Made by a program: the position numbers and the translations under genes. The notes under the pieces were generated by a model. The model saw only the letters and a list, made by a program, of their open reading frames with translations, was not told the origin of the DNA and made no database searches. From a virus (taxonomy: Duplodnaviria; Caudoviricetes), in the IMG/VR virus record IMGVR_UViG_3300022221_000007, positions 1 through 62,533 of that record: a stretch of 62,533 bases of DNA; one strand, 5' to 3'. Shown piece after piece: positions 1 through 62,533 of the stretch; positions within the stretch are counted from its first letter, which is position 1, and every line of letters begins with the position of its first letter.

Positions 1-159
1 CGGTAAGAATTGCCAATCTTCTTCCTCAGTATCCTCTACTAAAAACTGCTTAGCGGGTTCAAAAGGCAATCTCATAACAAGGTCATTTAACTCAAACCCA
101 AAAAAGTCATGCTCTTTACGTTCTTCAATACGCTTTAAAATTTCTTCAGTTGTTCTCAT
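1..159 (-). CDS. hypothetical phage protein, truncated by window edge (MRTTEEILKRIEERKEHDFFGFE...)
   Basis: ATG at 159 preceded by AGGGGA; open frame runs to position 1. Confidence 0.7.
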   Translation of the reverse strand, partial: MRTTEEILKRIEERKEHDFFGFELNDLVMRLPFEPAKQFLVEDTEEEDWQFLP

Positions 160-206
160 AAATTTCCCCTAAATTTGCTTCGGCTTCGCACCGGATTTGG
201 TTCACA

Positions 207-279
207 TTTTGACCACCTAAGCTGCGTTAATAGTTAGGCAACGCCTGTACTATACAGCTCAGTCCAAAACCACATGGCA
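207..279 (-). ncRNA. putative structured small RNA, long-stem unit A
   Basis: Nested pairings TTTTGGAC/GTCAAAA, AGCTG/CAGCT, GCGTT/AACGC; shares TTTT(G/A)GACTG and ACAGGCGT with unit B. Confidence 0.4.
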
Positions 280-312
280 AAGGAACATTGCAGAACTGCA
301 TAGGGTTTCAGT

Positions 313-399
313 TTTTAGATTGCCTTCTCAACAGTCTCTAGGACAGAGTGAGAGGTCAGCTACGCCTGTTACATCACCACTCAAGAGGGCAGTCTAAAA
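313..399. ncRNA. putative structured small RNA, long-stem unit B
   Basis: 15-bp closing stem ttttagattgccttc/gagggcagtctaaaa (two G-U pairs in the + orientation), intergenic. Confidence 0.5.
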
Positions 400-582
400 T
401 TATTCTTGAATAAGTTGTTCAGTTAATGTTTCAGCTATTTGAGTAGCTATATTTGAATATTGATCAAGCAGGGCTGATGCTTCTGGCATACCATTGTTTC
501 TAGCGTCTACAGAGGATCCTGACATCAATGTAGCTAATTTACCTATGTCGATTAATGCCTTTGCTACGATTTTCTTGTTCAT
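400..582 (-). CDS. hypothetical protein
   Basis: 60-aa ORF with GGAG RBS. Confidence 0.7.
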   Translation of the reverse strand: MNKKIVAKALIDIGKLATLMSGSSVDARNNGMPEASALLDQYSNIATQIAETLTEQLIQE

Positions 583-673
583 CTATGTCTACTCCAATTA
601 GTTGTTAGGGTGCTCTTAAAGAGTATATTTACAGCTTTTTTCACAGTTTAAGGAATTTACCTTTTCTTAACCG

Positions 674-786
674 TTGGCAGGTACGATCCTACTTTGAGTC
701 TTCAGTAACTTAGACTCTTACGTCCTCTTAACTTAGTTACCCCGGAGTGGAACGTGCGCTTACTCCTCCGGCTTATGGAACACCAA
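674..786 (-). ncRNA. putative multi-stem RNA with possible pseudoknot
   Basis: Hairpins CCGGAG/CTCCGG and GAGTCT/AGACTC; loop AGTTAC complementary to upstream GTAACT; closing TTGGT/GCCAA. Confidence 0.4.
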
Positions 787-815
787 GATATAATTATGAT
801 GTTGAATAATTAGAA

Positions 816-933
816 GCCCCAGGTGAGAGTCGAACTCACAATCTAACGTATCAGCACACACAGTGTTGGCTAGGTAGCTCGAACCGTACGTCAAAATTTA
901 TACGCGTGCTTTACCATTAAGCTCTACTGGGAC
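816..933 (-). ncRNA. tRNA-like RNA T1 with 48-nt expanded anticodon loop, no encoded CCA
   Basis: Acceptor GTCCCAG/CTGGGGC, D arm GCTT-AATGGTA-AAGC, T arm GTGAG-TTCGACT-CTCAC, stem GCGTAT/ATACGT closing a 48-nt loop. Confidence 0.65.
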
Positions 934-944
934 ACAAAACTAGG

Positions 945-1000
945 ACCGGCAGCGGGGAATCGAACACCCGAACATGACTTATCAGTACGGTTCCGCCGGT
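945..1000 (-). ncRNA. minimal tRNA-like RNA T2 (acceptor-like stem plus T arm, no D arm)
   Basis: ACCGGC/GCCGGT closing stem; CGGG(T)G-TTCGATT-CCCCG T arm. Confidence 0.45.
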
Positions 1001-1007
1001 TAAGTTG

Positions 1008-1607
1008 TTACTCAGATATTCCAAGAGCCTCGTTAAGACGGCTAGTGGTAAGTGCGGGGAAGTTAGCAATACCAACGCTAGGATCAGCAGCATAAGGAGG
1101 TAAGTAGCTACATCCTTCAGGCCAAACTTCTTTAAGCTGTTTAGTGGTAGTTACAGAATCAAGAATTTGTCGAGCTTCATCAAGAAGTTGATCCAGTTTA
1201 CTTTCCCATTCATCATTAGCTTTACTTTCAGCTTTTCCAGCATTACGCCATTCTTTCCACTGAACTCTAGAAATTTGCCCGATAGGGAATTGGTTATAGC
1301 TGCCATTACGCAAATATGCTTGCTTAACAGGATCCCCTTTTTCATCGTAAATTTTCATCCTGACTATTCCGCCTTGAGCAACAGCAACTGCGAAAGAATC
1401 AGATATGTTAACCAAACCAGTTGGCAAACCCTTAACCTGTTCCTGATACTTACCCATAAAACGGTTATAAATCTTAACGGCTATAGCAGATTCTTTAAGT
1501 TTTATCTGCAATTCAGTAAAAGGACGAGGATTTTTCTCAGTAAAGGCATCTCTGATTTTACTGATCATGTCGTCTCTAATACTTATGTTTAAACGAATAC
1601 TTTTCAT
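1008..1607 (-). CDS. Nmad5-like (nucleotide modification associated domain 5) protein
   Basis: N-terminal IRLNISIRD and C-terminal VTTTKQLKEVWPE resemble the family pattern. Confidence 0.6.
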   Translation of the reverse strand: MKSIRLNISIRDDMISKIRDAFTEKNPRPFTELQIKLKESAIAVKIYNRFMGKYQEQVKGLPTGLVNISDSFAVAVAQGGIVRMKIYDEKGDPVKQAYLRNGSYNQFPIGQISRVQWKEWRNAGKAESKANDEWESKLDQLLDEARQILDSVTTTKQLKEVWPEGCSYLPPYAADPSVGIANFPALTTSRLNEALGISE

Positions 1608-1631
1608 GTTTTTCTCCAGTTAATTAAATAA

Positions 1632-1888
1632 AAACACGGCCTTGTTTATCCCCAACTTAATGGTTCCAGGAATAGCTTAGCTGACCTTCCTGATTTAGTG
1701 GTCAGTACCATGTAGTAGCAGTACGTTGCCAGCGATCTGTATGTTCCTACCCACTCTTGCCTCTGAACAGAGGCGGTAACATACTAGTTTCTGCTTAGGC
1801 AAGCTCGCAGAAACTAATGATTTGTGCTCTATGAGGACTTTCACCCCTCTTACCGTAAGAGCTGACGGTCACTACATCCCGTGCTTAT
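1632..1888 (-). ncRNA. putative ~255-nt structured RNA
   Basis: Closing AAGCACGG/CCGTGTTT; internal ATGTAGT/ACTACAT, 10-bp TAGTTTCTGC/GCAGAAACTA, GCCTCT/AGAGGC, T-loop-like GAGG-GGTGAAAGT-CCTC; no ORF. Confidence 0.55.
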
Positions 1889-1931
1889 TCTGAGACAACT
1901 TATCCTCATTTAGGCCGGACCAGGAATTCTT

Positions 1932-2915
1932 TTATTTGTTTAAATCCATTACATTCATAAATGGAAATAAACCATTACCATTGCCACCACCACTCATAAA
2001 TTGAGGCATGGAAGATCCATCCCAATTCTTCATAGCTTCAGCTTTGGTAAGTTCAACTAGTTCAGGAGAAGATTTCAAAGCACTGGCCTGAGCTTTAAGT
2101 GCCGTAGCTTTAGCTTGACCTTCACGTTCAATAGCAGCAGCCAATTCAATCGACTCTACTTTAGTTTTGTGAGCTTGCGCATCAGCAGCCAATATGACTG
2201 ACTCAGCTTTACCTCGGGCATCCTGAATGGCTTTGTTAGCAGTAAAGGCAGATTCACGTTCAGCTTGTTCAGCCGTAGCTGCTCTTGCTCTTGCTGCAGC
2301 CACTTGTGCCAACTTACTTCGATAAGCATCTGAGAAAGTTAAATCAGATATTTGGAAGTCAGCGACCTGAATACCGTAGGTAGATACCGCTTCTTGAATA
2401 ACCTTAAGCACCTCAACACGAATCTCACCACGTTTATCTACTACGTCTTCAATAGAATATGCAGAGATAACAGCTTTAGCCCGGTCTTGAACCAAATTCC
2501 CCATTAAACGAGACTCGTAGTCAAAACTAGAACCAAACTGTTCATACAGCTTTCGTAAATTAGCGTCAGTACCGTTAATGCGGTGGTTAATAGTCATGGA
2601 GACACCAACAATGTTGGTACCGCCTTTTGTAGCTACTGACATCTGACTGTTAGTAGATTCGATACGGGTATCTGCAATATGAGCAGATTCAATGAAAGGC
2701 ATTTTGAAATGCAAACCAGGACCAGTAAAGCCACTAATTACGCCAAGCCGAGTTGTAACAGCACGCTGGTACTCAGAGTTGATATAAAAAGATGACATCA
2801 AGGTCACCAACAAAAACAAAGCAATTACCACATCCCGTACAGCTGAAACTAAAAGAAGTTCCTGCCGGTCCATATTCCGATCACTCGGGTAAGACGGATG
2901 GGGTGATTTTTCCAA
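1932..2915 (-). CDS. SPFH/Band7/prohibitin (HflC-like) membrane protein
   Basis: N-terminal TM helix, GPGLHFKMPFIE motif, Ala-rich coiled coil; start uncertain. Confidence 0.85.
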   Translation of the reverse strand: MEKSPHPSYPSDRNMDRQELLLVSAVRDVVIALFLLVTLMSSFYINSEYQRAVTTRLGVISGFTGPGLHFKMPFIESAHIADTRIESTNSQMSVATKGGTNIVGVSMTINHRINGTDANLRKLYEQFGSSFDYESRLMGNLVQDRAKAVISAYSIEDVVDKRGEIRVEVLKVIQEAVSTYGIQVADFQISDLTFSDAYRSKLAQVAAARARAATAEQAERESAFTANKAIQDARGKAESVILAADAQAHKTKVESIELAAAIEREGQAKATALKAQASALKSSPELVELTKAEAMKNWDGSSMPQFMSGGGNGNGLFPFMNVMDLNK

Positions 2916-2960
2916 TAACGATTAAACATAGTTTTTTCCTCGAAGACTAAAACAATTAAT

Positions 2961-3130
2961 TTTTTGAAGGACTTTGGCGGGACTCGAACCCGCACACCCT
3001 AATTACGTCTAGCTGTTATAGGGAAGATAGTTACGACCATGAGCTAGGAGAGCCTACTTTATCAGCTCCCATCCATATTGGCTTAATCCACACCCCTGTA
3101 TACCAGTTCCAGCACAAAGCCCTTCAAAAA
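2961..3130 (-). ncRNA. tRNA-like RNA T3 (Leu-type D/T arms, ~100-nt central insertion, acceptor extended to 16 bp)
   Basis: TTTTTGAAG-GGCTTTG...CAAAGTC-CTTCAAAAA; D arm CTG-GAACTGGTATA-CAG; T arm GCGGG-TTCGAGT-CCCGC. Confidence 0.7.
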
Positions 3131-3131
3131 A

Positions 3132-3440
3132 GCCAGTGTTACGCCACTGGCATCGCATGTAATCCCCATGACGGGTCAACTAACAGCCACAATAGTTGAA
3201 TAGAAGGTTCTGTTTAACGAGCATTGGCTAAAACCGCCTCGACTTCAGTATGGAAGTTACATCCTCTCATTGAGTTAAAGAGCTGAGTAGGTTTGCTCCA
3301 TTAAACTTTTAATTCAGGACTCCCCCGTTCAAACATGACGGTGGTCGTTCCCAGGCCCGAACAGAGCCAAAAATACCGGCATATAACCGGTTAAGGTAAT
3401 CTCATAATGACCTGTTCTGTTGCCAGGTAGGTCAAACCCC
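3132..3440. ncRNA. non-coding region rich in stem-loops (possible further ncRNAs)
   Basis: gccagtg/cactggc, tcaacta/tagttga, ggttctgtt(3206)/aacagagcc(3368), tgacct/aggtca; no ORF of 60 aa or more. Confidence 0.35.
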
Positions 3441-3453
3441 TACAAACTAAATG

Positions 3454-3783
3454 CTATGCAGCACGTAAAGCGTCAAGCACATCGAACATTTCAGCTTCGG
3501 TTGCCACATCAGCAAACGAATCATCGTATTCGGCATTAACCAATTCTTCACCAGTCATAGACGAAGCTTTGATTAATTCTTCAACATACCACTGCTGGCC
3601 ATCAAGGAAGTCCTTAACAGTCTTGCCTTCAGTTTCCAAGGCCTTAGCCGTAGCCAAGTTAGTCACGATCTGATCAATTTCTTCTTCAGAAAGATCAGGG
3701 CGAATGTTCAGATCCTTAATACGTTGGATCTTACGCTTGGCTTTTTTAAAGGCAGTGGCCAAAACCTGCTGATTACGTTCCAT
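3454..3783 (-). CDS. hypothetical protein with basic N-terminus and acidic C-terminus, downstream of RNAP
   Basis: GAGGAG RBS before ATG 3783. Confidence 0.7.
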   Translation of the reverse strand: MERNQQVLATAFKKAKRKIQRIKDLNIRPDLSEEEIDQIVTNLATAKALETEGKTVKDFLDGQQWYVEELIKASSMTGEELVNAEYDDSFADVATEAEMFDVLDALRAA

Positions 3784-4014
3784 AAGTTTCTCCTCGTATG
3801 GAATACCCAACACTGGGCAGTGCGAGATCACATGATCTCTTGATTTTCAAAGGTATGAGCGAATGCGAAGCTGTTTAGAGTGTCGAATCAAGTAAGGAAC
3901 TGCGGTGAATAGATACCTAATGAAATAGATTCCCAGCCAGTACTGGTATCAACTTAATCACCAAAACGGTGATGTGTAAGAATCAACCAGCACAAAACAA
4001 CCAGAAAACTTAGA

Positions 4015-6033
4015 TCAAGGCATCAGAAAGTTCACAGACTCCAACGCTTTGTTTGGGGCGTTGCCCACCAAAAGCTTTGGTGCTGGAACATAACGCTCTA
4101 ATCGATCAGCAATCTGATCAAGAGCATCTTGCATTAAATTGTTATCACGCAAGTAACTAAAGAATTCCTGACAAACTTTAGTCACTGCTTCAAACATATC
4201 CGGCATGACAATATAGTCATCATGCTTAACCAAGAAGGATTCACCTTTGTCCAACAGCATACGAGTAATTCTGCGAAGCAGAGTGCCATCGATACTGTGG
4301 GTCAAATTGGCAAACAACCCTCGAGTCTTAACATTGGTACCTTTATGGCTATGGGCAGTAGTGTTCTCACGACCAAAAATAGGCATACCTCTACGATCCA
4401 ATGCCAAAGGCATAGTAGCCATAATCTTGTATTCCTTATGGAATTTGCCCTCGATACGGGTAGATGCAGCAAAAACTGAGAACGGAGTACGTTCCATAAC
4501 GGCTTGGTGAAATGCAGTCAAACCATCATCAGTCTTCCACTTAAGAACATTCTGCGTGTTAGTAACCACATCAGCACCCCAGGCAGCAATCAAGTCAATG
4601 TTATCCACCTCAATACCGTAGGCTTCAACATTGTGCTGATCGACAGACTCAACCGTAAAGTCGTCAGGATTCTCGACATGATTGTGAAGAATCTTAACGA
4701 TAGTCTGAACAGAGGAGCCATGTAACAACGGAGTATGAATCTCTTTAACTGCTCTCCTGCCTAAGTGCATGACACCCTGAGCTGTACCAAATTGAGTATG
4801 AGAGTCATTAACACAATCCTGTCCCATTAGGTTGCCGGCAGTCAGCATCTGCTCTGAGCCACTACAAGAGGCCAGCATGATCAATCCTGAGTTAGTTAAA
4901 TCCTTACCCAACATATAATGGCAAGGAATACCTGCCAAAGTCATCTCAATAGCCCTAGCAGCCTTCAACACATTGATAGCTTCACCACAACGATCTTCAA
5001 ACTTACGGAACTTATCGTGGGTAAGTTCACTGTACTTAACACCCGGCAACGGAACATTTAAAGGGTCTTGCTCCAATGCCCAGATGTAGTCTTCATCACT
5101 AAACCGATTAACAGAATCAAGCTCAGTCATCTTTCCATATCGAGCATCACAAATAATGTGCTTGCAAGTGTTGATAGCTGACTCACCCAGGAGCTTAGGC
5201 TTGTAAGCATCCAACATAGCCACTTCAAATAACTTACCTTGAGGACGGAAGCCATAAAGGGCATTGGCATCATAATAGGTACGGTATCTGCTGCAGTGGT
5301 TAACCGGTAGATAAAACTTCTCCTTAGCAACCAACTCCTTAGCAGCAGCCATGTAATCCACGTTAAACCGTCTGTGACGCTTCACACGCTTCTCATTCTT
5401 AGTTTCGGCATGGTACAGAGCAGAACCCTTATAAAAGTGACTCAGGCGTTCCTCAGTCCATACATCAGACACCTTAAACGGTATAGATGCCTGTTCCATA
5501 TCCATTTGGATCTGATGACGAGGTAACCGTTCAAAGCCAACAAACTTAGACCGCACTATCCCAGGCTCGTCTTCATACCCAACCAAATGGTTAGTAGGCT
5601 CCGGTGTACCACCCAAAATAATAGTAGTCAGGTTGCGCTTACGAACATGACCAGTATCAGGATCAGTATGAGCAACAAGGTTAACCCGACTGGTAACAAT
5701 TTTGTTATCCAACATCAGCTCAACCAAAAGAGCTGCCATAGTGTGACTGACCAATGCCTTATCGAAGTTACTCATACCGGTAGGCCTACGGAACTTAAGG
5801 GCTCCCAGCTTTTTCTCAATCTTTCCTTCCAAAGACTCAATAGCCAACTCGTCATTGTTAGCTTTAAGATGCATAACAATTTTCTCGATCTTCTTACTGT
5901 TAGTTTCCCAAAACTCAGGAGACAAGAAGATCTTATGGGCTACCTTAGTAGGCTCAGCCATATTGGGATATGCCAGCTGGCACTCAGCAAAAGCTAGACG
6001 AAGGTTAGACAAACTAAACTTTAAAATTTCCAT
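4015..6033 (-). CDS. single-subunit T7/N4-RNAPII-type DNA-directed RNA polymerase
   Basis: CSRYRTYY..FRPQG (DxRGR region), motif A KDLTNSGL, motif B RRAVKEIHTPLLHG, ANLTHSIDG, motif C KHDD; RBS favours ATG 6033 over 6048. Confidence 0.85.
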   Translation of the reverse strand: MEILKFSLSNLRLAFAECQLAYPNMAEPTKVAHKIFLSPEFWETNSKKIEKIVMHLKANNDELAIESLEGKIEKKLGALKFRRPTGMSNFDKALVSHTMAALLVELMLDNKIVTSRVNLVAHTDPDTGHVRKRNLTTIILGGTPEPTNHLVGYEDEPGIVRSKFVGFERLPRHQIQMDMEQASIPFKVSDVWTEERLSHFYKGSALYHAETKNEKRVKRHRRFNVDYMAAAKELVAKEKFYLPVNHCSRYRTYYDANALYGFRPQGKLFEVAMLDAYKPKLLGESAINTCKHIICDARYGKMTELDSVNRFSDEDYIWALEQDPLNVPLPGVKYSELTHDKFRKFEDRCGEAINVLKAARAIEMTLAGIPCHYMLGKDLTNSGLIMLASCSGSEQMLTAGNLMGQDCVNDSHTQFGTAQGVMHLGRRAVKEIHTPLLHGSSVQTIVKILHNHVENPDDFTVESVDQHNVEAYGIEVDNIDLIAAWGADVVTNTQNVLKWKTDDGLTAFHQAVMERTPFSVFAASTRIEGKFHKEYKIMATMPLALDRRGMPIFGRENTTAHSHKGTNVKTRGLFANLTHSIDGTLLRRITRMLLDKGESFLVKHDDYIVMPDMFEAVTKVCQEFFSYLRDNNLMQDALDQIADRLERYVPAPKLLVGNAPNKALESVNFLMP

Positions 6034-6141
6034 AGTATATTTCTCCATACTATTAATGTTGAGGTATACCTGATTAAACCATCAGGCAAGTGTGGTTGAG
6101 CACACTCCAAAGCCCTCTATATTTCAAAAGGGCAGGAAAGT

Positions 6142-6345
6142 TTACTCTACTTTGCCAACTTCAACTAAAGGACACCACTCAGGACGCATTCCGTCCTTCA
6201 CTTGGTCAGGGTGAATCCATACCTTGTGGTTAACTCCACAACTAGCTCGTTTACACGAGCCTGAGCCTGGATACGTGCATACCACAGTAACCATTAGACG
6301 CATGTTTTCTGTCACAACCGCCAACACTACATAACCGCATATCAA
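6142..6345 (-). CDS. small Cys-rich hypothetical protein
   Basis: C-terminal RPEWCPL typical of small phage proteins; an overlapping frame (6251-6340) has a CxxxxC..CxxH motif. Confidence 0.4.
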   Translation of the reverse strand: MICGYVVLAVVTENMRLMVTVVCTYPGSGSCKRASCGVNHKVWIHPDQVKDGMRPEWCPLVEVGKVE

Positions 6346-6635
6346 TACTCCTCGCTATGTTGAACCATGACAGCTCGGCACAGAGAGTGCGTAGCCCCAA
6401 GAGTAAGACCGGTGCCATGACTATGCTGCAAGTGAATAGGATATTTAAGAAAGCTGGGTGGAAACTGCTTCCAGTTAATTTTCTCAACCAGGATGTGCTG
6501 TGGTGGTTGAGCATACAAATCACACTTACACCAAAAGCACAGCCCTCGTTGCTCTTTGACGTACTGCTCTCGAACAGCCCGCCTCTCATTAATCGGTAAA
6601 CTGTGATAGTCCACCGGTAAATTGTACTTAGCCAT
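6342..6635 (-). CDS. endonuclease VII/HNH-like Zn-binding protein
   Basis: EQRGLCFWC...IHLQHSHGTG...HSLC pattern; GAGG RBS before ATG 6635. Confidence 0.6.
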   Translation of the reverse strand: MAKYNLPVDYHSLPINERRAVREQYVKEQRGLCFWCKCDLYAQPPQHILVEKINWKQFPPSFLKYPIHLQHSHGTGLTLGATHSLCRAVMVQHSEEY

Positions 6636-6801
6636 CCTCATCCTCCACCAGCTTAGTGTCACATTGAGAATCACAAACATCACACCACCGGCTATCATGA
6701 ACACCAACCAGGACCCAACAATCACCGTCTTCATCCCAACGAGCAGAAGCATCAGCTGTTACTTCATCAGAACCACAAACCGTGCAGACTATTTTAGACA
6801 T
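6628..6801 (-). CDS. small Zn-ribbon protein (57 aa, MSKIVCTVCGSDEV...)
   Basis: Translated by hand; CxxC...CxxC; GGAGG RBS. Confidence 0.7.
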   Translation of the reverse strand: MSKIVCTVCGSDEVTADASARWDEDGDCWVLVGVHDSRWCDVCDSQCDTKLVEDEDG

Positions 6802-7535
6802 TAGAAATCCTCCTTTAAAACTTTACCTTCATTCACAGCCTTAATACCGATAGTCCAACCATTACAGTCTGTTTTAAAGTCTTCAGACTTAAGACGACGA
6901 CCATTATGGTAAAACGCTATAAATTGGTAGTCATGCGTAGGAACAGTACCTAAATCCACAGAATCCCAAAACTTACAAAAATCTTGCAGCGTATAATGAG
7001 AAATAACCTCTTCACCACTAACCTTCACATGCTTAACCATATAAAAATTAGAGTCTCTTTCCACGTGATCAGGAGTAAACTTACTAAAAACATAATCGTC
7101 AGAATGCCCAGACATAGCATAATCAATATCCTCACCAGGCTCTAACTCATGGTAGTCACCATTAGGCCAAACCATAAGATCACCACAGTAATCAGTAGCT
7201 TCACGAACTAACCCATCGATACTCACCGGAGCAGCACCTACTTCAAACTGAAAGTTAAGTACCTGAGTACCAGACACTGACATCACAGGGTAAACTTGCT
7301 TGTCCTCTAACAAGTAAATGAACTCTTCACCATCATTGATAGATCGAGACTCACACCCATCCAGGCCAAACAGAGTCTGACCTCTCAAGTGTGCTGCAAC
7401 CAAACGACAGGCTTTGGTACCGACCATCGAGTAGTTACTGCTCAAGGCATAAGCCAACCCTTCAGGACCCTCAGCCCGGTAAAATGGAACTACAGTGATC
7501 ATGCTTTTAAGACTTACTAACTGAAATACTTTCAT
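6801..7535 (-). CDS. hypothetical protein
   Basis: 244-aa ORF in early operon. Confidence 0.75.
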   Translation of the reverse strand: MKVFQLVSLKSMITVVPFYRAEGPEGLAYALSSNYSMVGTKACRLVAAHLRGQTLFGLDGCESRSINDGEEFIYLLEDKQVYPVMSVSGTQVLNFQFEVGAAPVSIDGLVREATDYCGDLMVWPNGDYHELEPGEDIDYAMSGHSDDYVFSKFTPDHVERDSNFYMVKHVKVSGEEVISHYTLQDFCKFWDSVDLGTVPTHDYQFIAFYHNGRRLKSEDFKTDCNGWTIGIKAVNEGKVLKEDF

Positions 7536-7536
7536 T

Positions 7537-7806
7537 TTATCTCTCCTGCTCTAAAGCAATTAACATCATGTCTGCTGTCTTAACAGACACAGCAGAAAGT
7601 TCTTGAACAGTCAAAGAATGACCTTGCTGAGTACCAATCAAACCCTGCATTGCAGCCATAGCAAACTGCTCACGTTTAGTAAGGCCAAAACAAAAATGAT
7701 CATAATGACCTTCCTCTGCACGTTGAGATAGTTCCAAAGTTGGCAACCCCACTGCTGGCATATCCCCATTCAATTTAGCTCTCATTTTTACTTCTTCAGT
7801 TAACAT
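7537..7806 (-). CDS. conserved small phage protein (GLTKREQFAMAAMQGL motif)
   Basis: Common phage motif; RBS. Confidence 0.75.
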   Translation of the reverse strand: MLTEEVKMRAKLNGDMPAVGLPTLELSQRAEEGHYDHFCFGLTKREQFAMAAMQGLIGTQQGHSLTVQELSAVSVKTADMMLIALEQER

Positions 7807-7857
7807 GTTGTTTCTCCAACGGTTATTTAAAAAAGGCCCCAGAAACGGAGCCTGAAT

Positions 7858-8265
7858 CTACACGGTAATGGCTTGAATTACAGGCACAACCTCATTGACG
7901 TTTAAAGGTAAGGCATTGAAATCACCCTCTGAACACCGAACATAGACAGGATTTGTGTAGTTATTACGGTCAAGTAACTCACAAACGGAGGCATTCAAAT
8001 TGCGGTCAAACTCAGAACTTTGAAGTTCCCTCAAAGCAACATAAGCCATAAACAATGGTATGTTCCACTGAGCAAAACAAGAACCTGAAGAATAGTCACC
8101 TTCAGGACCATTACGAGCAATAAGCGTCTTCTCTCTGCCAAGACAGAAATAAAGATCATGGCCATCATACTGACCAAGGAACATACACTTATCGCAGTCA
8201 TGCTCATGTAATGGACTGCACTTAGTCCGATGAGTGAACTTGCTAACGTCATAAATTAATGTCAT
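7858..8265 (-). CDS. hypothetical protein (HDCxxC motif)
   Basis: ORF; likely start MTLIYD. Confidence 0.7.
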   Translation of the reverse strand: MTLIYDVSKFTHRTKCSPLHEHDCDKCMFLGQYDGHDLYFCLGREKTLIARNGPEGDYSSGSCFAQWNIPLFMAYVALRELQSSEFDRNLNASVCELLDRNNYTNPVYVRCSEGDFNALPLNVNEVVPVIQAITV

Positions 8266-8488
8266 GACCCACCTCCACACCATCAAACATAATTACTTCA
8301 ACAGCACCATACTCAACATAAGTTTGGTGAGCCTTCTGCTCCTCAACCATCAAAGCGAATGCTGCTACCCTATCGTGACCACAAGCATCAAGAGCCTTAA
8401 GCCAAGCTTCCTTATCCATTGTATAGTCAACATGCTCATTAAAGGTTCCCACACACTTACGTGTAACAGTTAAATCAACAGTACTCAT
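8249..8488 (-). CDS. hypothetical protein
   Basis: GGGAG RBS before ATG 8488. Confidence 0.65.
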   Translation of the reverse strand: MSTVDLTVTRKCVGTFNEHVDYTMDKEAWLKALDACGHDRVAAFALMVEEQKAHQTYVEYGAVEVIMFDGVEVGHDINL

Positions 8489-8658
8489 ACATTTCTCCCT
8501 AATTAAAAAGACCAGACTCAATGAGTTGGTCTTCAAAGTCTATTTGTGCCATACGCTTAGTATGACCCTTGCCAAAGAACCATGTTCCAGCTACGTTGGC
8601 ACAGTAATACCACCAACCATTATCGATATAAGACATAGTGTTTCTCCACTAATTTAAG

Positions 8659-8916
8659 TTAATCGAACAGTGAAAACTGTTCGTGTTTTTCGGCTTCTTT
8701 TACTTCTACATAGATGTGGTGCTTGTCAGTATTAGTACAGGACATAGTACCATTAGGACAATCACTATGTGACTTACCCTGAAACACACAACCATCACAT
8801 GAACCCAAGTCATACACACTTTTAGGAGGAATTCTTACCAGTTTTATGTTCACAATACTCTCCCTATTCACAAGGATCTGCCTCATCAGTACAGAGAGAT
8901 CATTCTCTGCAGACAC
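8659..8916 (-). CDS. Cys-rich hypothetical protein
   Basis: SCDGCVF..C..C pattern. Confidence 0.55.
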   Translation of the reverse strand: MSAENDLSVLMRQILVNRESIVNIKLVRIPPKSVYDLGSCDGCVFQGKSHSDCPNGTMSCTNTDKHHIYVEVKEAEKHEQFSLFD

Positions 8917-8935
8917 CCAACTAAGGGTGTTTCGG

Positions 8936-9145
8936 CTAGTGAGCTTGAACAGTAATCACTGGCTCAGAAGTCACAACTAAGTGAACGCCAGTAACCACAA
9001 GGATTAAGAGTGTCAGTAACCAAGATCCAATCGTCTCAACTGACGTACCCTCAAGGAGTCCAGACACCATAAACAGGCTAATAAGGACCGAGACAACAAG
9101 ACTAATTACTAACAGGAACAGGCCAATGATAAATGCAGGTTTCAT
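8936..9145 (-). CDS. small two-TM membrane protein
   Basis: Two hydrophobic helices; GGAG RBS. Confidence 0.65.
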   Translation of the reverse strand: MKPAFIIGLFLLVISLVVSVLISLFMVSGLLEGTSVETIGSWLLTLLILVVTGVHLVVTSEPVITVQAH

Positions 9146-9292
9146 AGATTTCTCCAATATGTACTCAGTGAGTACAGATTGTATGAATTTCGGACACATT
9201 GAGTGTCATCAACCTAGTGATATAGCTAGGTGGTTTATATAAGGTGAAGTTATAAGTGGACAGTATTGTAAGGCTTGTCCAGAGCCCTTGTA

Positions 9293-9625
9293 TTAGCTTG
9301 CTTGTGCAGCTTTCTTAGCTTCAGCATTAGCCTTACGCTTGGCAGCTGCTTTGGCTTTCTTCTCAGCGTCTTCATCGACTACTGGTGTTTCATCCATGAA
9401 AGCAATGAGGGATTCTGCGATTTCACTGACGTTCCGAGGCATTACCTCTAATGCGAGGTCAGCTGCTACTATGATGGAGCCAGTAACCACGGTGGCTGAG
9501 CGTACTACTAGTCTGCCAGTCTTCATGGCAGCAACGGCTACTGAACCGGCCAGCTCTGTGGTTTCACCAGCTGTTAGGATGGCTTCTGATTTAACTTCGT
9601 TTAGTACTTGAGTAAATGTAGTCAT
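9293..9625 (-). CDS. hypothetical protein, first gene of the leftward operon, Lys/Ala-rich tail
   Basis: GGAG RBS before ATG 9625. Confidence 0.75.
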   Translation of the reverse strand: MTTFTQVLNEVKSEAILTAGETTELAGSVAVAAMKTGRLVVRSATVVTGSIIVAADLALEVMPRNVSEIAESLIAFMDETPVVDEDAEKKAKAAAKRKANAEAKKAAQAS

Positions 9626-9835
9626 AATGTTTCTCCAATTGACTTTGGTTTGGGTCCCATCTGCAGAATGCGGGGGGGTACCCTGTTGGTACATAGGATC
9701 ATTCCTATATACTGCATCTGCATAATTTTAAAAATTTGCTAATGGATTTTTGGTATAGTTTGCGTTACTACCATAATACCTTTCCTGTGGTAGACTGAAT
9801 GCGGTTAGTTAATATAAATCAATGAGGAAAAAACT

Positions 9836-10060
9836 ATGAGTGGTGTTAGCCCTAAAATCTATTTTGAGAATACAGATGCCGTGGCTGGTGCGGATATATT
9901 TGATGTGAGAACTCAGACAGCGATCCTGGCTGATTGGTTGGTAGCTAATTTATCGGATAACAAGATGCGAACAAGAGCTTTGAATTCTTTACGTCGAGTA
10001 GAGAGTGATGCTATTGAAGCAATTGTTTATGATATTGAAAATGGTACAACTCCGGTCTAA
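9836..10060 (+). CDS. small helical-hairpin protein, weakly Acb2/Tad1-like
   Basis: GAGG RBS; LADWLVANLSDNKMRTRALNSLRR resembles the hairpin pattern. Confidence 0.55.
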   Translation: MSGVSPKIYFENTDAVAGADIFDVRTQTAILADWLVANLSDNKMRTRALNSLRRVESDAIEAIVYDIENGTTPV

Positions 10061-10233
10061 TAGTTATTAATAAAGTAATGCGAAGGAAGGTTAGTGAGAA
10101 CATTTGTGTTGAAGGAAGGAGCGCAGCGACTGAGTGACACAAATGTTTGAACTAAACTTTCTTGGTATTAGTTTATTAATATGTATGTTTCAAATAAAGC
10201 CCTGTGTATCCCCTTGGGATACCAGTATTAGGA

Positions 10234-10248
10234 CGAAGCTCCGCTTCG
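10234..10248 (-). promoter_or_regulatory. N4 vRNAP-promoter-type hairpin CGAAGC-GGA-GCTTCG
   Basis: 6-bp stem with GGA triloop on the minus strand; core matches the N4 P2 hairpin as recalled. Confidence 0.5.
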
Positions 10249-10486
10249 GATTAATGCTGAAGGGCGTAATACTCCTCGCAAAAGTAAAACCAAAAAAGGC
10301 ACACCACCACCCGTCTTTTATTTCATAAGAGGCAAAACCCCGTTTTGTCTTATTATGAAAGGGTGGTGTGCCAGTGCAAAAGCTTACGGTTATCTTATAC
10401 GGTTATTGAGAAAGAACGTCTTCGACGGTTCCCTTGGTCGCTACGCTCCCTGTAAGAGTATATAGGGAGAGATGGTAGATGTGCTG

Positions 10487-10499
10487 TAAGTCATTGATT
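10487..10499 (-). promoter_or_regulatory. IHF consensus site
   Basis: AATCAATGACTTA matches WATCAANNNNTTR. Confidence 0.5.
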
Positions 10500-10650
10500 C
10501 GTAAGGATTTAATTTTTCTAGGGGGTGACTGGGGTGTCTCTTTTTGTGGTCCGTGGTGTCACAAAACGGGGTAATTGTGTTTACTAAGGAACACGTTTGT
10601 ACTACAATTACCCCTAAATCAGCCCCTAACGTATTCATTAAGGAACACAC

Positions 10651-11070
10651 ATGACCAATAAAGTGACACCTAAAGCCCGATATGGCGTAATCAACTTAGA
10701 TACCGGTGAGATTCAACCTTTCGATGTTTATGAGGGGAAGAAGGAAGGACGATGGGAAAAGGTTTATGCTCAGGCCTTGGTAGATATGCTCAACATCACG
10801 AGTGAAACCAAGACTAAGATTATTGCTTACATGATTAAGAATAAAGATTACAACAATGTCGTGATGGCATCAGTCAGAAAAATTGCCACAGAAACCGGAT
10901 GTAGCTCCCGTACCGTTCAAAGAACTTTGGATCTCTTAGTGGAGAATAGTTTTATTCAGAGATTGCAGAATGGGGTGTTGATGTTTTCTCCTCACATTAT
11001 GAGGACCGGAAGAACTGGCCAGGGTATTGCCGTAATCCGACAGTGGGAAGATGGCCAGAATTTTGAATAG
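10651..11070 (+). CDS. repL: RepL-family winged-HTH replication/maintenance protein
   Basis: INLDTGEI...IIAYMIKNKDYNN...RKIATETGCSSRTVQRTL...MFSP pattern. Confidence 0.7.
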   Translation: MTNKVTPKARYGVINLDTGEIQPFDVYEGKKEGRWEKVYAQALVDMLNITSETKTKIIAYMIKNKDYNNVVMASVRKIATETGCSSRTVQRTLDLLVENSFIQRLQNGVLMFSPHIMRTGRTGQGIAVIRQWEDGQNFE

Positions 11071-11100
11071 TTGCAAACCAGTAGTTAAGTGTACTAGACT
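11071..11100 (+). promoter_or_regulatory. sigma70-like promoter
   Basis: TTGCAA-18 nt-TAGACT. Confidence 0.45.
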
Positions 11101-11131
11101 ATTCACATTAAATTAACCAAAGCAGAAAGAT

Positions 11132-11371
11132 ATGACTACTCAAACACCTATTGAAGCCTATTTACTAACATCCGAATCGAAGGCGGTTAAAGTTCTGCTT
11201 TGGCTGCTAAAGAACCGGGATAGAGAAAATATTATTATCACAACTCTGGATACTGTAGCTGAAGAGTGTGATGTAACTAAAGTAACCGTTAACCGGGTAT
11301 TCCAAAATTTGTATAAAGCAGATTTTTTGGTGAAGGTTAAGAACGGTCAATACAAACTGATGAAGGTTTAA
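11132..11371 (+). CDS. short RepL-like HTH protein
   Basis: VLLWLLKNRDREN...LDTVAEECDVTKVTVNRVFQNL; paralogous to the previous gene. Confidence 0.7.
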   Translation: MTTQTPIEAYLLTSESKAVKVLLWLLKNRDRENIIITTLDTVAEECDVTKVTVNRVFQNLYKADFLVKVKNGQYKLMKV

Positions 11372-11375
11372 GATT

Positions 11376-11924
11376 ATGTATGATAGAAATACTGATCCTT
11401 ATGGAGAGCTTTCCAAAGTAAGAATGCCAATAAACCCTTTGATTGAAGCTCCAACGTATATTGGCACCAAAGTGATTACAGGTGCTCCTATAACTTTAGG
11501 TGAGTACAACAAATACCGTGGTTGGGAAATGCCAAAAGATGAAGACCCAAGAACACCTGGGTACATTGTTGAATATCAGGATGGGGGTAAAGCTAATCAC
11601 CCAAACCATAAAAATTATATCAGCTGGTCACCTCGTAATGTGTTTGAAGAAGCTTATCGATTAACTGAAGGTTTGCCGTTTGGCCTAGCAGTAGAGGCGG
11701 CAAAGAAAGGTAAACGTATTGCCCGGTTAGGCTGGAATGGTGCTGATATGTTTGCTTTTATTGAAATGAACGAAGAACAGTTCCTGACTGTTTGGAAAGG
11801 TGAAGATTTCACTAATCATCCTAAACGTCCCTGTTGGTATTTGAAAACTGCACAAAATGATATTGCGACTTGGGCGCCATCAGGTTCTGACACACTAGCT
11901 GATGACTGGGTTATTTTAAATTAA
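11376..11924 (+). CDS. tad2: DUF2829/Tad2-domain protein fused to an N-terminal WSPxxVFExAY domain
   Basis: FGLAVEAAKKGKRIARLGWNG...WAPSGSDTLADDW. Confidence 0.75.
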   Translation: MYDRNTDPYGELSKVRMPINPLIEAPTYIGTKVITGAPITLGEYNKYRGWEMPKDEDPRTPGYIVEYQDGGKANHPNHKNYISWSPRNVFEEAYRLTEGLPFGLAVEAAKKGKRIARLGWNGADMFAFIEMNEEQFLTVWKGEDFTNHPKRPCWYLKTAQNDIATWAPSGSDTLADDWVILN

Positions 11925-11936
11925 TTGGAGAAAACT

Positions 11937-12464
11937 ATGACTGAACAAAATGAAAGTACCGAACAGATGGTCCAGGACAAAAACTTGAATGCCCCTCGAA
12001 TGACTCCTGATGCAATTATGGGTCAGATTAAGGACACTACTTTTAAAGTGTTTGAAGGCTCCCAGCTAACGGTTTGTGTATTGACGTTGCAGAATGGGTT
12101 TACTGTTACCGGTGAAAGTGCCTGTGTGAGTCCTGAAAACTTTGATGCAGAGATTGGTCAAAAGGTTTCCCGAGAAAATGCCATTGAAAAAATCTGGATG
12201 CTGGAAGGTTATCGCCTAAAGCAGCACTTGTTTGAAGAATCCAACAAGGAAGCCAAGGGTTTCTTTGGTAGATTAAATGACGAATGTAATGAGCTGTTGG
12301 AAAAGAAAAACAAACTCGGTGAGTTCTTCAACACGGAAAAATTCCAGGAGCTAAGTTCTTCAGCCCAAAATTTGTTGACTGCTCAGCATGGCACAATGTC
12401 CAAATATGCGGAAATTCTAATTGCCAGGTTAGACCTCCTGGAAGTTGAAGATCACGCTGAATAA
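11937..12464 (+). CDS. Phage_gp49_66 (Acb4-like) domain fused to a crAss001_48/Y16Q-like helical domain
   Basis: LTVCVLTLQNGFTVTGESACVSPENFDAEIG...IWMLEGY; C-terminal RL..E..EL..K..KL..F...LL..Q...M..Y..IL..R. Confidence 0.7.
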   Translation: MTEQNESTEQMVQDKNLNAPRMTPDAIMGQIKDTTFKVFEGSQLTVCVLTLQNGFTVTGESACVSPENFDAEIGQKVSRENAIEKIWMLEGYRLKQHLFEESNKEAKGFFGRLNDECNELLEKKNKLGEFFNTEKFQELSSSAQNLLTAQHGTMSKYAEILIARLDLLEVEDHAE

Positions 12465-12471
12465 TTAACAT

Positions 12472-12493
12472 GCCCGGTTATCCGGGCTTTCTT
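12472..12493 (+). terminator. intrinsic terminator-like hairpin
   Basis: gcccgg-ttat-ccgggc followed by T-rich tract. Confidence 0.5.
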
Positions 12494-12509
12494 CTATTTG
12501 GAGAAAAAC

Positions 12510-12701
12510 ATGAGTTCAGACATTTTAAAATATTTTGATTATGACCATTTACCAAAAAAGTTACAGGAAGTGTCTAAGCCATTTCATGAGCTGGCACACA
12601 AAATGGATGAGGACTTAACCGGTTGTGCTGAACTGTCTGCCGGCCTCAGGAAATTGCTTGAAGCCAAAGACTGCTGTGTTCGTGCAGCGACTAATCCATG
12701 A
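12510..12701 (+). CDS. small Acb2/Tad1-like helical-hairpin protein
   Basis: YFDYDHLP...GLRKLLEAKDCCVRA. Confidence 0.6.
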   Translation: MSSDILKYFDYDHLPKKLQEVSKPFHELAHKMDEDLTGCAELSAGLRKLLEAKDCCVRAATNP

Positions 12702-12850
12702 AACCTGAGTTTAAACACTTACGTTGGGCTAGATTTCTGTGTTGGTTGAAGTATGGACACTATTCGGATAAAACAAAAAGTAGAAAAATGGCAAGTAGGT
12801 CTATGAACACTTGCCTTGTTTGTGGAATAGTAGAGGTGGGGCCAGACTGA
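12698..12850 (+). CDS. small hypothetical protein (50 aa, MKPEFKHLRW...)
   Basis: ATGA/TGATG overlaps with both neighbours; C..H..CxxC. Confidence 0.55.
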   Translation: MKPEFKHLRWARFLCWLKYGHYSDKTKSRKMASRSMNTCLVCGIVEVGPD

Positions 12851-13263
12851 TGGCATTCTTCAGGAGTCCTAATACCGGGCGAGTTTATGTTATTAAAATA
12901 ACTCTGCCCGGAGATGTTGTGGTCCATAAGATCGGGATGACAAATACTCCACGGTCTGTGGACCGCATGATGGAGATTCTCCGCTCCTGGTTTATGAGTT
13001 ATCGGTTTGTACCACATTCTGAGTTACGCCTGGATATGGCTTGTGGAAATCCAAGAGCATTGGAACAGCATATTCACAAAGTTTTAAAGAAACACCAATT
13101 TGTACCTAATGAAAAAGTTGAAGGTGGTACCGAGATGTTTACTGGTATCAATGAGTTCAGAGTTTTGCACTACCTTCGACAGTTTGATATAAGGAACTTT
13201 GAGGAACCATTGGGGCTGGCAGAAAGTGACTACGATGCACTGTGCCGGCTAATATCCCCGTAG
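12850..13263 (+). CDS. T5orf172/MUG113-type GIY-YIG-like protein
   Basis: VYVIK..HKIGMT...LEQHIH...GGTEMF. Confidence 0.7.
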   Translation: MAFFRSPNTGRVYVIKITLPGDVVVHKIGMTNTPRSVDRMMEILRSWFMSYRFVPHSELRLDMACGNPRALEQHIHKVLKKHQFVPNEKVEGGTEMFTGINEFRVLHYLRQFDIRNFEEPLGLAESDYDALCRLISP

Positions 13264-13277
13264 ATTCAAGAGCCGAT

Positions 13278-13994
13278 ATGAACGAACTTACTTTAGACCT
13301 TGTGCAGTCACAGTTGAAACCGAAACAACGCCTTCTTATCAGTGAAGAGACGGTAAAGGAAATTGAACTGCTCTCAAAAGATCCTGATTATGGTGAAGAG
13401 TTTCTTGATCTATATTTAGATCACTTGAATGTACTAAAGGAAACTCCTCGTGCAAGCCATGATCAGTACCTTAATGCCATCAAATTTTTTGGGTTGGTAG
13501 AAGCCGGCAATAGTCTGACTGATGCTTATATCAAAACTTTCCCGCAACGATATAAAGACCGGAGACGAAACCATCCTGATGCTGGAGATGGATCTAAAGA
13601 TTTCATGCGGAGTGAAGCCAGTAGGTTCAATAGCTCTAAGTTGGTTAATGAGATCCGGAAAGTAGCCTGTATCCCAATTCAGCTAATCCACCGGGGGTTA
13701 CTGCATGAAGCCATTCTGAACCAGGCACAGCTTATGCGTACTGCCAGGTCGGAGATGGTTCGACAGAAAGCCGGGGCAGTAATTATTTCCGAACTGAAAC
13801 CTCAAGAAGATACTGTTATTGCTGTGAAGGTAGAGGACGGATCGAAATCGGTTATTGAAGAACTCAGACTGGCAACAGAACGATTAGCCATTGCAGAACA
13901 ACAATCGGTTAAAGCCGGAATGCCGTTATCAGTTATTGCCTCAGCTAATGTGTACGAAGGTGAAATAGTCGAGGAAGAATCAGATGGGGATTGA
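13278..13994 (+). CDS. putative terminase small subunit (N4 gp69-like)
   Basis: Directly upstream of and overlapping TerL; SEMVRQKA motif. Confidence 0.6.
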   Translation: MNELTLDLVQSQLKPKQRLLISEETVKEIELLSKDPDYGEEFLDLYLDHLNVLKETPRASHDQYLNAIKFFGLVEAGNSLTDAYIKTFPQRYKDRRRNHPDAGDGSKDFMRSEASRFNSSKLVNEIRKVACIPIQLIHRGLLHEAILNQAQLMRTARSEMVRQKAGAVIISELKPQEDTVIAVKVEDGSKSVIEELRLATERLAIAEQQSVKAGMPLSVIASANVYEGEIVEEESDGD

Positions 13995-15606
13995 TCTCAG
14001 CACTGCGGTAGATTTGGATGAACGATTAAATCATATTGACTATAAATTTTTGGTTAACGATTATAAACCATCACTGTTTGCCTTTAAGTTCATTAACTTT
14101 ATTAAACTTGTCAATGGCTCTATGGGGGAAGAAAATAAGTCCCCGGTAATTCACTATGACATGTTAGACCAGATTGCTAAAGCTGACTCTGGAGCAAATG
14201 GTAATAGCAAAAGATTCTTCCAAAACCTATTTGTATCATTTCGTGGTTCTGCTAAAACTACTGCCCTTCATGAGTACATGATTTTGTACCTGGCTGTTTA
14301 TGGTCAGATTGAAGGTTTTGGCGAAGTAAACGTAGGTATGTATATTTCTGACACCATGGATAACGGTGTTAAGTCCATGCGTAACCAGTTAGAGTTTCGT
14401 TGGAGTAACAGTGAGTTCTTGCAGAAATATGTACCAGACGCTAAGTTTACTGATGTTCGCTGGGAATTTAAAAACCTGGACGGTAAGCGTTTAGTGTTTA
14501 GAGGATTCGGCGCCAGTACCGGTGTTCGTGGATTTAAAGAGTTTGGTGAACGACCTACTTGGTGTGGTATGGACGATTTAATGTCCGATAAAAATGCTGA
14601 ATCCCCAACCATTACTAAAGACATCCGGAACATCGTGTATAAAGCAGCTCGACAGGCTATGCACCCAAAACGCCGTATGATTGTTTGGACCGGTACTCCG
14701 TTCAACAAAAAAGATCCTCTTTACGAAGCTGCTGGATCTGGAGCATGGAATACTCGAGTTTACCCAATTTGTGAAAAATTCCCGTGCAGCAGAAAAGAAT
14801 TTGTTGGCGGATGGGAAGATCGCTTTGATTATGATTTTGTTAAGAACGAGTATGACAGCCTATTGGCCAGTGGTGAGATCGCTGCATTCAACCAGGAGCT
14901 TATGTTGAGAATTACATCTGATGAAGATCGATTAGTCCAAGAAGACGAATTGGTGTGGTACTCCAGAGATGCTGTTATCCGAAATAAGAGTAACTACAAT
15001 TTCTATATCACTACCGATTTTGCAACTGCTGATAGTGCCAGTAGTGACTTCTCAGTAATATCCGTTTGGGCATATAACAATAATGGTGACTGGTTGCTCG
15101 TAGATGGCTTATGCAAGCGACAATTGATGGATGCCAACATAGATGCCCTATTCCGCTTTGTGAGCATCTACAGGCCACTAGAAGTGGGTATTGAGATTAA
15201 TGGCCAACAAGGTGGTTTCATATCCTGGCTTAAACGGGAAATGGTTACCAAAAACATTTTCTTTAACCTGGCAGGTAAAGGCAAGACTGAGGGTATTCGT
15301 CGTACCGGTAGTAAAATTGAAGCGTTCAAGCTGTTTGTTCCAATTATAAAAGCGAAGAAAGTATGGCTTCCGGAAGAGATGAGGGAATCTGAGATCATTG
15401 TCGAACTGCTGGAAGAAATACGTTTTGCTACTAAAGAGAAATTTAAGTCAAAACACGATGACGTAGCTGATACACTATCGATGCTTCTGGATATTGAACC
15501 ATTTAAGCCAAGTGCTGAAACACCTACTGAATTTGTACATAGCGAAGATGGTCAGTACGCACTATTCCATGAAGAAGAAGATTATGGTGGCAGCACTATC
15601 TTCTAA
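13984..15606 (+). CDS. terL: terminase large subunit (N4-type)
   Basis: Walker A FRGSAKTT, Walker B GMDD, nuclease TTDFA...SDFS, HDDVAD. Confidence 0.95.
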   Translation: MGIDLSTAVDLDERLNHIDYKFLVNDYKPSLFAFKFINFIKLVNGSMGEENKSPVIHYDMLDQIAKADSGANGNSKRFFQNLFVSFRGSAKTTALHEYMILYLAVYGQIEGFGEVNVGMYISDTMDNGVKSMRNQLEFRWSNSEFLQKYVPDAKFTDVRWEFKNLDGKRLVFRGFGASTGVRGFKEFGERPTWCGMDDLMSDKNAESPTITKDIRNIVYKAARQAMHPKRRMIVWTGTPFNKKDPLYEAAGSGAWNTRVYPICEKFPCSRKEFVGGWEDRFDYDFVKNEYDSLLASGEIAAFNQELMLRITSDEDRLVQEDELVWYSRDAVIRNKSNYNFYITTDFATADSASSDFSVISVWAYNNNGDWLLVDGLCKRQLMDANIDALFRFVSIYRPLEVGIEINGQQGGFISWLKREMVTKNIFFNLAGKGKTEGIRRTGSKIEAFKLFVPIIKAKKVWLPEEMRESEIIVELLEEIRFATKEKFKSKHDDVADTLSMLLDIEPFKPSAETPTEFVHSEDGQYALFHEEEDYGGSTIF

Positions 15607-15644
15607 ATAGTGTTAGTATTCAAAAATTACTGAGGGGATAAATC

Positions 15645-16265
15645 ATGAATGTAACAGAAGCCATCGTGATGCTTATTGAAGCAGAACTAAAACAATTAAG
15701 TGTCAAAGATGACCAATTTGCAGTCATGGGGTATCTTAATATGGGAGTTTTAGAGCTCCACAAAAGATTCCCGATATGGAAAGAGACTGCCACAATAACC
15801 ATGGTAGAAGGCACAACGCGGTATAAGCTAGATGGTATCGACGCTAATGTGACCATAGACCTTTCTGATCATGATGTTTTATTTATTGAAGAAGTCTTAG
15901 ATGACGAAGATGAACCAATGTCATTAAACGATGATAAAGATTCTCTTGGCGCTATGACCCCTAAACCGCATATTTTGGACATTCCGGTACCAGTTCTAAC
16001 TGGCGATATTAAAGTCGGTTACCGGGCTTCTCCGAAATTTATGACTCTGGAAACTGACATAATCCCTATCCCTCCTCAGTTTTATGAAGCCCTATTCAAC
16101 TACGTTGGGTACAGAGGCCATGGTTCAGTTAAAGGAGATATTAAGTCTGAGAACAATACCCACTATATGAGATTTGAAAAAAGTTGTAATCTTATAGACA
16201 TGAAAGGACTAAGATCTCCAGACAGCCTACACTCTCACAAGTTTATCGATAGAGGTTTCGTATAA
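15645..16265 (+). CDS. head-tail adaptor (N4 gp67-like)
   Basis: Position after TerL; YLNMGVLELHKRF, IPPQFYEALFNYV. Confidence 0.65.
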   Translation: MNVTEAIVMLIEAELKQLSVKDDQFAVMGYLNMGVLELHKRFPIWKETATITMVEGTTRYKLDGIDANVTIDLSDHDVLFIEEVLDDEDEPMSLNDDKDSLGAMTPKPHILDIPVPVLTGDIKVGYRASPKFMTLETDIIPIPPQFYEALFNYVGYRGHGSVKGDIKSENNTHYMRFEKSCNLIDMKGLRSPDSLHSHKFIDRGFV

Positions 16266-16618
16266 TGCCAACTGTAGATCTCAAAGAAATGGTTCGAGGT
16301 GACACTTATGGGATCACCATGAACTTTAAGACCAAAGACGGAACTCCTATAGACGTTGAGGGTAGAAAACTAACCTTCACGATGAAACACCACTGGTCTG
16401 AGCCTGATGTAGACTCAGCTATACAAAAAGTAGTTGACCTGGTAGCCCCGGATGTTTCTGCCCAGAATGGGCAAGCTTATATTTTACTGTCTACCGTAGA
16501 AACCGATGTCACTCCAAGTAAGTATGTTTATGACATCCAAATGGTTAACGGAGCTATTGTAACCACACTGCTTAAAGGTAATATTTTAGTCAGTGGTGAT
16601 ATTACTCAAGGGGTATAA
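16265..16618 (+). CDS. BppU-N-like virion protein
   Basis: RGDT...YVYDIQM...LLKG pattern. Confidence 0.55.
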   Translation: MPTVDLKEMVRGDTYGITMNFKTKDGTPIDVEGRKLTFTMKHHWSEPDVDSAIQKVVDLVAPDVSAQNGQAYILLSTVETDVTPSKYVYDIQMVNGAIVTTLLKGNILVSGDITQGV

Positions 16619-16620
16619 CC

Positions 16621-17127
16621 ATGTGGGCTGCTGGTGATTTAGAAATAGATGTCATTATTGACGAAGGTCCGATAATTGAAATAATCGAAGATGCTGGGGC
16701 TACTATTGACGTAACCTTAGTAGCTATCGGTGACATTGTAACTGAGATGACTCAAGTAATTGATGTGAGCATCCCAAATGATCCGGCTATTCTGCTAAAG
16801 TCCATACAGATGGTGAAAATGCAGGATGTGTTAGTTACTGCCTTTTCCGTAGATGGATTAGTTGATCGAGGTAAAATGCTTCGTTTTGACAACGCAAATC
16901 CTGTTACCGTCACTATAAATTTAGATGGTGTTTACCCAGCTACAGGAAATATCGTTTATTTTACCCAGGTAGGTCTTGGCCAGGTAAAAATCGTAGGTGC
17001 TCCGGGAGTAACTATTGAAACACCAGACGGCAATGCCACAAGAGTAAAACACTCAGTAATTGCTGCCGTGCAAACGTACCAAAATAAATGGCTGCTTATG
17101 GGCGATCTTAATTACTATGTGGTATGA
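16621..17127 (+). CDS. putative tail fibre/structural protein
   Basis: QVGLGQVKIVGAPGVTI...WLLMGDL C-terminal module. Confidence 0.55.
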   Translation: MWAAGDLEIDVIIDEGPIIEIIEDAGATIDVTLVAIGDIVTEMTQVIDVSIPNDPAILLKSIQMVKMQDVLVTAFSVDGLVDRGKMLRFDNANPVTVTINLDGVYPATGNIVYFTQVGLGQVKIVGAPGVTIETPDGNATRVKHSVIAAVQTYQNKWLLMGDLNYYVV

Positions 17128-17587
17128 CGATTTTAAAGAACGTGGTGCTCAGTGGATAATGCCTTTAAGAGTACGGGCTAAAGCAATAACAAGTAAACTT
17201 TACCCTTTGTGGATTATGGATTCAGTCAAATCAGAAGGTAAAATTGTATCCTCACACGTTAGAAGACTAGTTCACATACCTGAAACCTTTACAGGTTTTG
17301 TAGATTCAGCAGGGTCTTTGGTGTCAGCAACTGTCAAAAGCATAGTAAATATATTACCGTGGACTCAGATCGATAGTGCAAAAGGAGAGGGTAAAGTTAC
17401 AAACGCCGCAGTGAGACAGGTAGTAAAAATAGTAGCTCCAGAAGACCAAATCACAATTAACATAGAATCAGCAAAAGCTGATGGAAAAGTTACAGCCGCA
17501 ACAAACAGAAGGGTGGTAGTAGAAGCCACTTTATTTACAGACAGTGTAACCGCAGCAGGTTCAGTTACAGAGGCCAGTGTACTATGA
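17117..17587 (+). CDS. putative structural protein with ~35-aa internal repeats
   Basis: Repeated DSAxxxGxVxxAxVR units. Confidence 0.6.
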   Translation: MWYDDFKERGAQWIMPLRVRAKAITSKLYPLWIMDSVKSEGKIVSSHVRRLVHIPETFTGFVDSAGSLVSATVKSIVNILPWTQIDSAKGEGKVTNAAVRQVVKIVAPEDQITINIESAKADGKVTAATNRRVVVEATLFTDSVTAAGSVTEASVL

Positions 17588-18558
17588 CAATTACCAAAGA
17601 GATTCCTGTCGGCATTGCAGGGTACTTTAAGATAGAAGTAAGAAATTCCGAAGGTAAGGTAGTCAAAGAACTTCCTTGGCAAAAAAATGAAATTCTCGAC
17701 TCAGGCCTTAGATCACTACATGATTCTGCTGAATCTGCAGGATTAGGACTGGGAAAATATTGCGTTGTCGGAACTTCTGCTGATGCTGTGGATGTGGCAT
17801 TGGATACTGGCGTTAAAGCTCAGTTAGGCTCCAGAGTAGTTATGACGACTTATACTTCTAATCGAACCGGGGAATACTTTGCTAAAACATCAGAGTATAA
17901 CTGGGCAATTGGGGATACCACCGGAAACATAGCAGAAGTAGGTATTACTAATTCTACATCCACCCGTTTTCTGACTAGAGCTAGAATTAAGGATGCTTTA
18001 GGTGTTCCCACTACTATTACAGTACTAGCTGATGAGCAGCTAAGGGTCTACTACGAACTTAGGTTGTATTGGCCTATGTCAGATTTAGTAGAGATTATAA
18101 ACGTAAATGTAGGAACAGTAGCGGCTCCTGTTTGGGTAGCTACTACAATGACCACTAGACCCCTATACATAGGATCTGCTACTGGGTGGGATATATACCA
18201 AGGCAGTGGAGATGCTTTGTTTGCCCATGAGGCTGTTAGTAATTACACCGGATGGTATTCTTATGGTAGTGATATGGCTTTGGCTTTAGCTTCCGCAACT
18301 ATTCCTTCAGGAACCTTTATTGGTCAAGCTAGATATGATGCTACTTTTGTAACTCTATATGATCCTGCGCATACAACTTTTGAAATGACGGTGCCTTCTA
18401 CAAAATGGAATGTTGCAGGAGGTATTGGAGGTATGAAGTGGTCAGCTAGAGGAGACTTATATAGAACATGCTGGCAAACTAAAATAGATCCTCCTCTGCC
18501 AAAAACTAATCTGGATGTGGCAACAGTAAACTTCAGAATATCGGTTACTAGGCAGTGA
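17584..18558 (+). CDS. putative tail protein
   Basis: Beta-rich; WQKNEILDSG, GNIAEVG, TRARIKD motifs. Confidence 0.65.
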   Translation: MTITKEIPVGIAGYFKIEVRNSEGKVVKELPWQKNEILDSGLRSLHDSAESAGLGLGKYCVVGTSADAVDVALDTGVKAQLGSRVVMTTYTSNRTGEYFAKTSEYNWAIGDTTGNIAEVGITNSTSTRFLTRARIKDALGVPTTITVLADEQLRVYYELRLYWPMSDLVEIINVNVGTVAAPVWVATTMTTRPLYIGSATGWDIYQGSGDALFAHEAVSNYTGWYSYGSDMALALASATIPSGTFIGQARYDATFVTLYDPAHTTFEMTVPSTKWNVAGGIGGMKWSARGDLYRTCWQTKIDPPLPKTNLDVATVNFRISVTRQ

Positions 18559-19136
18559 TAGAGATTATATCAGAAAGGTTAGGAGGACTTTTTCTCCCTC
18601 CGGATGACAGAGCGTCCGGGGAACCTATAGATTATGAGCTCGGAGGAATTGGTATAGGAGATTCTTCTGAGGGTAGTACTTACCAAATATGGGTAGCTAT
18701 TACCGATGGGGTAAGTATATGGATACACCCAGAAAACTCTCCGGAAACTAAAACGTATATAACTTCAGGGGATGGCATTACCTTTATAGCGTTAGCATTT
18801 GATCAGCTAATGAGGCCAACAGTAGCTTATACTGATAATACTGGAACAAAACTATACTGGTATGATTCAATAATCCAAGATTACACTACGACTACTTTTC
18901 CAGGAGCTAAAAGTCCAAAACTTACTTTGGATTTAAAAAACAAAACCGCCAGTGATTCTGGTTTAAGTGATATACAGTTTTTTTATATAAAAAATAATAA
19001 AGTTTACCACCGTACCCAAAGAGATCGTTACGGGATAGAATATGATTTAGGGGGAGGGGAAGCGCATAGAATTTCAAGAGTAGGTATGTGTGCTGATTGG
19101 AGACTCAGAGTGGAAGTATTCTTTAGAACGGAGTAG
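18555..19136 (+). CDS. putative tail protein
   Basis: DYELGG...LAFDQLMRP...QRDRY pattern of phage tail proteins. Confidence 0.6.
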   Translation: MIEIISERLGGLFLPPDDRASGEPIDYELGGIGIGDSSEGSTYQIWVAITDGVSIWIHPENSPETKTYITSGDGITFIALAFDQLMRPTVAYTDNTGTKLYWYDSIIQDYTTTTFPGAKSPKLTLDLKNKTASDSGLSDIQFFYIKNNKVYHRTQRDRYGIEYDLGGGEAHRISRVGMCADWRLRVEVFFRTE

Positions 19137-19139
19137 CGA

Positions 19140-20936
19140 ATGGCTGTCAGTAACGTAATTTATTTTGAAATAACCAATGATCCATCAATATTGCTTGCAA
19201 AAATTGTAGCTGATGGTGCGTTGATATACGCAGCTATTGACCATGACCATGAAACAATAGCCCCAAGCTACCTTGATTTTAATTCAGACTTTCCTGCACC
19301 AGCCCACAAAGAAGGTAGGGTATTTTATGATAACGAAGCAAATACCTTAGCCTACTACAATGCTGAAGCTGAAGTTACTATGCAGATTGGTAAAGAGCTT
19401 TGGGTGTCTGTTCATAACGCAACCGGAGTCACTATACCTGATGGGGCTGCGGTAACTGTTACAGGTATTACTCTAGGAGGAGTTCTTGAAGTAGGTTTGG
19501 CAATAGCTTCAGATAGAGTCTCTGCACTTAATACCATAGGTATAGCCACGCACAGCATCGAGCCTGGAACAGAAGGGATAGCGACTACGGCAGGTACGGT
19601 AAATGGCGTAAACACTGTGGCGTACACGGAAGGAGCTGCTATTTGGTTGTCGGACTCTGTTCCTGGTGGGTACCAAGAAACAAGACCTAAAGCTCCCTGC
19701 TATGAAGTTCGTATGGGGGGTATTGAAAAATCCCATGCAACAGAAGGTAAGATATACGCTGAAGTTCGTATTATCGATAATGACCATGATAATAACGCCT
19801 ACTACAACGGGTCCATACTAGAGCCTAATGAGGTTCATATCCATTGTGATGGTCTTACTGTGCAATGTGAAATTCATAGTTTGGCAGCTAACAATAGAAT
19901 CTCTGCAATCATAGACCAGGACTACATCAGTATACTGGATAACACAATTATAGAACTGACCGTAGGGACAGACTCGGTACCTGTGGAAAACTGGGTTTAT
20001 ATAGATAACACGGGGGTTATAAGCAAAAGCACTTCAAGTTTCCCTACTTCTGCTCAGTACATACCAGTAGCTCGGGTAGTAGTCCCTTCTGCAGCCACAG
20101 CACAGACTTATGGAGTTTACAAAAGTCATGCTTATACCGATCATCTTCAAGGTACAAGTGGTCAAGGACACTTGAGCCATGTAAATGCCTGGATAAGAAA
20201 AAGACCAGCAGGTTGGCAGAATGGTGTTGTTCTTACTCAATCAGTAGCTGAAGGTGTTGCTGCAGCCAGTATAGGACTGTCTTACACCTCCGGAGTTGTA
20301 GCACAACTTCATGATCATACTTTTCCTGCTTACGACACGGCAATAAAGCCGGCAGCTATTGTAAACAGCCCAATACCTTACCAACAAGTAAACGGTATAA
20401 GCCCAGCTATTGATACCGATGGTCAAGGAGTTTTAATAGGAAACAATAAGTATTACAACTTAGTAGTCTGGGGAGTAATGTCAGAAGAGGATTCGGCATG
20501 TAAGATATTCTTCAACTTACCTTCAGGATCCTACACTACTGAAAGTTTGGCAATCGATGATGTACATGACACAGCCTCTTACGTAATACCTAATGAGTAC
20601 AAAGGTGCTGGGTTTTTAATTACCAGGTTAACAATACAGCGCACTAATACGACAGTTACAGTAATACCTGGGGGTACTAAAGATCTTAGAGGTGCAATAT
20701 CATCTTTAGGTGGTGTAGCAATACTCGGTGGAAGTGGTATTACTTATTTTGATAACCTAATAGATACACCAGTTAACAAAACAGGACAAGCTTTAAAACA
20801 TGTCAGGGTAGATGCTACAGAAACAACCCTTGAGTATTTTGATCCAGGCTACAACACGGTAGCAGAGATAAACGGTGGGGATTCTCTTGACAACCAAACA
20901 GACACTGTATTAGGAGGAAGTTCCCTTGGGTACTAA
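19140..20936 (+). CDS. tail fibre/spike protein
   Basis: 598 aa, G/T/V-rich, tail cluster. Confidence 0.65.
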   Translation: MAVSNVIYFEITNDPSILLAKIVADGALIYAAIDHDHETIAPSYLDFNSDFPAPAHKEGRVFYDNEANTLAYYNAEAEVTMQIGKELWVSVHNATGVTIPDGAAVTVTGITLGGVLEVGLAIASDRVSALNTIGIATHSIEPGTEGIATTAGTVNGVNTVAYTEGAAIWLSDSVPGGYQETRPKAPCYEVRMGGIEKSHATEGKIYAEVRIIDNDHDNNAYYNGSILEPNEVHIHCDGLTVQCEIHSLAANNRISAIIDQDYISILDNTIIELTVGTDSVPVENWVYIDNTGVISKSTSSFPTSAQYIPVARVVVPSAATAQTYGVYKSHAYTDHLQGTSGQGHLSHVNAWIRKRPAGWQNGVVLTQSVAEGVAAASIGLSYTSGVVAQLHDHTFPAYDTAIKPAAIVNSPIPYQQVNGISPAIDTDGQGVLIGNNKYYNLVVWGVMSEEDSACKIFFNLPSGSYTTESLAIDDVHDTASYVIPNEYKGAGFLITRLTIQRTNTTVTVIPGGTKDLRGAISSLGGVAILGGSGITYFDNLIDTPVNKTGQALKHVRVDATETTLEYFDPGYNTVAEINGGDSLDNQTDTVLGGSSLGY

Positions 20937-22119
20937 AATACTGATAAGACAAGATATAGAAGCCAATTGGGTAGTTAACAATCCAGTAGTAGCCGCAGGG
21001 GAATGGGCGTACTCAACAGACACGAAAAGAGTCAAGTTGGGAGATGGAAGCACTAGCTGGAATTCCCTGGTGTATGATGCAAATAAAGCAGTAGATATTG
21101 AATCTATTGTGTCTCATGATAACCTTCAAAATATAAATGCTAATCAGCATATTGACTGGACGTTAACTGCTGGAGCAACTATACACGTAGATAATCTTCC
21201 CCCTATTACTATTACAGATACTTTCGTGGTTGCCAATGAAACAGCGATGTTAGCATTGATAGCTCAAACAGGGGATGTTGCTGTTAGGTCCGACGAGAAA
21301 AAAACATACATACTTAAAGGTACAGCTCCTACATTACTCTCAAATTGGGAGTGGTTACAATCTCCAACAGACTTAGTTTTATCAGTAGCAGGTAAGACTG
21401 GTGCTGTAACTTTAGATATGGCTGATATTACTGATGCAGGCACAGCAGCCACAGCAGACGTGACGACTAGCGCAACGGATACTACAGCGGGGCGTGTGTT
21501 AAAGGTTGGTGACTTTGGGGTTGGTGCGTATTCTAGCCAGCTCATTACAGCAAGCCAAGTAGAAATTGACGATTATAGTTTTGGAGCAAACGGAGCAACC
21601 TACAGAGTAGTTAGTCCAACGGGGGTTTCGGCAGGGACGTATTTATTGAAAATTAACAGGTCATCAGCTAGTAATAGTGTGTTTCAAGAGCTGATGACAA
21701 TGAATGTTAGTAATTCAAAATACACAAGAATGATGAATAACTCGACTGGCGTTACGCCATGGGAAGAAATCTGGCACAGTGGTAACTTAAACTTCAGGAA
21801 ATTCAGCAGCAATGGTGTAAGTGGGCGAATTATTGCTACGGGCTTTGCGCGTTCAGCAACAGAGGCGGTTTTCCAGTTCCATGTCGGCTATACTGAAGCT
21901 GTCAGCATTTTAGATATTCTTGTAACTAGCACATTCTCTATTCAAACTTATGCGGTAGGTGTAAACGTGGCGACGAATATTCAGGGCATTCAAATGAGCT
22001 TATTAAGTAATGGCGGGGTGACTGCTTTAATTCGTATTGGTAGCCTATCAGGATTGACAGGTGGGGACGGATTGTACTTAATAACAGAAACAACGACATC
22101 GGAAATAGAATTTATTTGA
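20926..22119 (+). CDS. tail fibre with Mtd_N-like N-terminal domain
   Basis: NWVVNNPVVAAGE...KLGDGSTSWNSL; SVAGKTGAV; GRVLKVGDFG. Confidence 0.75.
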   Translation: MGTKILIRQDIEANWVVNNPVVAAGEWAYSTDTKRVKLGDGSTSWNSLVYDANKAVDIESIVSHDNLQNINANQHIDWTLTAGATIHVDNLPPITITDTFVVANETAMLALIAQTGDVAVRSDEKKTYILKGTAPTLLSNWEWLQSPTDLVLSVAGKTGAVTLDMADITDAGTAATADVTTSATDTTAGRVLKVGDFGVGAYSSQLITASQVEIDDYSFGANGATYRVVSPTGVSAGTYLLKINRSSASNSVFQELMTMNVSNSKYTRMMNNSTGVTPWEEIWHSGNLNFRKFSSNGVSGRIIATGFARSATEAVFQFHVGYTEAVSILDILVTSTFSIQTYAVGVNVATNIQGIQMSLLSNGGVTALIRIGSLSGLTGGDGLYLITETTTSEIEFI

Positions 22120-22129
22120 GGCTAATTAG

Positions 22130-22507
22130 ATGAAAACTGAACTTATAGATGGTCGAATTGAGGTCGTGTCTCAAATTTCAGAAGATACTGTTCGCAAAAC
22201 ATACTACACAAAAAACGAATCCGGTGATTACGTTGCAGGTGAAAGTGATCCATTGGATTTAACTGATGTCACATGGCTCACTGACGAAGACAAAGCAGCC
22301 GAAGCAGCACAACAGCTAGTCGATACAGAATCGGCTTGGGTAAAAGCAGAGCTAGAAAATTCAGACGTTGAAGTGCGAAAACATGAGGACTCAGCACCTC
22401 GCGCAAAGGGTGCAGATGTTCAAGTGTGGCGCACTTATCGCAATGAGTTACGGAATTACATTCAAGGTGGTGTTATTTCAACTGACAAACCAGTGAGACC
22501 AGTATGA
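22130..22507 (+). CDS. tail fibre assembly chaperone-like protein
   Basis: ESAWVKAEL...WRTYRNELRNY...PVRP. Confidence 0.65.
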   Translation: MKTELIDGRIEVVSQISEDTVRKTYYTKNESGDYVAGESDPLDLTDVTWLTDEDKAAEAAQQLVDTESAWVKAELENSDVEVRKHEDSAPRAKGADVQVWRTYRNELRNYIQGGVISTDKPVRPV

Positions 22508-22574
22508 GTAAACTGTACCAGAGGTAAATCATCATATATACTCCAAATATTCGTCAACTAACCGGTTACTGTAT

Positions 22575-23003
22575 ATGAAACATTATTGCTTCCATTTTGT
22601 TTATCCTGAGAGAATACCAGAATGGATTACTGCAATGGTTTTAGTTGGTTTTGGAATATCCTTCTCTTTACCGGGAGAAACATTATCTGTTGATGGGTAC
22701 CATGTGTTAGCAGATATAGGATTGACAGATTTTTATCTCGCAATGTTTATGACAATACTGGGTGTGCTAAGGTTAGTAGCCCTATATATTAATGGATCAT
22801 GGAAGAGAACGCCCACAATTCGGATGTATGGCGCTATAGTTGGTGCCGCAGTATTCATGTCCTTTGCCGTGGGGTTTTTTCTCCCTATCGTAACTAAAAC
22901 CATGCCACCGAATACGGCATGGGGGACGTACCTAATCCTGGCACTCTGGGATATTTACGCAAGTTATAAGGCGGGAAATGATGTTAGAGCTACTAGAAAA
23001 TAA
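22575..23003 (+). CDS. four-TM membrane protein (lysis cassette, holin/antiholin candidate)
   Basis: Hydrophobic helices; upstream of endolysin. Confidence 0.55.
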   Translation: MKHYCFHFVYPERIPEWITAMVLVGFGISFSLPGETLSVDGYHVLADIGLTDFYLAMFMTILGVLRLVALYINGSWKRTPTIRMYGAIVGAAVFMSFAVGFFLPIVTKTMPPNTAWGTYLILALWDIYASYKAGNDVRATRK

Positions 23004-23295
23004 TGCAGCAGTCCTTGTGGCTATCATCGGTGCTGTTGGAGCTGCAATTGCAGCAATAGTAGCAGCATCAAGAGGGTATAAAGCTACCCCAAAGAATATT
23101 CCTACCGGAGCTTCCTCTGGGTGTTCATCTAATGTACTTGCAGCTGTTGACCATTTACATGAAGATATCAGTAAAGTAGTAGAGTCTTTAAACACGATGA
23201 AGTCACAACATGCAGTAATGCAAGACACTTTGAACAAAGCGTATACAAAGATAGATAACATAGATGTTAATGTAAGAGTTATACGGGAGAAGTAG
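22978..23295 (+). CDS. single-TM coiled-coil protein (lysis cassette)
   Basis: N-terminal TM and heptad C-terminus. Confidence 0.55.
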   Translation: MMLELLENNAAVLVAIIGAVGAAIAAIVAASRGYKATPKNIPTGASSGCSSNVLAAVDHLHEDISKVVESLNTMKSQHAVMQDTLNKAYTKIDNIDVNVRVIREK

Positions 23296-23296
23296 T

Positions 23297-23731
23297 TTGA
23301 AAAAAATACAAGATTATGTAGTCAGAGGCCAGGACTCTCAGGGAGCTGGTTGGTTTGGAGCACCAAGAGGTGACCGACTTCATAATGGCGTAGATTTAGT
23401 ATGTAGTGACAGAGAACCGGTATGCGCTTTTCTTCCCGGTACTGTGACTAAGATTGGCTTCCCTTACAGTCCAGACTTACACCCGGACAAAGCTCATCTA
23501 CGCTATATCCAGGTAGACACCGACGGAAATCAATTACGGTACTTCTACGTTAAGCCAAGAGTAAAGCTTGGCCAAAAAGTAGGTATGAATGAAGTTTTGG
23601 GAATATCTCAGGATTTGACCAAAATGTACCCAGGCATTACCCAGCATTTTCATTTTGAAATCCGTGATCCGAGTAAAGAAATTATTCGTCCAAGTTTAAT
23701 GTTTCCAGGAGTAGAAGATGGGAATTCTTGA
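23297..23731 (+). CDS. M23 family peptidase, endolysin
   Basis: HNGVD (HxxxD) and HFHFE (HxH). Confidence 0.85.
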   Translation: MKKIQDYVVRGQDSQGAGWFGAPRGDRLHNGVDLVCSDREPVCAFLPGTVTKIGFPYSPDLHPDKAHLRYIQVDTDGNQLRYFYVKPRVKLGQKVGMNEVLGISQDLTKMYPGITQHFHFEIRDPSKEIIRPSLMFPGVEDGNS

Positions 23732-24155
23732 TAAAATATTTAGTTCAAAAAAGGTAATCGAAGATGTCACTGAAAGTGTTATTAAATCAGGGGATGCTCT
23801 CATATACACCAAGGAAGAAAAGGAAGCAGGAAGAGGTGATTTACGTGAACGGCTTCTTAAACTGTATGAACCCTTTAAACTTATACAGCGTTATCTGGCT
23901 ATTTACTACTCCTGGATTTTTGGCTTTACTTTTGTAACAACCTTCATATTGTCTATTTTTGTAGGTTTTGGGAAAGTACCAAAAGAAGTGTTAGATAACG
24001 TCATATCAGTAGCAACGGCCTTTAATATTGGATTAATTTGCTTGGCCATTGTAGGATTCTATTTTGGTGGTGGAGCAATAGAAGGTGTTGTTACAGCTAG
24101 AGCCCAGTCCCAACCTAAAGATATGCAGAAATTAACAAAAGAAATTAACAACTAA
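23718..24155 (+). CDS. holin-like membrane protein
   Basis: Two TM helices, GFYFG motif, follows endolysin. Confidence 0.6.
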   Translation: MGILDKIFSSKKVIEDVTESVIKSGDALIYTKEEKEAGRGDLRERLLKLYEPFKLIQRYLAIYYSWIFGFTFVTTFILSIFVGFGKVPKEVLDNVISVATAFNIGLICLAIVGFYFGGGAIEGVVTARAQSQPKDMQKLTKEINN

Positions 24156-24175
24156 TTTCCCCGGAGATAACCATA

Positions 24176-26173
24176 GTGTCTGAAGCAATGAACCAAGATG
24201 AAAGCCCTAACAAGAAGCTTAATAAAGCAGAATTGTTAAAAGCCTTCAAAGCTGATATGAAGTCAGCAGATACTCTCCGTCAGGAAATGGTAGGTAAGGT
24301 TGAAAATTGGAGAGCACAATATGATGGTGACCCTTACGGTAACGAAGTAAAAGGGAAATCAGCTATTGTGTCCCGTGACATTAAACGTCAGGATGAATGG
24401 CAACATGCTTCGGTAAAAGACCCATTTGTTTCTGGATCAGACATTATTCGCTGTAACCCAATAACGTATGAAGACCGTAAGGCAGCAGAACAAAATCAGT
24501 TAGTTCTTAACTACCAATTTACTCGTCAGTTTAATCGGTATGCGTTTATGACTGATGTTGTAAAACTTTATTATGCCGAAGGCACAGTTATTTCAAAAAC
24601 TTCTTGGGATTATGAAGACAAGAAAGAAACGGTAGATATGCCTATTTTTGAACTTGATCCGTTAACAATGGAACCGGTTCAGGTAGGTACAAGAGAAGTA
24701 GAGCAATTGGTAGTTATAACTAACAGACCCCATGTGGAACTATGCCGTATTGAAGACATCTACATAGACCCTACTTCCATGGGCGATATCGATAAAGCTC
24801 AGTTTGTTATTCACCGATATGAAACAGACCTTAGTACTCTTAAGCAGTCAGGTAAGTATAAAAATTTAAATAAGCTGGCTAAAACAATGGCCGGTACCGA
24901 TGGTGATGACTACCAAGAAGAAGATGACACAAACTTCAGATTCCAAGACCAAGCCCGTAAGAAAGTTTTAGCTTATGAGTATTGGGGAAAATACGACGTT
25001 AACAATGACGGAATAGCTGAACCAATCGTTTGTACCTGGGTAGAAGACGTAGTGATTCAACTGCAAGAAAACCCTTATCCGGACAAAAAGATTCCATTCC
25101 TGGTCACTAAAAACAACTCAATACCTTTCAAGATGCACGGTGAAGCAAACGCTGAGCTTATTGGCGATAACCAAAAAGTAACCACAGCTATTAAGCGTGG
25201 TATTTTGGACAACATGGGTAATTCAAACAATGGTCAGAAAGGTATTCGTTCTGGTGCATTGAGTGACCTAAACAAGAAACGATTCTTGAACGGTAAAAAC
25301 TTTGAGTTCCAGGGTAACGTAACAGATTTCTTTGAAGGTGCTTATAACCCACTACCAAACAGTGTGTTTCAAGTCATGGACATGCTCAATGGGGAAAATG
25401 AGTCCATGCTCGGTGTTAAGAGTTTCAGTGGTGGTATAAGTGGTTCTGCTATGGGAAGTACTGCCAGAGCTGCTGGAGGAGTACTGGACGCAGTTTCTGT
25501 CCGTAGATTGGACATCGTAAGGAACTTAGCCGAAAACCTTATCAAACCTCTTATGCGTAAGTGGATGGCATATAACTCTGAGTTTTTACAACCAGAAGAA
25601 ACTGTGCGGATTACTAACGAGGATTTTGTACCGGTAAAACGTAATGACCTGCATGGACTGGTAGATATAGAAATTGAAGTAACTACCGCAGAAGATAATA
25701 GTGCTAAAGCCCAGGAGTTAGCGTTCTTGCTGCAAACCCTGGGTCAAGGTATGGACCCATCGATGCAAAAAATGATAATGGGTCAAATAGCTAAGCTTAA
25801 CAAGATGCCTGACCTAGCTAAGCAAATTGAAGAGTTCCAACCTCAGCCTGATCCTTATATTGAAGAAATGAAAATGCTTGAGATGGAAAAACTCAAAGCT
25901 GAAATTAAAGAACGTCTATCTCGGGCTAACGAAAATGCTGTTGATATTCGGGCTAAGATTGCTAAAGCAGCTCTTGATGAAGCTAGAGCAAGACACCTTG
26001 GCTCTGATGCTGACCTTAAAGACCTGGAGTTTTCCGACAGGGCTCAGGGCAAAGACCTTGAAAAAGAAATAGCTCGTAAAGACCATGATAGAGGTACAAA
26101 ACTAATGGCTCAACATGCTGGAGATCAAACAAAGAAGCAGTTGAAAGCTGCTGATGTGTTGACCAAGCAGTAA
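24176..26173 (+). CDS. portal protein (N4-type)
   Basis: 665 aa; NPITYEDRKAAEQN..LNYQF, YIDP, ENPYPDKKIPF. Confidence 0.9.
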   Translation: MSEAMNQDESPNKKLNKAELLKAFKADMKSADTLRQEMVGKVENWRAQYDGDPYGNEVKGKSAIVSRDIKRQDEWQHASVKDPFVSGSDIIRCNPITYEDRKAAEQNQLVLNYQFTRQFNRYAFMTDVVKLYYAEGTVISKTSWDYEDKKETVDMPIFELDPLTMEPVQVGTREVEQLVVITNRPHVELCRIEDIYIDPTSMGDIDKAQFVIHRYETDLSTLKQSGKYKNLNKLAKTMAGTDGDDYQEEDDTNFRFQDQARKKVLAYEYWGKYDVNNDGIAEPIVCTWVEDVVIQLQENPYPDKKIPFLVTKNNSIPFKMHGEANAELIGDNQKVTTAIKRGILDNMGNSNNGQKGIRSGALSDLNKKRFLNGKNFEFQGNVTDFFEGAYNPLPNSVFQVMDMLNGENESMLGVKSFSGGISGSAMGSTARAAGGVLDAVSVRRLDIVRNLAENLIKPLMRKWMAYNSEFLQPEETVRITNEDFVPVKRNDLHGLVDIEIEVTTAEDNSAKAQELAFLLQTLGQGMDPSMQKMIMGQIAKLNKMPDLAKQIEEFQPQPDPYIEEMKMLEMEKLKAEIKERLSRANENAVDIRAKIAKAALDEARARHLGSDADLKDLEFSDRAQGKDLEKEIARKDHDRGTKLMAQHAGDQTKKQLKAADVLTKQ

Positions 26174-26186
26174 AGTCTGCTATAAC
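26159..26186 (+). promoter_or_regulatory. sigma70-like late promoter for head genes
   Basis: TTGACC-16 nt-TATAAC with extended -10 TG. Confidence 0.45.
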
Positions 26187-26240
26187 ATGCAGATACTTGT
26201 AACAAACTAAACCACTAACCGGACTCAAAAGGTAAACTAA

Positions 26241-26573
26241 ATGAGCAACCAAGAACAGATCGAACTAGAAACAATTGAAGTAGAACATCACCGTACAATG
26301 GGTGAAGCACTAATACGCCTAAAAGAAAATGAAGATTTTAAAACTGTAATTATGGATGGTTACTTAGGCCAGAGTGTAAAGTCTTCAGTCAGCTTGCTTG
26401 CTGTTCCTCAGATTAAAGCACAAGGGCGTAGAGTAGACATTATGGAAGACCTAGTTGCTGCGAGCAACTTAAAGTACTTTTTCCGTATGGTTGAAAATTT
26501 CTACCAGGGTGTTGTTAATCCAGTTCTTAGCGATGAAGAAGAAGCTGAGAGAGCTGAGCAGGGAGAACACTAA
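26241..26573 (+). CDS. conserved N4-like head-region protein
   Basis: GEALIRLKENEDFKTVIMDGY; between portal and scaffold. Confidence 0.7.
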   Translation: MSNQEQIELETIEVEHHRTMGEALIRLKENEDFKTVIMDGYLGQSVKSSVSLLAVPQIKAQGRRVDIMEDLVAASNLKYFFRMVENFYQGVVNPVLSDEEEAERAEQGEH

Positions 26574-27703
26574 TGTCAGAGCAGCTAACGGAAGAAGATG
26601 TATTCAGTAATGATGTAGACCCGTTGGATGGTATTCGTGAACTTCGTAGAGCAGAAGGGGTAGCTGAAGAGGATCTAATTGCTCCTGCAGATTCTGTGTT
26701 AGCTGCTGATTCTGATATTAAAGACGAATTACCAGTCGATACAGATTTAGATGCATTTGAAACTCCGGCAGAACCAGAGGCCAAACTGGATGAAATTAAG
26801 GATGAAGAGGAAGATACCCCTCTGGAAAAAGACCCGAAAAATGCTGATGACCCAGAAGTTATTGACGGTGATGAAAAACAGAAACCTGACAGCACTGAAA
26901 CAGCAAAATTAAAGTTTAGAGCTAATGGTCAGGATTTTGAGTTTACCCCGGAAGAAGTTCAAGCTCAGTTTGAAACTGTGTTTGGTCAAGCAATGGATTA
27001 TACTCAAAAGCTTCAAAAAATTGCTCCTTACCGAAAAATGATTTCGGCTATTGAAGAAGAAGGTATTACCCAAGAGCAATTAAATATCGCTATCGATGCG
27101 TTAAAGGGTGACAAGGGTGCTCTAACAAAATTGTTAGAAGCAAACGATATTGATAAGTATGATCTTGGTAACGATGAGGAAGCCCCTTACGTTCCAGGTG
27201 ACTACGGTAAGGAAGAAAGTCAGCAGGAGTTAGCTCAAGTGGCTTCTATTATAGCTGCTGACCCAGAATATAAAATAACCGTCGATGTCATTGATAATCA
27301 ATGGGACGGTGAATCCAGAGATGTGTTGCGTAAAAACCCTAAATTTATTCAGGGACTACATAATGACATAAAATCTGGTGTGTATGCTGAAGTCGCTGTA
27401 GAAGCGATGAAAATGAAAGTTCTCGATAGAAATTCCAAGTCAGACATAGAATACTACATGCTTGCAGGTCAGCAGCGTTCAGCTAATCAACAAACCCAGA
27501 ATGCCCAGGGAAATGTTGATGCTCTGAACAAGCAGACACAAGATGCAGTAGCTAAAGCTGATACGGCATCATCAGAGGCTCAACAGAAACGTGCTGCCAC
27601 CTCCACTGGAGCAAGGGCTGATCGTAAAGGAGTTGTCGACTACTTAGATGACAACGATGAAGACTATGACGCATGGTACGCAAAATTGCAGGCCAGCGTT
27701 TAA
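26573..27703 (+). CDS. putative capsid scaffolding protein (N4 gp57-like)
   Basis: Acidic N-terminus, FRANG...MDYTQK; upstream of MCP. Confidence 0.7.
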   Translation: MSEQLTEEDVFSNDVDPLDGIRELRRAEGVAEEDLIAPADSVLAADSDIKDELPVDTDLDAFETPAEPEAKLDEIKDEEEDTPLEKDPKNADDPEVIDGDEKQKPDSTETAKLKFRANGQDFEFTPEEVQAQFETVFGQAMDYTQKLQKIAPYRKMISAIEEEGITQEQLNIAIDALKGDKGALTKLLEANDIDKYDLGNDEEAPYVPGDYGKEESQQELAQVASIIAADPEYKITVDVIDNQWDGESRDVLRKNPKFIQGLHNDIKSGVYAEVAVEAMKMKVLDRNSKSDIEYYMLAGQQRSANQQTQNAQGNVDALNKQTQDAVAKADTASSEAQQKRAATSTGARADRKGVVDYLDDNDEDYDAWYAKLQASV

Positions 27704-27729
27704 ATCGCACTTACTGAGGATTACCTCTC

Positions 27730-29025
27730 ATGGTACAACAAGTATATGGTGTAACCGACCGTAAAACCGGTGATTCATCTCACGGACAAAACACAATTGT
27801 CCATTATTATGACAAAGCTGGTGTCAAAGCCGCTAACGCAATTGCTGTCTATGCACAGTTTGCTGACCGTCGATCTATGCCACTTAAAATGGGTACTACC
27901 TATAAAGTGTCTAAATGGTTGCATATCTATGACCGTGAAATTGGTGATACGGATTTTGCATCAAAAGGTTATTTAACTGCTCGTAACATCGCTGATGTTT
28001 CTGCGGGTTTAACCGCTGCAGGTTTGGCCGAAGGTGCTGGTGCAGTAAACCCAACTTCAATCAAGAAAGTTACCATCTCTACTGAGTTCGCTCGTTATGG
28101 TGAGATGATTGACTATACTGATGAAGTTGAAATGTTTGCAGAAGACGCTGTGCAAGTTCATTACCGTGAAGAGTTAGGCTTACTAGCTAACCGTCGGTCT
28201 GAAGACTTAATCCAGTTGGACATGCTGACTACTACAACTGCCATGTACTCTGGTTCGGCTACTTCGTTGATAACTGTTGGTACAGATATTTCTGATACTG
28301 CTGCAACAAGCATCGACGGTACTGATGATGACTTGGTTCGTGTTTCTTACGATTTAATTCGTAAGGGTGTTCGTAAGCTGGTTCGTAACCGTGCTGAAAA
28401 GAACACTTCAATCGTGACTGGTTCTACTAAGATCGATACACGTACAGTTAACAAAGCGTTCTACGCTATTGTTGGTCCAGAAGTTAAGTTTGACCTTGAG
28501 TCTTTAACTCGAAGCTCTGGTACTGCTGCTTCTGATAGTACTGAATACGTTTATGTCCCAGCGTATAAGTACGCAGATGCTACTAACCTGGCTGAAGGCG
28601 AAGTTGGTGCAATGAACGATGTTCGTTTCATCGAGTCTGAGTCTGCGGTAGTTTATGCAGGTGCTGGTGCTAAGACTCCTGGTGCTATTCCTGGTACCGA
28701 TGGTCAGTACTTAGGTGCTTTGTCTCAGACAACTCATGATGCTGCTTCTGCTGCCGCTCTTAACACCTTAACCGGTGGTTCTGCCTATGCAGCTTCTGAG
28801 TCACGTTTTGACGTTTTCCCGATCTTATTCCCAACTAAAGGTAGTTTCGCTACTGTTGGTCTAAAAGGTCATGGAAAAATTAAATTCAACGCTCAGTCAC
28901 CTGGTAAGATCGAACTGATCAACCCATACGGTACTAAAGGCTTCTTTAGTTACAATATGTGGTATGCGGGTATCATCCTTCGGGAAGAGCGTCTGTTGAA
29001 AATGTTGGTTGCTGCTTCGGCATAA
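27730..29025 (+). CDS. major capsid protein (N4 gp56 family)
   Basis: YKYAD..LAEGEVG...RFI; DVFPIL...SFATVG; NPYGTKGF. Confidence 0.9.
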   Translation: MVQQVYGVTDRKTGDSSHGQNTIVHYYDKAGVKAANAIAVYAQFADRRSMPLKMGTTYKVSKWLHIYDREIGDTDFASKGYLTARNIADVSAGLTAAGLAEGAGAVNPTSIKKVTISTEFARYGEMIDYTDEVEMFAEDAVQVHYREELGLLANRRSEDLIQLDMLTTTTAMYSGSATSLITVGTDISDTAATSIDGTDDDLVRVSYDLIRKGVRKLVRNRAEKNTSIVTGSTKIDTRTVNKAFYAIVGPEVKFDLESLTRSSGTAASDSTEYVYVPAYKYADATNLAEGEVGAMNDVRFIESESAVVYAGAGAKTPGAIPGTDGQYLGALSQTTHDAASAAALNTLTGGSAYAASESRFDVFPILFPTKGSFATVGLKGHGKIKFNAQSPGKIELINPYGTKGFFSYNMWYAGIILREERLLKMLVAASA

Positions 29026-29036
29026 GCCATAACTTA

Positions 29037-29062
29037 AAGCCTCCTCCGGGGGGCTTTTCTTT
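29037..29062 (+). terminator. intrinsic terminator after MCP
   Basis: aagcctcc-tcc-ggggggctttt. Confidence 0.7.
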
Positions 29063-29082
29063 ACTGATAAAAAGGATCTACC

Positions 29083-29637
29083 ATGACTGATCGTGAAAAA
29101 TTAATTGAAACAGCTAATGAGCTTGGCCTTGAATTTAAGGGCAACATCTCCAATACAAACTTGCAAGAATTGGTAGACAACGCTCAAAACCCTAAAGACG
29201 CTGGTGAACAAAACACTATTGAAAAACCAGAGGTTGTAACATCTCCAACTGGTGCTAAACCTGTTGCGCAGAAGGAAGAAAAAGCTCCTTCAAAGTCTTT
29301 AGACAAAGATGCTCGTCGAAGACTGAAAGTTGCTAACTCTAAGAAAAAAGCGTTAGTAAAATCAATTGTTACGCTGACTAATAAAGATCCTCGTGAAAAT
29401 ACGTCAGTCACCACTGTACCTTTAAGTGTTGAAAACCAATTCTTTTCTGTTGCCCGTATAGTTCCATTGGATGTTCCTGTAGAACTGGAAAAATGTTTAA
29501 TTGACTTAGCCGAAAGCACTATGATGGCACTACATCGTGACGAAATTATCAAAGGTGAACGTACTGGTAATAAAGTTACCGTACAAGTGAAGAAATTTGC
29601 TGTAAGCTACTCAAAAGAACAAGCTGACTCAGAGTAA
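29083..29637 (+). CDS. N4 gp55-like protein
   Basis: LIETANELGLEFKGNIS N-terminus; position after MCP. Confidence 0.6.
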   Translation: MTDREKLIETANELGLEFKGNISNTNLQELVDNAQNPKDAGEQNTIEKPEVVTSPTGAKPVAQKEEKAPSKSLDKDARRRLKVANSKKKALVKSIVTLTNKDPRENTSVTTVPLSVENQFFSVARIVPLDVPVELEKCLIDLAESTMMALHRDEIIKGERTGNKVTVQVKKFAVSYSKEQADSE

Positions 29638-29644
29638 ATAAAAA

Positions 29645-30175
29645 ATGGCTGACATAAAATTAGAAGACCTAACTAACGCTACTACAGTTTCTGACGGTAC
29701 TGGTGTACTTGATGTATTGATGAAGACAATCAATCTTCATGTTGTAAAGCAGTTCGATATGGGACGCATTACGGGTCCTGAATACGCTACTGTTTACGTT
29801 GGTGCTCTACAGTCAGCCATATCTGAATCAATTAAATTCTTGCTTGGAGAGCAAGCTGCAGGACTCCAAGCAGATCTTCTTGAAGAAAAAATTGAAAGTG
29901 AAAGAAAGAATAATGGCACCGATGGAAGTATTGATAAAAAAGATGCTTTAGTTGATGCACAAGCTCTTGGGTTCAAACTGGACGCTAAACAAAAACTGTT
30001 AAAATCAATGCTTGACGGTTTCGCAGTTAACGCTTCAGTTTCTGGAACTCTGGGTAATGTACCTGAGACAACTCTTGATGGTTCTATTGATCAACTATCC
30101 CAGGAAATACTGAGTGATCTTAACTCTTTGGTTACAATCCAAACTGTTCCTGAAACTGCTGAAATAGAAGCATAA
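29645..30175 (+). CDS. N4 gp54-like structural protein
   Basis: GTGVLDVLM...GRITGPEYATVY. Confidence 0.65.
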   Translation: MADIKLEDLTNATTVSDGTGVLDVLMKTINLHVVKQFDMGRITGPEYATVYVGALQSAISESIKFLLGEQAAGLQADLLEEKIESERKNNGTDGSIDKKDALVDAQALGFKLDAKQKLLKSMLDGFAVNASVSGTLGNVPETTLDGSIDQLSQEILSDLNSLVTIQTVPETAEIEA

Positions 30176-30193
30176 CCACAAACAGAGAAAACT

Positions 30194-32986
30194 ATGGCAT
30201 GGAACCCGTTTAAGTCAGTAGTTAATTTCTTTGTCGATGTTGTGGAAACTACTTATGAAGCCATAGTAGATGCTGTCGAATGGACTTGGGATAATATAAC
30301 TTACCCCGTTATTGAGGGAACATTCTACTTACTTGGTATAAAAGCAGAAACTGTAGTACAAGTGGATAAAATCACCACTAAGATTATGGGTGATGACGTT
30401 TCTCAAACAGTAAAGAAAACTAAAGTTAAAGCGGTTATTGAATACATATCGTCTAATGAAAGTTTTTTTAACGTATACATGAGGAACATGAATACCGCAA
30501 AAGCACAAGTCAGCGCATACCATAACTTCGGAGAGAACACTTACACCTACGGGCTCCCTACACTAACTGTTTATGGAAAAATAATGGATTTGGCAGCGGT
30601 AAAAACTGCTATTGACTTAGACCTAACTATAAATTCCACGGTAGTATCTGCTAATCAGGTAGCTCCACTACTTCGACAAAAAACTGAATACTATTTGCAG
30701 GAAACTGCCCCCTACAATTATAAACCCGGACAAAACCTATTAAGCTATAATGATTCCTGGGGAAACAGTAGGGAATGGGGTTTTGATTCCGTTGTAGATA
30801 ATATTACGGACTACACCGTAAGTATCTCCAGAACAGCTACGAGAAACCACTTCTGGATTTATGGACCAGGAACGGTAGTCGAAGGGGATAGTGCTACCTA
30901 CACAATCTACTCGAGTAGTTTGATACCTACCGGTAAATCGTTACCTATCAATTTAATTTATAGTGGTACAGCAGTAGATGGGGTAGATTTCACATCCGTT
31001 GCACAAGTAACAATGCTGGCTGATACTGATTCTGTTCAGGTAGTCATACCGACTACTGAAAATACTGCTCCTCACGTAGCTCGTAATCTCATTGTTGAGA
31101 TTGGCAGCTTAGATAATGCCTTAGATGTTTTTGATGATCCAAGTATTTACCCTTCACTTAAATCAGTAGATACCAATATAACAGACGATGAAGGTGTTAT
31201 TTTAACAATGCCTTATGGTTTAGTTAACGAATCTGATACCAGTATTACCATTCCTGTGAAACTAGAAAATGCAGCAGCTGGGGCTTTTACTGTTGATTAC
31301 AGTTTTGTGGATGGAACAGCTGTTGGTGTTGTAGGTGGAGGTTCTGGGAGTGACTACGACTCAACTCCTGGGACTTTAAACTTTGCAGGTACTGGAAGTG
31401 AAATACAAAATATTGTCATACCTATCACTGTAGATGCCCTGGATGACGACCAAGAAGTATTTACCGTAAACTTGACTAACTGTTCAGACCCGGCAGTAAC
31501 GCTAACTAGCACAAGCATAGTGATATGGGATGGTACTTCTGATCCAATTACCGGACCTGTAGTATTGAACGACTCTTTTACTATTGCTCCAATAGTCAAT
31601 AAGAACGTAGTTATGGCTAAATACCATGAGGCAGCTAACCCAGCTACTGATTGGTATCTATGGAGATATGATCAAGATTTAGGTACTTACCCAGACGTAA
31701 AAGCCAAGGAGGAAACCTTTACTGACCTGGACATGCTGCCTGTAGCTATTCTTAGAAAGAATAAAGTAAATATTGTTCCAGAAGACCCATCTTACAACCC
31801 GACTAATCAAATGTTGAAAAGACTTCAAATGAACTTAAAGGATGTGTTGGCCAACATAGATTCTGAAGATAACCCACAACCGGGTGTTGATGATTGCTAC
31901 ATAAACTTTGCTGTCAGTCCTCAAGACAATAACAGAATGGTATCCAGGTTAATGTTTAGGATGTTCTACATGTTCCATGTGGATCTTCTTCTCGTTAGTG
32001 ATACTGGAGAGTACAAAGCAACTTTTGTTGAGCAAGATATTAACAATGCTTTTATATGGTCTAGTTTTGAGTGGAATCCGGATCAAGTAGGTGACTTAGG
32101 AATTCCTATTGGTGACTACAAACATACCGTAGTCCCAAAAAGTGGTTCAGGAGAAGATGAAATACCATCCAAACTAATAATGCAATACCAAAAAACAGCC
32201 AACAGCTATGACGAAATAGTGATAGGGGCGTTAAACTCAGTAACGGCTATATCTTATGGTACTCACCATAATGTTGTACTAAAAACAATTACCGATAGTG
32301 CATTAACCTTACCAGTGTCTTACCACATACTTAAAGAATTAACTTTTGAAGAACAACTTGAAGTATATGGATACATGTTAAGGTTAGACTTCACAGCTAT
32401 TGAGGTAACTCATTTAGAGTTTTATGAAACACAGTTATTTGCAGATTTTTTTGAATTTGCAATGATTGTAATAACCATACTTTCTCTAGGTTCCGCAGGG
32501 TCATTAGCGGCAATAGCCACACAACTAGTTACCCAATATTTACTAATGGAACTAGTGATGTTTGTGGCAGAAGAAACGGGAAATGAAGTTCTCGCAGCAG
32601 TAGTTGGTGTAGTAGCCGCAATAACTTTAGGAAACACCAGCGGGTTGAAACTTGGTAAGTTGGTGAATGCTGAAGACCTACTTAAGGTAACCACTAACTT
32701 TGCGCAGAACTACTCTATTGCAGCTGGTGTCAGTATGGAAAAGTTGCAAGGAGATATGGAAGAATTTACCAGTGTGTATGAGCAACGTCAGAAAGACTTT
32801 GAAGATGTTGAAGAAGAGTTGGAGTTAAATCTTGATGCTACATTTCTTGTAGGACTTCAGTCAGTAAACACTCAGCTATACAAAGCCGTCCAAAACCAAT
32901 ATGATTATGACACCATCTTCAATGGTCCGGACATTAACGTATCCCGGTTCGTAGACACTCAGTTGAGCAAGTCTCAAATTATTTAG
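30194..32986 (+). CDS. N4 gp53-like virion protein with two Calx-beta domains
   Basis: Synteny; SGTAVDGVDF and VDYSFVDGTA..DY..TPGTLNF...EVFTVNL repeats. Confidence 0.65.
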   Translation: MAWNPFKSVVNFFVDVVETTYEAIVDAVEWTWDNITYPVIEGTFYLLGIKAETVVQVDKITTKIMGDDVSQTVKKTKVKAVIEYISSNESFFNVYMRNMNTAKAQVSAYHNFGENTYTYGLPTLTVYGKIMDLAAVKTAIDLDLTINSTVVSANQVAPLLRQKTEYYLQETAPYNYKPGQNLLSYNDSWGNSREWGFDSVVDNITDYTVSISRTATRNHFWIYGPGTVVEGDSATYTIYSSSLIPTGKSLPINLIYSGTAVDGVDFTSVAQVTMLADTDSVQVVIPTTENTAPHVARNLIVEIGSLDNALDVFDDPSIYPSLKSVDTNITDDEGVILTMPYGLVNESDTSITIPVKLENAAAGAFTVDYSFVDGTAVGVVGGGSGSDYDSTPGTLNFAGTGSEIQNIVIPITVDALDDDQEVFTVNLTNCSDPAVTLTSTSIVIWDGTSDPITGPVVLNDSFTIAPIVNKNVVMAKYHEAANPATDWYLWRYDQDLGTYPDVKAKEETFTDLDMLPVAILRKNKVNIVPEDPSYNPTNQMLKRLQMNLKDVLANIDSEDNPQPGVDDCYINFAVSPQDNNRMVSRLMFRMFYMFHVDLLLVSDTGEYKATFVEQDINNAFIWSSFEWNPDQVGDLGIPIGDYKHTVVPKSGSGEDEIPSKLIMQYQKTANSYDEIVIGALNSVTAISYGTHHNVVLKTITDSALTLPVSYHILKELTFEEQLEVYGYMLRLDFTAIEVTHLEFYETQLFADFFEFAMIVITILSLGSAGSLAAIATQLVTQYLLMELVMFVAEETGNEVLAAVVGVVAAITLGNTSGLKLGKLVNAEDLLKVTTNFAQNYSIAAGVSMEKLQGDMEEFTSVYEQRQKDFEDVEEELELNLDATFLVGLQSVNTQLYKAVQNQYDYDTIFNGPDINVSRFVDTQLSKSQII

Positions 32987-33076
32987 TAAATTGTACTAGT
33001 CTTAGGATTAGGAATTTTTAATAACTGAGTCAGGCAAGACTCAACAAAACCCGGACATCCGGGAGGAGTGTAACTT

Positions 33077-33496
33077 ATGGTAGAGTCTCTAGCAGATCTA
33101 TATAAATTTGGTAGCGGAAGAGAAGCCGGACTAGCTGAACTTGGCACAAACCAAATAGGATTACCTCAAGGTAATGGTGTTTGGCAAGGTATGAAAAACT
33201 TCGGAGGTAAGACCGGAGATTTCTTGACTTCAGACAAATTTGCCAACGGTATGCAAGGCATCACAAGCTTAGCTGGTGCTCTTAGTGCTTACAAGCAACT
33301 AGGCCTTATGGAAGATCAGTTTGATCTTAATAAAGGGTTAGCCAATAGAAACCTTTCAAACCAGGCAGCAACACTGAACCCTCAACTACTTGATCGGGCA
33401 AAAATGCAAGCTCAAATGTACGGTAATGCACCGGGGTCAACAGGCTATTCTTTAGCTGAGTCTAGTGCTCCACGTGTTGATGGTTCTGCAATATAA
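33077..33496 (+). CDS. small ejection protein (N4 gp52-like)
   Basis: Gly-rich amphipathic; precedes large internal proteins. Confidence 0.55.
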   Translation: MVESLADLYKFGSGREAGLAELGTNQIGLPQGNGVWQGMKNFGGKTGDFLTSDKFANGMQGITSLAGALSAYKQLGLMEDQFDLNKGLANRNLSNQAATLNPQLLDRAKMQAQMYGNAPGSTGYSLAESSAPRVDGSAI

Positions 33497-33514
33497 CAAC
33501 TTATAGGTGATAAA

Positions 33515-35299
33515 ATGGCTACTCCACTACTTTGGCGTGATGCCCAACTTCAAAATACCAGCTTAAACCCCAATGCAGCATTGGGTGTTGCGTCTGGAGC
33601 TGCTGCTGCCTTAAGTAAAAATATCGCAGATCGAAAACGGTTAGCGCTTGCGCAGGAAAAACTACTTTCTGATGAAGCCTTTAGAAACAAACAACTAGCT
33701 TCTAATGAAGCTCACAGAAACCGTTTGCAAGACTGGACGGAAGGTGCTCAACAACGTGAAATGGATCTTACCTCTCGCAGAGCTAAAGACGCTCAGAAAC
33801 TGCTAAGTGGGTTTGAGGATGAAGCTCGAATAAACATTGTGGATGTAAATCCTGAAGAACTGGTAGCTCTTAAAAACCAGGAATTAGCCGGTGGTCCTTT
33901 GTTTAGAGAAAGTGGTCCTTCACAAGGCAACCGTGTTGTAAGCCCACAAGACACTTCAGGTAGATTCAGACTTGAAGACTATGACCAATTAATGTCAGAT
34001 TCTCGTAACCTTGTTAACCAGGCTAATGCTGAAACTCGTGCTAATCCTTCACTATTTGTGGACCCTAATACTATGAAGCGTCAGGTTACTCAGCAAATGC
34101 GTGAGAAAGGGTACAAAGACGAAAACATATCACCATTGTTGGGAAGTTACTTTGCTGAACATTTCCCAACTGCAGACCCTGCCCTAGCTCAGGAAGTAAT
34201 CAAAGGAATCAACGCAGAAAAGACTGCAGCTGAGTTATTTGGGGATAAGTTTGTAGCTGATGCTAAAAGTGGTAACTTTGGTTCTGGTTCTGGAGGATCA
34301 AACTCAGAAATGCACAAGGACTTCACTTCAGTAGATAACTACCTTGAAGCGAGAAAGTTCAAAAAAGGAAGTGAAGGCTTCTTTGATAATTGGTTCGATG
34401 AAGATGTTTATGAAGACGATATTCGTACCTACACAACAAGAATGGCTAACTTGAAAGTTCCACCTCCAGTAGCTCTAAGTCTGCTAGATGGAATGATTAA
34501 AGATAAGGAACTTTCTCAAGATCAGTTCTTAAGCGACGAAAATTTTGGAAAACTAGCAGCAGCAGCTCAAATCCGTATGGGTGGTATGGGTTCTGGTCAA
34601 ACAGGAAATCCTGCTGACTTAATAAAATTGTTCAATATGGGTCAGGAAGATAAGAAAAACAGAATTGGACAAGCATTAGCCAGTACCCAAATGAGACAGG
34701 TAACTCCCGAACAACGACGAGCTTCAGTGTTTGGAAACGAAGCTGTTCAACTCGGTCGTCGTGATCAGCCATCTGATCCGGTAGTTGACATCTCTAATGA
34801 CCAAGGAAGTATTGATAGCGGAGTAGACCAACTACTCGGTGTACAACCAGAAGAGGTAACTCAACCAGGTAAATTATCTGCTGTTAACCAACGTATTGAA
34901 GATGTTAAAGCAGAAAAAGCTGCTGATCGTGCTGAGCAAATAGCTAATCTTCAGGAATTTGCTAGACAGTATGCTCAAGAAGGGGATACCCAGGCAGAGC
35001 AACAAACATTAGATAAAATTGAAGAGCTGAAAAATTTTGGCAATACCCCTAAAGAAAAGGTTGCTGATAAGCCAGTACTTGAGAGTGGTTCTTTCTTTAA
35101 AAACCTAGGAAACAAAAGTGACTCTGTTTTTAGTCCTAGAGTTCTAAGAGAGTTGCAACAGAAACCTACTTCAGCTTTGAAGCAAATGCTGAAAACAAAT
35201 AAGTACACTCCTGAAGTATTAGCAGAGCTGAAGGAAATTATTAAATCGAGAGAATCTCAGAAATCTTCGGGCAATAGACTCTTTGGCGAACCGCAATAA
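33515..35299 (+). CDS. internal virion/ejection protein (N4 gp51-like position)
   Basis: 594 aa, helical, synteny. Confidence 0.55.
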   Translation: MATPLLWRDAQLQNTSLNPNAALGVASGAAAALSKNIADRKRLALAQEKLLSDEAFRNKQLASNEAHRNRLQDWTEGAQQREMDLTSRRAKDAQKLLSGFEDEARINIVDVNPEELVALKNQELAGGPLFRESGPSQGNRVVSPQDTSGRFRLEDYDQLMSDSRNLVNQANAETRANPSLFVDPNTMKRQVTQQMREKGYKDENISPLLGSYFAEHFPTADPALAQEVIKGINAEKTAAELFGDKFVADAKSGNFGSGSGGSNSEMHKDFTSVDNYLEARKFKKGSEGFFDNWFDEDVYEDDIRTYTTRMANLKVPPPVALSLLDGMIKDKELSQDQFLSDENFGKLAAAAQIRMGGMGSGQTGNPADLIKLFNMGQEDKKNRIGQALASTQMRQVTPEQRRASVFGNEAVQLGRRDQPSDPVVDISNDQGSIDSGVDQLLGVQPEEVTQPGKLSAVNQRIEDVKAEKAADRAEQIANLQEFARQYAQEGDTQAEQQTLDKIEELKNFGNTPKEKVADKPVLESGSFFKNLGNKSDSVFSPRVLRELQQKPTSALKQMLKTNKYTPEVLAELKEIIKSRESQKSSGNRLFGEPQ

Positions 35300-35308
35300 G
35301 GAATCAGT

Positions 35309-38227
35309 ATGGGTATTTTTGACAATCTGGTAGCTGCACAACAAGATCCTTACAGCGATATTCTTGCGCCTAAGAAAACTCTGTTGCAAACAAAACAGGA
35401 ATTATTGGCCAGTAAGATGGTCGAGAAAGAAGATAACTTCGATCCTAACATCGGCTCTCTAGCTGCCTACGACGAATTAACTCGTCAGGGTGGTGAAGAT
35501 ATAGGGTTACTGGACTTAGCTGAAGCCAGCCTATATAGAGGAGCTGGTAACATTGCTGATGTTGGTAAAGATGTCAGTAATGCCATATTTGGAAGTGAGT
35601 TTGATTCTGCTGCTGATACCGGATACTCAAATCCTGAACTTGCAGACATAGCTGCCGGGGTATCTCCGGAAGATCGTCAAGCTTTCCAGGCTAAACAGGG
35701 GCAAGTACTTACTGATGTAGCTGAAGGTGATTACTGGTCTGCAGCTAAGAATGCTGCTGCTGTGGGTTTACCTACTTTGGCTGATAGTGCTGCTTCCCTT
35801 GCTGAAATTGCTATAGGAACAGCTGCTGCCCCTATAGCCGGTGCAGGGGCTGGTTTACTGGCCAAGAAAGCAAAAGATATAACTAAGGGTATTGTTGGTA
35901 TTAGCAACGCTTACAGCAAGGCTGAAGAGGCTGTAGCTGCAAAGAAAGCTGCTAAGACTCTTAGCAAAAGTATGGAATTCCTACAGAATCGTAAGAAAGA
36001 TGCAGCTCGAACAAGCTTAATGACAGCTGACATGGTTCAGCAACAACGTAACGAGTATAAAGAACAGAATAACGGTGAAGAACCATCTGCAGCTCGTTTA
36101 GCTACCATGGTAGTGACCACATCTCTGCTCGCATCTCTTGAAGTACCGATCATCAACAAACTATTTGTGCCAAAAGTAGTTGGTAAAGCCAAAGTACTAG
36201 ATAAGGCTGGTAAGCAGGTTACTGACCCTAAACTTCGTGAACAGTTTGTTGCCGAAGCAAAGCGTATGATGAACTACGTTGAGGAAGGTACTCTCGAGTC
36301 TATTGGTAAGAGAGTTCTGTCAGGTACCGGGAAAGTCTTTGCAGCTGGCGGAGCTGAAGCAGCACAGGAATATGCTCAGACCTGGGGTGAGATCCTAAGC
36401 GTTAAAGTAGGTAATGATGAAGCTCAAGGTTTAGTTGCTTCCATGATCGAAGAAATTACCGATATGGAAAATAGAAACCAGGCAACTACCGGTGCATTCT
36501 TAGGTGGAGCTGCTGGTGGAGCAGGTAAAGCTGTTATCTCTGGACCAGCAGTTGCCGGTGGAGCAATATTCGATACCGGTAAAGGAATTACTAAAGCTGC
36601 AGCTAAACAACTGGATGTACGTAGGTTGGCTAAAGGCAATAAGCTCATATCTGCTGAAAAACAGGAAGAGATCCGACAAGATCATGAACTTCGTGAAAAA
36701 GTTCATAAAGAGCTCGAAGCTGATAGAGCTCAGAAAATTGATGCACTCAGCACCGCTAAGAGTATTGATGACGTAACTGACGAAGATATACGAAGAGACT
36801 TAGTTAAGTTTGCCAATAACCAGAACCTTAATGATCCGGAAGTATTCGAGAACGCTTTACACAAGACAATACGAAATTTCGGAGGCCAGGTTAAAGCATC
36901 AGCAGTTAAACTTCAGGCTGTTACTGCAGGTAAGCAAGCCAAGGAAGCAGGAACTGCTGTTGTCAGAGAAATCGGTAAGAAGGTTAATGTCTCAAAAGAA
37001 GATATTGAACGGGTTGCCAAAAAAGCTAAAGCGCTCGGTATTGAGGCTATTGAGGAAATTAAAGATTTCGAGAACTCAGGAACAATTGGTTTAGTAGAAG
37101 CTGCTATCGAATACGGGGGTGTAAAAGGTAAAGAAGGCCAACGTATGCTGGTTAAAGCTGTTAAAAACAGCAGCCCAGCTGTTATCGAAAGTGTGGCTAA
37201 AGCCATTAACAATCAACTTCCGGATACTGCGATAGAACTGCGTAAACTAGCTGCTTCACAGGAAAAATTCCTAGAGCAGGAAGAACGTCGTAATGCGTCA
37301 TTGATCGATTATGAATCCATTCCTGAAACTATTAGGGAAATGGCTGCTGTTGGTAAAATACATAAAGGAAGTATTTCCTCTGCTTTATATGAAATTTTGG
37401 ATACTGCTGCTGCAAGGTTTGAAGATACCAAATCGATAGACACCATGGAAAAGGCTATAGCAGCTTATGAAAATAGTGCTTCTACGGAAGACTTGGACAA
37501 GTATTCTGCCAGGTTAAAATCGGTGAAGAAAAAGCTGGCTAATTCCCGTAGAGAAATTGATGACACAGTAATCAAGAAAACAGCAGCTAAGATTAAAGAA
37601 ACAGTTACTGAAGCAGTAGATAAGTTTACCCCTGGAACTGTTGAAGCCTTTAATAAATTAGGCAAAAAAGGTGAAGAGGCTATTGAGTCTTTAGACCTAA
37701 TACTTTCTGATGTTGTGAGTGGTCAAAAACGTACTCGACGTAAGATTACAGATCCTGGTGATGACAGCATCAAATACACAGTAAACTTAACGGAAACAGG
37801 GGTTAAGTTCGCTGAAGGTTTAATGGCAATGTCCACGGACACTAAAGGAGCTGTTGACGAAGATGCTGCGCGTAAAGCCCTAGAGATGGCTGCTGATGAT
37901 TTAGCTGAGGCTTTAGTCAGCACACCCGCACTGGTAGTTCATTTAGCTAATCATTTTGGAGTATCAGATCCTAAAGCTGTCATGGCCTTATTGGTTAATG
38001 TGGTACCTACACTCAGCACAAAAGAGCGTTACAGCAAACTTTTAGAAGTAGCCGAAAAAGCTTTAAAACCTGCGGAAGAAATTCAAGTAACAGAGGTGGA
38101 GGAAACTGGTAAGGTTACAGTAGACAAAAATGATGATAATGTTCCATACCAAGACACTAAAGCATCTAAAGATCTTCGTGAGATATTTATCAACGAAGTA
38201 TTAATGAAAGCCAAACTTTGCCCGTGA
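35309..38227 (+). CDS. large internal virion protein, probable equivalent of the N4 vRNAP N-terminal domain
   Basis: 972 aa, Ala/Gly-rich membrane-like segments (EAAQEYAQ, GAFLGGAAGG); directly upstream of vRNAP. Confidence 0.6.
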   Translation: MGIFDNLVAAQQDPYSDILAPKKTLLQTKQELLASKMVEKEDNFDPNIGSLAAYDELTRQGGEDIGLLDLAEASLYRGAGNIADVGKDVSNAIFGSEFDSAADTGYSNPELADIAAGVSPEDRQAFQAKQGQVLTDVAEGDYWSAAKNAAAVGLPTLADSAASLAEIAIGTAAAPIAGAGAGLLAKKAKDITKGIVGISNAYSKAEEAVAAKKAAKTLSKSMEFLQNRKKDAARTSLMTADMVQQQRNEYKEQNNGEEPSAARLATMVVTTSLLASLEVPIINKLFVPKVVGKAKVLDKAGKQVTDPKLREQFVAEAKRMMNYVEEGTLESIGKRVLSGTGKVFAAGGAEAAQEYAQTWGEILSVKVGNDEAQGLVASMIEEITDMENRNQATTGAFLGGAAGGAGKAVISGPAVAGGAIFDTGKGITKAAAKQLDVRRLAKGNKLISAEKQEEIRQDHELREKVHKELEADRAQKIDALSTAKSIDDVTDEDIRRDLVKFANNQNLNDPEVFENALHKTIRNFGGQVKASAVKLQAVTAGKQAKEAGTAVVREIGKKVNVSKEDIERVAKKAKALGIEAIEEIKDFENSGTIGLVEAAIEYGGVKGKEGQRMLVKAVKNSSPAVIESVAKAINNQLPDTAIELRKLAASQEKFLEQEERRNASLIDYESIPETIREMAAVGKIHKGSISSALYEILDTAAARFEDTKSIDTMEKAIAAYENSASTEDLDKYSARLKSVKKKLANSRREIDDTVIKKTAAKIKETVTEAVDKFTPGTVEAFNKLGKKGEEAIESLDLILSDVVSGQKRTRRKITDPGDDSIKYTVNLTETGVKFAEGLMAMSTDTKGAVDEDAARKALEMAADDLAEALVSTPALVVHLANHFGVSDPKAVMALLVNVVPTLSTKERYSKLLEVAEKALKPAEEIQVTEVEETGKVTVDKNDDNVPYQDTKASKDLREIFINEVLMKAKLCP

Positions 38228-38234
38228 GTAAATT

Positions 38235-41200
38235 ATGCCTAACTTTTGTATTCCAGAGTCACAAATAGAGCAACTTCTTCGTAAAGTTGATATGAAAACT
38301 ATCAATGAATCTCAAGATAAAGAAGCTCGCATTAATATTTTTGATATTACTGCAGACATGGTTCGTGAGGTTATCACCAGCGGAAAAACAACGGCTATCG
38401 ATGATAAGCTTATATCCAGACCAGTACGCCAGAAGCTTAATGACGCTCTGAAGATTGACCCGGTTATGGATAAAAAAGTTAAAGCCTTTATCCAAAACCT
38501 ATCTGTTCAACACGCAGTAGAAACATCTGATAACCCTAATGTGAATAAGGCTGTTGCAGATAGAACGCTTAGGCAGGGCGGTACAGCCTTAAAAGAGATC
38601 ATGGATTCCATTGCGGGTGAGATAAATAAAGCAGCTAATAACGGTCTTAAAGTTACTGAAGTCAGTAACAAAGGACACCTACCAAACCTACCTCTTCACC
38701 GAGTTGCAGCCTCAATCGGCCGTAAAATCATGTACACCCAAGGTTTACGTTTTAAGAAAGCTGGTGGTGAGCAAGATCAGAATCTTAGTGCCTGGGTTGA
38801 AACCATGTATTACGCAACAGGCATGTCAGCTATTGAGAACCTGGAGAAAAACGGGTTCCTGACAATACATGAAGCTGGTACCGGTAAAATGGTAATTAAA
38901 GATTACCTGGACTCAATCGACTCTGAGCAAAAATTTGGTCCTGAAGATAAGGTAACTGATAGCATTCCCTCATTGGAACTGAACTTAGAAGCCTTTGGTG
39001 TGGAAACAACCGCAGCTAAACCTGCTAAAGAGATGGCTTTCTTTACAGATTTTGGTGCTGATGTTAGAGGGACTGAGTTAGGTGCCTATGACCAGGTTCT
39101 TAGAGCTATTGGCCTACTGTCACAACCTGCAACCTTCACCATGCCTAACATTGGTGAAGATGGCCCTGCTACTGAAAGTGATCGACATAACAATGATGTT
39201 TATGATCCCGGTGAAGTTATCAACAAAGCTCGTAAGGAAATTGGTGAAAACCCTACGTTCCTTCAAGGTAGTATTCATTCATTCTTCCAACAGCTTCATG
39301 AGCATCTTAAAGATGAAGATATGAGTGCTGCTCAGTGGTTGTCAGGTATTGAGGATAAAACTAAGCTGCAGAACCTATTCGGCTTAGAGCCCTACAGTGA
39401 TGCCTTAGCAGGGCAAGCCAGTGCAGCAGGAAGAAAGCTTTCTAAAAGCACTCCTCTAAATGATGTTATCGAGTATTATGACAGGCTTAAAGGCGATAGC
39501 CCGGTTCCTATCTACATGAATATGTTTGCCGGCAGAAACGCTCGTCTTTACTACGATAACAGCATATTGAATCCTCACAGCTCAAAACTTATCAGACATG
39601 CTATGGCGGTAGATCCCTATACCGTTAAGGTAGATTCTGATGCTTTCAAGTTCATGGTCGGCAAGGTAGCTATTCTTTTAGGCATGGAAGAAGATACCGG
39701 TGCGGTTATGGGTAATGGCAAAGTTACCGAACAAAGTAAAAAAGTTGACCGGGCTCTTGAAGCCTACATGAAATTTAGTTCTGCAGGGTCACTTAATAAA
39801 AAATTAGTTCAGCTAACAAAAATGAGTGAAGAATTTCCAAAGTTAGATTTTTCAGAACTAGTGTCTACCCTGGGGGCAGTACAGGATATCCAGGAGGGTC
39901 TGCTATCTGGTGAAGTAACATCTACTTACATGGTAAGTACTGATGCCACAGCTTCTGGTGGTCAGCTTACTTTCATGCAGGCTATTGGAGCAGACACCAA
40001 TAACGAGGAAGACTACGTTGAGCTAATGAAACAGCTTGGACTCTTCAAAGGCGAGAAGGAGGGTTCTCTTGAAGGCGTAGAAGACGTATATGGGATACTT
40101 AAAAGACGGTTAGAATTCTTTACTGAGAATAAGCAAGATCCTGATGCTCAGTCAGTAGCTGATACCCCAAAAACTGCAGCAATACGATCTACCGTTAAAA
40201 AGATCCAAAAAGTTCTGTTTGAAAATGACATAAGAAATATGTCAAAAATTCCAACTATGACTTTTATCTACCAGCAGACTAAAGGTGGTGCCAGGTCTTC
40301 AATGTCTAAAGACTTCGCTGACATGATTATTAAACAGCTTAGAAACCCTGTGATATCAAAAGATTTCAATGAACTAATTGATTTGGTTAATGAAATACTT
40401 GGCCATGATGAGAAATATACTACGCACCAAAGTTCTTATAAAAAACTGTTAAAGAACAGAGACTTAGATCTTGAACTTCGCACGAAAATTGCTGCTTCAG
40501 GTACTCCTGACTTTTTATATGACACACTAACGTCATCACTGACTAACAAGTACCTTAAAAAGTACCAAAATCGTGCTAAACGCATATTCGAGTTAGTTGA
40601 TAGTGAAGATGCTCTTAAAAATATAAGAGTAATGCCTGCCAGCTACGTTTTGTCTAATCCTTTAAAAGAGGGTGAGAGCTATACGTTGGAACAGTATGAA
40701 AAATATGGTTTAACCATGGGCAAGCAGTTTGAAGTACTTAACAATGTTGCCGGTGTTGATGTGCTTACTCGACCTGACAAGAATAGAGATACTGTTATGG
40801 GTGTGTCTTACATTCATGGAGCAGATACCTCTAATTTGTATCGATCTACTGAGGGTCTACCCACTAAGCACAAAACTGGACTAATCGTTGTACATGATGC
40901 TGTTTACTCAAGCCCTGAGTTGGTGATGGAGTTTGAGAAGAACTATGTTGAGGAAAATCGTCAGTTAGCGCTTAACTACGATATTCATGAGCAGGTTTTA
41001 AAATCTGTTGCTGCTTATGGTGGAAATACGTTGACTAGTAAAGCAAACTATACTAATCTAGTTGCAGAAGTCGAGGCAAGCAAAGCCCGTAAACAGCAAC
41101 TTTTGAAGGATAGTGAGAATGGCTACAATACTGAAACAACTAGCGTTATTGGGGACAGAATTGATTTTGAAGGAATTGACACAAAAAGTCCGTCAAGAAA

Positions 41201-44200
41201 AACGAGCACTGGAACCCAAACCAGTACGCAAGGTAAAGGCCAAGCGAAAAGCGGTAAACGCACTGCACAAAATGGCAAGCCAAAAACCAAAGCGTTCTCA
41301 AAACAGAGTGCATTAGAAATAATGGAGTCCTTATCTGAGGACTCTACTCTTATTCAGAAATTCCTATCTGCCAACCCTTCCGGTGTTAAAAAAGGTGATA
41401 CACCTCAGTACAGCACCAAAACTGATGTAATCACCATTGCCGGAGTAGATCCAAGAACAGGTAAAAAAGCTACCAAGAAAAAGCTGGTAGAACTTGTTGA
41501 ACATGAAGTTGTTCACAGCCTGACTTCTGGGATCGTATCCGATTGGGTATCAAACAAAAAATCCAGTGTTTCTGCAAACATGAATCTCGCGTATATCGAT
41601 AAGGCTGTTAAACGCCTAAGCCGGTTACGTGACCATGGTGAATTGAAGTTACCTAAAGCAGCAGCTGAAAGGGTTAACTACGTTTTAAACTCTCTTGAGG
41701 ATGATATAAGAATATCTGAGTTTATTGCCATAATGAGTACAGAACCTGAAACAGCTAAAGCCGTTTATAAGGTTTTAGGGAATGACCGTGGCAATCTCGA
41801 TAAGATCATTGAAAAGGTGGTAGCTAAGGTAAGAGAAATTTTAGCAACTATTACTGAAAAAGACTTTGAAACTTACAAGGTAGATAGTGAGAAATTGTAC
41901 TCAGCTGTTAACCAAGTCATTCAAGATGGTCAGTCTAGTCGTGAAGGTGATATTAACGCTCACAGAGCCTTAATGTCCTTGAGCAGCAATACAGAGCTAT
42001 TCGCAGCAGACCCTAACAACATTCTTAAAGAAGCCAGAGGAGCCGTTAACTACATAAACGCCGCAGTGGTTAGAAACATTAATGATCCAGCTGTTCGTAA
42101 AGCAGGTGATCTCACCAAAGCTATGGACAGCTACTTGAAAGTTAACTCTCCTATGTACCGTAGAGCCCTTCAACGCTTAAAGGGCATATACGACGATTCA
42201 GAGGCGTTACAGAGCTTAGTCCATAAAATCACAAATGCTGATATTAACAGTGAAAAGAAAAATGAAGTCCAATCGCTGTTTGTTGCATTAAGAGCTACTA
42301 AAAATGAGGTAATCAGTAAAGAGCTTGAAAAATTCAGTGCTATTACCAGTAAAATGTCTGATGAAGAAAAAGAAGCTTTCTTTGACTTCACGCACAAAAT
42401 GGCAATGCAGGACTACTTTCTGTTTGCTGAAGAAGTTACCGACATCGATGCTGAGATAGCTGAGATTGAAGAAATGCATTTTGACAAGCAGCAAGTGGAG
42501 TCTTTAGAGTCTATTGTCAGCATGAACGTAGATGATGAAGTTACTATGCGTACTCACTACAATGTAGATTCAGTAGGGTTCTCAGGAGAACTTAAAAATC
42601 ATGCCAGAAAATTGGTAGTTCTAAAATCTATCAAAAAGCTTGGCGAAGACCGGTTTAACTCGATGAAAGAAAATACTGAGTTAATGGAGCTAATCCGGGA
42701 TAACACCCTGGCTCATGAAGCGTTAATCGCTGAAGGTAGTCTTCAGAATAGTATGGTTCGAGATCACAAACTAAAAGATACTTACGCTGAACCAATAACA
42801 GCTATTGCTATCACTATGGAAGATGCTGATAAGTTCAGTTACACGGAAAAGTCTGGTTGGACAATGGTAGTTAAACCTACAAAAGATAGGTTGGGGGTGG
42901 TTTACAGAAAAGAAATTGACGGGACTTACCAGGAAGGGATGTTTACCGACATCAGAACTGAGAGTGGCGACATTACTGTAAAGGCTAAGCACAGAGACAT
43001 GCCTGGTGTGGTAAAAGTAGGTGACCGGTATAAGCTGATTATCTCTCAGAAAGACAAGGAAAAAATGGGATTAGTTAAAGATGCTTCTCAGAGCTTGGTT
43101 AGAAGCATGGCTCACACCATGACTATTAAAGAATCTGAGGGTATCCGGAATAAGCTACTGGAAAAAGATACTTATTGGGATATGAACGAAAAGAACATGG
43201 AAGATTTAAGAACTATTATTATGGACCCTAAACGGGATCACCCATGGTTCTTAGGAGCTAAAGAGGGAGTTATTTATGATGATTTACCCGCAAAAGTAAA
43301 AGCCCGGTATATGCCAATTGCTTCTACTAAACTTTCTGATTCTGCTAACTTTGACCAAAAAATTCAGTATGTCCGTAAAGACATAAGTTACTGGTTAGTT
43401 GGAGCAAAAGAAGAGTCATTAGCTAAGGATCCAAAACTTAAGTGGGCATTGCGAATCACTAAGGACTTAATAGCAGGGGCTAAAATCGGGATGGTAGTTA
43501 CTAACCCGGCTAAGATTTTGGCGGATAATATGTCTAACGTAGCTTACCTGGGTGTTATGGGAGTTGATCCATTAACAATACAGAAAAACTACCGGGAAAT
43601 CAGTAAGCAGTATAACGATTATCAGAAAGCTAAAAACATTCTGAATAACCTTCGAGTTAAGGCTTATGCTAATCCTAAAAAATATGGCAATCAGATAAAG
43701 CAGATGGAACGTAAATTAAAAGAAATGCCGGCGAATGGATTTGTCGAAAGAGGTTTTGTAAGTTCCATGGGTTCTGAACTGGTTATGCAGACGAATGATC
43801 CATCTTCAGGATTCAAGAGTGATATTGATACAGTTCTGAAAACAGTACTCCAGGACAAGTCAGGCAAGCATAACAAGGTAGCTAAATTCCTAATGGACTT
43901 TTCTAAGTATGGGAATGTTGGAATGGAAGACTTTTTAGAAACCTGGGCTAAACCTTTTGGAAAACTGGATTCGACACAAGTTATAGAGAGCGAACTGGAA
44001 AGAATGGCTGAAAGACTGAGACACATTAAGTCTGAAGACGATGTAGTTTCCTATATGCACCAGTACTTAAACAGTCCTGATAGTGAATTCGTTAAGCTTG
44101 GAAGTCACATGACGGATCTAACGGATATTTTAGCAAAAGAAACTTACTACAGATATTTAGTAGAAGAAGGAATGGATGCTAAGAAAGCGGAACTGGAAGT

Positions 44201-44501
44201 TATTGATTCATTTCCGGATTATAAGGAAGGATTGCCAACAAGAGTTAAGCAACTAAGTGATGTGGGTATTTTGATGTTTCCTACTTACTGGCTTAGAGTC
44301 CAGAAAGCAATCTACCGAATGGCTAAAAATAAGCCAGTTAGTTTTGGTACGGAAATGGTAATTGAAGAGATGGCTGAAATTGAAGCACCTACAATATGGG
44401 ATGCTAATATTTGGAATAAAGCTACCACGTTCCATGGCCTATTCCACACCCCTTGGCAAAATATTGGGGTTAACAGTTTAATACCTAAGTACATCTACTA
44501 A
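38235..44501 (+). CDS. virion-encapsidated RNA polymerase (N4 vRNAP-like), 2088 aa
   Basis: GRNARLYY..NP, motif A TDATASGGQL, motif B RNMSKIPTMTFIY, HGAD, motif C VVHDA. Confidence 0.85.
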   Translation: MPNFCIPESQIEQLLRKVDMKTINESQDKEARINIFDITADMVREVITSGKTTAIDDKLISRPVRQKLNDALKIDPVMDKKVKAFIQNLSVQHAVETSDNPNVNKAVADRTLRQGGTALKEIMDSIAGEINKAANNGLKVTEVSNKGHLPNLPLHRVAASIGRKIMYTQGLRFKKAGGEQDQNLSAWVETMYYATGMSAIENLEKNGFLTIHEAGTGKMVIKDYLDSIDSEQKFGPEDKVTDSIPSLELNLEAFGVETTAAKPAKEMAFFTDFGADVRGTELGAYDQVLRAIGLLSQPATFTMPNIGEDGPATESDRHNNDVYDPGEVINKARKEIGENPTFLQGSIHSFFQQLHEHLKDEDMSAAQWLSGIEDKTKLQNLFGLEPYSDALAGQASAAGRKLSKSTPLNDVIEYYDRLKGDSPVPIYMNMFAGRNARLYYDNSILNPHSSKLIRHAMAVDPYTVKVDSDAFKFMVGKVAILLGMEEDTGAVMGNGKVTEQSKKVDRALEAYMKFSSAGSLNKKLVQLTKMSEEFPKLDFSELVSTLGAVQDIQEGLLSGEVTSTYMVSTDATASGGQLTFMQAIGADTNNEEDYVELMKQLGLFKGEKEGSLEGVEDVYGILKRRLEFFTENKQDPDAQSVADTPKTAAIRSTVKKIQKVLFENDIRNMSKIPTMTFIYQQTKGGARSSMSKDFADMIIKQLRNPVISKDFNELIDLVNEILGHDEKYTTHQSSYKKLLKNRDLDLELRTKIAASGTPDFLYDTLTSSLTNKYLKKYQNRAKRIFELVDSEDALKNIRVMPASYVLSNPLKEGESYTLEQYEKYGLTMGKQFEVLNNVAGVDVLTRPDKNRDTVMGVSYIHGADTSNLYRSTEGLPTKHKTGLIVVHDAVYSSPELVMEFEKNYVEENRQLALNYDIHEQVLKSVAAYGGNTLTSKANYTNLVAEVEASKARKQQLLKDSENGYNTETTSVIGDRIDFEGIDTKSPSRKTSTGTQTSTQGKGQAKSGKRTAQNGKPKTKAFSKQSALEIMESLSEDSTLIQKFLSANPSGVKKGDTPQYSTKTDVITIAGVDPRTGKKATKKKLVELVEHEVVHSLTSGIVSDWVSNKKSSVSANMNLAYIDKAVKRLSRLRDHGELKLPKAAAERVNYVLNSLEDDIRISEFIAIMSTEPETAKAVYKVLGNDRGNLDKIIEKVVAKVREILATITEKDFETYKVDSEKLYSAVNQVIQDGQSSREGDINAHRALMSLSSNTELFAADPNNILKEARGAVNYINAAVVRNINDPAVRKAGDLTKAMDSYLKVNSPMYRRALQRLKGIYDDSEALQSLVHKITNADINSEKKNEVQSLFVALRATKNEVISKELEKFSAITSKMSDEEKEAFFDFTHKMAMQDYFLFAEEVTDIDAEIAEIEEMHFDKQQVESLESIVSMNVDDEVTMRTHYNVDSVGFSGELKNHARKLVVLKSIKKLGEDRFNSMKENTELMELIRDNTLAHEALIAEGSLQNSMVRDHKLKDTYAEPITAIAITMEDADKFSYTEKSGWTMVVKPTKDRLGVVYRKEIDGTYQEGMFTDIRTESGDITVKAKHRDMPGVVKVGDRYKLIISQKDKEKMGLVKDASQSLVRSMAHTMTIKESEGIRNKLLEKDTYWDMNEKNMEDLRTIIMDPKRDHPWFLGAKEGVIYDDLPAKVKARYMPIASTKLSDSANFDQKIQYVRKDISYWLVGAKEESLAKDPKLKWALRITKDLIAGAKIGMVVTNPAKILADNMSNVAYLGVMGVDPLTIQKNYREISKQYNDYQKAKNILNNLRVKAYANPKKYGNQIKQMERKLKEMPANGFVERGFVSSMGSELVMQTNDPSSGFKSDIDTVLKTVLQDKSGKHNKVAKFLMDFSKYGNVGMEDFLETWAKPFGKLDSTQVIESELERMAERLRHIKSEDDVVSYMHQYLNSPDSEFVKLGSHMTDLTDILAKETYYRYLVEEGMDAKKAELEVIDSFPDYKEGLPTRVKQLSDVGILMFPTYWLRVQKAIYRMAKNKPVSFGTEMVIEEMAEIEAPTIWDANIWNKATTFHGLFHTPWQNIGVNSLIPKYIY

Positions 44502-44504
44502 AAT

Positions 44505-44529
44505 AAGGGGCTTTCGCCCCTTCACTTTT
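44505..44529. terminator. terminator between convergent arms
   Basis: aaggggc-tttc-gcccctt flanked by A/T tracts. Confidence 0.7.
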
Positions 44530-45205
44530 ACTCTTGACCGAAACGCCTGGCACCGAACTTAGGTGCTGCAGCAGTTGTCGCACTAGAAGTATCACCGGTC
44601 TTACCCGATTCTTTACGCCCACTAGCAATCCAAGCAGCAACCTGCTCAGGAGTAACACCGTCTTGGTAAGTCACGTTATTCACGTACTTCATTTCAGCTT
44701 CATAACCTTTACCGGCTTCAGTACCGTTAACGATTTCTTCAGCCGTAGCATTGTCAGAAGCACGGAAGAAAGCTTTGATAACTTTCTTTTCAGTGATGGC
44801 ACCATTGTAGAAACCATATTCCATCTGGATACGCATTAAGATTTCAATATCCGCTAAATCTTCCAGAGCAGTAACAGTCTTCATAGCGCTGTTCTTACCG
44901 ATAGGTAGCTCAACTTCAACAGGATCTGCAACTTCGTCCAAACCGGCAATAATCATCATCTGGTTAAACACCTTGGCGCCGATAGTGTTTGGAGAACCAT
45001 CGTTGTTTGTAACACGAAGGTTACCGTAGATAATTTGCTTTTGGCCTTGATGGTCAATAAACAGATCAACAGTAGTTGAACCGCCTTTTGAAATACTAAC
45101 TACGGGGGCTAGAACTTTGACCGGGTAAACACCAGATCCCGTAATGTGGTTACTACCACCTTGTTTAACATCTTCTTTCTTTTTGCTTGCTGTAAAAAAT
45201 GACAT
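44528..45205 (-). CDS. putative ssDNA-binding protein
   Basis: Follows Sak4-like ATPase; beta-rich with flexible tail. Confidence 0.55.
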   Translation of the reverse strand: MSFFTASKKKEDVKQGGSNHITGSGVYPVKVLAPVVSISKGGSTTVDLFIDHQGQKQIIYGNLRVTNNDGSPNTIGAKVFNQMMIIAGLDEVADPVEVELPIGKNSAMKTVTALEDLADIEILMRIQMEYGFYNGAITEKKVIKAFFRASDNATAEEIVNGTEAGKGYEAEMKYVNNVTYQDGVTPEQVAAWIASGRKESGKTGDTSSATTAAAPKFGARRFGQE

Positions 45206-45242
45206 GTTTGTACCTCTCAGAGATTAAAGGGTGTCACCCCTA

Positions 45243-45431
45243 TTATTTTGCAGCAGAATTGCTACTTGATTTTGATAACATACCACTCAGTCTTAAGACT
45301 TCGCGTTCAAGACCCTCAACATAGCGAATAGTCCGACGTAAGTCAGAACGCAAATCACCATAGTGAGGATCTTGTCTAAGATCCACCAGACGGTATTTTA
45401 TATCTGGTTTGAATTGGATCACAGACTCCAC
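45243..45431 (-). CDS. hypothetical protein
   Basis: 62-aa ORF. Confidence 0.5.
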   Translation of the reverse strand: MESVIQFKPDIKYRLVDLRQDPHYGDLRSDLRRTIRYVEGLEREVLRLSGMLSKSSSNSAAK

Positions 45432-46081
45432 TCACTCGCTTTACTTTGTTTAGTTTTAAGCATGTTAATGTGGTCCTGAAGATTGAAAGTTTCACATGGC
45501 ATGTTTTCCGGAAGCTCAGCTACCGTTGTACGAGAAGCCATTTTTGCATTTCGGAAATGAACAACACGCTGTTTGCCCTTAAGTTCCAAAAATATAGCTT
45601 CGTCCACTTCAGAAAGGATTCCTCCCTTCTTACCATAACTACCGCCGGCATTAACCAATGAGTAACCAGTAGTCTCTTCACTATAAAGCGCATGAGATAC
45701 CATCACCACATTGAAAGTCGGGGTTAAGTCACGTTCAATGAAATCAACAATTTTCTTGATTTCAGTATTAACTTTACCATAAGGAAAAGATTTAACTTGC
45801 TCCAAACAGTAACCTTCTACGTCCAACAAAATTTTGGAAATAGAATCGATTGCGATTGTTTCCGGAAGCTCACCCATCTTATTGTCATAGGCATGGATTT
45901 TGTCCGATACAATTTCAATAAATTGGTCTGCTGAAGTAAAATCTGGAACATTTACGTGTGCTTGAGGAAACGGGTATTTCTTACCGTCTCGTGCAACCAC
46001 AAGTGCTTTTTCCAAAGACTGCAACAGCGTAGTTTTACCTATGTTTGGTAAACTACTGATTAAGATTTTTACTTTACTCAT
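45419..46081 (-). CDS. AAA_24/Sak4-like ATPase
   Basis: PNIGKTT Walker A, IAIDSIS Walker B, VSH. Confidence 0.8.
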   Translation of the reverse strand: MSKVKILISSLPNIGKTTLLQSLEKALVVARDGKKYPFPQAHVNVPDFTSADQFIEIVSDKIHAYDNKMGELPETIAIDSISKILLDVEGYCLEQVKSFPYGKVNTEIKKIVDFIERDLTPTFNVVMVSHALYSEETTGYSLVNAGGSYGKKGGILSEVDEAIFLELKGKQRVVHFRNAKMASRTTVAELPENMPCETFNLQDHINMLKTKQSKASEWSL

Positions 46082-46090
46082 TGAAACTCC

Positions 46091-46327
46091 TTACTTCTTA
46101 TTTGTGTTTGAAATGGCTTTAGCTATAGAAAGGAACAGGCTGATTATTATACCTGCAATAATCCCAGTGAGCATTCCAATAAAGGTACCAAAAAACAGGA
46201 AAGTCAGAATACCTGAAACTATGACGTCAGTCTGCCAACTAAACCTTAAAAACTTCCCGATTCCCATCTTGAACAGCAAGATGATGAATGCAAAAGCTGT
46301 TAAAAATGACGTCAAAAGAATGTCCAT
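46091..46327 (-). CDS. small membrane protein
   Basis: Hydrophobic 78-aa ORF. Confidence 0.65.
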   Translation of the reverse strand: MDILLTSFLTAFAFIILLFKMGIGKFLRFSWQTDVIVSGILTFLFFGTFIGMLTGIIAGIIISLFLSIAKAISNTNKK

Positions 46328-46500
46328 TAGCTATTCTCCGTAAATGGTTTCAAGGCTCTGTCAGTGCAGTCTTGGCAACGAAAAATTTTGTGACGTTTAC
46401 ACTGAGCAACGGCCTTACCTAGCTTAATGTAAAAATGCTTATTAAGCGCTTTCTGCTCGGCAGTGTCTTTGCTCAGGTCAGTGTACGATACCCAGGACAT
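46327..46500 (-). CDS. small hypothetical protein (57 aa)
   Basis: Translated by hand; GGAG RBS; TAATG overlap. Confidence 0.55.
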   Translation of the reverse strand: MSWVSYTDLSKDTAEQKALNKHFYIKLGKAVAQCKRHKIFRCQDCTDRALKPFTENS

Positions 46501-46503
46501 AAA

Positions 46504-46677
46504 CTACTCCTCATGCAACAGATCAACATCTTCAGTTTCACCTGTATCAAAGTTTGCAACAGTAAAATACACAGCTTCACTACCTTTTTCTTGCTGAGTT
46601 TTTAACGCTTCTTCAGCAGCTTCTCTGGGAGTATCAGCCTCAATGTCAATCTCCCAAGCTACTCGGAATTTAGTCAT
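46504..46677 (-). CDS. small hypothetical protein (57 aa, WEIDIEADTPREAA)
   Basis: Translated by hand; common phage motif. Confidence 0.65.
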   Translation of the reverse strand: MTKFRVAWEIDIEADTPREAAEEALKTQQEKGSEAVYFTVANFDTGETEDVDLLHEE

Positions 46678-46680
46678 AAA

Positions 46681-47475
46681 CTACTCCGGACGCAAACGAG
46701 GATCATGGAAAATTATGTGAGCCAGATCAGGTCGTTCATTGTAGAACTCAACAGTATCGACAGCCAACTCGAGCAACCCGGAGATAAATTCAAAGTCTTC
46801 TTCAGTAATTGACTCGGTTAATACAGTCACTTCAGGCGGATAAGACTTCAAAGGCTTACCTGTCTTCTCACTAATTTCACCTTCGATATGACGGTTAACG
46901 TACACCAGGCGAATACGAGTGACTTCGTAACCCAATTTTCTGAGAATGTAAGCGTAGACCAGCAACTGATACTTATAGTAATAAGGAATCGTTTTAGGCT
47001 TAGTCTTAGAATGGTAAGTTTTGTAATCGACAACCATACATTCTTCTTTTACACCCTGGAGTGCATCCAAAGTGCCAGCAGCGTAGTAACCGTCTTTAAC
47101 TTCGGCACAGTGCTGAGTTTCAACTTCCAGGTAGTTATGTTCAAGAACATAGTCATTAACTAATGTCTCTGCCATAGCCTGATAGTTACCACGAACAACT
47201 GCACGATCATAGTCATCATGCTCGTCTAAAGAATCGATGTAGTCTTCGATGTCTCTATTACTTACCTGCTCACCTTTGGCAACTTTCTCCGCACAGTAAT
47301 GCACGATTGTTCCAATTACAGTGGAAGTACTATGAGAAAATTCTTTCTCTCCAAGCACTTCTGAACGAAACCAAGCATGAGGCTTATCCACAAATTTAGA
47401 AAAAGCACTTGGGCTGAATTTCATCTTACCGCCTTCAGGTATAGGGGTAGATACATAAGCTAGTGGGTTAGTCAT
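46681..47475 (-). CDS. PD-(D/E)XK (Cas4/RecB-like) exonuclease
   Basis: GTIVH, GTLD, VVDYKT, QLLVY. Confidence 0.85.
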   Translation of the reverse strand: MTNPLAYVSTPIPEGGKMKFSPSAFSKFVDKPHAWFRSEVLGEKEFSHSTSTVIGTIVHYCAEKVAKGEQVSNRDIEDYIDSLDEHDDYDRAVVRGNYQAMAETLVNDYVLEHNYLEVETQHCAEVKDGYYAAGTLDALQGVKEECMVVDYKTYHSKTKPKTIPYYYKYQLLVYAYILRKLGYEVTRIRLVYVNRHIEGEISEKTGKPLKSYPPEVTVLTESITEEDFEFISGLLELAVDTVEFYNERPDLAHIIFHDPRLRPE

Positions 47476-49283
47476 ACTGACTCCTCTGATTTTTGTTTCG
47501 GGTTAAAAATGTCATTTAAAACCTCCTGTATATCTTCGACTGAAGCATTGTTTCTAATCTTGTGTAGATCAGCCCAATTTAGGCCAATCTCACCTTCTGC
47601 TTCATTATGAATAATTTCGTCCTCTAAGTACTGGACACACATAATTTCAATAAGGTTATCGTTTACCCATTTAATGACTTCAGCGTCTGCACGAACATAC
47701 GTGTAAATACTGTCATAAATGGTTGAGTTGATAGCAACATCATTTTCCATTCCTGCTTCACGGATTCTGTGGTTCATCTCGTTAACAGCAATAAGAGTCA
47801 GTATGCTCCAGAACTGAACAGTTCCGTTATTAAGCGTTCTAATGTCTTTATCTGCATCGTCTGTGTATAAACGACAGCCCAGACCCAGGTGGATGTAACC
47901 TTGATCACGAGCAGTAGGTAAAACATAGTTTTCACGGTAGTGAGTGATACCCGGATAAAGAACATTGTGGTAGTTATCAAAAATTTCTTGAGTAATCACA
48001 CCACCTTTATGAGCATCAGGGAATCCACCGTAAGCCAACTTAAATGTTGGAGCTTTAGAGTTTTGGCGGAACACCAAAATTTCTTTATTCTTTTCATCCA
48101 CTTTAACCATGAAAGCTCTAACGAAAGCTACCTGATCTTCGTCGTAAACCATATTAAGTATCTTAGATATGGCATTAGTGAAGTAACCACAAGCGTTCAA
48201 TGAGTGACCATCCAGGCCCTTCAGGAAGATATTGCACTTGTTAGTATCACCAGACAGATTTGCAATCACTCGATCTTCGAGAGCACTTAAATCTGCGGTA
48301 TAAACAACGAACCCTTCAGGAGCCTTGAAACAGCGTTTAAGTGGTTTTGCATAGATAGAGCCAGTACTAGGTGCATTCAACAAGTTTGGGCTGTTGGATG
48401 TCAGACGGAAGCTCTTAGCCCCAAATAACTTAACATTCCCATGAAGAACTCCATCAACCGTAAAGGTGTCAAAAGCTTTTAAAAAGTTAGATCGAATTAT
48501 TCCTCCAAAGGAATGGTCAATCATAGCTTGCAAAGCTTCCAGAAGATCAGGATCTTCCTTTTCCTTGTAAAGCTGTTCGATAACCTTTCTTGGCCAAGAG
48601 GCTTCACCAGTTTTGGCAGAAAATTCAACAGGCTCAATTTTGAGCATCTCAAAAAAGCCTTTCATCTGTTTGTTACTTCCCGGATTAAACCCGTCAAGCA
48701 CTACAGGCTGTTCAGCTTTTTCATAACGAGGTCTGTTCCAAAGTTCAAGTTTATACTTTGCCAGGTTTTTCATACCCTGGATGACATTACTGTTTTCACT
48801 TAATGAGCGTTTTTCAATAACAGCAGTGATAAAAGCAGATTTCAGAAATATGTTGTACTTTTTAAGATCAGCTACTGACCATTTTTCCTCACAGTCCTTA
48901 GTTCGGCCAATACTTTTTAGGTAAGTATTAACCACCCAAGTTCTATGAATCATATCGTTTGGTTTATAGGACTTAAGGTAATAGTCCAAGTCTCTAATAG
49001 ATTTGGTACATTCTTCTGCATGAGCTTTTTGTGCTGCAGGCCTACGGTAATCCTGGAACTGAGCAATTAGAGTATTGGCAGCTAAAGTTTTCTCTACCTG
49101 ATCAAGTACTTCATCGATTGTATGACGCAAATCCTCCACAGCATCTTGATCGATGTGTAATCCAACACTCATCATGTCAATCATGTCAGGAATGAAATGC
49201 TGTACAAAATTTTCATAGAAATATTCTGGACCAGGATCGTAATCTGCAGGAAAAGGAACCGGTAAATGTTGAATAGGTCGCAT
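47472..49283 (-). CDS. family A DNA polymerase, polymerase domain only
   Basis: RLTSNSPNLLN, motif A ADLSALEDR, motif B RQNSKAPTFKLAYG, motif C IYDS. Confidence 0.9.
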   Translation of the reverse strand: MRPIQHLPVPFPADYDPGPEYFYENFVQHFIPDMIDMMSVGLHIDQDAVEDLRHTIDEVLDQVEKTLAANTLIAQFQDYRRPAAQKAHAEECTKSIRDLDYYLKSYKPNDMIHRTWVVNTYLKSIGRTKDCEEKWSVADLKKYNIFLKSAFITAVIEKRSLSENSNVIQGMKNLAKYKLELWNRPRYEKAEQPVVLDGFNPGSNKQMKGFFEMLKIEPVEFSAKTGEASWPRKVIEQLYKEKEDPDLLEALQAMIDHSFGGIIRSNFLKAFDTFTVDGVLHGNVKLFGAKSFRLTSNSPNLLNAPSTGSIYAKPLKRCFKAPEGFVVYTADLSALEDRVIANLSGDTNKCNIFLKGLDGHSLNACGYFTNAISKILNMVYDEDQVAFVRAFMVKVDEKNKEILVFRQNSKAPTFKLAYGGFPDAHKGGVITQEIFDNYHNVLYPGITHYRENYVLPTARDQGYIHLGLGCRLYTDDADKDIRTLNNGTVQFWSILTLIAVNEMNHRIREAGMENDVAINSTIYDSIYTYVRADAEVIKWVNDNLIEIMCVQYLEDEIIHNEAEGEIGLNWADLHKIRNNASVEDIQEVLNDIFNPKQKSEESV

Positions 49284-49558
49284 TAGTAAAGTCCTGCAGA
49301 AGGTTCAGGAAACAGTAAAGGTAGTTGTTGAAGATTAGTGTTAACGCCATTTTGTACCTTGAAAATATAATCCTTAACCTCTTCCTTTGTAATGTTAAAA
49401 CGATGACGGTAGCCTGAAATGTGGTTTCCATCAGAACCTATAACTTCAACGAAGTAGTCATCCCTCATTAAGTTTAATCTTGCCCTCACTACTTCGTAGG
49501 TTTTACCTACAGTCAGCCTATTCTCATAATTCTTGTTGTTCACACACTTAATTTTCAT
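49283..49558 (-). CDS. small SH3-like hypothetical protein
   Basis: MKIKCV...LTVGKTYEV. Confidence 0.65.
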   Translation of the reverse strand: MKIKCVNNKNYENRLTVGKTYEVVRARLNLMRDDYFVEVIGSDGNHISGYRHRFNITKEEVKDYIFKVQNGVNTNLQQLPLLFPEPSAGLY

Positions 49559-49731
49559 GGTTTTGCCCTCGCTATCTGAGCGTGTAACAAATAAACATCC
49601 CGCCACTCATGACAACATTCCAGGCAATTCATTTCTTGGTAGGCATAACCAGTATCAGCATTAAAACTACCCCCTTCTATTTCAGAACTCTTGCATTTAG
49701 GGCATTTGTCAGTCACAACATTTGTAGTCAT
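49555..49731 (-). CDS. small Zn-ribbon protein (58 aa)
   Basis: Translated by hand; CPKC...CLEC; ATGA overlaps on both sides. Confidence 0.7.
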   Translation of the reverse strand: MTTNVVTDKCPKCKSSEIEGGSFNADTGYAYQEMNCLECCHEWRDVYLLHAQIARAKP

Positions 49732-50381
49732 TTTCGCATCTCCTGAATCATCTCCCAGAGCTTGAATGTAGCTGCACCATCAGTAGCTGAGTACATTAGG
49801 AAATCGGGATCTCTAAGATTTTTAGGTTCGTAATCTTCATGGACAGACCAACGAGGATCATAGAAACTACCCATCAACTCTTTTAAACCAATTTTAGCCT
49901 TCCAAATAGACACATGGTTTATCAAACACTTAGCTACCAGTGAAGTGTCAATGTAGTTTAACGGGTACTTGTTAACTCGATGTTTCATTAACTTGAGATC
50001 AAATAAGGCGTTATGTACAAGGAGCAAACCCTTATACCGACTAATCCAATCCCAAATAAATAGTTCCAGTTGCGGATTGTCACACACAAAAACAATACTG
50101 TGAGAATTTGAAGTTCCAAATATGAAATGCGTTACTCGAACTAAAGACGGAAAGGATAGTCCTGAGTTGTTAGCTACCAGTAATGATAATCGTTTATGCT
50201 CTTTACTGATGTCAGGATTCTTCAAAAGTTCTTTGGCTTCTTCTCGATCTTCAGGAGTGTAAACGCCCCTACCTTCAGTATCGAAACTGAGCACAGGTAG
50301 ATCTTCCAGCATTTTCATAGCCTTAGCTATATGAAAACGAGTGCTGTAATGCTGGTAAGTAACTTTAATAACTTCAGACAT
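49728..50381 (-). CDS. stand-alone 3'-5' proofreading exonuclease domain of family A polymerase
   Basis: ExoI FDTE, ExoII HNALFD, ExoIII YSATD. Confidence 0.85.
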   Translation of the reverse strand: MSEVIKVTYQHYSTRFHIAKAMKMLEDLPVLSFDTEGRGVYTPEDREEAKELLKNPDISKEHKRLSLLVANNSGLSFPSLVRVTHFIFGTSNSHSIVFVCDNPQLELFIWDWISRYKGLLLVHNALFDLKLMKHRVNKYPLNYIDTSLVAKCLINHVSIWKAKIGLKELMGSFYDPRWSVHEDYEPKNLRDPDFLMYSATDGAATFKLWEMIQEMRK

Positions 50382-50400
50382 TTAAACTCCTAAATTTAGC

Positions 50401-50815
50401 TGTCAAACTAAAACCTTGGATCATAACGTGCGTACTCCTATTGGTCCCGGAAACCTCAAGTACGGTTTGATTACACCAGAGCTATGGATTTACGCAATTA
50501 AGGCTACCTCACTCGATACCAAAGAATTAGCCGACAAGTTTAGTTTGTTTTTACTTTGCGCTTCAGGTAAACGCCTAAAGTCTTAAGAGCACTACACCCA
50601 CAAAGTAAAAACAAGTTAAGTTTGTTTTGCTTTACAGTTCCGTCGTACTTGGGAACTTTACAGGCAGAGTTCGCTACCACATAAAGCAAAACAAGTTTGG
50701 CTGATTAACCTTTAACACCCTTTGAGCCAAGGCACAGGAACAGGCGAGCTTGAACCGGTTACACAATCGTTCTGTATGTGTTTGGGTATCTCAAATAGGT
50801 GTTAAAGGCCAATCA
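50401..50815 (-). ncRNA. tandem array of four long-stem-closed RNA units
   Basis: Stems 50401/50536 (imperfect), 50545-58/50601-14 (14 bp), 50622-34/50682-94 (13 bp), 50702-19/50798-815 (18 bp with G-U on minus). Confidence 0.65.
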
Positions 50816-50821
50816 AATTCT

Positions 50822-51022
50822 TTAGTTGGTTCTGGCTATCTCAGCCTTAGTTCTTAAATCTTCCATTGCCTCTCTTCCGGCAATTTCAACTACTTCTGCT
50901 GGTGTGTAGTGACGATTACCATCAATAGAAGCCATAGCCCAACCTTCACCGTGTCCATACTGAGATACGGGATACACGTTAACGGAAACTAGCCTACTAA
51001 ATTTTGTAAAAAACTGAACCAT
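50822..51022 (-). CDS. hypothetical protein
   Basis: GAGG RBS. Confidence 0.6.
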   Translation of the reverse strand: MVQFFTKFSRLVSVNVYPVSQYGHGEGWAMASIDGNRHYTPAEVVEIAGREAMEDLRTKAEIARTN

Positions 51023-51031
51023 AAAATCACC

Positions 51032-51433
51032 TCAGTATTCGATAAGTCCGTTAAGGTCGTTGTCAAAAAATTTACCCCCAATATTCTCATTAATAAATGC
51101 TGGATCAAATATAGCATCGTAATGAAATAGTAGAGCAGTTTCTAAGTAGGTAGCTGCTTTCTTGCTGGAACATTGGTAGATAATTTCTTTGGTTTTAATT
51201 TCCAAACCTAATATTTTTCCATGACTGCCTTCATAATCTTTAAATGGAAGTGCGGTCATAATACGCCTTGATCGTTTATAGCCTTTCAAAGGAGGCTTCT
51301 TACGCATCGATCTAACAGTCTTCTTGCCTATGTAAGCTTGACCATTAACGTAATCAATACGGTATACAAAATCGGTACAATCTTCAAGCAGATCGTCGTG
51401 ACAACTTATTTCTTTACCTTTGTACAGCCACAT
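51032..51433 (-). CDS. GIY-YIG family nuclease
   Basis: FVYRI...YIGKK...YEGS...LE...NENI. Confidence 0.75.
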   Translation of the reverse strand: MWLYKGKEISCHDDLLEDCTDFVYRIDYVNGQAYIGKKTVRSMRKKPPLKGYKRSRRIMTALPFKDYEGSHGKILGLEIKTKEIIYQCSSKKAATYLETALLFHYDAIFDPAFINENIGGKFFDNDLNGLIEY

Positions 51434-51477
51434 ACTAAATCCCTTAAAGTGAAAAGGAGCCAAGAGGCTCCCTATTT

Positions 51478-53682
51478 TTATTGCATACGGCGTAAAGCCG
51501 GTTCGACTAAAGTTCTTTGCAATCGAACATTGTCTAACTTATCTACCCAGTAGTTATTAATCTCACTGGCCAGATTTCGGACGTACTTAGAGTCAGCACC
51601 GAGGTCAATAGCGTAAGCTAAAGCACGGTACATAAGAACAGAGCGTTCCCCTCTTTCAGCATTGAAGGCAAAGGCAAAAGTTTCACGAGGATCTTCCAAC
51701 TTCAGGATTTTCTCTTTAGTTGGTAAGCTCTTAGCGGGTTTTGGCTTCTCTTTTAGCCTTAGAGCAGCTTTCTCTAACAGGAACTTAGTCTTCAGTGTTT
51801 GACCTTCTAACTGAGACAGTACATTCCTGTTAGCAAAACTTAAGAAGATCTGACTTTGAGGTAAGACATCAATAACAAGTCCTAACTCCTCAGCTATTTC
51901 CTCCAGGAAACATTTCCACATGCGTTCATCAATATCGACAACTGAATCCAACTCCATAACTACTCGGAATTTAAATTCATTATCTGGGTCACTGGTACGA
52001 GCAACATAATGGTTATAGTCGCTTAACAGTGTGTGAGCCTCTTCATCAGTTAGCATAGACTTATCAATGTCTAACACAACAAATTTGGTACCACCCACAA
52101 GGTTGTCTTTCTTACGAACACCATCAGTGAAAGCAAAAGAACAGTAAACAGCATTTTCCTGCAACAGTAGCTGTAAATCCGAAAAATCAGTTTCAAAAAA
52201 TTCGTAACCGTCTTTCGAGTTAATAGCCATGTGCTCTTTCAAAGCAGCACCTGTTAAGCTGGTTTGGAAAATTTTGTAGGAAACTCCCACAATATCAGTC
52301 TTCACCAACTCTCTGTACTGAATACCTCCTTCCTGAACCGTGTAAGAGCCTTCCTCATCATAAGAGTTAGCCATCGTACATAGTTCATCTACCTTGCCCT
52401 TACTCGAACCAGTCCCTGTCACATAAGACAGTTTTCTTAATTCATGCAAGGATAGAAAGAACTCACCTTCTTGCGCTTTAAACCGGCACATATCTGCCAG
52501 TTGCTCATAAGGCTCTTTAACTAACTCACGCTCAAAAGAACTTAAGTTAGGCGCCAGTAGCTCAACAGTGTTTATTGCATAAGCATAGGTGTTCTCAGAA
52601 ATAGACAACTCTCCTGCCAAAATCGCATAGCTACCTGCTAACTTTAGTGCCAACCACTGTTTATGTTTTCGACTAAGTTTGGAGATAGGGTACTTATTTG
52701 GCATATCATCAGAAAGAATGGAATTATATTCCAAATACACATCGAACAACTTATCTGCTTCTGGGGTTACTTCCAAGGGTATCTGAGTTGTAGATTCAAC
52801 CAAACTACTAGTCAAATCCGACAGTGTTTTCTGAGCAGCCAATACACGAGTACGTTCCTTTTCCTTTAACTCATACAATTCATCAATAGATTTGATTTTC
52901 AGTCGAGGAGGAATTTCAGGAGTAAACGTGAATATGCTTCTTCGTGCTAACTGAGTGTTAAATACCAGTTTGAACCGGTTTTTAATCTCGTTGTTAAACA
53001 ACAAAGCTTCTTGAGAACCAAAGAACAATGCATTCACAGGTAGATTCTTGACTGTTTGAGTCTGGTTCTCCTGGGACTTCACAATTTTTGGTGGAATATT
53101 TCCAAGGTCATAAGCCACAGCAATGGTTTTGATAATATCTACCATGGAACCATTAGCTTGTAACTCAGAACCAATCTCAGACGACAAAATAGAGCCAGCA
53201 CCTATCGGATTTTGGCCAATTTCCGCAAAGTGATGCATTAGTCCCTCAACAGTACCTAAACCAGCTTGGAGTGGTTTTGGTTCGTTGTAGTACTTACGCC
53301 ACTCTTCCGGACCTTCTCCTTCCAATCTGGCCAGGTTTTCAGCTTTAGTTCTTGCAAACTCCCGTCTCTGGTCCTCAATCTCCTCGTACCCAATACGGAG
53401 AGCTTTCCGTAAAGTACTAAGAGATTTATCTTTTGAAGTACCAGAAGCACTTAAAGCAAAAACGATAGCGTTAGTCGGTACTAGCGTGTCATCGTATAAT
53501 CGAATAGATTTACGCAAGTGCGAAGTAAAAGTTATCAGTTCTGCCAAAACAATGGCCAGTTTAAGTTTGAAGGGTATTTCACCGGATATGGTATCAATAC
53601 CCTTCTGAACTACGTCAGGGAAAGAGCCAACAGAATTGGTTCTCGCCTTGACGTAATCTTCCAGAAGTTTTTTGGTTTCCAT
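51478..53682 (-). CDS. putative helicase-primase (N-terminal P-loop/DUF3987-like, C-terminal AEP-like primase)
   Basis: ASGTSKDK P-loop; VLDID, RTS...KFRVVM. Confidence 0.6.
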   Translation of the reverse strand: METKKLLEDYVKARTNSVGSFPDVVQKGIDTISGEIPFKLKLAIVLAELITFTSHLRKSIRLYDDTLVPTNAIVFALSASGTSKDKSLSTLRKALRIGYEEIEDQRREFARTKAENLARLEGEGPEEWRKYYNEPKPLQAGLGTVEGLMHHFAEIGQNPIGAGSILSSEIGSELQANGSMVDIIKTIAVAYDLGNIPPKIVKSQENQTQTVKNLPVNALFFGSQEALLFNNEIKNRFKLVFNTQLARRSIFTFTPEIPPRLKIKSIDELYELKEKERTRVLAAQKTLSDLTSSLVESTTQIPLEVTPEADKLFDVYLEYNSILSDDMPNKYPISKLSRKHKQWLALKLAGSYAILAGELSISENTYAYAINTVELLAPNLSSFERELVKEPYEQLADMCRFKAQEGEFFLSLHELRKLSYVTGTGSSKGKVDELCTMANSYDEEGSYTVQEGGIQYRELVKTDIVGVSYKIFQTSLTGAALKEHMAINSKDGYEFFETDFSDLQLLLQENAVYCSFAFTDGVRKKDNLVGGTKFVVLDIDKSMLTDEEAHTLLSDYNHYVARTSDPDNEFKFRVVMELDSVVDIDERMWKCFLEEIAEELGLVIDVLPQSQIFLSFANRNVLSQLEGQTLKTKFLLEKAALRLKEKPKPAKSLPTKEKILKLEDPRETFAFAFNAERGERSVLMYRALAYAIDLGADSKYVRNLASEINNYWVDKLDNVRLQRTLVEPALRRMQ

Positions 53683-54512
53683 TAGGCACCCACTTTCTCA
53701 AGAACATCAGAAAAGAAAGCGATCTCATCAAACCTAGAACCAATATTCATAACACCAGTAAGGTCAACTGGAATGCCATAACCACTAGCAAGATCTTTAC
53801 CGTAGAAAGATTCCAAAATTGCAAAGTAGAATTTACGCAACAACCGTTCATTAACGACTGAGGACATAATCTCTACAGACTTCGGATCTTTGTGAGAGAA
53901 CAAAGGAATGCTCGAAAAGAAATTACGAGTGTCATTACCATTTTCGTCTTCAGCACAGTACCTGTCTGGGAACACCAACGTAATCTTAATAAAGATGTGT
54001 TGACGTTCCAGTTCTTCGATAGTGGCCAAAAGCTTAGCGGTATTCCTCCGAACATCCTCATCTGCAACGCCATGGTAATAGCTGATGCTGACATACAGCT
54101 CGTAGAAAAAATCCACATACTCTTTTGAGGGAGTAATAACGCAGTCCGGCTCACCGGCAGCATATTTACCTACGTCGACACCGACGTTAGTACCGTCAAC
54201 GCTGTATTGGTAAGCTTCATAAACTTCTTCAGTAATCAAACCCCGTTTATGAAGGTTGCTTCTGACCAAGTTACGAATTTCTGCTCTCTCAGTTTCAGGG
54301 AAATTAGACTTACCCAGCATTAAGTCAGACAAAGCTTCCCGGTAGCTAACACCACATTTTGAGTCTTCACGCTGAGTAAGCTTGGATACATGGTGTTTAA
54401 AGTGGTCGAGATTTCGGAAAGCTACAAAATCTCTAGCTCCCATCTCAGAATCCCAGGCTTTCGGAAAAATATCCGGAAAAGGGAGTTTTGTATCAAATTT
54501 TGAGTAAGTCAT
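53682..54512 (-). CDS. MoxR/CobS-associated partner protein (vWA-like)
   Basis: VDVGKYAAGEPDC motif; adjacent to AAA ATPase. Confidence 0.6.
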   Translation of the reverse strand: MTYSKFDTKLPFPDIFPKAWDSEMGARDFVAFRNLDHFKHHVSKLTQREDSKCGVSYREALSDLMLGKSNFPETERAEIRNLVRSNLHKRGLITEEVYEAYQYSVDGTNVGVDVGKYAAGEPDCVITPSKEYVDFFYELYVSISYYHGVADEDVRRNTAKLLATIEELERQHIFIKITLVFPDRYCAEDENGNDTRNFFSSIPLFSHKDPKSVEIMSSVVNERLLRKFYFAILESFYGKDLASGYGIPVDLTGVMNIGSRFDEIAFFSDVLEKVGA

Positions 54513-54525
54513 TTTGTTTCCTCAG

Positions 54526-55356
54526 TTAAAAAGGTGGAACTTGTTCTCCAGCTTTAGCTTTAGGTTGTCTTGGTAAAGTTACTTCGACACCAGACTGTTT
54601 AACGACCAGTTCTGCTAAGTCAAACAGTGTCTGACATTCGCTTTGATCAGTATACTTTGGAAGAGTTTCTAAAAACTTTTCATACTTCTCAACAACTAGT
54701 TCATTATCTTCACCCACAATTCTGTGAACAAAACCATCGAGTAGGCCAAGATCTTTACGTTGCTGAAATCTCATACTATCACGCATGGAAACTACAACCG
54801 ATGAATTAACTTCCCGGAGTACTTCCCGTAAAGCAGTAATATGGCGATGAGTATCAGAGTCTACCAAAGTCTTTTCTAGCTGCTCATCACGCTGAACTAG
54901 TATCTGGTCAAAACGGTCAAGAGTAGCTGCATCAAGTTTAGCTCTACCAGTATAGTGGGCATGTTCGTTTTGAGGATTAGCAGTAGCTACCAAACGGAAG
55001 TCTTTGTGCAAATCAATAAGACCATCCGGAAATGATATAAATCCATTCTCAATAGTATTGAGTGCTAGTAACACGTTGGGATCACCAGCATCCATCTCGT
55101 CAAGAAGGTACATACCACCTTGCTCAGCAGCTTTTCTGAGTAGTGATGGTATGTACACACCACTAACATTCATAAAGCCTAACAAATAAGACAGAGTGGT
55201 CTGACGAGTCATAGAAACACTGTAAAAAGGTAGTTTAAGTTCCTCAGCAATCTGTTTTGCCATGGTAGTTTTACCACTACCCTTTTCACCGGTCAAAAGA
55301 ACGGCAATACCCGCGTCGATAAGCGTTTTAGCTTCATCGTATTTTATATGATGCAT
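54526..55356 (-). CDS. MoxR/CobS-like AAA+ ATPase
   Basis: GEKGSGKT, LLDEMD, ATAN, LDAATLDRF. Confidence 0.85.
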   Translation of the reverse strand: MHHIKYDEAKTLIDAGIAVLLTGEKGSGKTTMAKQIAEELKLPFYSVSMTRQTTLSYLLGFMNVSGVYIPSLLRKAAEQGGMYLLDEMDAGDPNVLLALNTIENGFISFPDGLIDLHKDFRLVATANPQNEHAHYTGRAKLDAATLDRFDQILVQRDEQLEKTLVDSDTHRHITALREVLREVNSSVVVSMRDSMRFQQRKDLGLLDGFVHRIVGEDNELVVEKYEKFLETLPKYTDQSECQTLFDLAELVVKQSGVEVTLPRQPKAKAGEQVPPF

Positions 55357-55370
55357 ACTTAATTCGCTCC

Positions 55371-55964
55371 TCAAGCATTAGGGTTAGCAGCAAAAACAGC
55401 ACGAGTAGGATCGGCATGTTTTTCATTAGAAAGTACTGTTTCATGCAGGATGAAAGCTCTAAGGTCACTGTAACTGTAAAAAGTTCTTGGAGTTCCAGTG
55501 TCGGAAAAACTTATGTAATTTGGTAAATTGTTTAAGATTTTATCCATAGTCTCTTCGAGTAATGGAAAGGGGTATGAAGTATAAGTAGCCCAATCAGGGT
55601 GACCTCTCATAACCAAGAGAAAAACCAGCAAGTCTTTACTATCAAGATCATACAGTTCCTCAGAAGTTCTGTTAACACGATCAGCCTCGATATATCGGGC
55701 AAACGATAGGTAAAACTCTAAGTCTTCACCTTCAATACGGCAGTCCTCAAACTGAACGGTTAAGTTTTCATAAAGGGCTTCTACCGACATGTCTTCCAGA
55801 GTTTTTACATATTCACGAATAGGGCCAATACCGACTTTTAAAACCAGGTTGAATACAGAAGCTATAAGCTCAAATTTCATACCTTTACTTCGGGACAACA
55901 ATGTTGCGTAAATATGAATAGGAGTAGATTTTTCGACAACGAAAGGAAGAAATTTATTAGCCAT
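55371..55964 (-). CDS. hypothetical protein
   Basis: 197-aa ORF. Confidence 0.7.
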   Translation of the reverse strand: MANKFLPFVVEKSTPIHIYATLLSRSKGMKFELIASVFNLVLKVGIGPIREYVKTLEDMSVEALYENLTVQFEDCRIEGEDLEFYLSFARYIEADRVNRTSEELYDLDSKDLLVFLLVMRGHPDWATYTSYPFPLLEETMDKILNNLPNYISFSDTGTPRTFYSYSDLRAFILHETVLSNEKHADPTRAVFAANPNA

Positions 55965-55974
55965 AAATCACCTG

Positions 55975-56001
55975 AAAAAATAAACCCCCATTCCTGGGGG
56001 T
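55975..56001 (-). terminator. intrinsic terminator
   Basis: ccccca-ttcc-tggggg with T tract on minus strand. Confidence 0.55.
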
Positions 56002-56020
56002 ATTAAAAAACTACCTAAAC

Positions 56021-56365
56021 TTACAGGTAGTCGAACTTAACGCCTGAATCAACATTAGCCAACAGAGGATTGGTAGCGATAAGCTCCTCGATCTTCTTGT
56101 TGATATTGATGCCAGGGTTTTGCTGTTCAGCTTCAACAGCTGCAGCTTTGATAAAGCCAAGCTCAGAACGTAACATTTCAACTTTGGAAGCAGCTTCCAA
56201 ATGAATGAAAGGCATAGATCCATGAGCAGTGTTGACGAAAGGAGCTTTGATTTCAGCTTCTTCATTACCGTAGTTCTTACGAGCACCGGCAACTAACTCA
56301 GCAACTTTTTCCAGCTTGTCTTCAGCTGCAACATCTTTTTCGGTCAAAATTTTAGTCAATGACAT
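56021..56365 (-). CDS. hypothetical protein
   Basis: 114-aa ORF with RBS and own terminator. Confidence 0.7.
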   Translation of the reverse strand: MSLTKILTEKDVAAEDKLEKVAELVAGARKNYGNEEAEIKAPFVNTAHGSMPFIHLEAASKVEMLRSELGFIKAAAVEAEQQNPGININKKIEELIATNPLLANVDSGVKFDYL

Positions 56366-56420
56366 TTTTTATTTCCTTCATATATTTCCCACAAAACTAT
56401 GCAGTGCGGGATACTGCGGT

Positions 56421-57827
56421 TTAGCTTACTAATGCACTAGCGTTTTCCAGATTGACTCCTGCTCTGGAGCAGGCCACATAGTAACATCGGTAAACTACCA
56501 GATCATCATGGTTCTGTATTCCACCATTTTCTCTGATAGACTGGATGCGACTATTGAGGTCTTCAGCCAAGATTACAGTTTCAAACTCTAACCCCTTGGA
56601 AGTATAGACAGTAGCGATAGTGTAGTTCGTATCGACTTCTGCCTCTTTAGCCCGTTTATACAGGTCAAAGATATTAATGTTATTACGTTGAAAGTGAAGT
56701 AGAAGATTTACAGCAGTTTTAGTTTCCTGGTCTTCAAGGTTGTCTAGTAAGTGCTGAAAGTAGCTTTGACTACGCTTTCGATTTTTCTGGTACCTCTTAA
56801 ACTCAGTTTCCAGATGTTTATACTTTTTCTGGTAGACTTCTTTACCAGTAGATGATGAAACAATAGCTAAAGGGTAAGCAAAAATTTCAGATATTTTTCG
56901 CAGTAAATGAAATCCTTTGCGTTCTTCTAACCGCTGACTAATTGCATGAACAATTTTGGCATTAGTCATAGTGCAGATTAAAGTCTTACCATTTCTTACA
57001 GGTTCGTCAGTACCGATAAACGTAAAGTCATCACTGACATCTCTACGCATAAAGGTTTGAATGTCTTTTGCAATCTCTTCACTGCACCGAAAAGAACGAG
57101 TTAGCGGAAACACTGTAGCCTCATCACCTAATAATTCAAAACCGTCTACTAAGTTTAAGAAATCATAAATAGCCTGGTTAGTTTCACCAAGCCCTAATTT
57201 TTTAGGAGCTTCAATAAGTTTAAAGATTTCCAATGCAACAGCTGTTGTGTCGTTAATCTCATCAAGAATTACCAAATCATATTTACACTTAACAGTGCCT
57301 TCCACCAACATAAGGTGGAAATACTTTAACAGGAAGTTAAATGACGGATTAATTTCTTTAGCAGCCATTTTCTCAATATACTGAGTAGCTAGTCTTGCCA
57401 TCATCGATGAATCATCGTGGTGCTCAAAGAATTCTTCCATGTAGTCGTACATATCAGTAGATGCCGATACATAAAACTGGTTAATTGAGTCAATAATTTC
57501 GTACTTAAGCGCATACGAAATATCTTCAGTAATACAGGAATAAGATATATCACTAATTTCCTGTTTAGGCTTAACGTACTTATAAGCCAATGCGTGAAGT
57601 GTCTTACACTCCATGTTAGTTCCGTAGAAAGTGGCATTACCCTCTTCTACAATAGCTTTATTGAATGCGGTATACAGGCCAGTCTTAGGCTTAAGTACAT
57701 TCACAACTTGTTTAGCTATGAAAGTTTTACCGGTACCTGCACCTGCAGATACTAGGACAATCCCAGTAGTTTCGGGATCTCCTACATGATCTAAAACATC
57801 ATGTTGTTCAGGTGTGAATTTCAGCAT
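56421..57827 (-). CDS. superfamily 1 (UvrD-like) helicase
   Basis: AGAGTGKT, ILDE, LTRSFRC, TSKGLEF, YVACSRA. Confidence 0.85.
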   Translation of the reverse strand: MLKFTPEQHDVLDHVGDPETTGIVLVSAGAGTGKTFIAKQVVNVLKPKTGLYTAFNKAIVEEGNATFYGTNMECKTLHALAYKYVKPKQEISDISYSCITEDISYALKYEIIDSINQFYVSASTDMYDYMEEFFEHHDDSSMMARLATQYIEKMAAKEINPSFNFLLKYFHLMLVEGTVKCKYDLVILDEINDTTAVALEIFKLIEAPKKLGLGETNQAIYDFLNLVDGFELLGDEATVFPLTRSFRCSEEIAKDIQTFMRRDVSDDFTFIGTDEPVRNGKTLICTMTNAKIVHAISQRLEERKGFHLLRKISEIFAYPLAIVSSSTGKEVYQKKYKHLETEFKRYQKNRKRSQSYFQHLLDNLEDQETKTAVNLLLHFQRNNINIFDLYKRAKEAEVDTNYTIATVYTSKGLEFETVILAEDLNSRIQSIRENGGIQNHDDLVVYRCYYVACSRAGVNLENASALVS

Positions 57828-57899
57828 AATTACCTCGAAAAATTTAAAGCCCGTTTCGACCAAGAGTGGGCAAAGCTCCAAGAAACCAAAGCAGTAGTG

Positions 57900-58295
57900 C
57901 TACTCTGGGGGTCTGGGAATTTTACCTGCCACTAAACCAGTCACATGGTGAATTCTTCTACCTACGTAGTCAGTGTCTAACTTATAACCCATAGCTACCT
58001 CACCAATACACATGTCTTGAATTTCAGCTAGTAATTCAAGCTGCTTTTCATTCTCTGTCTTTAGCTGCTCAATCATCTTTCTGGCTGCGATGGCTTCACA
58101 TTGATCGACACAAGGCGCATAGCCTGTTGGTGGTTTACCATCGGCCTTTGCTGCTTGCCATATTCTAAACATCTCGTTAACTCTAACTGACTCAGCACCT
58201 AGCATTGGATTTAGTGTCATGTAGGCACTGTCTTTGTACCAAATGTCCCCATTATAAAGATTAACCTTTTTTTCAAACGCCGCACGATCACTCAT
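57900..58295 (-). CDS. hypothetical protein
   Basis: 131-aa ORF. Confidence 0.6.
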   Translation of the reverse strand: MSDRAAFEKKVNLYNGDIWYKDSAYMTLNPMLGAESVRVNEMFRIWQAAKADGKPPTGYAPCVDQCEAIAARKMIEQLKTENEKQLELLAEIQDMCIGEVAMGYKLDTDYVGRRIHHVTGLVAGKIPRPPE

Positions 58296-58404
58296 TGTTC
58301 ATTCTCCGCTACCAAGTAATTAGTCATTTCAGTTATTGCCAGCTCTATAAATTCCTAAAATTGCCTCACAGTGAATTCTATAAAATGCCTCAAAAGCCTC
58401 TCTA

Positions 58405-58761
58405 TCAATACTCATCTGTAAAGCCCTCCTGTTGCTTACTGTAAGGCATACCACCGTTACCCAGGTGAATATCAACATATTCTTTAATTACGTCACAATG
58501 ACAAGCACGGGGAGCACACCAACACCCTAAAGTAATATCTCCAGCATCTGCAGCAATACAGATGTCAGATAGCATCTCCAGAAAACCCGGAGGAGCAAAG
58601 TCAGGATTTAAATTTTGGTGAAAATAAGATTGGTAAAGTTTCAATACAGAAGATCTCTGTATTTCGTTATTAAGAATAAAAGGGTTTCCTAAAGGAGATG
58701 CTCGATCACAACGAAAAGTTGGAGAACTATTTACCCTCAGATTCACTACTGTCACTGTCAT
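58405..58761 (-). CDS. DUF4326 protein
   Basis: RASPLGNPF...LGCWCAPRACHCDVI. Confidence 0.8.
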   Translation of the reverse strand: MTVTVVNLRVNSSPTFRCDRASPLGNPFILNNEIQRSSVLKLYQSYFHQNLNPDFAPPGFLEMLSDICIAADAGDITLGCWCAPRACHCDVIKEYVDIHLGNGGMPYSKQQEGFTDEY

Positions 58762-58862
58762 CTTCAGAGTCTCCGTAAAGGGTTTTCAAATCTTTTTTCC
58801 AAACATCAACACAGATGATAAGAAAACAAAAAATAAGAAAAAAGAAAACAAGTAATTCCATC

Positions 58863-59087
58863 TCAACTACCTATCTCATTAATGAAAAATTCAGCATGCT
58901 GCCCAGCACGTTTCATACTGTACTCAGCACGATTTTTATTAGAGGCTACACGATCAATATCATAAAGAAGACCCTCAACCAATTCAGTTAAATTCTTTAG
59001 GTTTTCAAACCTTTCATTATCAGTATGAGTTTCACCAACAGGCTCAATTGGTCCTATAAGTTTTGAAACTATTTCATGTACATCCAT
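58863..59087 (-). CDS. hypothetical protein
   Basis: KLIGPIEPVGETHTD..RFENL. Confidence 0.7.
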   Translation of the reverse strand: MDVHEIVSKLIGPIEPVGETHTDNERFENLKNLTELVEGLLYDIDRVASNKNRAEYSMKRAGQHAEFFINEIGS

Positions 59088-59099
59088 AGGATCTCCGGA

Positions 59100-59182
59100 A
59101 AGCCTGACTGAGTGCTTCAGCTACTAGCCGAGCATTCTCGGTTGTTAATAACCATTTAACGAAGTTATACTCAGTCAGGCTT
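59100..59182. ncRNA. long-stem-closed RNA unit
   Basis: Perfect 14-bp aagcctgactgagt/actcagtcaggctt enclosing inner hairpins. Confidence 0.55.
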
Positions 59183-59185
59183 AAA

Positions 59186-59407
59186 CTATTTACGTTGATT
59201 GTAAGAAAAGCCAACCAACTCTATTCGTATACGCACTGTGTTAAGAGCCTGCTCCAGTTGGTCATAAGCTTTTTGATCAATATCTAACTCAGTACCAACC
59301 TCAAGTTGGCTAAGCTCATGTGAAAGCATAGACACCTCTCTGGACAGATTCTGAACACAAACAGGTAATGCTTTGAAAGCTTCTTCTTGTTCGGGAATAT
59401 CTACCAT
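59186..59407 (-). CDS. hypothetical protein
   Basis: 73-aa ORF. Confidence 0.6.
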   Translation of the reverse strand: MVDIPEQEEAFKALPVCVQNLSREVSMLSHELSQLEVGTELDIDQKAYDQLEQALNTVRIRIELVGFSYNQRK

Positions 59408-60003
59408 CAGTCCTCCTTAGCTACCCAAGGTGGGATAACCATATTGGTGTAATAGGGATCACCGATACTGATTTGGTGAGCTCGTTCATCACACAAATGT
59501 TTAATTTTGGTGTAATCCATAATACGAGATTCTTCAGGGCTCATACCTTCATCAGTCTTAGTCCGGAGAATGCGCTTAACAATATCTGCATCCCAGGGAT
59601 TGAGAGCATATTCCAACCATATAAACCAAGGCTGAATGTTCTTTTCAGCATAGTTACTATTGCCGACATTGTAAGAATGATGCTTAGCAGTAGCTAAAGG
59701 TCTGTCTTCAGGGTCACTGCCTGAACTTTGCATAGCTTCTATCTGTGCAATATTCAGAATGCTTCGAGGGATGCTAGAACCGATACCTTTTACACTAAAC
59801 TTATCTGCCTCTTCCGGAGTATTTCGGGTACCAGACAAATCTTCGGATGCTCGCTGGTAATTCTCAAGCTCAGCAGATAGTTGATCTACCAGGTTATAAA
59901 GGTTTGCGTGTGCTTTGTCTTGGCAAGACTCTTCAGGATCTGGAAGCTCAGCATTCATGGCATTCGATATAATGGTTATTTTTTTAATAAGATAGTTATG
60001 CAT
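59407..60003 (-). CDS. DUF3310-like protein
   Basis: NVGNSNY..IQPW...NPWDADIVKRILR. Confidence 0.55.
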   Translation of the reverse strand: MHNYLIKKITIISNAMNAELPDPEESCQDKAHANLYNLVDQLSAELENYQRASEDLSGTRNTPEEADKFSVKGIGSSIPRSILNIAQIEAMQSSGSDPEDRPLATAKHHSYNVGNSNYAEKNIQPWFIWLEYALNPWDADIVKRILRTKTDEGMSPEESRIMDYTKIKHLCDERAHQISIGDPYYTNMVIPPWVAKED

Positions 60004-60048
60004 AGGAAAACCTCTACAGAGTTAACTGCATTAATTTAAAGTAAGTAT

Positions 60049-60222
60049 TTAGGAATTTTTAGGGTTGAAGTCTTTGCAGGATTTATCGGTAGTAGGCATT
60101 TGAATAAGTTGTGTTCCAGAATGAAACGCTTCCCAATAACCTTTACTACACCCTGATCGAGTGTAACTTTGGCCATAAGCAGGTTTTCTTTTGAAGTTTC
60201 TGGAACACAATCGACAATTCAT
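60049..60222 (-). CDS. small Cys-containing protein (57 aa)
   Basis: Translated by hand: MNCRLC... Confidence 0.45.
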   Translation of the reverse strand: MNCRLCSRNFKRKPAYGQSYTRSGCSKGYWEAFHSGTQLIQMPTTDKSCKDFNPKNS

Positions 60223-60231
60223 AGAGAAGGT

Positions 60232-60459
60232 TTATACCTTAAAAAATTCTTTCATACCACCAGTACCATGAAGAGAAGCACCATCAGATAAACGAATTGC
60301 TGTAGGGATACCTCGAACACGGTGTTTTTGAACACGTTCAGCATCTTCAGCAGCCATAACAAACTCAAACTTAACTCCGTTATTTTTAGCGAAGTCTTTC
60401 ATAGTCCCACAGTGAGCACAGTCTTCTGTAGCTGCACCAAAAATTAAAAAATCTGACAT
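60232..60459 (-). CDS. thioredoxin/glutaredoxin-like protein
   Basis: CAHC and VRGIPT motifs. Confidence 0.75.
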   Translation of the reverse strand: MSDFLIFGAATEDCAHCGTMKDFAKNNGVKFEFVMAAEDAERVQKHRVRGIPTAIRLSDGASLHGTGGMKEFFKV

Positions 60460-60483
60460 ATTTTTGATATTCCTTATAAATTT

Positions 60484-60549
60484 TTAAAAAAGAGTTCTGA
60501 GAATTTGTTTTCGCAGACAAGTAGATAGTAACCCAGAACTCTTTTTTAA
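60484..60549. ncRNA. long-stem-closed RNA unit
   Basis: Perfect 16-bp ttaaaaaagagttctg/cagaactcttttttaa with a 34-nt interior. Confidence 0.5.
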
Positions 60550-60557
60550 TCATTTAC

Positions 60558-60590
60558 AAAAAATCCCGCTTATTCGCGGGATTCCTTTTT
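60558..60590. terminator. bidirectional intrinsic terminator
   Basis: aatcccgc-ttattc-gcgggatt with A/T tracts. Confidence 0.65.
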
Positions 60591-60594
60591 GCTT

Positions 60595-60903
60595 TTAATA
60601 GTTTGGTTTTAAATTTCGCCAACCAACCTCAAACTTTGCCACCATCGCTTTAAGTGCAGTTTCAGTTTTGGTCCTAACAGCGAATACGCCTTCCGGCTTT
60701 ATCGATCGTCTGCTAAGAAATAGTGTTATAAGAGAAAACAGCAGTACGGAAGCAACGAAAGCTTGAACAGCACTTACCGGCATTACAGCCATGTAAGGCG
60801 TATCAGAGCTAACTGATGCAGCCGAAACCATTACTGAGTTAATTGTTGGCAGAAACATAACTGCAGACACAATTAACACCAGCAGGATAAACAGTTTTCG
60901 CAT
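60595..60903 (-). CDS. membrane protein
   Basis: Two hydrophobic segments; GAGG RBS. Confidence 0.6.
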   Translation of the reverse strand: MRKLFILLVLIVSAVMFLPTINSVMVSAASVSSDTPYMAVMPVSAVQAFVASVLLFSLITLFLSRRSIKPEGVFAVRTKTETALKAMVAKFEVGWRNLKPNY

Positions 60904-60976
60904 ATATCAATCCTCTTTTTTATTGGTTAAGGTTGGGTGGAACTACATTAATAACAAAAAAGTTAACTAAGGTAAA

Positions 60977-61165
60977 CTATTTCTGAAGTTTACTGCAATC
61001 GTAAACAGGAACAGCACGACCACTATGGTTAATAATAATCATTGTAGTTTTTGTACAAGTTTCTTCTACTTTTAAAACTCTACTTCTTGCGGAGTATATT
61101 CCATAAACTGCAACAGTAAGCAGGGTAGCTACTGCACATACAACTAGCCAGTCAGAAGTTTTCAT
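60977..61165 (-). CDS. small membrane-anchored protein
   Basis: N-terminal TM, two Cys. Confidence 0.55.
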   Translation of the reverse strand: MKTSDWLVVCAVATLLTVAVYGIYSARSRVLKVEETCTKTTMIIINHSGRAVPVYDCSKLQK

Positions 61166-61332
61166 TCTTCTTTACCATAAGCTTTAAGTACTGACTTCGC
61201 AGCAAACTCCGCGTTGTGGCTAGAAATTCTACTTGTACTGATATCTGTAAGGCACTGTTTATAGGAATTAAGTTTTTCAACAAGTTTTGTGTAATCGTCA
61301 AAACTCATAGTCACTTCGGTAGTTACCGCCAT
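61162..61332 (-). CDS. small hypothetical protein (56 aa)
   Basis: Translated by hand; GGAG RBS; ATGA overlap. Confidence 0.55.
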   Translation of the reverse strand: MAVTTEVTMSFDDYTKLVEKLNSYKQCLTDISTSRISSHNAEFAAKSVLKAYGKEE

Positions 61333-61335
61333 AAC

Positions 61336-61635
61336 TTACTCCGCTAAGCCTAAGGCTTTTGAGTACGCATAGTACTTATCAACCTTCACAGTTTTCATAG
61401 TAGTACGTCGTGGATTTTCAGAAAAATCATAACCAAAATCATACCGGCTGTTTAAAATCCGGATGTTATCAATTAGATCGTTGATTTCAGTATGAAGACG
61501 TTCCCGGTTAGAAACTCCAATTGGCGGGTAGATTTCATCAAAACCAAAATCTTTAGTTTTGTTTACCATTTGAGCAATTTCACCAGCTTCTTCAGCAAGC
61601 TTTCCTAACAAGTATTGCAATTCAGTTTGAGGCAC
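61336..61635 (-). CDS. MazG-like NTP pyrophosphohydrolase-domain protein
   Basis: LAEEAGEIAQ...EINDL. Confidence 0.6.
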   Translation of the reverse strand: MPQTELQYLLGKLAEEAGEIAQMVNKTKDFGFDEIYPPIGVSNRERLHTEINDLIDNIRILNSRYDFGYDFSENPRRTTMKTVKVDKYYAYSKALGLAE

Positions 61636-61638
61636 TAT

Positions 61639-61839
61639 TTACTCCTTCCATTTTCCCGTATGTGAATTAAAGTTTTGAAGTTCTTTTTTAAGTGCTTTTA
61701 GAGTTTCCGGGTGTACTTTAGCTACTTTAAGTCTGCCTGCACAAAGTTGAGAAGTTTGAGCTACAGCTCTGTTAGCAATTCTTATTTGCCTTAAAGCCTC
61801 ATCACGGGTTCTTTCAATATCAAAATAAGAAAGAGTCAT
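61639..61839 (-). CDS. hypothetical protein
   Basis: 66-aa ORF. Confidence 0.65.
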   Translation of the reverse strand: MTLSYFDIERTRDEALRQIRIANRAVAQTSQLCAGRLKVAKVHPETLKALKKELQNFNSHTGKWKE

Positions 61840-61842
61840 AAA

Positions 61843-61983
61843 CTAGTCTCCCATATCCTCATTACCGTCTTCCCAACCGTCATACCAAAATTCAGCATCG
61901 AGTCCAGAATACGGACAACTATTTTCACCCTCAAAAGCAGCAGATTTGCCTTCATCATAAATTGCTTGTTGTTCAGGAGTCAT
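61843..61983 (-). CDS. small Rmf/CrpP-fold-like protein (46 aa)
   Basis: YDEGKSA...CPY...W.DGW. Confidence 0.5.
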   Translation of the reverse strand: MTPEQQAIYDEGKSAAFEGENSCPYSGLDAEFWYDGWEDGNEDMGD

Positions 61984-62254
61984 CTTCAGCAACCTCCAAC
62001 TTAATTTGAACATTGTTCTCAGCCGTTAAAGGCTCGCAGGAAGAGACAGCGTAAACATACATGCCCATATCCCAGCAAGCGTCCTTGTCAGGAAATTCTT
62101 CAAAATCCGGAGTATCATGGCACTCACCATACAAAGCTGCTTCCATAGCTTCCTGCTTAGTATCAGCAGTAACTACATGGGTAGCATTTTTCTCAATATC
62201 ACCCAGGGTTAGTTCAAGTTTGACTAACCAATAGTTTTCAATTTGTTCACTCAT
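61973..62254 (-). CDS. hypothetical protein
   Basis: 93-aa acidic ORF. Confidence 0.65.
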
Positions 62255-62533
62255 GCGATAGTCACTCCATTTAAGTGATCGATTTCATGTTGCATAACAA
62301 AAGCAAGAAAACCTCTTGCATCGATTTTAACCGGTTCCCAATTCTCATCGAATCCGGTAACTACAACACGTTTATGACGTTGCATATCTACCGATTCCCC
62401 AGGAAAAGATAAGCAACCTTCACCAAAGCTGGTAACTTTCTTACCGGGAGCTTTAGCGATAATAGGATTGATAATGGCAGTTCGAGTTGCACCATAGTTA
62501 ACTACGATAATACGTTCCAAGAGTCCTACTTGT
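62251..62533 (-). CDS. def: peptide deformylase, N-terminus outside window
   Basis: EGCLS and QHEIDHLNG motifs. Confidence 0.9.

What the first reader, a model, noticed from the sequence alone, without database searches (positions are those of the whole stretch)
2961..3130. tRNA-like RNA T3: Leu-type arms, ~100-nt structured insert, acceptor extended to 16 bp
Seen: D arm CTG-GAACTGGTATA-CAG and a perfect T arm flank a ~100-nt insert with hairpins (GGGAGC/GCTCTC, CCCTA/TAGGG) and a possible pseudoknot (CTAGCT/AGCTAG). The acceptor is continued by TTTTTGAAG/CTTCAAAAA, the same kind of A/U-ended long stem that closes the other cassettes. Inference: this links the tRNA-like RNAs and the long-stem cassettes into one RNA family or processing route. 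It is not tmRNA-like, since it has a D stem and no evident tag ORF.
Basis: partly seen in the sequence, partly recalled or inferred. Interest (0 to 1): 0.72.

Follow-up and report, generated by a model that had tools for sequence, protein, structure and literature searches.

The report
Phage tRNA-like RNA with pseudoknot insert
This is one copy of a previously unlisted, conserved phage RNA that keeps the body of a leucine-type tRNA but replaces its anticodon loop with a knotted structure, so it probably imitates a tRNA and does not decode.

Summary

It is not a dead tRNA. A covariance model built here finds the same RNA at 120-175 bits in 26 other loci. These include two cultured, unrelated phages, cyanophage S-CRM01 and Pseudomonas phage GP100, where the spot is unannotated. 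On 22 sequences, 96% of cells pair, 33 of 42 pairs change on both sides, and the pseudoknot covaries. The invariant tRNA core bases and the covarying 15:48 pair are kept.

The anticodon loop is replaced by about 65 nt: a three-helix junction tied by the pseudoknot to an enlarged variable-arm loop. No single excision gives a normal anticodon arm. ARAGORN with introns of 24 copies, with ten different anticodons. Position 73 varies, the closing stem runs 0-21 bp, and Rfam 15 has no match.

Best reading (0.55): a non-decoding, tRNA-Leu-derived tRNA mimic or scaffolded RNA, cut out by host nucleases. Its function is inferred, not shown.

The parts
2960..3131 (-). Whole element: closing helix, tRNA-like core and pseudoknotted insert
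   Evidence: Sequence. The model R1 hit covers 2969-3123 at 156.4 bits and is the only hit in the window.
3122..3131 (-). 5' strand of the extension of the closing helix (TTTTTTGAAG). Its T-run is also the tail of a terminator-like hairpin at 3151-3132.
   Evidence: inverted repeat I2.
3115..3121 (-). Acceptor-like stem, 5' strand (GGCTTTG)
   Evidence: Helix 1: all 8 pairs change on both sides across the family.
3096..3112 (-). D arm: a 3-bp stem (CTG/CAG) with an 11-nt loop that carries the invariant A14, G18 and A21 equivalents
   Evidence: Helix 2 (3 of 3 pairs covary); invariant core bases.
3091..3095 (-). Anticodon-stem homologue (P-ac), 5' strand; pairs with 3029-3025
   Evidence: Helix 3 (98.2% paired, 3 of 5 pairs with changes on both sides). 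The model aligns it to the anticodon stems of T4 tRNA-Leu and tRNA-Ser.
3083..3090 (-). J1, the 5' side of the internal loop (TGGATTAA). It holds the anticodon-like U-[A/C]-A-G, in which only A or C occurs at the variable position.
   Evidence: 22 aligned rows; GP100.
3080..3082 (-). P-x, 5' strand (GCC); pairs with 3038-3036
   Evidence: Helix 4: 100% paired; the C-G pair becomes U-A in 2 of the 22 aligned sequences.
3071..3079 (-). J2, a conserved single-stranded stretch (AATATGGAT)
3048..3070 (-). Hairpin hp (GGGAGC...GCTCTC) with an invariant G-U second pair
   Evidence: Helix 5: 6 of 7 pairs covary; pair 57:84 is G-U in 22 of 22.
3042..3047 (-). Pseudoknot strand 1 (CTAGCT)
   Evidence: Helix 6: 3 of 6 pairs change on both sides. 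Variant pairs are visible and in GP100.
3036..3038 (-). P-x, 3' strand (GGT)
3030..3035 (-). J3, the 3' side of the internal loop (CGTAAC; family pattern NNNA-A/C/T-C/T)
3025..3029 (-). P-ac, 3' strand (TATCT)
2997..3023 (-). H3, the variable-arm homologue: a 5-bp stem (CCCTA/TAGGG) and a 17-nt loop. The loop holds pseudoknot strand 2 (AGCTAG, 3014-3009).
   Evidence: Helix 7 (5 of 5 pairs covary). Extra covarying loop pairs 118:129 and 116:132. The model aligns it to the variable arms of T4 tRNA-Leu and tRNA-Ser.
2977..2993 (-). T arm (GCGGG TTCGAGT CCCGC) with the invariant T54, Psi55, C56 and A58 equivalents
   Evidence: Helix 8. The Rfam tmRNA model touches only this arm.
2970..2976 (-). 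Acceptor-like stem, 3' strand (CAAAGTC)
2960..2969 (-). 3' strand of the extension of the closing helix (CTTCAAAAAA). There is no encoded CCA.

Best explanation
T3 is one copy of a conserved, phage-borne structured RNA that derives from a class II, leucine-type tRNA.

What it keeps: the whole upper body of a tRNA, meaning the closing (acceptor-like) stem, the D arm, the T arm, the D/T elbow, and the homologues of the anticodon stem and the variable arm.

What is changed: the 7-nt anticodon loop is replaced by about 65 nt. This insert forms a short helix (P-x), a hairpin (hp) and conserved single strands. A 6-bp pseudoknot ties the insert to an enlarged variable-arm loop, so the lower half of the molecule is a closed, rigid domain.

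How I think it works (inferred): it is transcribed with the neighbouring genes or tRNA array. Host tRNA-processing or double-strand-specific nucleases cut it out, helped by the tRNA-like top and the long closing helix. It stays unspliced and cannot decode. It acts as a tRNA mimic or a tRNA-scaffolded module that engages a host factor which recognises tRNA shape, such as a synthetase, a processing or modification enzyme, or a tRNA-directed defence nuclease.

The structure, conservation and distribution are shown by computation. Transcription, processing, lack of splicing and the binding partner are inferred.
For: Homology
- The region between the D arm and the acceptor 3' strand is 78.1% identical over 133 nt to an unannotated gap between tRNA-Ala and tRNA-Val in cyanomyovirus S-CRM01. 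The flanks do not align.
- Model R1 gives 120-175 bits in 26 of 183 loci searched, plus 156.4 bits for T3. L173 and L176 are identical copies, and two copies are cut by contig ends.
- The hits include Pseudomonas phage GP100 of the Zobellviridae, at 130.8 bits in an unannotated gap.

Structure
- 96.0% of cells pair, 33 of 42 pairs change on both sides, and 0 of 500 shuffles reach this; slid controls pair 36-51%.
- Pseudoknot covariation was seen in copies found with a 5'-side pattern that did not fix the pseudoknot.

Intact tRNA core
- The equivalents of U8, A14, G18, A21, T54, Psi55, C56 and A58 are invariant in 22 of 22.
- The 15:48 pair is A-U in 18 and G-C in 4.

Leucine-type origin
- R1 scores T4 tRNA-Leu at 36.4 bits and tRNA-Ser at 30.7 bits; every other T4 tRNA scores 20.7 bits or less.
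- R1 aligns P-ac to the anticodon stem and H3 to the variable arm.

Not a decoder
- ARAGORN with introns of 24 copies. It gives ten different anticodons and differing intron positions.
- Its Leu(UAA) solution for T3 uses bases that pair elsewhere in relatives.
- The equivalent of position 73 is A in 11, T in 5, C in 3 and G in 3.
- No CCA is encoded in T3.
- The closing helix has 0-21 contiguous bp. 5 of 22 extend 4 or more bp beyond 7, against 0 of 83 standard tRNAs in the same loci.

Context
- 13 of 26 loci have 3 or more standard tRNAs within 3 kb.
- Standard tRNA-Leu genes lie beside the element in 7 loci.

No phage splicing machinery
- No RtcB, tRNA-intron endonuclease or RNA-ligase Pfam match in the window record, GP100 or S-CRM01.
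- No shared flanking protein family.
Against: - No expression or end-mapping data exist here. No RNA run was found, so transcription, processing and absence of splicing are untested.
- The unpaired U-[A/C]-A-G in J1 could be read as U33 plus a Leu anticodon (AAG or CAG). None of the neighbouring arrays carries a standard Leu(CAG) or Leu(AAG) gene. A non-canonical maturation route is therefore not excluded.
- About half of the copies have a closing stem of roughly normal length, 5-8 bp, which is compatible with ordinary tRNA end processing.
- No binding partner is indicated by gene neighbourhood.
- Homologues were found by sequence patterns, so divergent members are under-sampled. Several copies are near-identical, which inflates the cell counts.
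Confidence: 0.55

Rival explanations
1. It is an intron-bearing tRNA-Leu gene. The roughly 60-nt structured insert would be removed, either by self-splicing or by host enzymes such as an endonuclease plus RtcB, to give a working decoder. This would resemble the 'enigmatic introns' reported in Lak megaphage tRNAs.
For: - ARAGORN with introns calls T3 as tRNA-Leu(UAA) with a 59-nt intron at the canonical position.
- The element sits in tRNA arrays in 13 of 26 loci.
- J1 carries U-[A/C]-A-G, which can be read as U33 plus a Leu anticodon AAG or CAG.
- Phage tRNAs with conserved introns of unknown mechanism are in print (PMC6784885; passages read).
Against: - Only 10 of 24 copies get any intron-tRNA call, and those calls give ten different anticodons.
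- ARAGORN's 3' anticodon strand in T3 is the 5' strand of H3, which covaries with its own partner.
- By hand enumeration on alignment A3, no single excision leaves a 7-nt loop with U33 next to the covarying anticodon-stem homologue.
- The G of the putative anticodon pairs in P-x.
- GP100 has G, and L005 and L171 have A, at the putative position 33.
- Rfam group I intron and ribozyme models do not hit.
- No bulge-helix-bulge motif is visible by inspection.
- No ligase or endonuclease is found in three phage genomes.
- The equivalent of the discriminator base is not conserved.
Confidence: 0.15
2. The tRNA part is only a carrier. The pseudoknotted module would itself be the active part, either a new small self-cleaving ribozyme or a ligand-binding aptamer, using the tRNA body for processing and stability.
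For: - Near-invariant single-stranded stretches J1, J2 and J3 and the H3 loop.
- An invariant G-U pair in hp, 22 of 22.
- A three-helix junction plus pseudoknot is typical of ribozymes and aptamers (general knowledge, recalled).
- A type II hammerhead lies elsewhere in the same window.
- No linked protein partner was found.
Against: - No match to any Rfam ribozyme or riboswitch family, even at E up to 10.
- The tRNA core is conserved as strictly as the module, including the covarying 15:48 pair. This suggests that the tRNA shape itself is being read.
- Nothing here can test catalysis or ligand binding.
Confidence: 0.2
3. It is a decayed tRNA gene that took up a random insertion (a pseudogene), or a DNA-level signal such as an attachment site or a terminator palindrome.
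For: - Default ARAGORN and the Rfam tRNA model do not call it.
- A terminator-like hairpin abuts it, and that hairpin's T-run forms part of the long stem.
Against: - The insert is the most conserved part between unrelated phages.
- Eight helices, including a pseudoknot, covary. This is selection on RNA pairing, not on DNA sequence.
- 26 further copies occur in diverse phage contigs.
Confidence: 0.02

Closest known systems
Class II (leucine-type) tRNA
   Same: It shares the acceptor-like stem, a 3-bp D stem with an 11-nt GG-containing loop, the T arm and the invariant core bases. The 15:48 pair covaries. It also has homologues of the anticodon stem and the variable arm.
   Different: There is no 7-nt anticodon loop; about 65 structured nt stand in its place. 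The variable-arm loop is enlarged to 15-17 nt and pseudoknotted to the insert. Position 26 is missing relative to T4 tRNA-Leu. The discriminator equivalent is not conserved, and the closing stem varies from 0 to 21 bp. It falls below the tRNA model and the default ARAGORN thresholds.
tRNAs with 'enigmatic introns' in Lak megaphages (Devoto et al. 2019, PMC6784885; passages read)
   Same: Both are phage tRNA-type genes that carry conserved inserted sequence, with no known removal mechanism, in phages of bacteria.
   Different: The Lak cases were called as canonical tRNAs once an intron was removed. Here no consistent excision gives a canonical tRNA, and the insert pairs with the variable-arm loop. 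Sequence relatedness was not compared, because the Lak intron sequences are in supplements I could not see.
Phage T4 stable RNAs species 1 and 2 (rnaC, rnaD) in the T4 tRNA cluster
   Same: These are small stable RNAs of unknown function encoded inside a phage tRNA array (annotation). rnaC has a tRNA-like 3' part that R1 scores at 24.2 bits.
   Different: There is no similarity in the insert or the pseudoknot. The score comes from the tRNA-like part only. That RNase III cleaves species 1 RNA is my recollection and was not checked here.
tmRNA
   Same: Both are tRNA-like RNAs with an acceptor stem and a T arm, in which the anticodon arm is replaced by pseudoknotted RNA.
   Different: T3 has a true D stem, no tag reading frame and a single pseudoknot, and it is about 155 nt long. 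ARAGORN finds no tmRNA. The Rfam tmRNA model matches only the 17-nt T arm.
tRNA-scaffolded RNAs: engineered tRNA scaffolds, and the gammaherpesvirus tRNA-miRNA units (TMERs)
   Same: In both, a functional RNA is attached to or placed within a tRNA-like body, so that cellular tRNA enzymes process and stabilise it. This is an analogy for how T3 may work. The engineered scaffolds are recalled; the TMER paper PMC4337559 was seen only as a search listing.
   Different: Those are artificial or eukaryotic-virus cases. Here the module also recruits the variable arm through a pseudoknot, and no processing data exist.

Membership tests
Canonical tRNA (Rfam RF00005 / ARAGORN tRNA) | Reaches the family score or detector threshold | tested here: not met
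   ARAGORN in default mode finds 0 genes in the window. RF00005 has no hit on T3 in the window search (the only hit is 817-931, at 25.1 bits against a 29-bit cut-off). It is also absent at E up to 10 on 2950-3140.
Canonical tRNA (Rfam RF00005 / ARAGORN tRNA) | Acceptor, D and T arms, with conserved core bases and the elbow | tested here: met
   The helices covary. The equivalents of U8, A14, G18, A21, T54, Psi55, C56 and A58 are invariant in 22 of 22. The 15:48 pair is A-U in 18 and G-C in 4.
Canonical tRNA (Rfam RF00005 / ARAGORN tRNA) | 5-bp anticodon stem closing a 7-nt loop with U33 and an anticodon | tested here: not met
   The stem homologue closes about 65 nt. No conserved 7-nt loop exists.
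Canonical tRNA (Rfam RF00005 / ARAGORN tRNA) | 7-bp acceptor stem ending in a conserved discriminator base (A73 for bacterial Leu; recalled) | tested here: not met
   Contiguous closing pairs range from 0 to 21. The position-73 equivalent is A in 11, T in 5, C in 3 and G in 3.
Intron-bearing tRNA (protein-spliced or group I) | Removal of one segment restores a canonical anticodon arm at the same place in all members | tested here: not met
   ARAGORN with -i200 of 24 copies, with ten different anticodons and differing intron positions.
Intron-bearing tRNA (protein-spliced or group I) | Group I intron core, or a bulge-helix-bulge motif | tested here: not met
   No Rfam intron hit. The insert is about 65 nt. 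There are internal loops on both strands around a 3-bp helix, not two 3-nt bulges around 4 bp (inspection).
Intron-bearing tRNA (protein-spliced or group I) | A spliced RNA product exists | not testable with these tools
   No RNA run was listed for the window.
tmRNA | tRNA-like domain without a D stem, plus a tag reading frame and several pseudoknots; reaches the Rfam or ARAGORN score | tested here: not met
   One search finds no tmRNA. The tmRNA model gives 11.7-14.5 bits on the T arm only, against a 47-bit cut-off. A covarying D stem is present.
Known self-cleaving ribozymes and riboswitches (Rfam 15) | Match to a family covariance model | tested here: not met
   Nothing relevant appears on 2950-3140 at E up to 10. 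The only ribozyme in the window is the type II hammerhead at 8872-8937.
The new family defined here (model R1) | Full-length match to R1, with the pseudoknot strands complementary | tested here: met
   T3 scores 156.4 bits over model positions 1-159. T3 is one of the sequences the model was built from, so it matches by construction. Independent support comes from GP100, L171, L175, L176 and L180, which were not in the training alignment and score 120.7-170.1 bits.

The most novel reading that the evidence does not exclude
The pseudoknotted insert is a new kind of tRNA-embedded active RNA. It could be a small self-processing ribozyme, or a ligand- or protein-gated switch, that holds a leucine-type tRNA body in a non-decoding state and releases or alters it during infection. 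Alternatively, it could be a dedicated decoy that disarms a host tRNA-directed defence.
Probability: 0.15. Interest if true: 0.9.

Novelty: new variant of a known kind. Interest (0 to 1): 0.66.

Why it matters
Phage tRNA arrays are usually read only as codon-supply genes. This shows a conserved resident of those arrays, also found alone in small podoviruses, that has a full tRNA shape but no anticodon loop. It adds a well-supported orphan RNA family to the short list of tRNA mimics such as tmRNA, Y-RNA-like RNAs and the T4 stable RNAs.

The family is missed by default ARAGORN and by the Rfam models run here, and it is unannotated in two cultured phages, S-CRM01 and GP100. Those two phages make its processing, binding partners and effect on infection directly testable.

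It also warns that a 'tRNA with intron' call in phage genomes can hide something else.

Tried and rejected
- **ARAGORN's reading of T3** as tRNA-Leu(UAA) with a 59-nt intron. Rejected because its 3' anticodon strand is not conserved in S-CRM01 and the calls across the family disagree.
- **An anticodon in J1 (UAA/UCA, or AAG/CAG with U33).** Rejected as a canonical loop. The G pairs in P-x, the preceding base is not always U, and only A or C occurs at the variable position, which looks more like a tertiary contact.
- **An alternative stem register shifted by 2 nt** through the GU repeat. Considered by hand. It has one or two consistent changes, but it leaves three extra bases after the D stem. 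Not adopted.
- **A shared neighbouring protein.** None was found among ORFs within 5 kb in 25 loci.
- **Phage-encoded RtcB, tRNA-intron endonuclease or RNA ligase.** None in the window record, GP100 or S-CRM01.
- **Bacterial copies.** The one scan of species-representative genomes used the commonest pseudoknot pattern. It gave 6 stretches, none with the tRNA-like flanks; they look like chance matches. Other pseudoknot variants were not searched there.
- **Chance matches in the pattern scans.** Many scan hits were chance: only 26 of the 183 loci searched with R1 carry the element.
- **Homology to T4 rnaC.** The only resemblance is the tRNA-like part.
- **Closest cultured relatives** of the window phage, Alteromonas phages PT11-V19 and R22Y. 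They have no copy.
- **RNA evidence.** No RNA holder was listed; read laying was not used.
- **The S-CRM01 genome paper.** Not held.
- **Relatives of the neighbouring tRNA-like genes T1 and T2.** None by blastn against phages or by a 17-mer scan of viral contigs.
- **Print search.** Six full-text searches found no description of this RNA.

Full report
**What is at the coordinates**

The window is one viral record of 62,533 bases. The finding lies on its minus strand, co-oriented with its neighbours:
- a Band-7/SPFH protein gene at 1932-2915;
- a 125-aa ORF at 3454-3831;
- a single-subunit RNA polymerase gene at 4015-6048.

- a 7-bp acceptor-like stem (3121-3115 with 2976-2970);
- a D arm (3112-3096);
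- a perfect T arm (2993-2977);
- 102 nt between the D and T arms;
- the two hairpins;
- the complementary hexamers CTAGCT and AGCTAG.

The closing stem continues outward to 17 contiguous pairs. Its T-run is also the tail of a terminator-like hairpin at 3151-3132.

Standard detectors see nothing here. ARAGORN in default mode finds no tRNA or tmRNA in the whole window. Rfam at gathering scores finds only a type II hammerhead at 8872-8937. At E up to 10, Rfam touches only the T arm.

**It is a conserved RNA, not a wreck**

A blastn search of the 211-nt region against cultured phages hit one phage (two records of S-CRM01), the T4-like cyanophage S-CRM01. The match is 78.1% identical over 133 nt and covers the insert. 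It falls in an unannotated gap between tRNA-Ala and tRNA-Val. The flanks do not align.

The window phage itself is a different kind of virus. Its DNA polymerase is about 60% identical to that of two Alteromonas podophages of 68-71 kb.

Pattern scans then found more copies:
- in IMG/VR;
- in metagenome contigs, where 11 of 13 stretches were real and 2 were chance;
- with a second scan that fixed only 5'-side bases, which gave 11 stretches, all carrying the element, 8 of them new.

I built a covariance model, R1, from 22 sequences. Its results:
- It gives 120-175 bits in 26 of 183 held loci. L173 and L176 are identical, two copies are cut by contig ends, and several are near-identical.
- It scores T3 at 156.4 bits, and T3 is its only hit in the window.
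- It confirmed a copy in Pseudomonas phage GP100 (Zobellviridae, 50.5 kb) that blastn had only grazed. That copy scores 130.8 bits and again lies in an unannotated gap.
- S-CRM01 and GP100 each have one copy. The two Alteromonas phages closest to the window phage have none.

One scan of species-representative prokaryotic genomes with the commonest pseudoknot pattern gave six stretches. None has the tRNA-like flanks, and they look like chance matches.

**Structure**

RNAalifold on 16 sequences predicted 37 nested pairs, 28 of them with compensatory changes.

I then tested a hand-written structure of eight helices, including the pseudoknot, on the 22-sequence MAFFT alignment:
- 96.0% of 921 cells pair.
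- 33 of 42 pairs change on both sides.
- 0 of 500 shuffles reach any of the five measures.
- Versions with partners slid by 1-3 columns pair only 36-51%.

These counts are of sequences, not independent events, and some rows are close relatives. The slid controls keep that relatedness and still fall far below.

The pseudoknot covaries. CUAGCU/AGCUAG is replaced by CUGGCU/AGCCAG, UGCGCU/AGCGCA, CGCGCU/AGCGCG and UUGGCU/AGCCAA, and by CGCAC/GUGCG in GP100. Mutual information added two further pairs inside the H3 loop.

**It is built on a leucine-type tRNA**

The tRNA core is intact. The equivalents of U8, A14, G18, A21, T54, Psi55, C56 and A58 are invariant in 22 of 22. The tertiary 15:48 pair covaries perfectly, A-U in 18 and G-C in 4.

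Run on the T4 tRNA cluster, R1 scores tRNA-Leu highest at 36.4 bits, then tRNA-Ser at 30.7 bits; every other T4 tRNA scores 20.7 bits or less. It aligns the helix I call P-ac to the anticodon stem and H3 to the variable arm.

So the family is a class II tRNA body with two changes. The 7-nt anticodon loop has become about 65 structured nucleotides, and the variable-arm loop has grown to 15-17 nt and is knotted to that insert.

**Why I do not read it as a decoder or an ordinary intron-bearing tRNA**

Its 3' anticodon strand is the 5' strand of H3, which covaries with its own partner. The same solution fails in S-CRM01.
- Across 24 copies, ARAGORN calls only 10. Those calls give ten different anticodons and differing intron positions.
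- By hand, no single excision leaves a 7-nt loop with U33 next to the covarying stem.
- The anticodon-like U-[A/C]-A-G in J1 has its G paired in P-x. The base before it is G in GP100 and A in two other copies. Only A or C occurs at the variable position.
- The position-73 equivalent is not conserved, and no CCA is encoded in T3.
- The closing stem has 0-21 contiguous pairs. 5 of 22 copies extend 4 or more bp beyond 7, against 0 of 83 ordinary tRNAs in the same loci. Only 83 of the 142 ARAGORN tRNAs could be scored under my coordinate assumption. In some copies a second helix follows an internal loop, and it covaries between relatives.
- None of three element-bearing genomes encodes an RtcB, a tRNA-intron endonuclease or an RNA-ligase domain.
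- No protein family recurs beside the element.

**Context**

In 13 of 26 loci the element has 3 or more standard tRNAs within 3 kb, and 20 of 26 have at least one. Standard tRNA-Leu genes (UAG, CAA, UAA or GAG) stand beside it in 7 loci.

In the window, GP100 and a few other contigs it stands without a tRNA array. This argues for a role of its own, separate from filling a gap in the tRNA set.

**Most likely mechanism**

*Shown by computation:* a conserved L-shaped tRNA core whose lower half is closed by a junction and a pseudoknot, with sporadic distribution across unrelated phages.

*Inferred:*
- It is transcribed with its neighbours.
- It is released by host tRNA-processing or double-strand-specific nucleases.
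- It stays unspliced and acts as a tRNA mimic or a tRNA-scaffolded module on a host factor that reads tRNA shape.

I put this at 0.55. The rivals are:
- a module that is itself catalytic or ligand-binding (0.2);
- a non-canonical intron-bearing tRNA (0.15);
- a pseudogene or a DNA-level signal (0.02).

No RNA data could be brought to bear.

**Comparison with what is known**

- The nearest phenomenon in print is the set of 'enigmatic introns' in Lak megaphage tRNAs. I read passages of PMC6784885. Its intron sequences are in supplements I could not see.
- The nearest analogues in phage tRNA arrays are the T4 stable RNAs rnaC and rnaD, of unknown function (annotation). Any resemblance is limited to the tRNA-like part.
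- T3 is not tmRNA. It fails every tmRNA membership feature tested.
- Rfam 15 has no model that matches it.
- Six full-text searches found no description of it.

I therefore file it as a new variant within the known kind 'tRNA-derived structured RNAs', not as a member of any named family.

It is a real tRNA-like RNA with a pseudoknot and is not tmRNA. The proposed unity with the window's other cassettes is not supported, and the long stem is a trait of only part of the family.

Noticed in passing
window 8872-8937 (-): A type II hammerhead ribozyme: a full-length Rfam match at 51.6 bits against a 37-bit cut-off. It overlaps or abuts small minus-strand ORFs.
   Followed up: no
window 815-933 (-): A second non-standard tRNA-like gene. 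The Rfam tRNA model gives 25.1 bits, below the 29-bit cut-off. ARAGORN with introns calls it tRNA-Ser(GCU) with a 43-nt insert at a non-canonical loop position. No relatives were found by blastn against phages or by a 17-mer scan of viral contigs, and its fold is no better than shuffles.
   Followed up: partly
window 945-1000 (-): A roughly 56-nt mini tRNA-like hairpin set: an 8-bp closing stem plus a T-arm-like hairpin with a TTCGATT loop. It lies directly after the stop codon of the Nmad5-domain ORF at 1008-1607. It has no known relatives.
   Followed up: partly
window 3406-3588 (-): A weak match to the Rfam alpha-proteobacterial tmRNA model: 19.9 bits against a 50-bit cut-off, E = 0.013. 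It is driven by a 3'-end-like stretch in the 320-nt non-coding gap upstream of T3. This is probably chance, but the gap also holds another terminator-like hairpin at 3391-3375.
   Followed up: no
window 10060-10186: The longest inverted repeat in the first 12 kb: 50-nt arms, 80% complementary, 27 nt apart.
   Followed up: no
L003 3381-3487 (-): In one element-bearing viral contig, a 107-nt tRNA-like gene lies about 250 nt upstream of the element and scores 45 bits with R1. It has the same D-arm type and a variable-arm loop that resembles the family's, but it lacks the insert and the pseudoknot strand. ARAGORN does not call it. It may be a relative without the insert.
   Followed up: partly
L186 1494-1650 (GP100 record 4074-4230) and L002 2486-2644 (S-CRM01 record 135445-135603): Both cultured phages carry the element in stretches with no annotated feature.
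   Followed up: yes
window, whole record: CheckV's completeness estimate is 31%. However, the closest cultured relatives by DNA polymerase are 68-71 kb, so the 62.5-kb record may be nearly complete.
   Followed up: no

Follow-up and report, generated by a model that had tools for sequence, protein, structure and literature searches.

In phage T7, the RNase III sites that separate early genes each consist of one hairpin of about 50-60 nt, and the REP, ERIC and Correia elements are imperfect palindromes of 70-150 nt in transcribed gaps, where they can make the upstream mRNA more stable or serve as RNase III cutting sites. Phage tRNA clusters, for example that of T4, include stable RNAs of unknown role. 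The main text of the TIGR description (PMC12045711) presents phage arrays of tandem units, each with a variable palindromic stem around a variable interior, and in the case described there the units are cut at the linkers into one RNA per unit. Phages of the N4 type have RNA polymerases of their own and promoters that, in the account given in PMC9163698, function via DNA hairpins. Here, we analysed a tandem array of four stem-closed units among the replication genes of a marine phage of this type. An original prediction, made from the sequence, had taken it for a processed small-RNA array with a constant scaffold and a variable payload; its observation of the array was accurate, and its interpretation is partly supported. 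By its looks, the array most resembles inter-gene hairpins that process or stabilise RNA rather than a new guide-RNA system, and we favour seeing it as the largest cluster among inter-cistron hairpins of a type that is general in this phage clade.

The window (the whole stretch of DNA analysed, 62,533 nt) is a linear IMG/VR virus record of 62.5 kb from an N4-style marine podophage. Among named phages, the Alteromonas podophages vB_AmeP_PT11-V19 and vB_AmeP-R22Y are nearest to it, with about 50-65% protein identity in the genes compared; a full-text literature search found no paper on PT11-V19. At the end of the record, a peptide deformylase ORF (62251-62520, minus strand) covers only positions 56-146 of the profile, and since this gene is seemingly cut at the record end, the record would be a fragment or a permuted genome. 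The features of the locus are collected in Table 1. The 734-aa ORF was named primase-like by synteny since Pfam gave no match. The GIY-YIG SegE-like gene is kept in relatives both with and without the array, two small ORFs lie between the exonuclease gene and the DNA polymerase A gene, and the neighbouring small ORFs gave no family match.

Table 1. Positions of the array units, the surrounding genes and comparable RNA elements (window positions, except for the PT11-V19 hairpins).
Feature	Position	Strand	Description
Unit 4	50701-50816	minus	First on the transcript; about 116 nt, rod-like hairpin closed by a 20-bp helix with G-U pairs
Unit 3	50622-50694	minus	14-bp closing helix (13 perfect), 47-nt interior, two small hairpins
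Unit 2	50545-50614	minus	16-bp closing helix (14 perfect), 42-nt interior
Unit 1	50400-50537	minus	About 138 nt, branched, closing helix of about 11 bp with G-U pairs
Junction direct repeat, 18 nt	50534-50551		Copy at 50611-50628, 94% identical, 77 nt apart
Non-coding gap, 440 nt	50382-50821		Minus-strand gene on either side
66-aa ORF	50822-51022	minus	No known family; directly upstream of the array
GIY-YIG (SegE-like) nuclease-domain gene, 143 aa	51032-51463	minus	
Primase-like gene, 734 aa	51478-53682	minus	Syntenic to the 'DNA primase' of PT11-V19
DNA polymerase A 3'-5' exonuclease gene, 217 aa	49728-50381	minus	Immediately downstream of the array
DNA polymerase A gene, 603 aa	47472-49283	minus	
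677-aa RNA polymerase (PHROG 414/2051; weak Pfam PF00940) and SSB, respectively	4015-6048, 44528-45205	minus	Parts of an N4-style kit
2088-aa ORF	38235-44501	plus	Positional (synteny) counterpart of the annotated 2082-aa PT11-V19 'RNA polymerase'
Solitary hairpin	59100-59182	minus	14-bp arms, 55-nt interior; fills the 98-nt gap 59088-59185
Solitary hairpin	60484-60549	minus	16-bp helix adjoining a classical terminator
Candidate solitary hairpin	60109-60210	minus	May fall within a 57-aa Cys-rich ORF starting near 60221 (by eye)
PT11-V19 hairpins	L170 24178-24261, 30017-30083		Both in annotated gene gaps
Type II hammerhead ribozyme	8872-8937	minus	Rfam RF02276, 51.6 bits versus a gathering score of 37

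The gap had been given as 415 nt of non-coding DNA between two minus-strand genes; it is non-coding, and its extent is 440 nt. The minus-strand minimum free energy (MFE) structure shows four adjacent modules in the gap with closing helices of 11-20 bp, which agrees with the four tandem stem-closed units that had been described. Unit 4 has AAUUUG ahead of it, which begins 2 nt past the 66-aa ORF's stop codon, and CAG-CCA behind it; unit 3 is preceded by AACUUG; and unit 1 has AACUUG at its start and stops immediately short of the exonuclease gene's Shine-Dalgarno sequence. The linkers between the closing helices are short and A/U-rich (AAYUUG). As reported earlier, AACTTGT stands at the start of three units: its minus-strand copies at 50534, 50611 and 50691 form the 5' edge of units 1-3, and they are three of the 12 copies in the window, with no enrichment genome-wide (17 expected). 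The inverted-repeat arms have lengths of 25, 18 and 13 nt (at 84%, 89% and 100%) and are separated by 42, 78 and 47 nt, respectively.

Units 2 and 3 have nearly duplicate arms, and the claim that their interiors are unrelated holds: the two interiors could not be aligned (local score of 11 versus 12.5 ± 2.8 for shuffled sequences, a score reached by 708 of 1000 shuffles), and both begin with UG. The layout proposed for the interiors was an unpaired segment of about 20 nt followed by a small hairpin; in the MFE structure, the segments described as unpaired carry hairpins of 3-5 bp. A constant scaffold across the array was not found. The resemblance is confined to units 2 and 3, and units 1 and 4 have in common only their AACUUG or AAUUUG start. 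The 18-nt direct repeat at the junctions is the likely substrate for the gain or loss of unit 2.

The folding energy of the gap is -134.1 kcal/mol on the minus strand (z -4.17) and -114.3 kcal/mol on the plus strand (z -3.02), and for each strand none of 100 shuffles was as good. Perfect long-range inverted repeats (arm length 11 nt or more, loop length 20-130 nt) were counted: the window had 10, three of them in the array, whereas 20 shuffled versions averaged 1.65 and had 6 at most. Inside the gap, we found no sigma-70-like promoter and no terminator-like site. The terminator-like hairpin nearest to the array is at 51454-51473, and a window-wide search found no recurring promoter-like direct repeat.

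The G-U pairs of units 1 and 4 had been taken to favour the minus-strand transcript. The pairs are present (6 on the sense strand versus 3 on the other strand in unit 1, and 4 versus 3 in unit 4), and each of the four units is more stable on the gene strand, with a gain of 3.1 to 12.5 kcal/mol. As a control, random coding windows from the same region were folded (n = 144 windows for each length), and the sense strand folded better in 63% of the 80-nt windows and 78% of the 120-nt windows because the gene strand has more G than C. Since these coding windows show a similar sense advantage, the inference of a strand from G-U pairs or folding energies is weak, and we rejected the asymmetry as evidence for an RNA, as it is not above the compositional background. 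Hairpin elements of this phage and its relatives, with the four array units included, favour the gene strand in 13 of 16 cases, which is about the background rate, and on the plus strand pairing extends further through the outer arms of these two array units, 2 and 3. The G-U asymmetry therefore discriminates neither RNA from DNA nor one strand from the other.

In PT11-V19 and R22Y, the exonuclease gene comes directly after the GIY-YIG-like gene. We compared this slot in the 46 loci in which the GIY-YIG-like gene and the next ORF could be placed; eight of these loci are L004-type copies identical to one another. The gap after the GIY-YIG-like gene is at most 58 nt, save in the L004 type (142 nt), L012 (89 nt), L038 (66 nt), L016 (595 nt) and L065 (225 nt), and the last two gaps were read as coding by eye. 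Since most relatives hold at most 58 nt at the slot, the array element is dispensable. The L004 type has two stem-closed units on the gene strand in the same slot, and L038 has one stem-closed unit there. The L004 array folds at -63.1 kcal/mol on the gene strand versus -50.7 kcal/mol on the antisense strand, and this is weakly above shuffles (z -1.86; 11 of 200 shuffles as good).

The flanks AAUUUG and CAGCCA are common to unit 4 and the first L004 unit, and they stand in the same register to the closing helix. Stem covariation in related phages had been proposed as a check of the original prediction; between these two units, all 11 aligned closing pairs are retained and three of them are changed on both sides, although this covariation arises partly by construction since there are two sequences and the helix was already known in each. 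Among all loci scanned on both strands, the AAUUUG-helix-CAGCCA hairpin was found at only two places, which are syntenic. The common flanks and position are the real evidence that unit 4 and the first L004 unit descend from one ancestor. Both units finish in helix-G-CCA, an end that resembles a tRNA 3' end in sequence and that we treat as a lead only.

Other structured stretches were seen in the relatives. Two genes further on, L013 has a structured non-coding stretch of 703 nt (1452-2154), in which the first hairpin likewise begins with AAUUUG right past a stop codon. It folds at -213 kcal/mol on the gene strand versus -175 kcal/mol on the antisense strand into several stem-closed modules with a T-arm-like 3' end, and it gave no Rfam match at E <= 0.1. 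In the replication modules of two further loci, L030 has a tRNA-Gln with a tRNA-like neighbour (4346-4514), and L036 has a long tRNA match (4614-4718).

No RNA run was found to contain the region. Variable unit content was seen when contigs from three other DNA sequencing runs were aligned to it, among them those of the near relatives X3 and X4, which differ from the window in their units. In the X4 contig, unit 1 leads through the junction straight into the arm of unit 3, so that one 77-nt repeat period (unit 2) is gone. In the X3 contig, 52 unaligned letters replace 50552-50683, giving one unit versus two in the window, and past 50703 the two sequences diverge exactly at the CAGCCA junction. 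In another X3 contig, 13 letters join 50821 to 51039 and the 66-aa ORF is absent. Since X3 has 13 nt instead of this ORF, the ORF is not a required partner of the array. Differences in the parts covered by X3 were found at 6 of 145 array positions versus 77 of 949 positions in the flanking genes, a comparison biased to conserved parts because only parts at least 80% alike were aligned.

Hairpins of similar build were found in other gaps of the window and in PT11-V19, a relative in culture (Table 1). The hairpin at 59100-59182 has a stop codon on one side and the following Shine-Dalgarno sequence on the other, and PT11-V19 has 6 long inverted repeats compared to a shuffled mean of 1.8. Since solitary hairpins of similar build occur in other gaps, an ordinary inter-cistron role is indicated. 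The hammerhead ribozyme lies between the ORFs 8936-9199 and 8659-8916 in the early leftward region, and it suggests that RNA is cleaved between cistrons elsewhere in the genome.

Several other stretches of the window also drew attention. The 334-nt non-coding gap at 583-916 (minus strand) has tRNA T-arm-like sequences by eye; no tRNA was called, and its fold is not better than shuffles (z +0.99). The region 2977-3588 (minus strand), which includes the 458-nt non-coding gap 2996-3453, gave weak matches to alpha_tmRNA (E 0.012) and to a tmRNA 3' end (E 0.017), folds with z -2.19 and yields tRNA-like pieces in a relaxed ARAGORN run; it may be a divergent or permuted phage tmRNA. Transcription diverges at 10099-11203 (plus strand), where a structured stretch of 340 nt (z -3.03) was found together with four long inverted repeats, and this is probably the early control region.

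We compared the array to known RNA and DNA elements. Rfam gave no match to it at the gathering score, and the best sub-threshold scores, snoR14 (E 0.57) and isrA (E 1), are noise; ARAGORN, run in default mode and relaxed with -ps85, found no tRNA or tmRNA in it. A CRISPR reading was ruled out, as the original prediction had stated. Integron attC sites have the core-site consensus RYYYAAC and GTTRRRY together with a tyrosine recombinase. By eye, GTTRRRY is present at one of the three junctions only, PF00589 had no match in the record, and attC was rejected. Retron msr-msd and IS110 bridge RNA were likewise rejected, as the reverse transcriptase profile PF00078 and PF01548, respectively, had no match in the record. 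Profile searches showed that the record encodes no RNase III and no integrase. The Pfam Nop profile (PF01798) gave nothing in six frames of the record at E <= 10 while the controls scored, in a search of a possibly incomplete record that very remote Nop folds would escape, and the neighbouring ORFs carry no Nop domain. A decayed gene was also rejected: in tblastn, the small ORFs of relatives matched the flanking genes only, and not the array or the 66-aa ORF. Since no ORF of a relative has a homologue in the array, the array is not a decayed gene. A 49-aa TTG frame across units 3 and 2 belongs to no family and would be broken in the relative without unit 2.

Neither the remainder of the window nor the loci compared (two Alteromonas phages, 9 loci from IMG/VR and 53 from metagenomes) contained a sequence relative of the array. 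In pattern scans, the 18-nt junction pattern gave 102 single matches in IMG/VR contigs, which we regard as chance since none extends past the seed, and a 22-nt stretch of unit 4 gave 0 matches. In a set of one genome per bacterial or archaeal species, the arms of unit 4 had 0 matches and the arms of units 2 and 3 had 2 unrelated ones; the latter arms had 0 matches in the IMG/VR viral contigs, and as these arm scans used exact patterns, diverged copies would escape them. A chance match led to a Saprospiraceae MAG contig (L168 120-250) with a large palindrome of repeated units of about 20 nt, which is unrelated. The interiors were also compared to 76 phage translation-start regions, where the duplex energies equal the shuffled expectation. 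The guide or decoy payload that had been proposed is without a target among these translation starts and without an effector or processing protein in the record, and the guide or decoy interpretation of the array is unsupported.

The reading that we favour, tentatively and at somewhat less than an even chance, is that the array consists of sense-strand inter-cistron hairpins at which host nucleases cut or stabilise the replication-gene transcript, and that these hairpins were multiplied by local duplication. The transcription of the array, the strand used, the nucleases that act and the consequences for the mRNA are inferred as follows. The minus-strand modules would be transcribed together with the primase, GIY-YIG, exonuclease and polymerase genes, and the perfect closing helices of 13-20 bp and the AAYUUG linkers would be the points where host nucleases cut and are blocked. 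A double-strand-specific enzyme of the RNase III type would cut within the helices, one of the RNase E type would cut within the linkers, and the stable hairpins would block exonucleases. The polycistronic message would be divided in this way, and the stability of each half would be set. The tandem form would have arisen when units were duplicated locally and recombined unequally through the junction repeats.

The array has what a T7-type RNase III site has, namely a gene-strand helix of at least about one turn between cistrons of one presumed transcript, and on this model its processing into discrete RNAs is plausible. By our analysis, four large modules with branched interiors would be more than cutting needs, which counts against the processing reading. 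If this reading is true, it shows how a little-studied marine phage clade with RNA polymerases of its own punctuates its replication-gene transcripts, and that large punctuating hairpins are quickly gained, lost and duplicated. Such a result would be useful for annotation and for phage transcriptomes, and it would be unsurprising. The AAUUUG-helix-CAGCCA hairpin is a conserved hairpin type open to direct testing.

The common arms and unrelated interiors of units 2 and 3 are explained without extra assumptions by one reading only, in which the modules are excised as stable trans-acting small RNAs (guides, decoys, sponges or anti-defence mimics) with the helix as a handle and the interior as the payload. 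The whole-unit differences among near relatives, with one breakpoint exactly at the CAGCCA junction, fit such RNAs, as do the array parts covered by X3, which are at least as conserved as the flanking genes, and the tRNA-like helix-G-CCA 3' end of unit 4 and the first L004 unit. The layout is also like that of the phage TIGR stem-loop arrays as set out in the main text of PMC12045711. We nevertheless consider trans-acting RNAs unlikely: the record has no Nop or Tas protein, reverse transcriptase, IS110 or other candidate partner, the small neighbouring ORFs have no family match, complementarity to the phage translation starts is not above shuffles, the scaffold is common to two of the four units only, and one 77-nt repeat period accounts for the loss of unit 2. 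We strongly doubt a more specific form, in which the array is a set of modular cassettes whose interiors, released by host nucleases, serve as guides or decoys against functions of the host or of rival elements, and in which whole cassettes are swapped between strains at the CAGCCA/AAYUUG junctions, with no effector of the Nop or Cas type nearby. If the interiors prove to be trans-acting, the array would be of greater importance, because an exchange of whole units from strain to strain would resemble a payload system.

A role of the element as DNA is also rather unlikely in our view. The inverted repeats would then fold on single-stranded or supercoiled DNA for a replication origin or priming, or for single-strand-dependent transcription of the N4 type, and this possibility stays alive because of the N4-style biology and the failed strand test. 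The site is between the primase and polymerase genes of a phage with an N4-style kit (the 677-aa RNA polymerase, SSB and the 2088-aa ORF), both strands beat shuffles in folding, the strand asymmetry is not above background, and the N4 and LUZ7 promoters described in PMC9163698 are DNA hairpins. However, the hairpin promoters given in that account (PMC9163698) have stems of at least 4-6 bp and loops of 3-4 nt, compared to 13-20 bp around 42-78 nt here; the region is not obviously AT-rich by eye (the 2-kb bin of the array has a G+C of 0.396, like its neighbours), the repeat spacings of 77 and 80 nt are without helical phasing, and most relatives replicate with no sequence at the slot. Sporadic presence among relatives and variation between near relatives would suit a selfish or neutral palindromic insert as well, either MITE-like or REP/ERIC-like, which entered a permissive gap and was multiplied by slippage with no benefit to the phage. 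Each unit has terminal inverted repeats and the junctions have the short direct repeat AACTTG, but this repeat need not be a target-site duplication since it is part of the 77-80-nt tandem repeat. The window and the fetched loci hold no second copy, the record has no transposase or integrase, and exact patterns of the arms found nothing for unit 4 in the one-genome-per-species set, with two unrelated matches there and none in viral contigs for units 2 and 3. The X3-covered parts are more conserved than the neighbouring genes, and the flanks are common with a distant lineage (L004) at the same slot. Taken together, we regard such an insert as very unlikely.

Among the known systems, the promoter hairpins of N4-type phages belong to phages of the same type, but they are small and lie about 13-15 nt upstream of the start sites in the account in PMC9163698, unlike the array. 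The TIGR arrays are closer in layout, with tandem units bracketed by palindromic stems (PMC12045711), of which there are four here versus 13 in the TIGR locus described in its main text. In that text (PMC12045711), a TIGR loop has two spacers of 8-12 nt with flanking box C (CCA) and box D (UG) motifs and a linker between them. This layout of boxes and spacers is absent from the interiors of units 2 and 3 by eye, where CCA is missing from unit 2 and occurs once in unit 3, about 30 nt in, judged by the criteria of the main text (PMC12045711) and with motifs too short for statistics on four units. In contrast to TIGR-Tas, no Tas gene with a Nop domain is in the record. Phage tRNA clusters are similar in their back-to-back stem-closed units, their short A/U-rich linkers and the helix-G-CCA end of two units (unit 4 and the first L004 unit); the array differs from them in having no tRNA or tmRNA score and helices far longer than an acceptor stem. 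The imperfect palindromes of the array fold as long hairpins within a gene gap as REP, ERIC and Correia elements do, but these are present in many copies per genome, and no second copy of the array was found. The array differs from the T7 RNase III hairpins in its interiors of 42-116 nt, which are partly branched, in its four tandem units, and in having no sequence or Rfam relation to them. The likeness to T7 is in the arrangement: in both phages, stable gene-strand hairpins lie in inter-cistron gaps of a polycistronic phage transcript (a presumed one in the present phage), the site has no promoter or terminator, and similar hairpins recur at several gaps.
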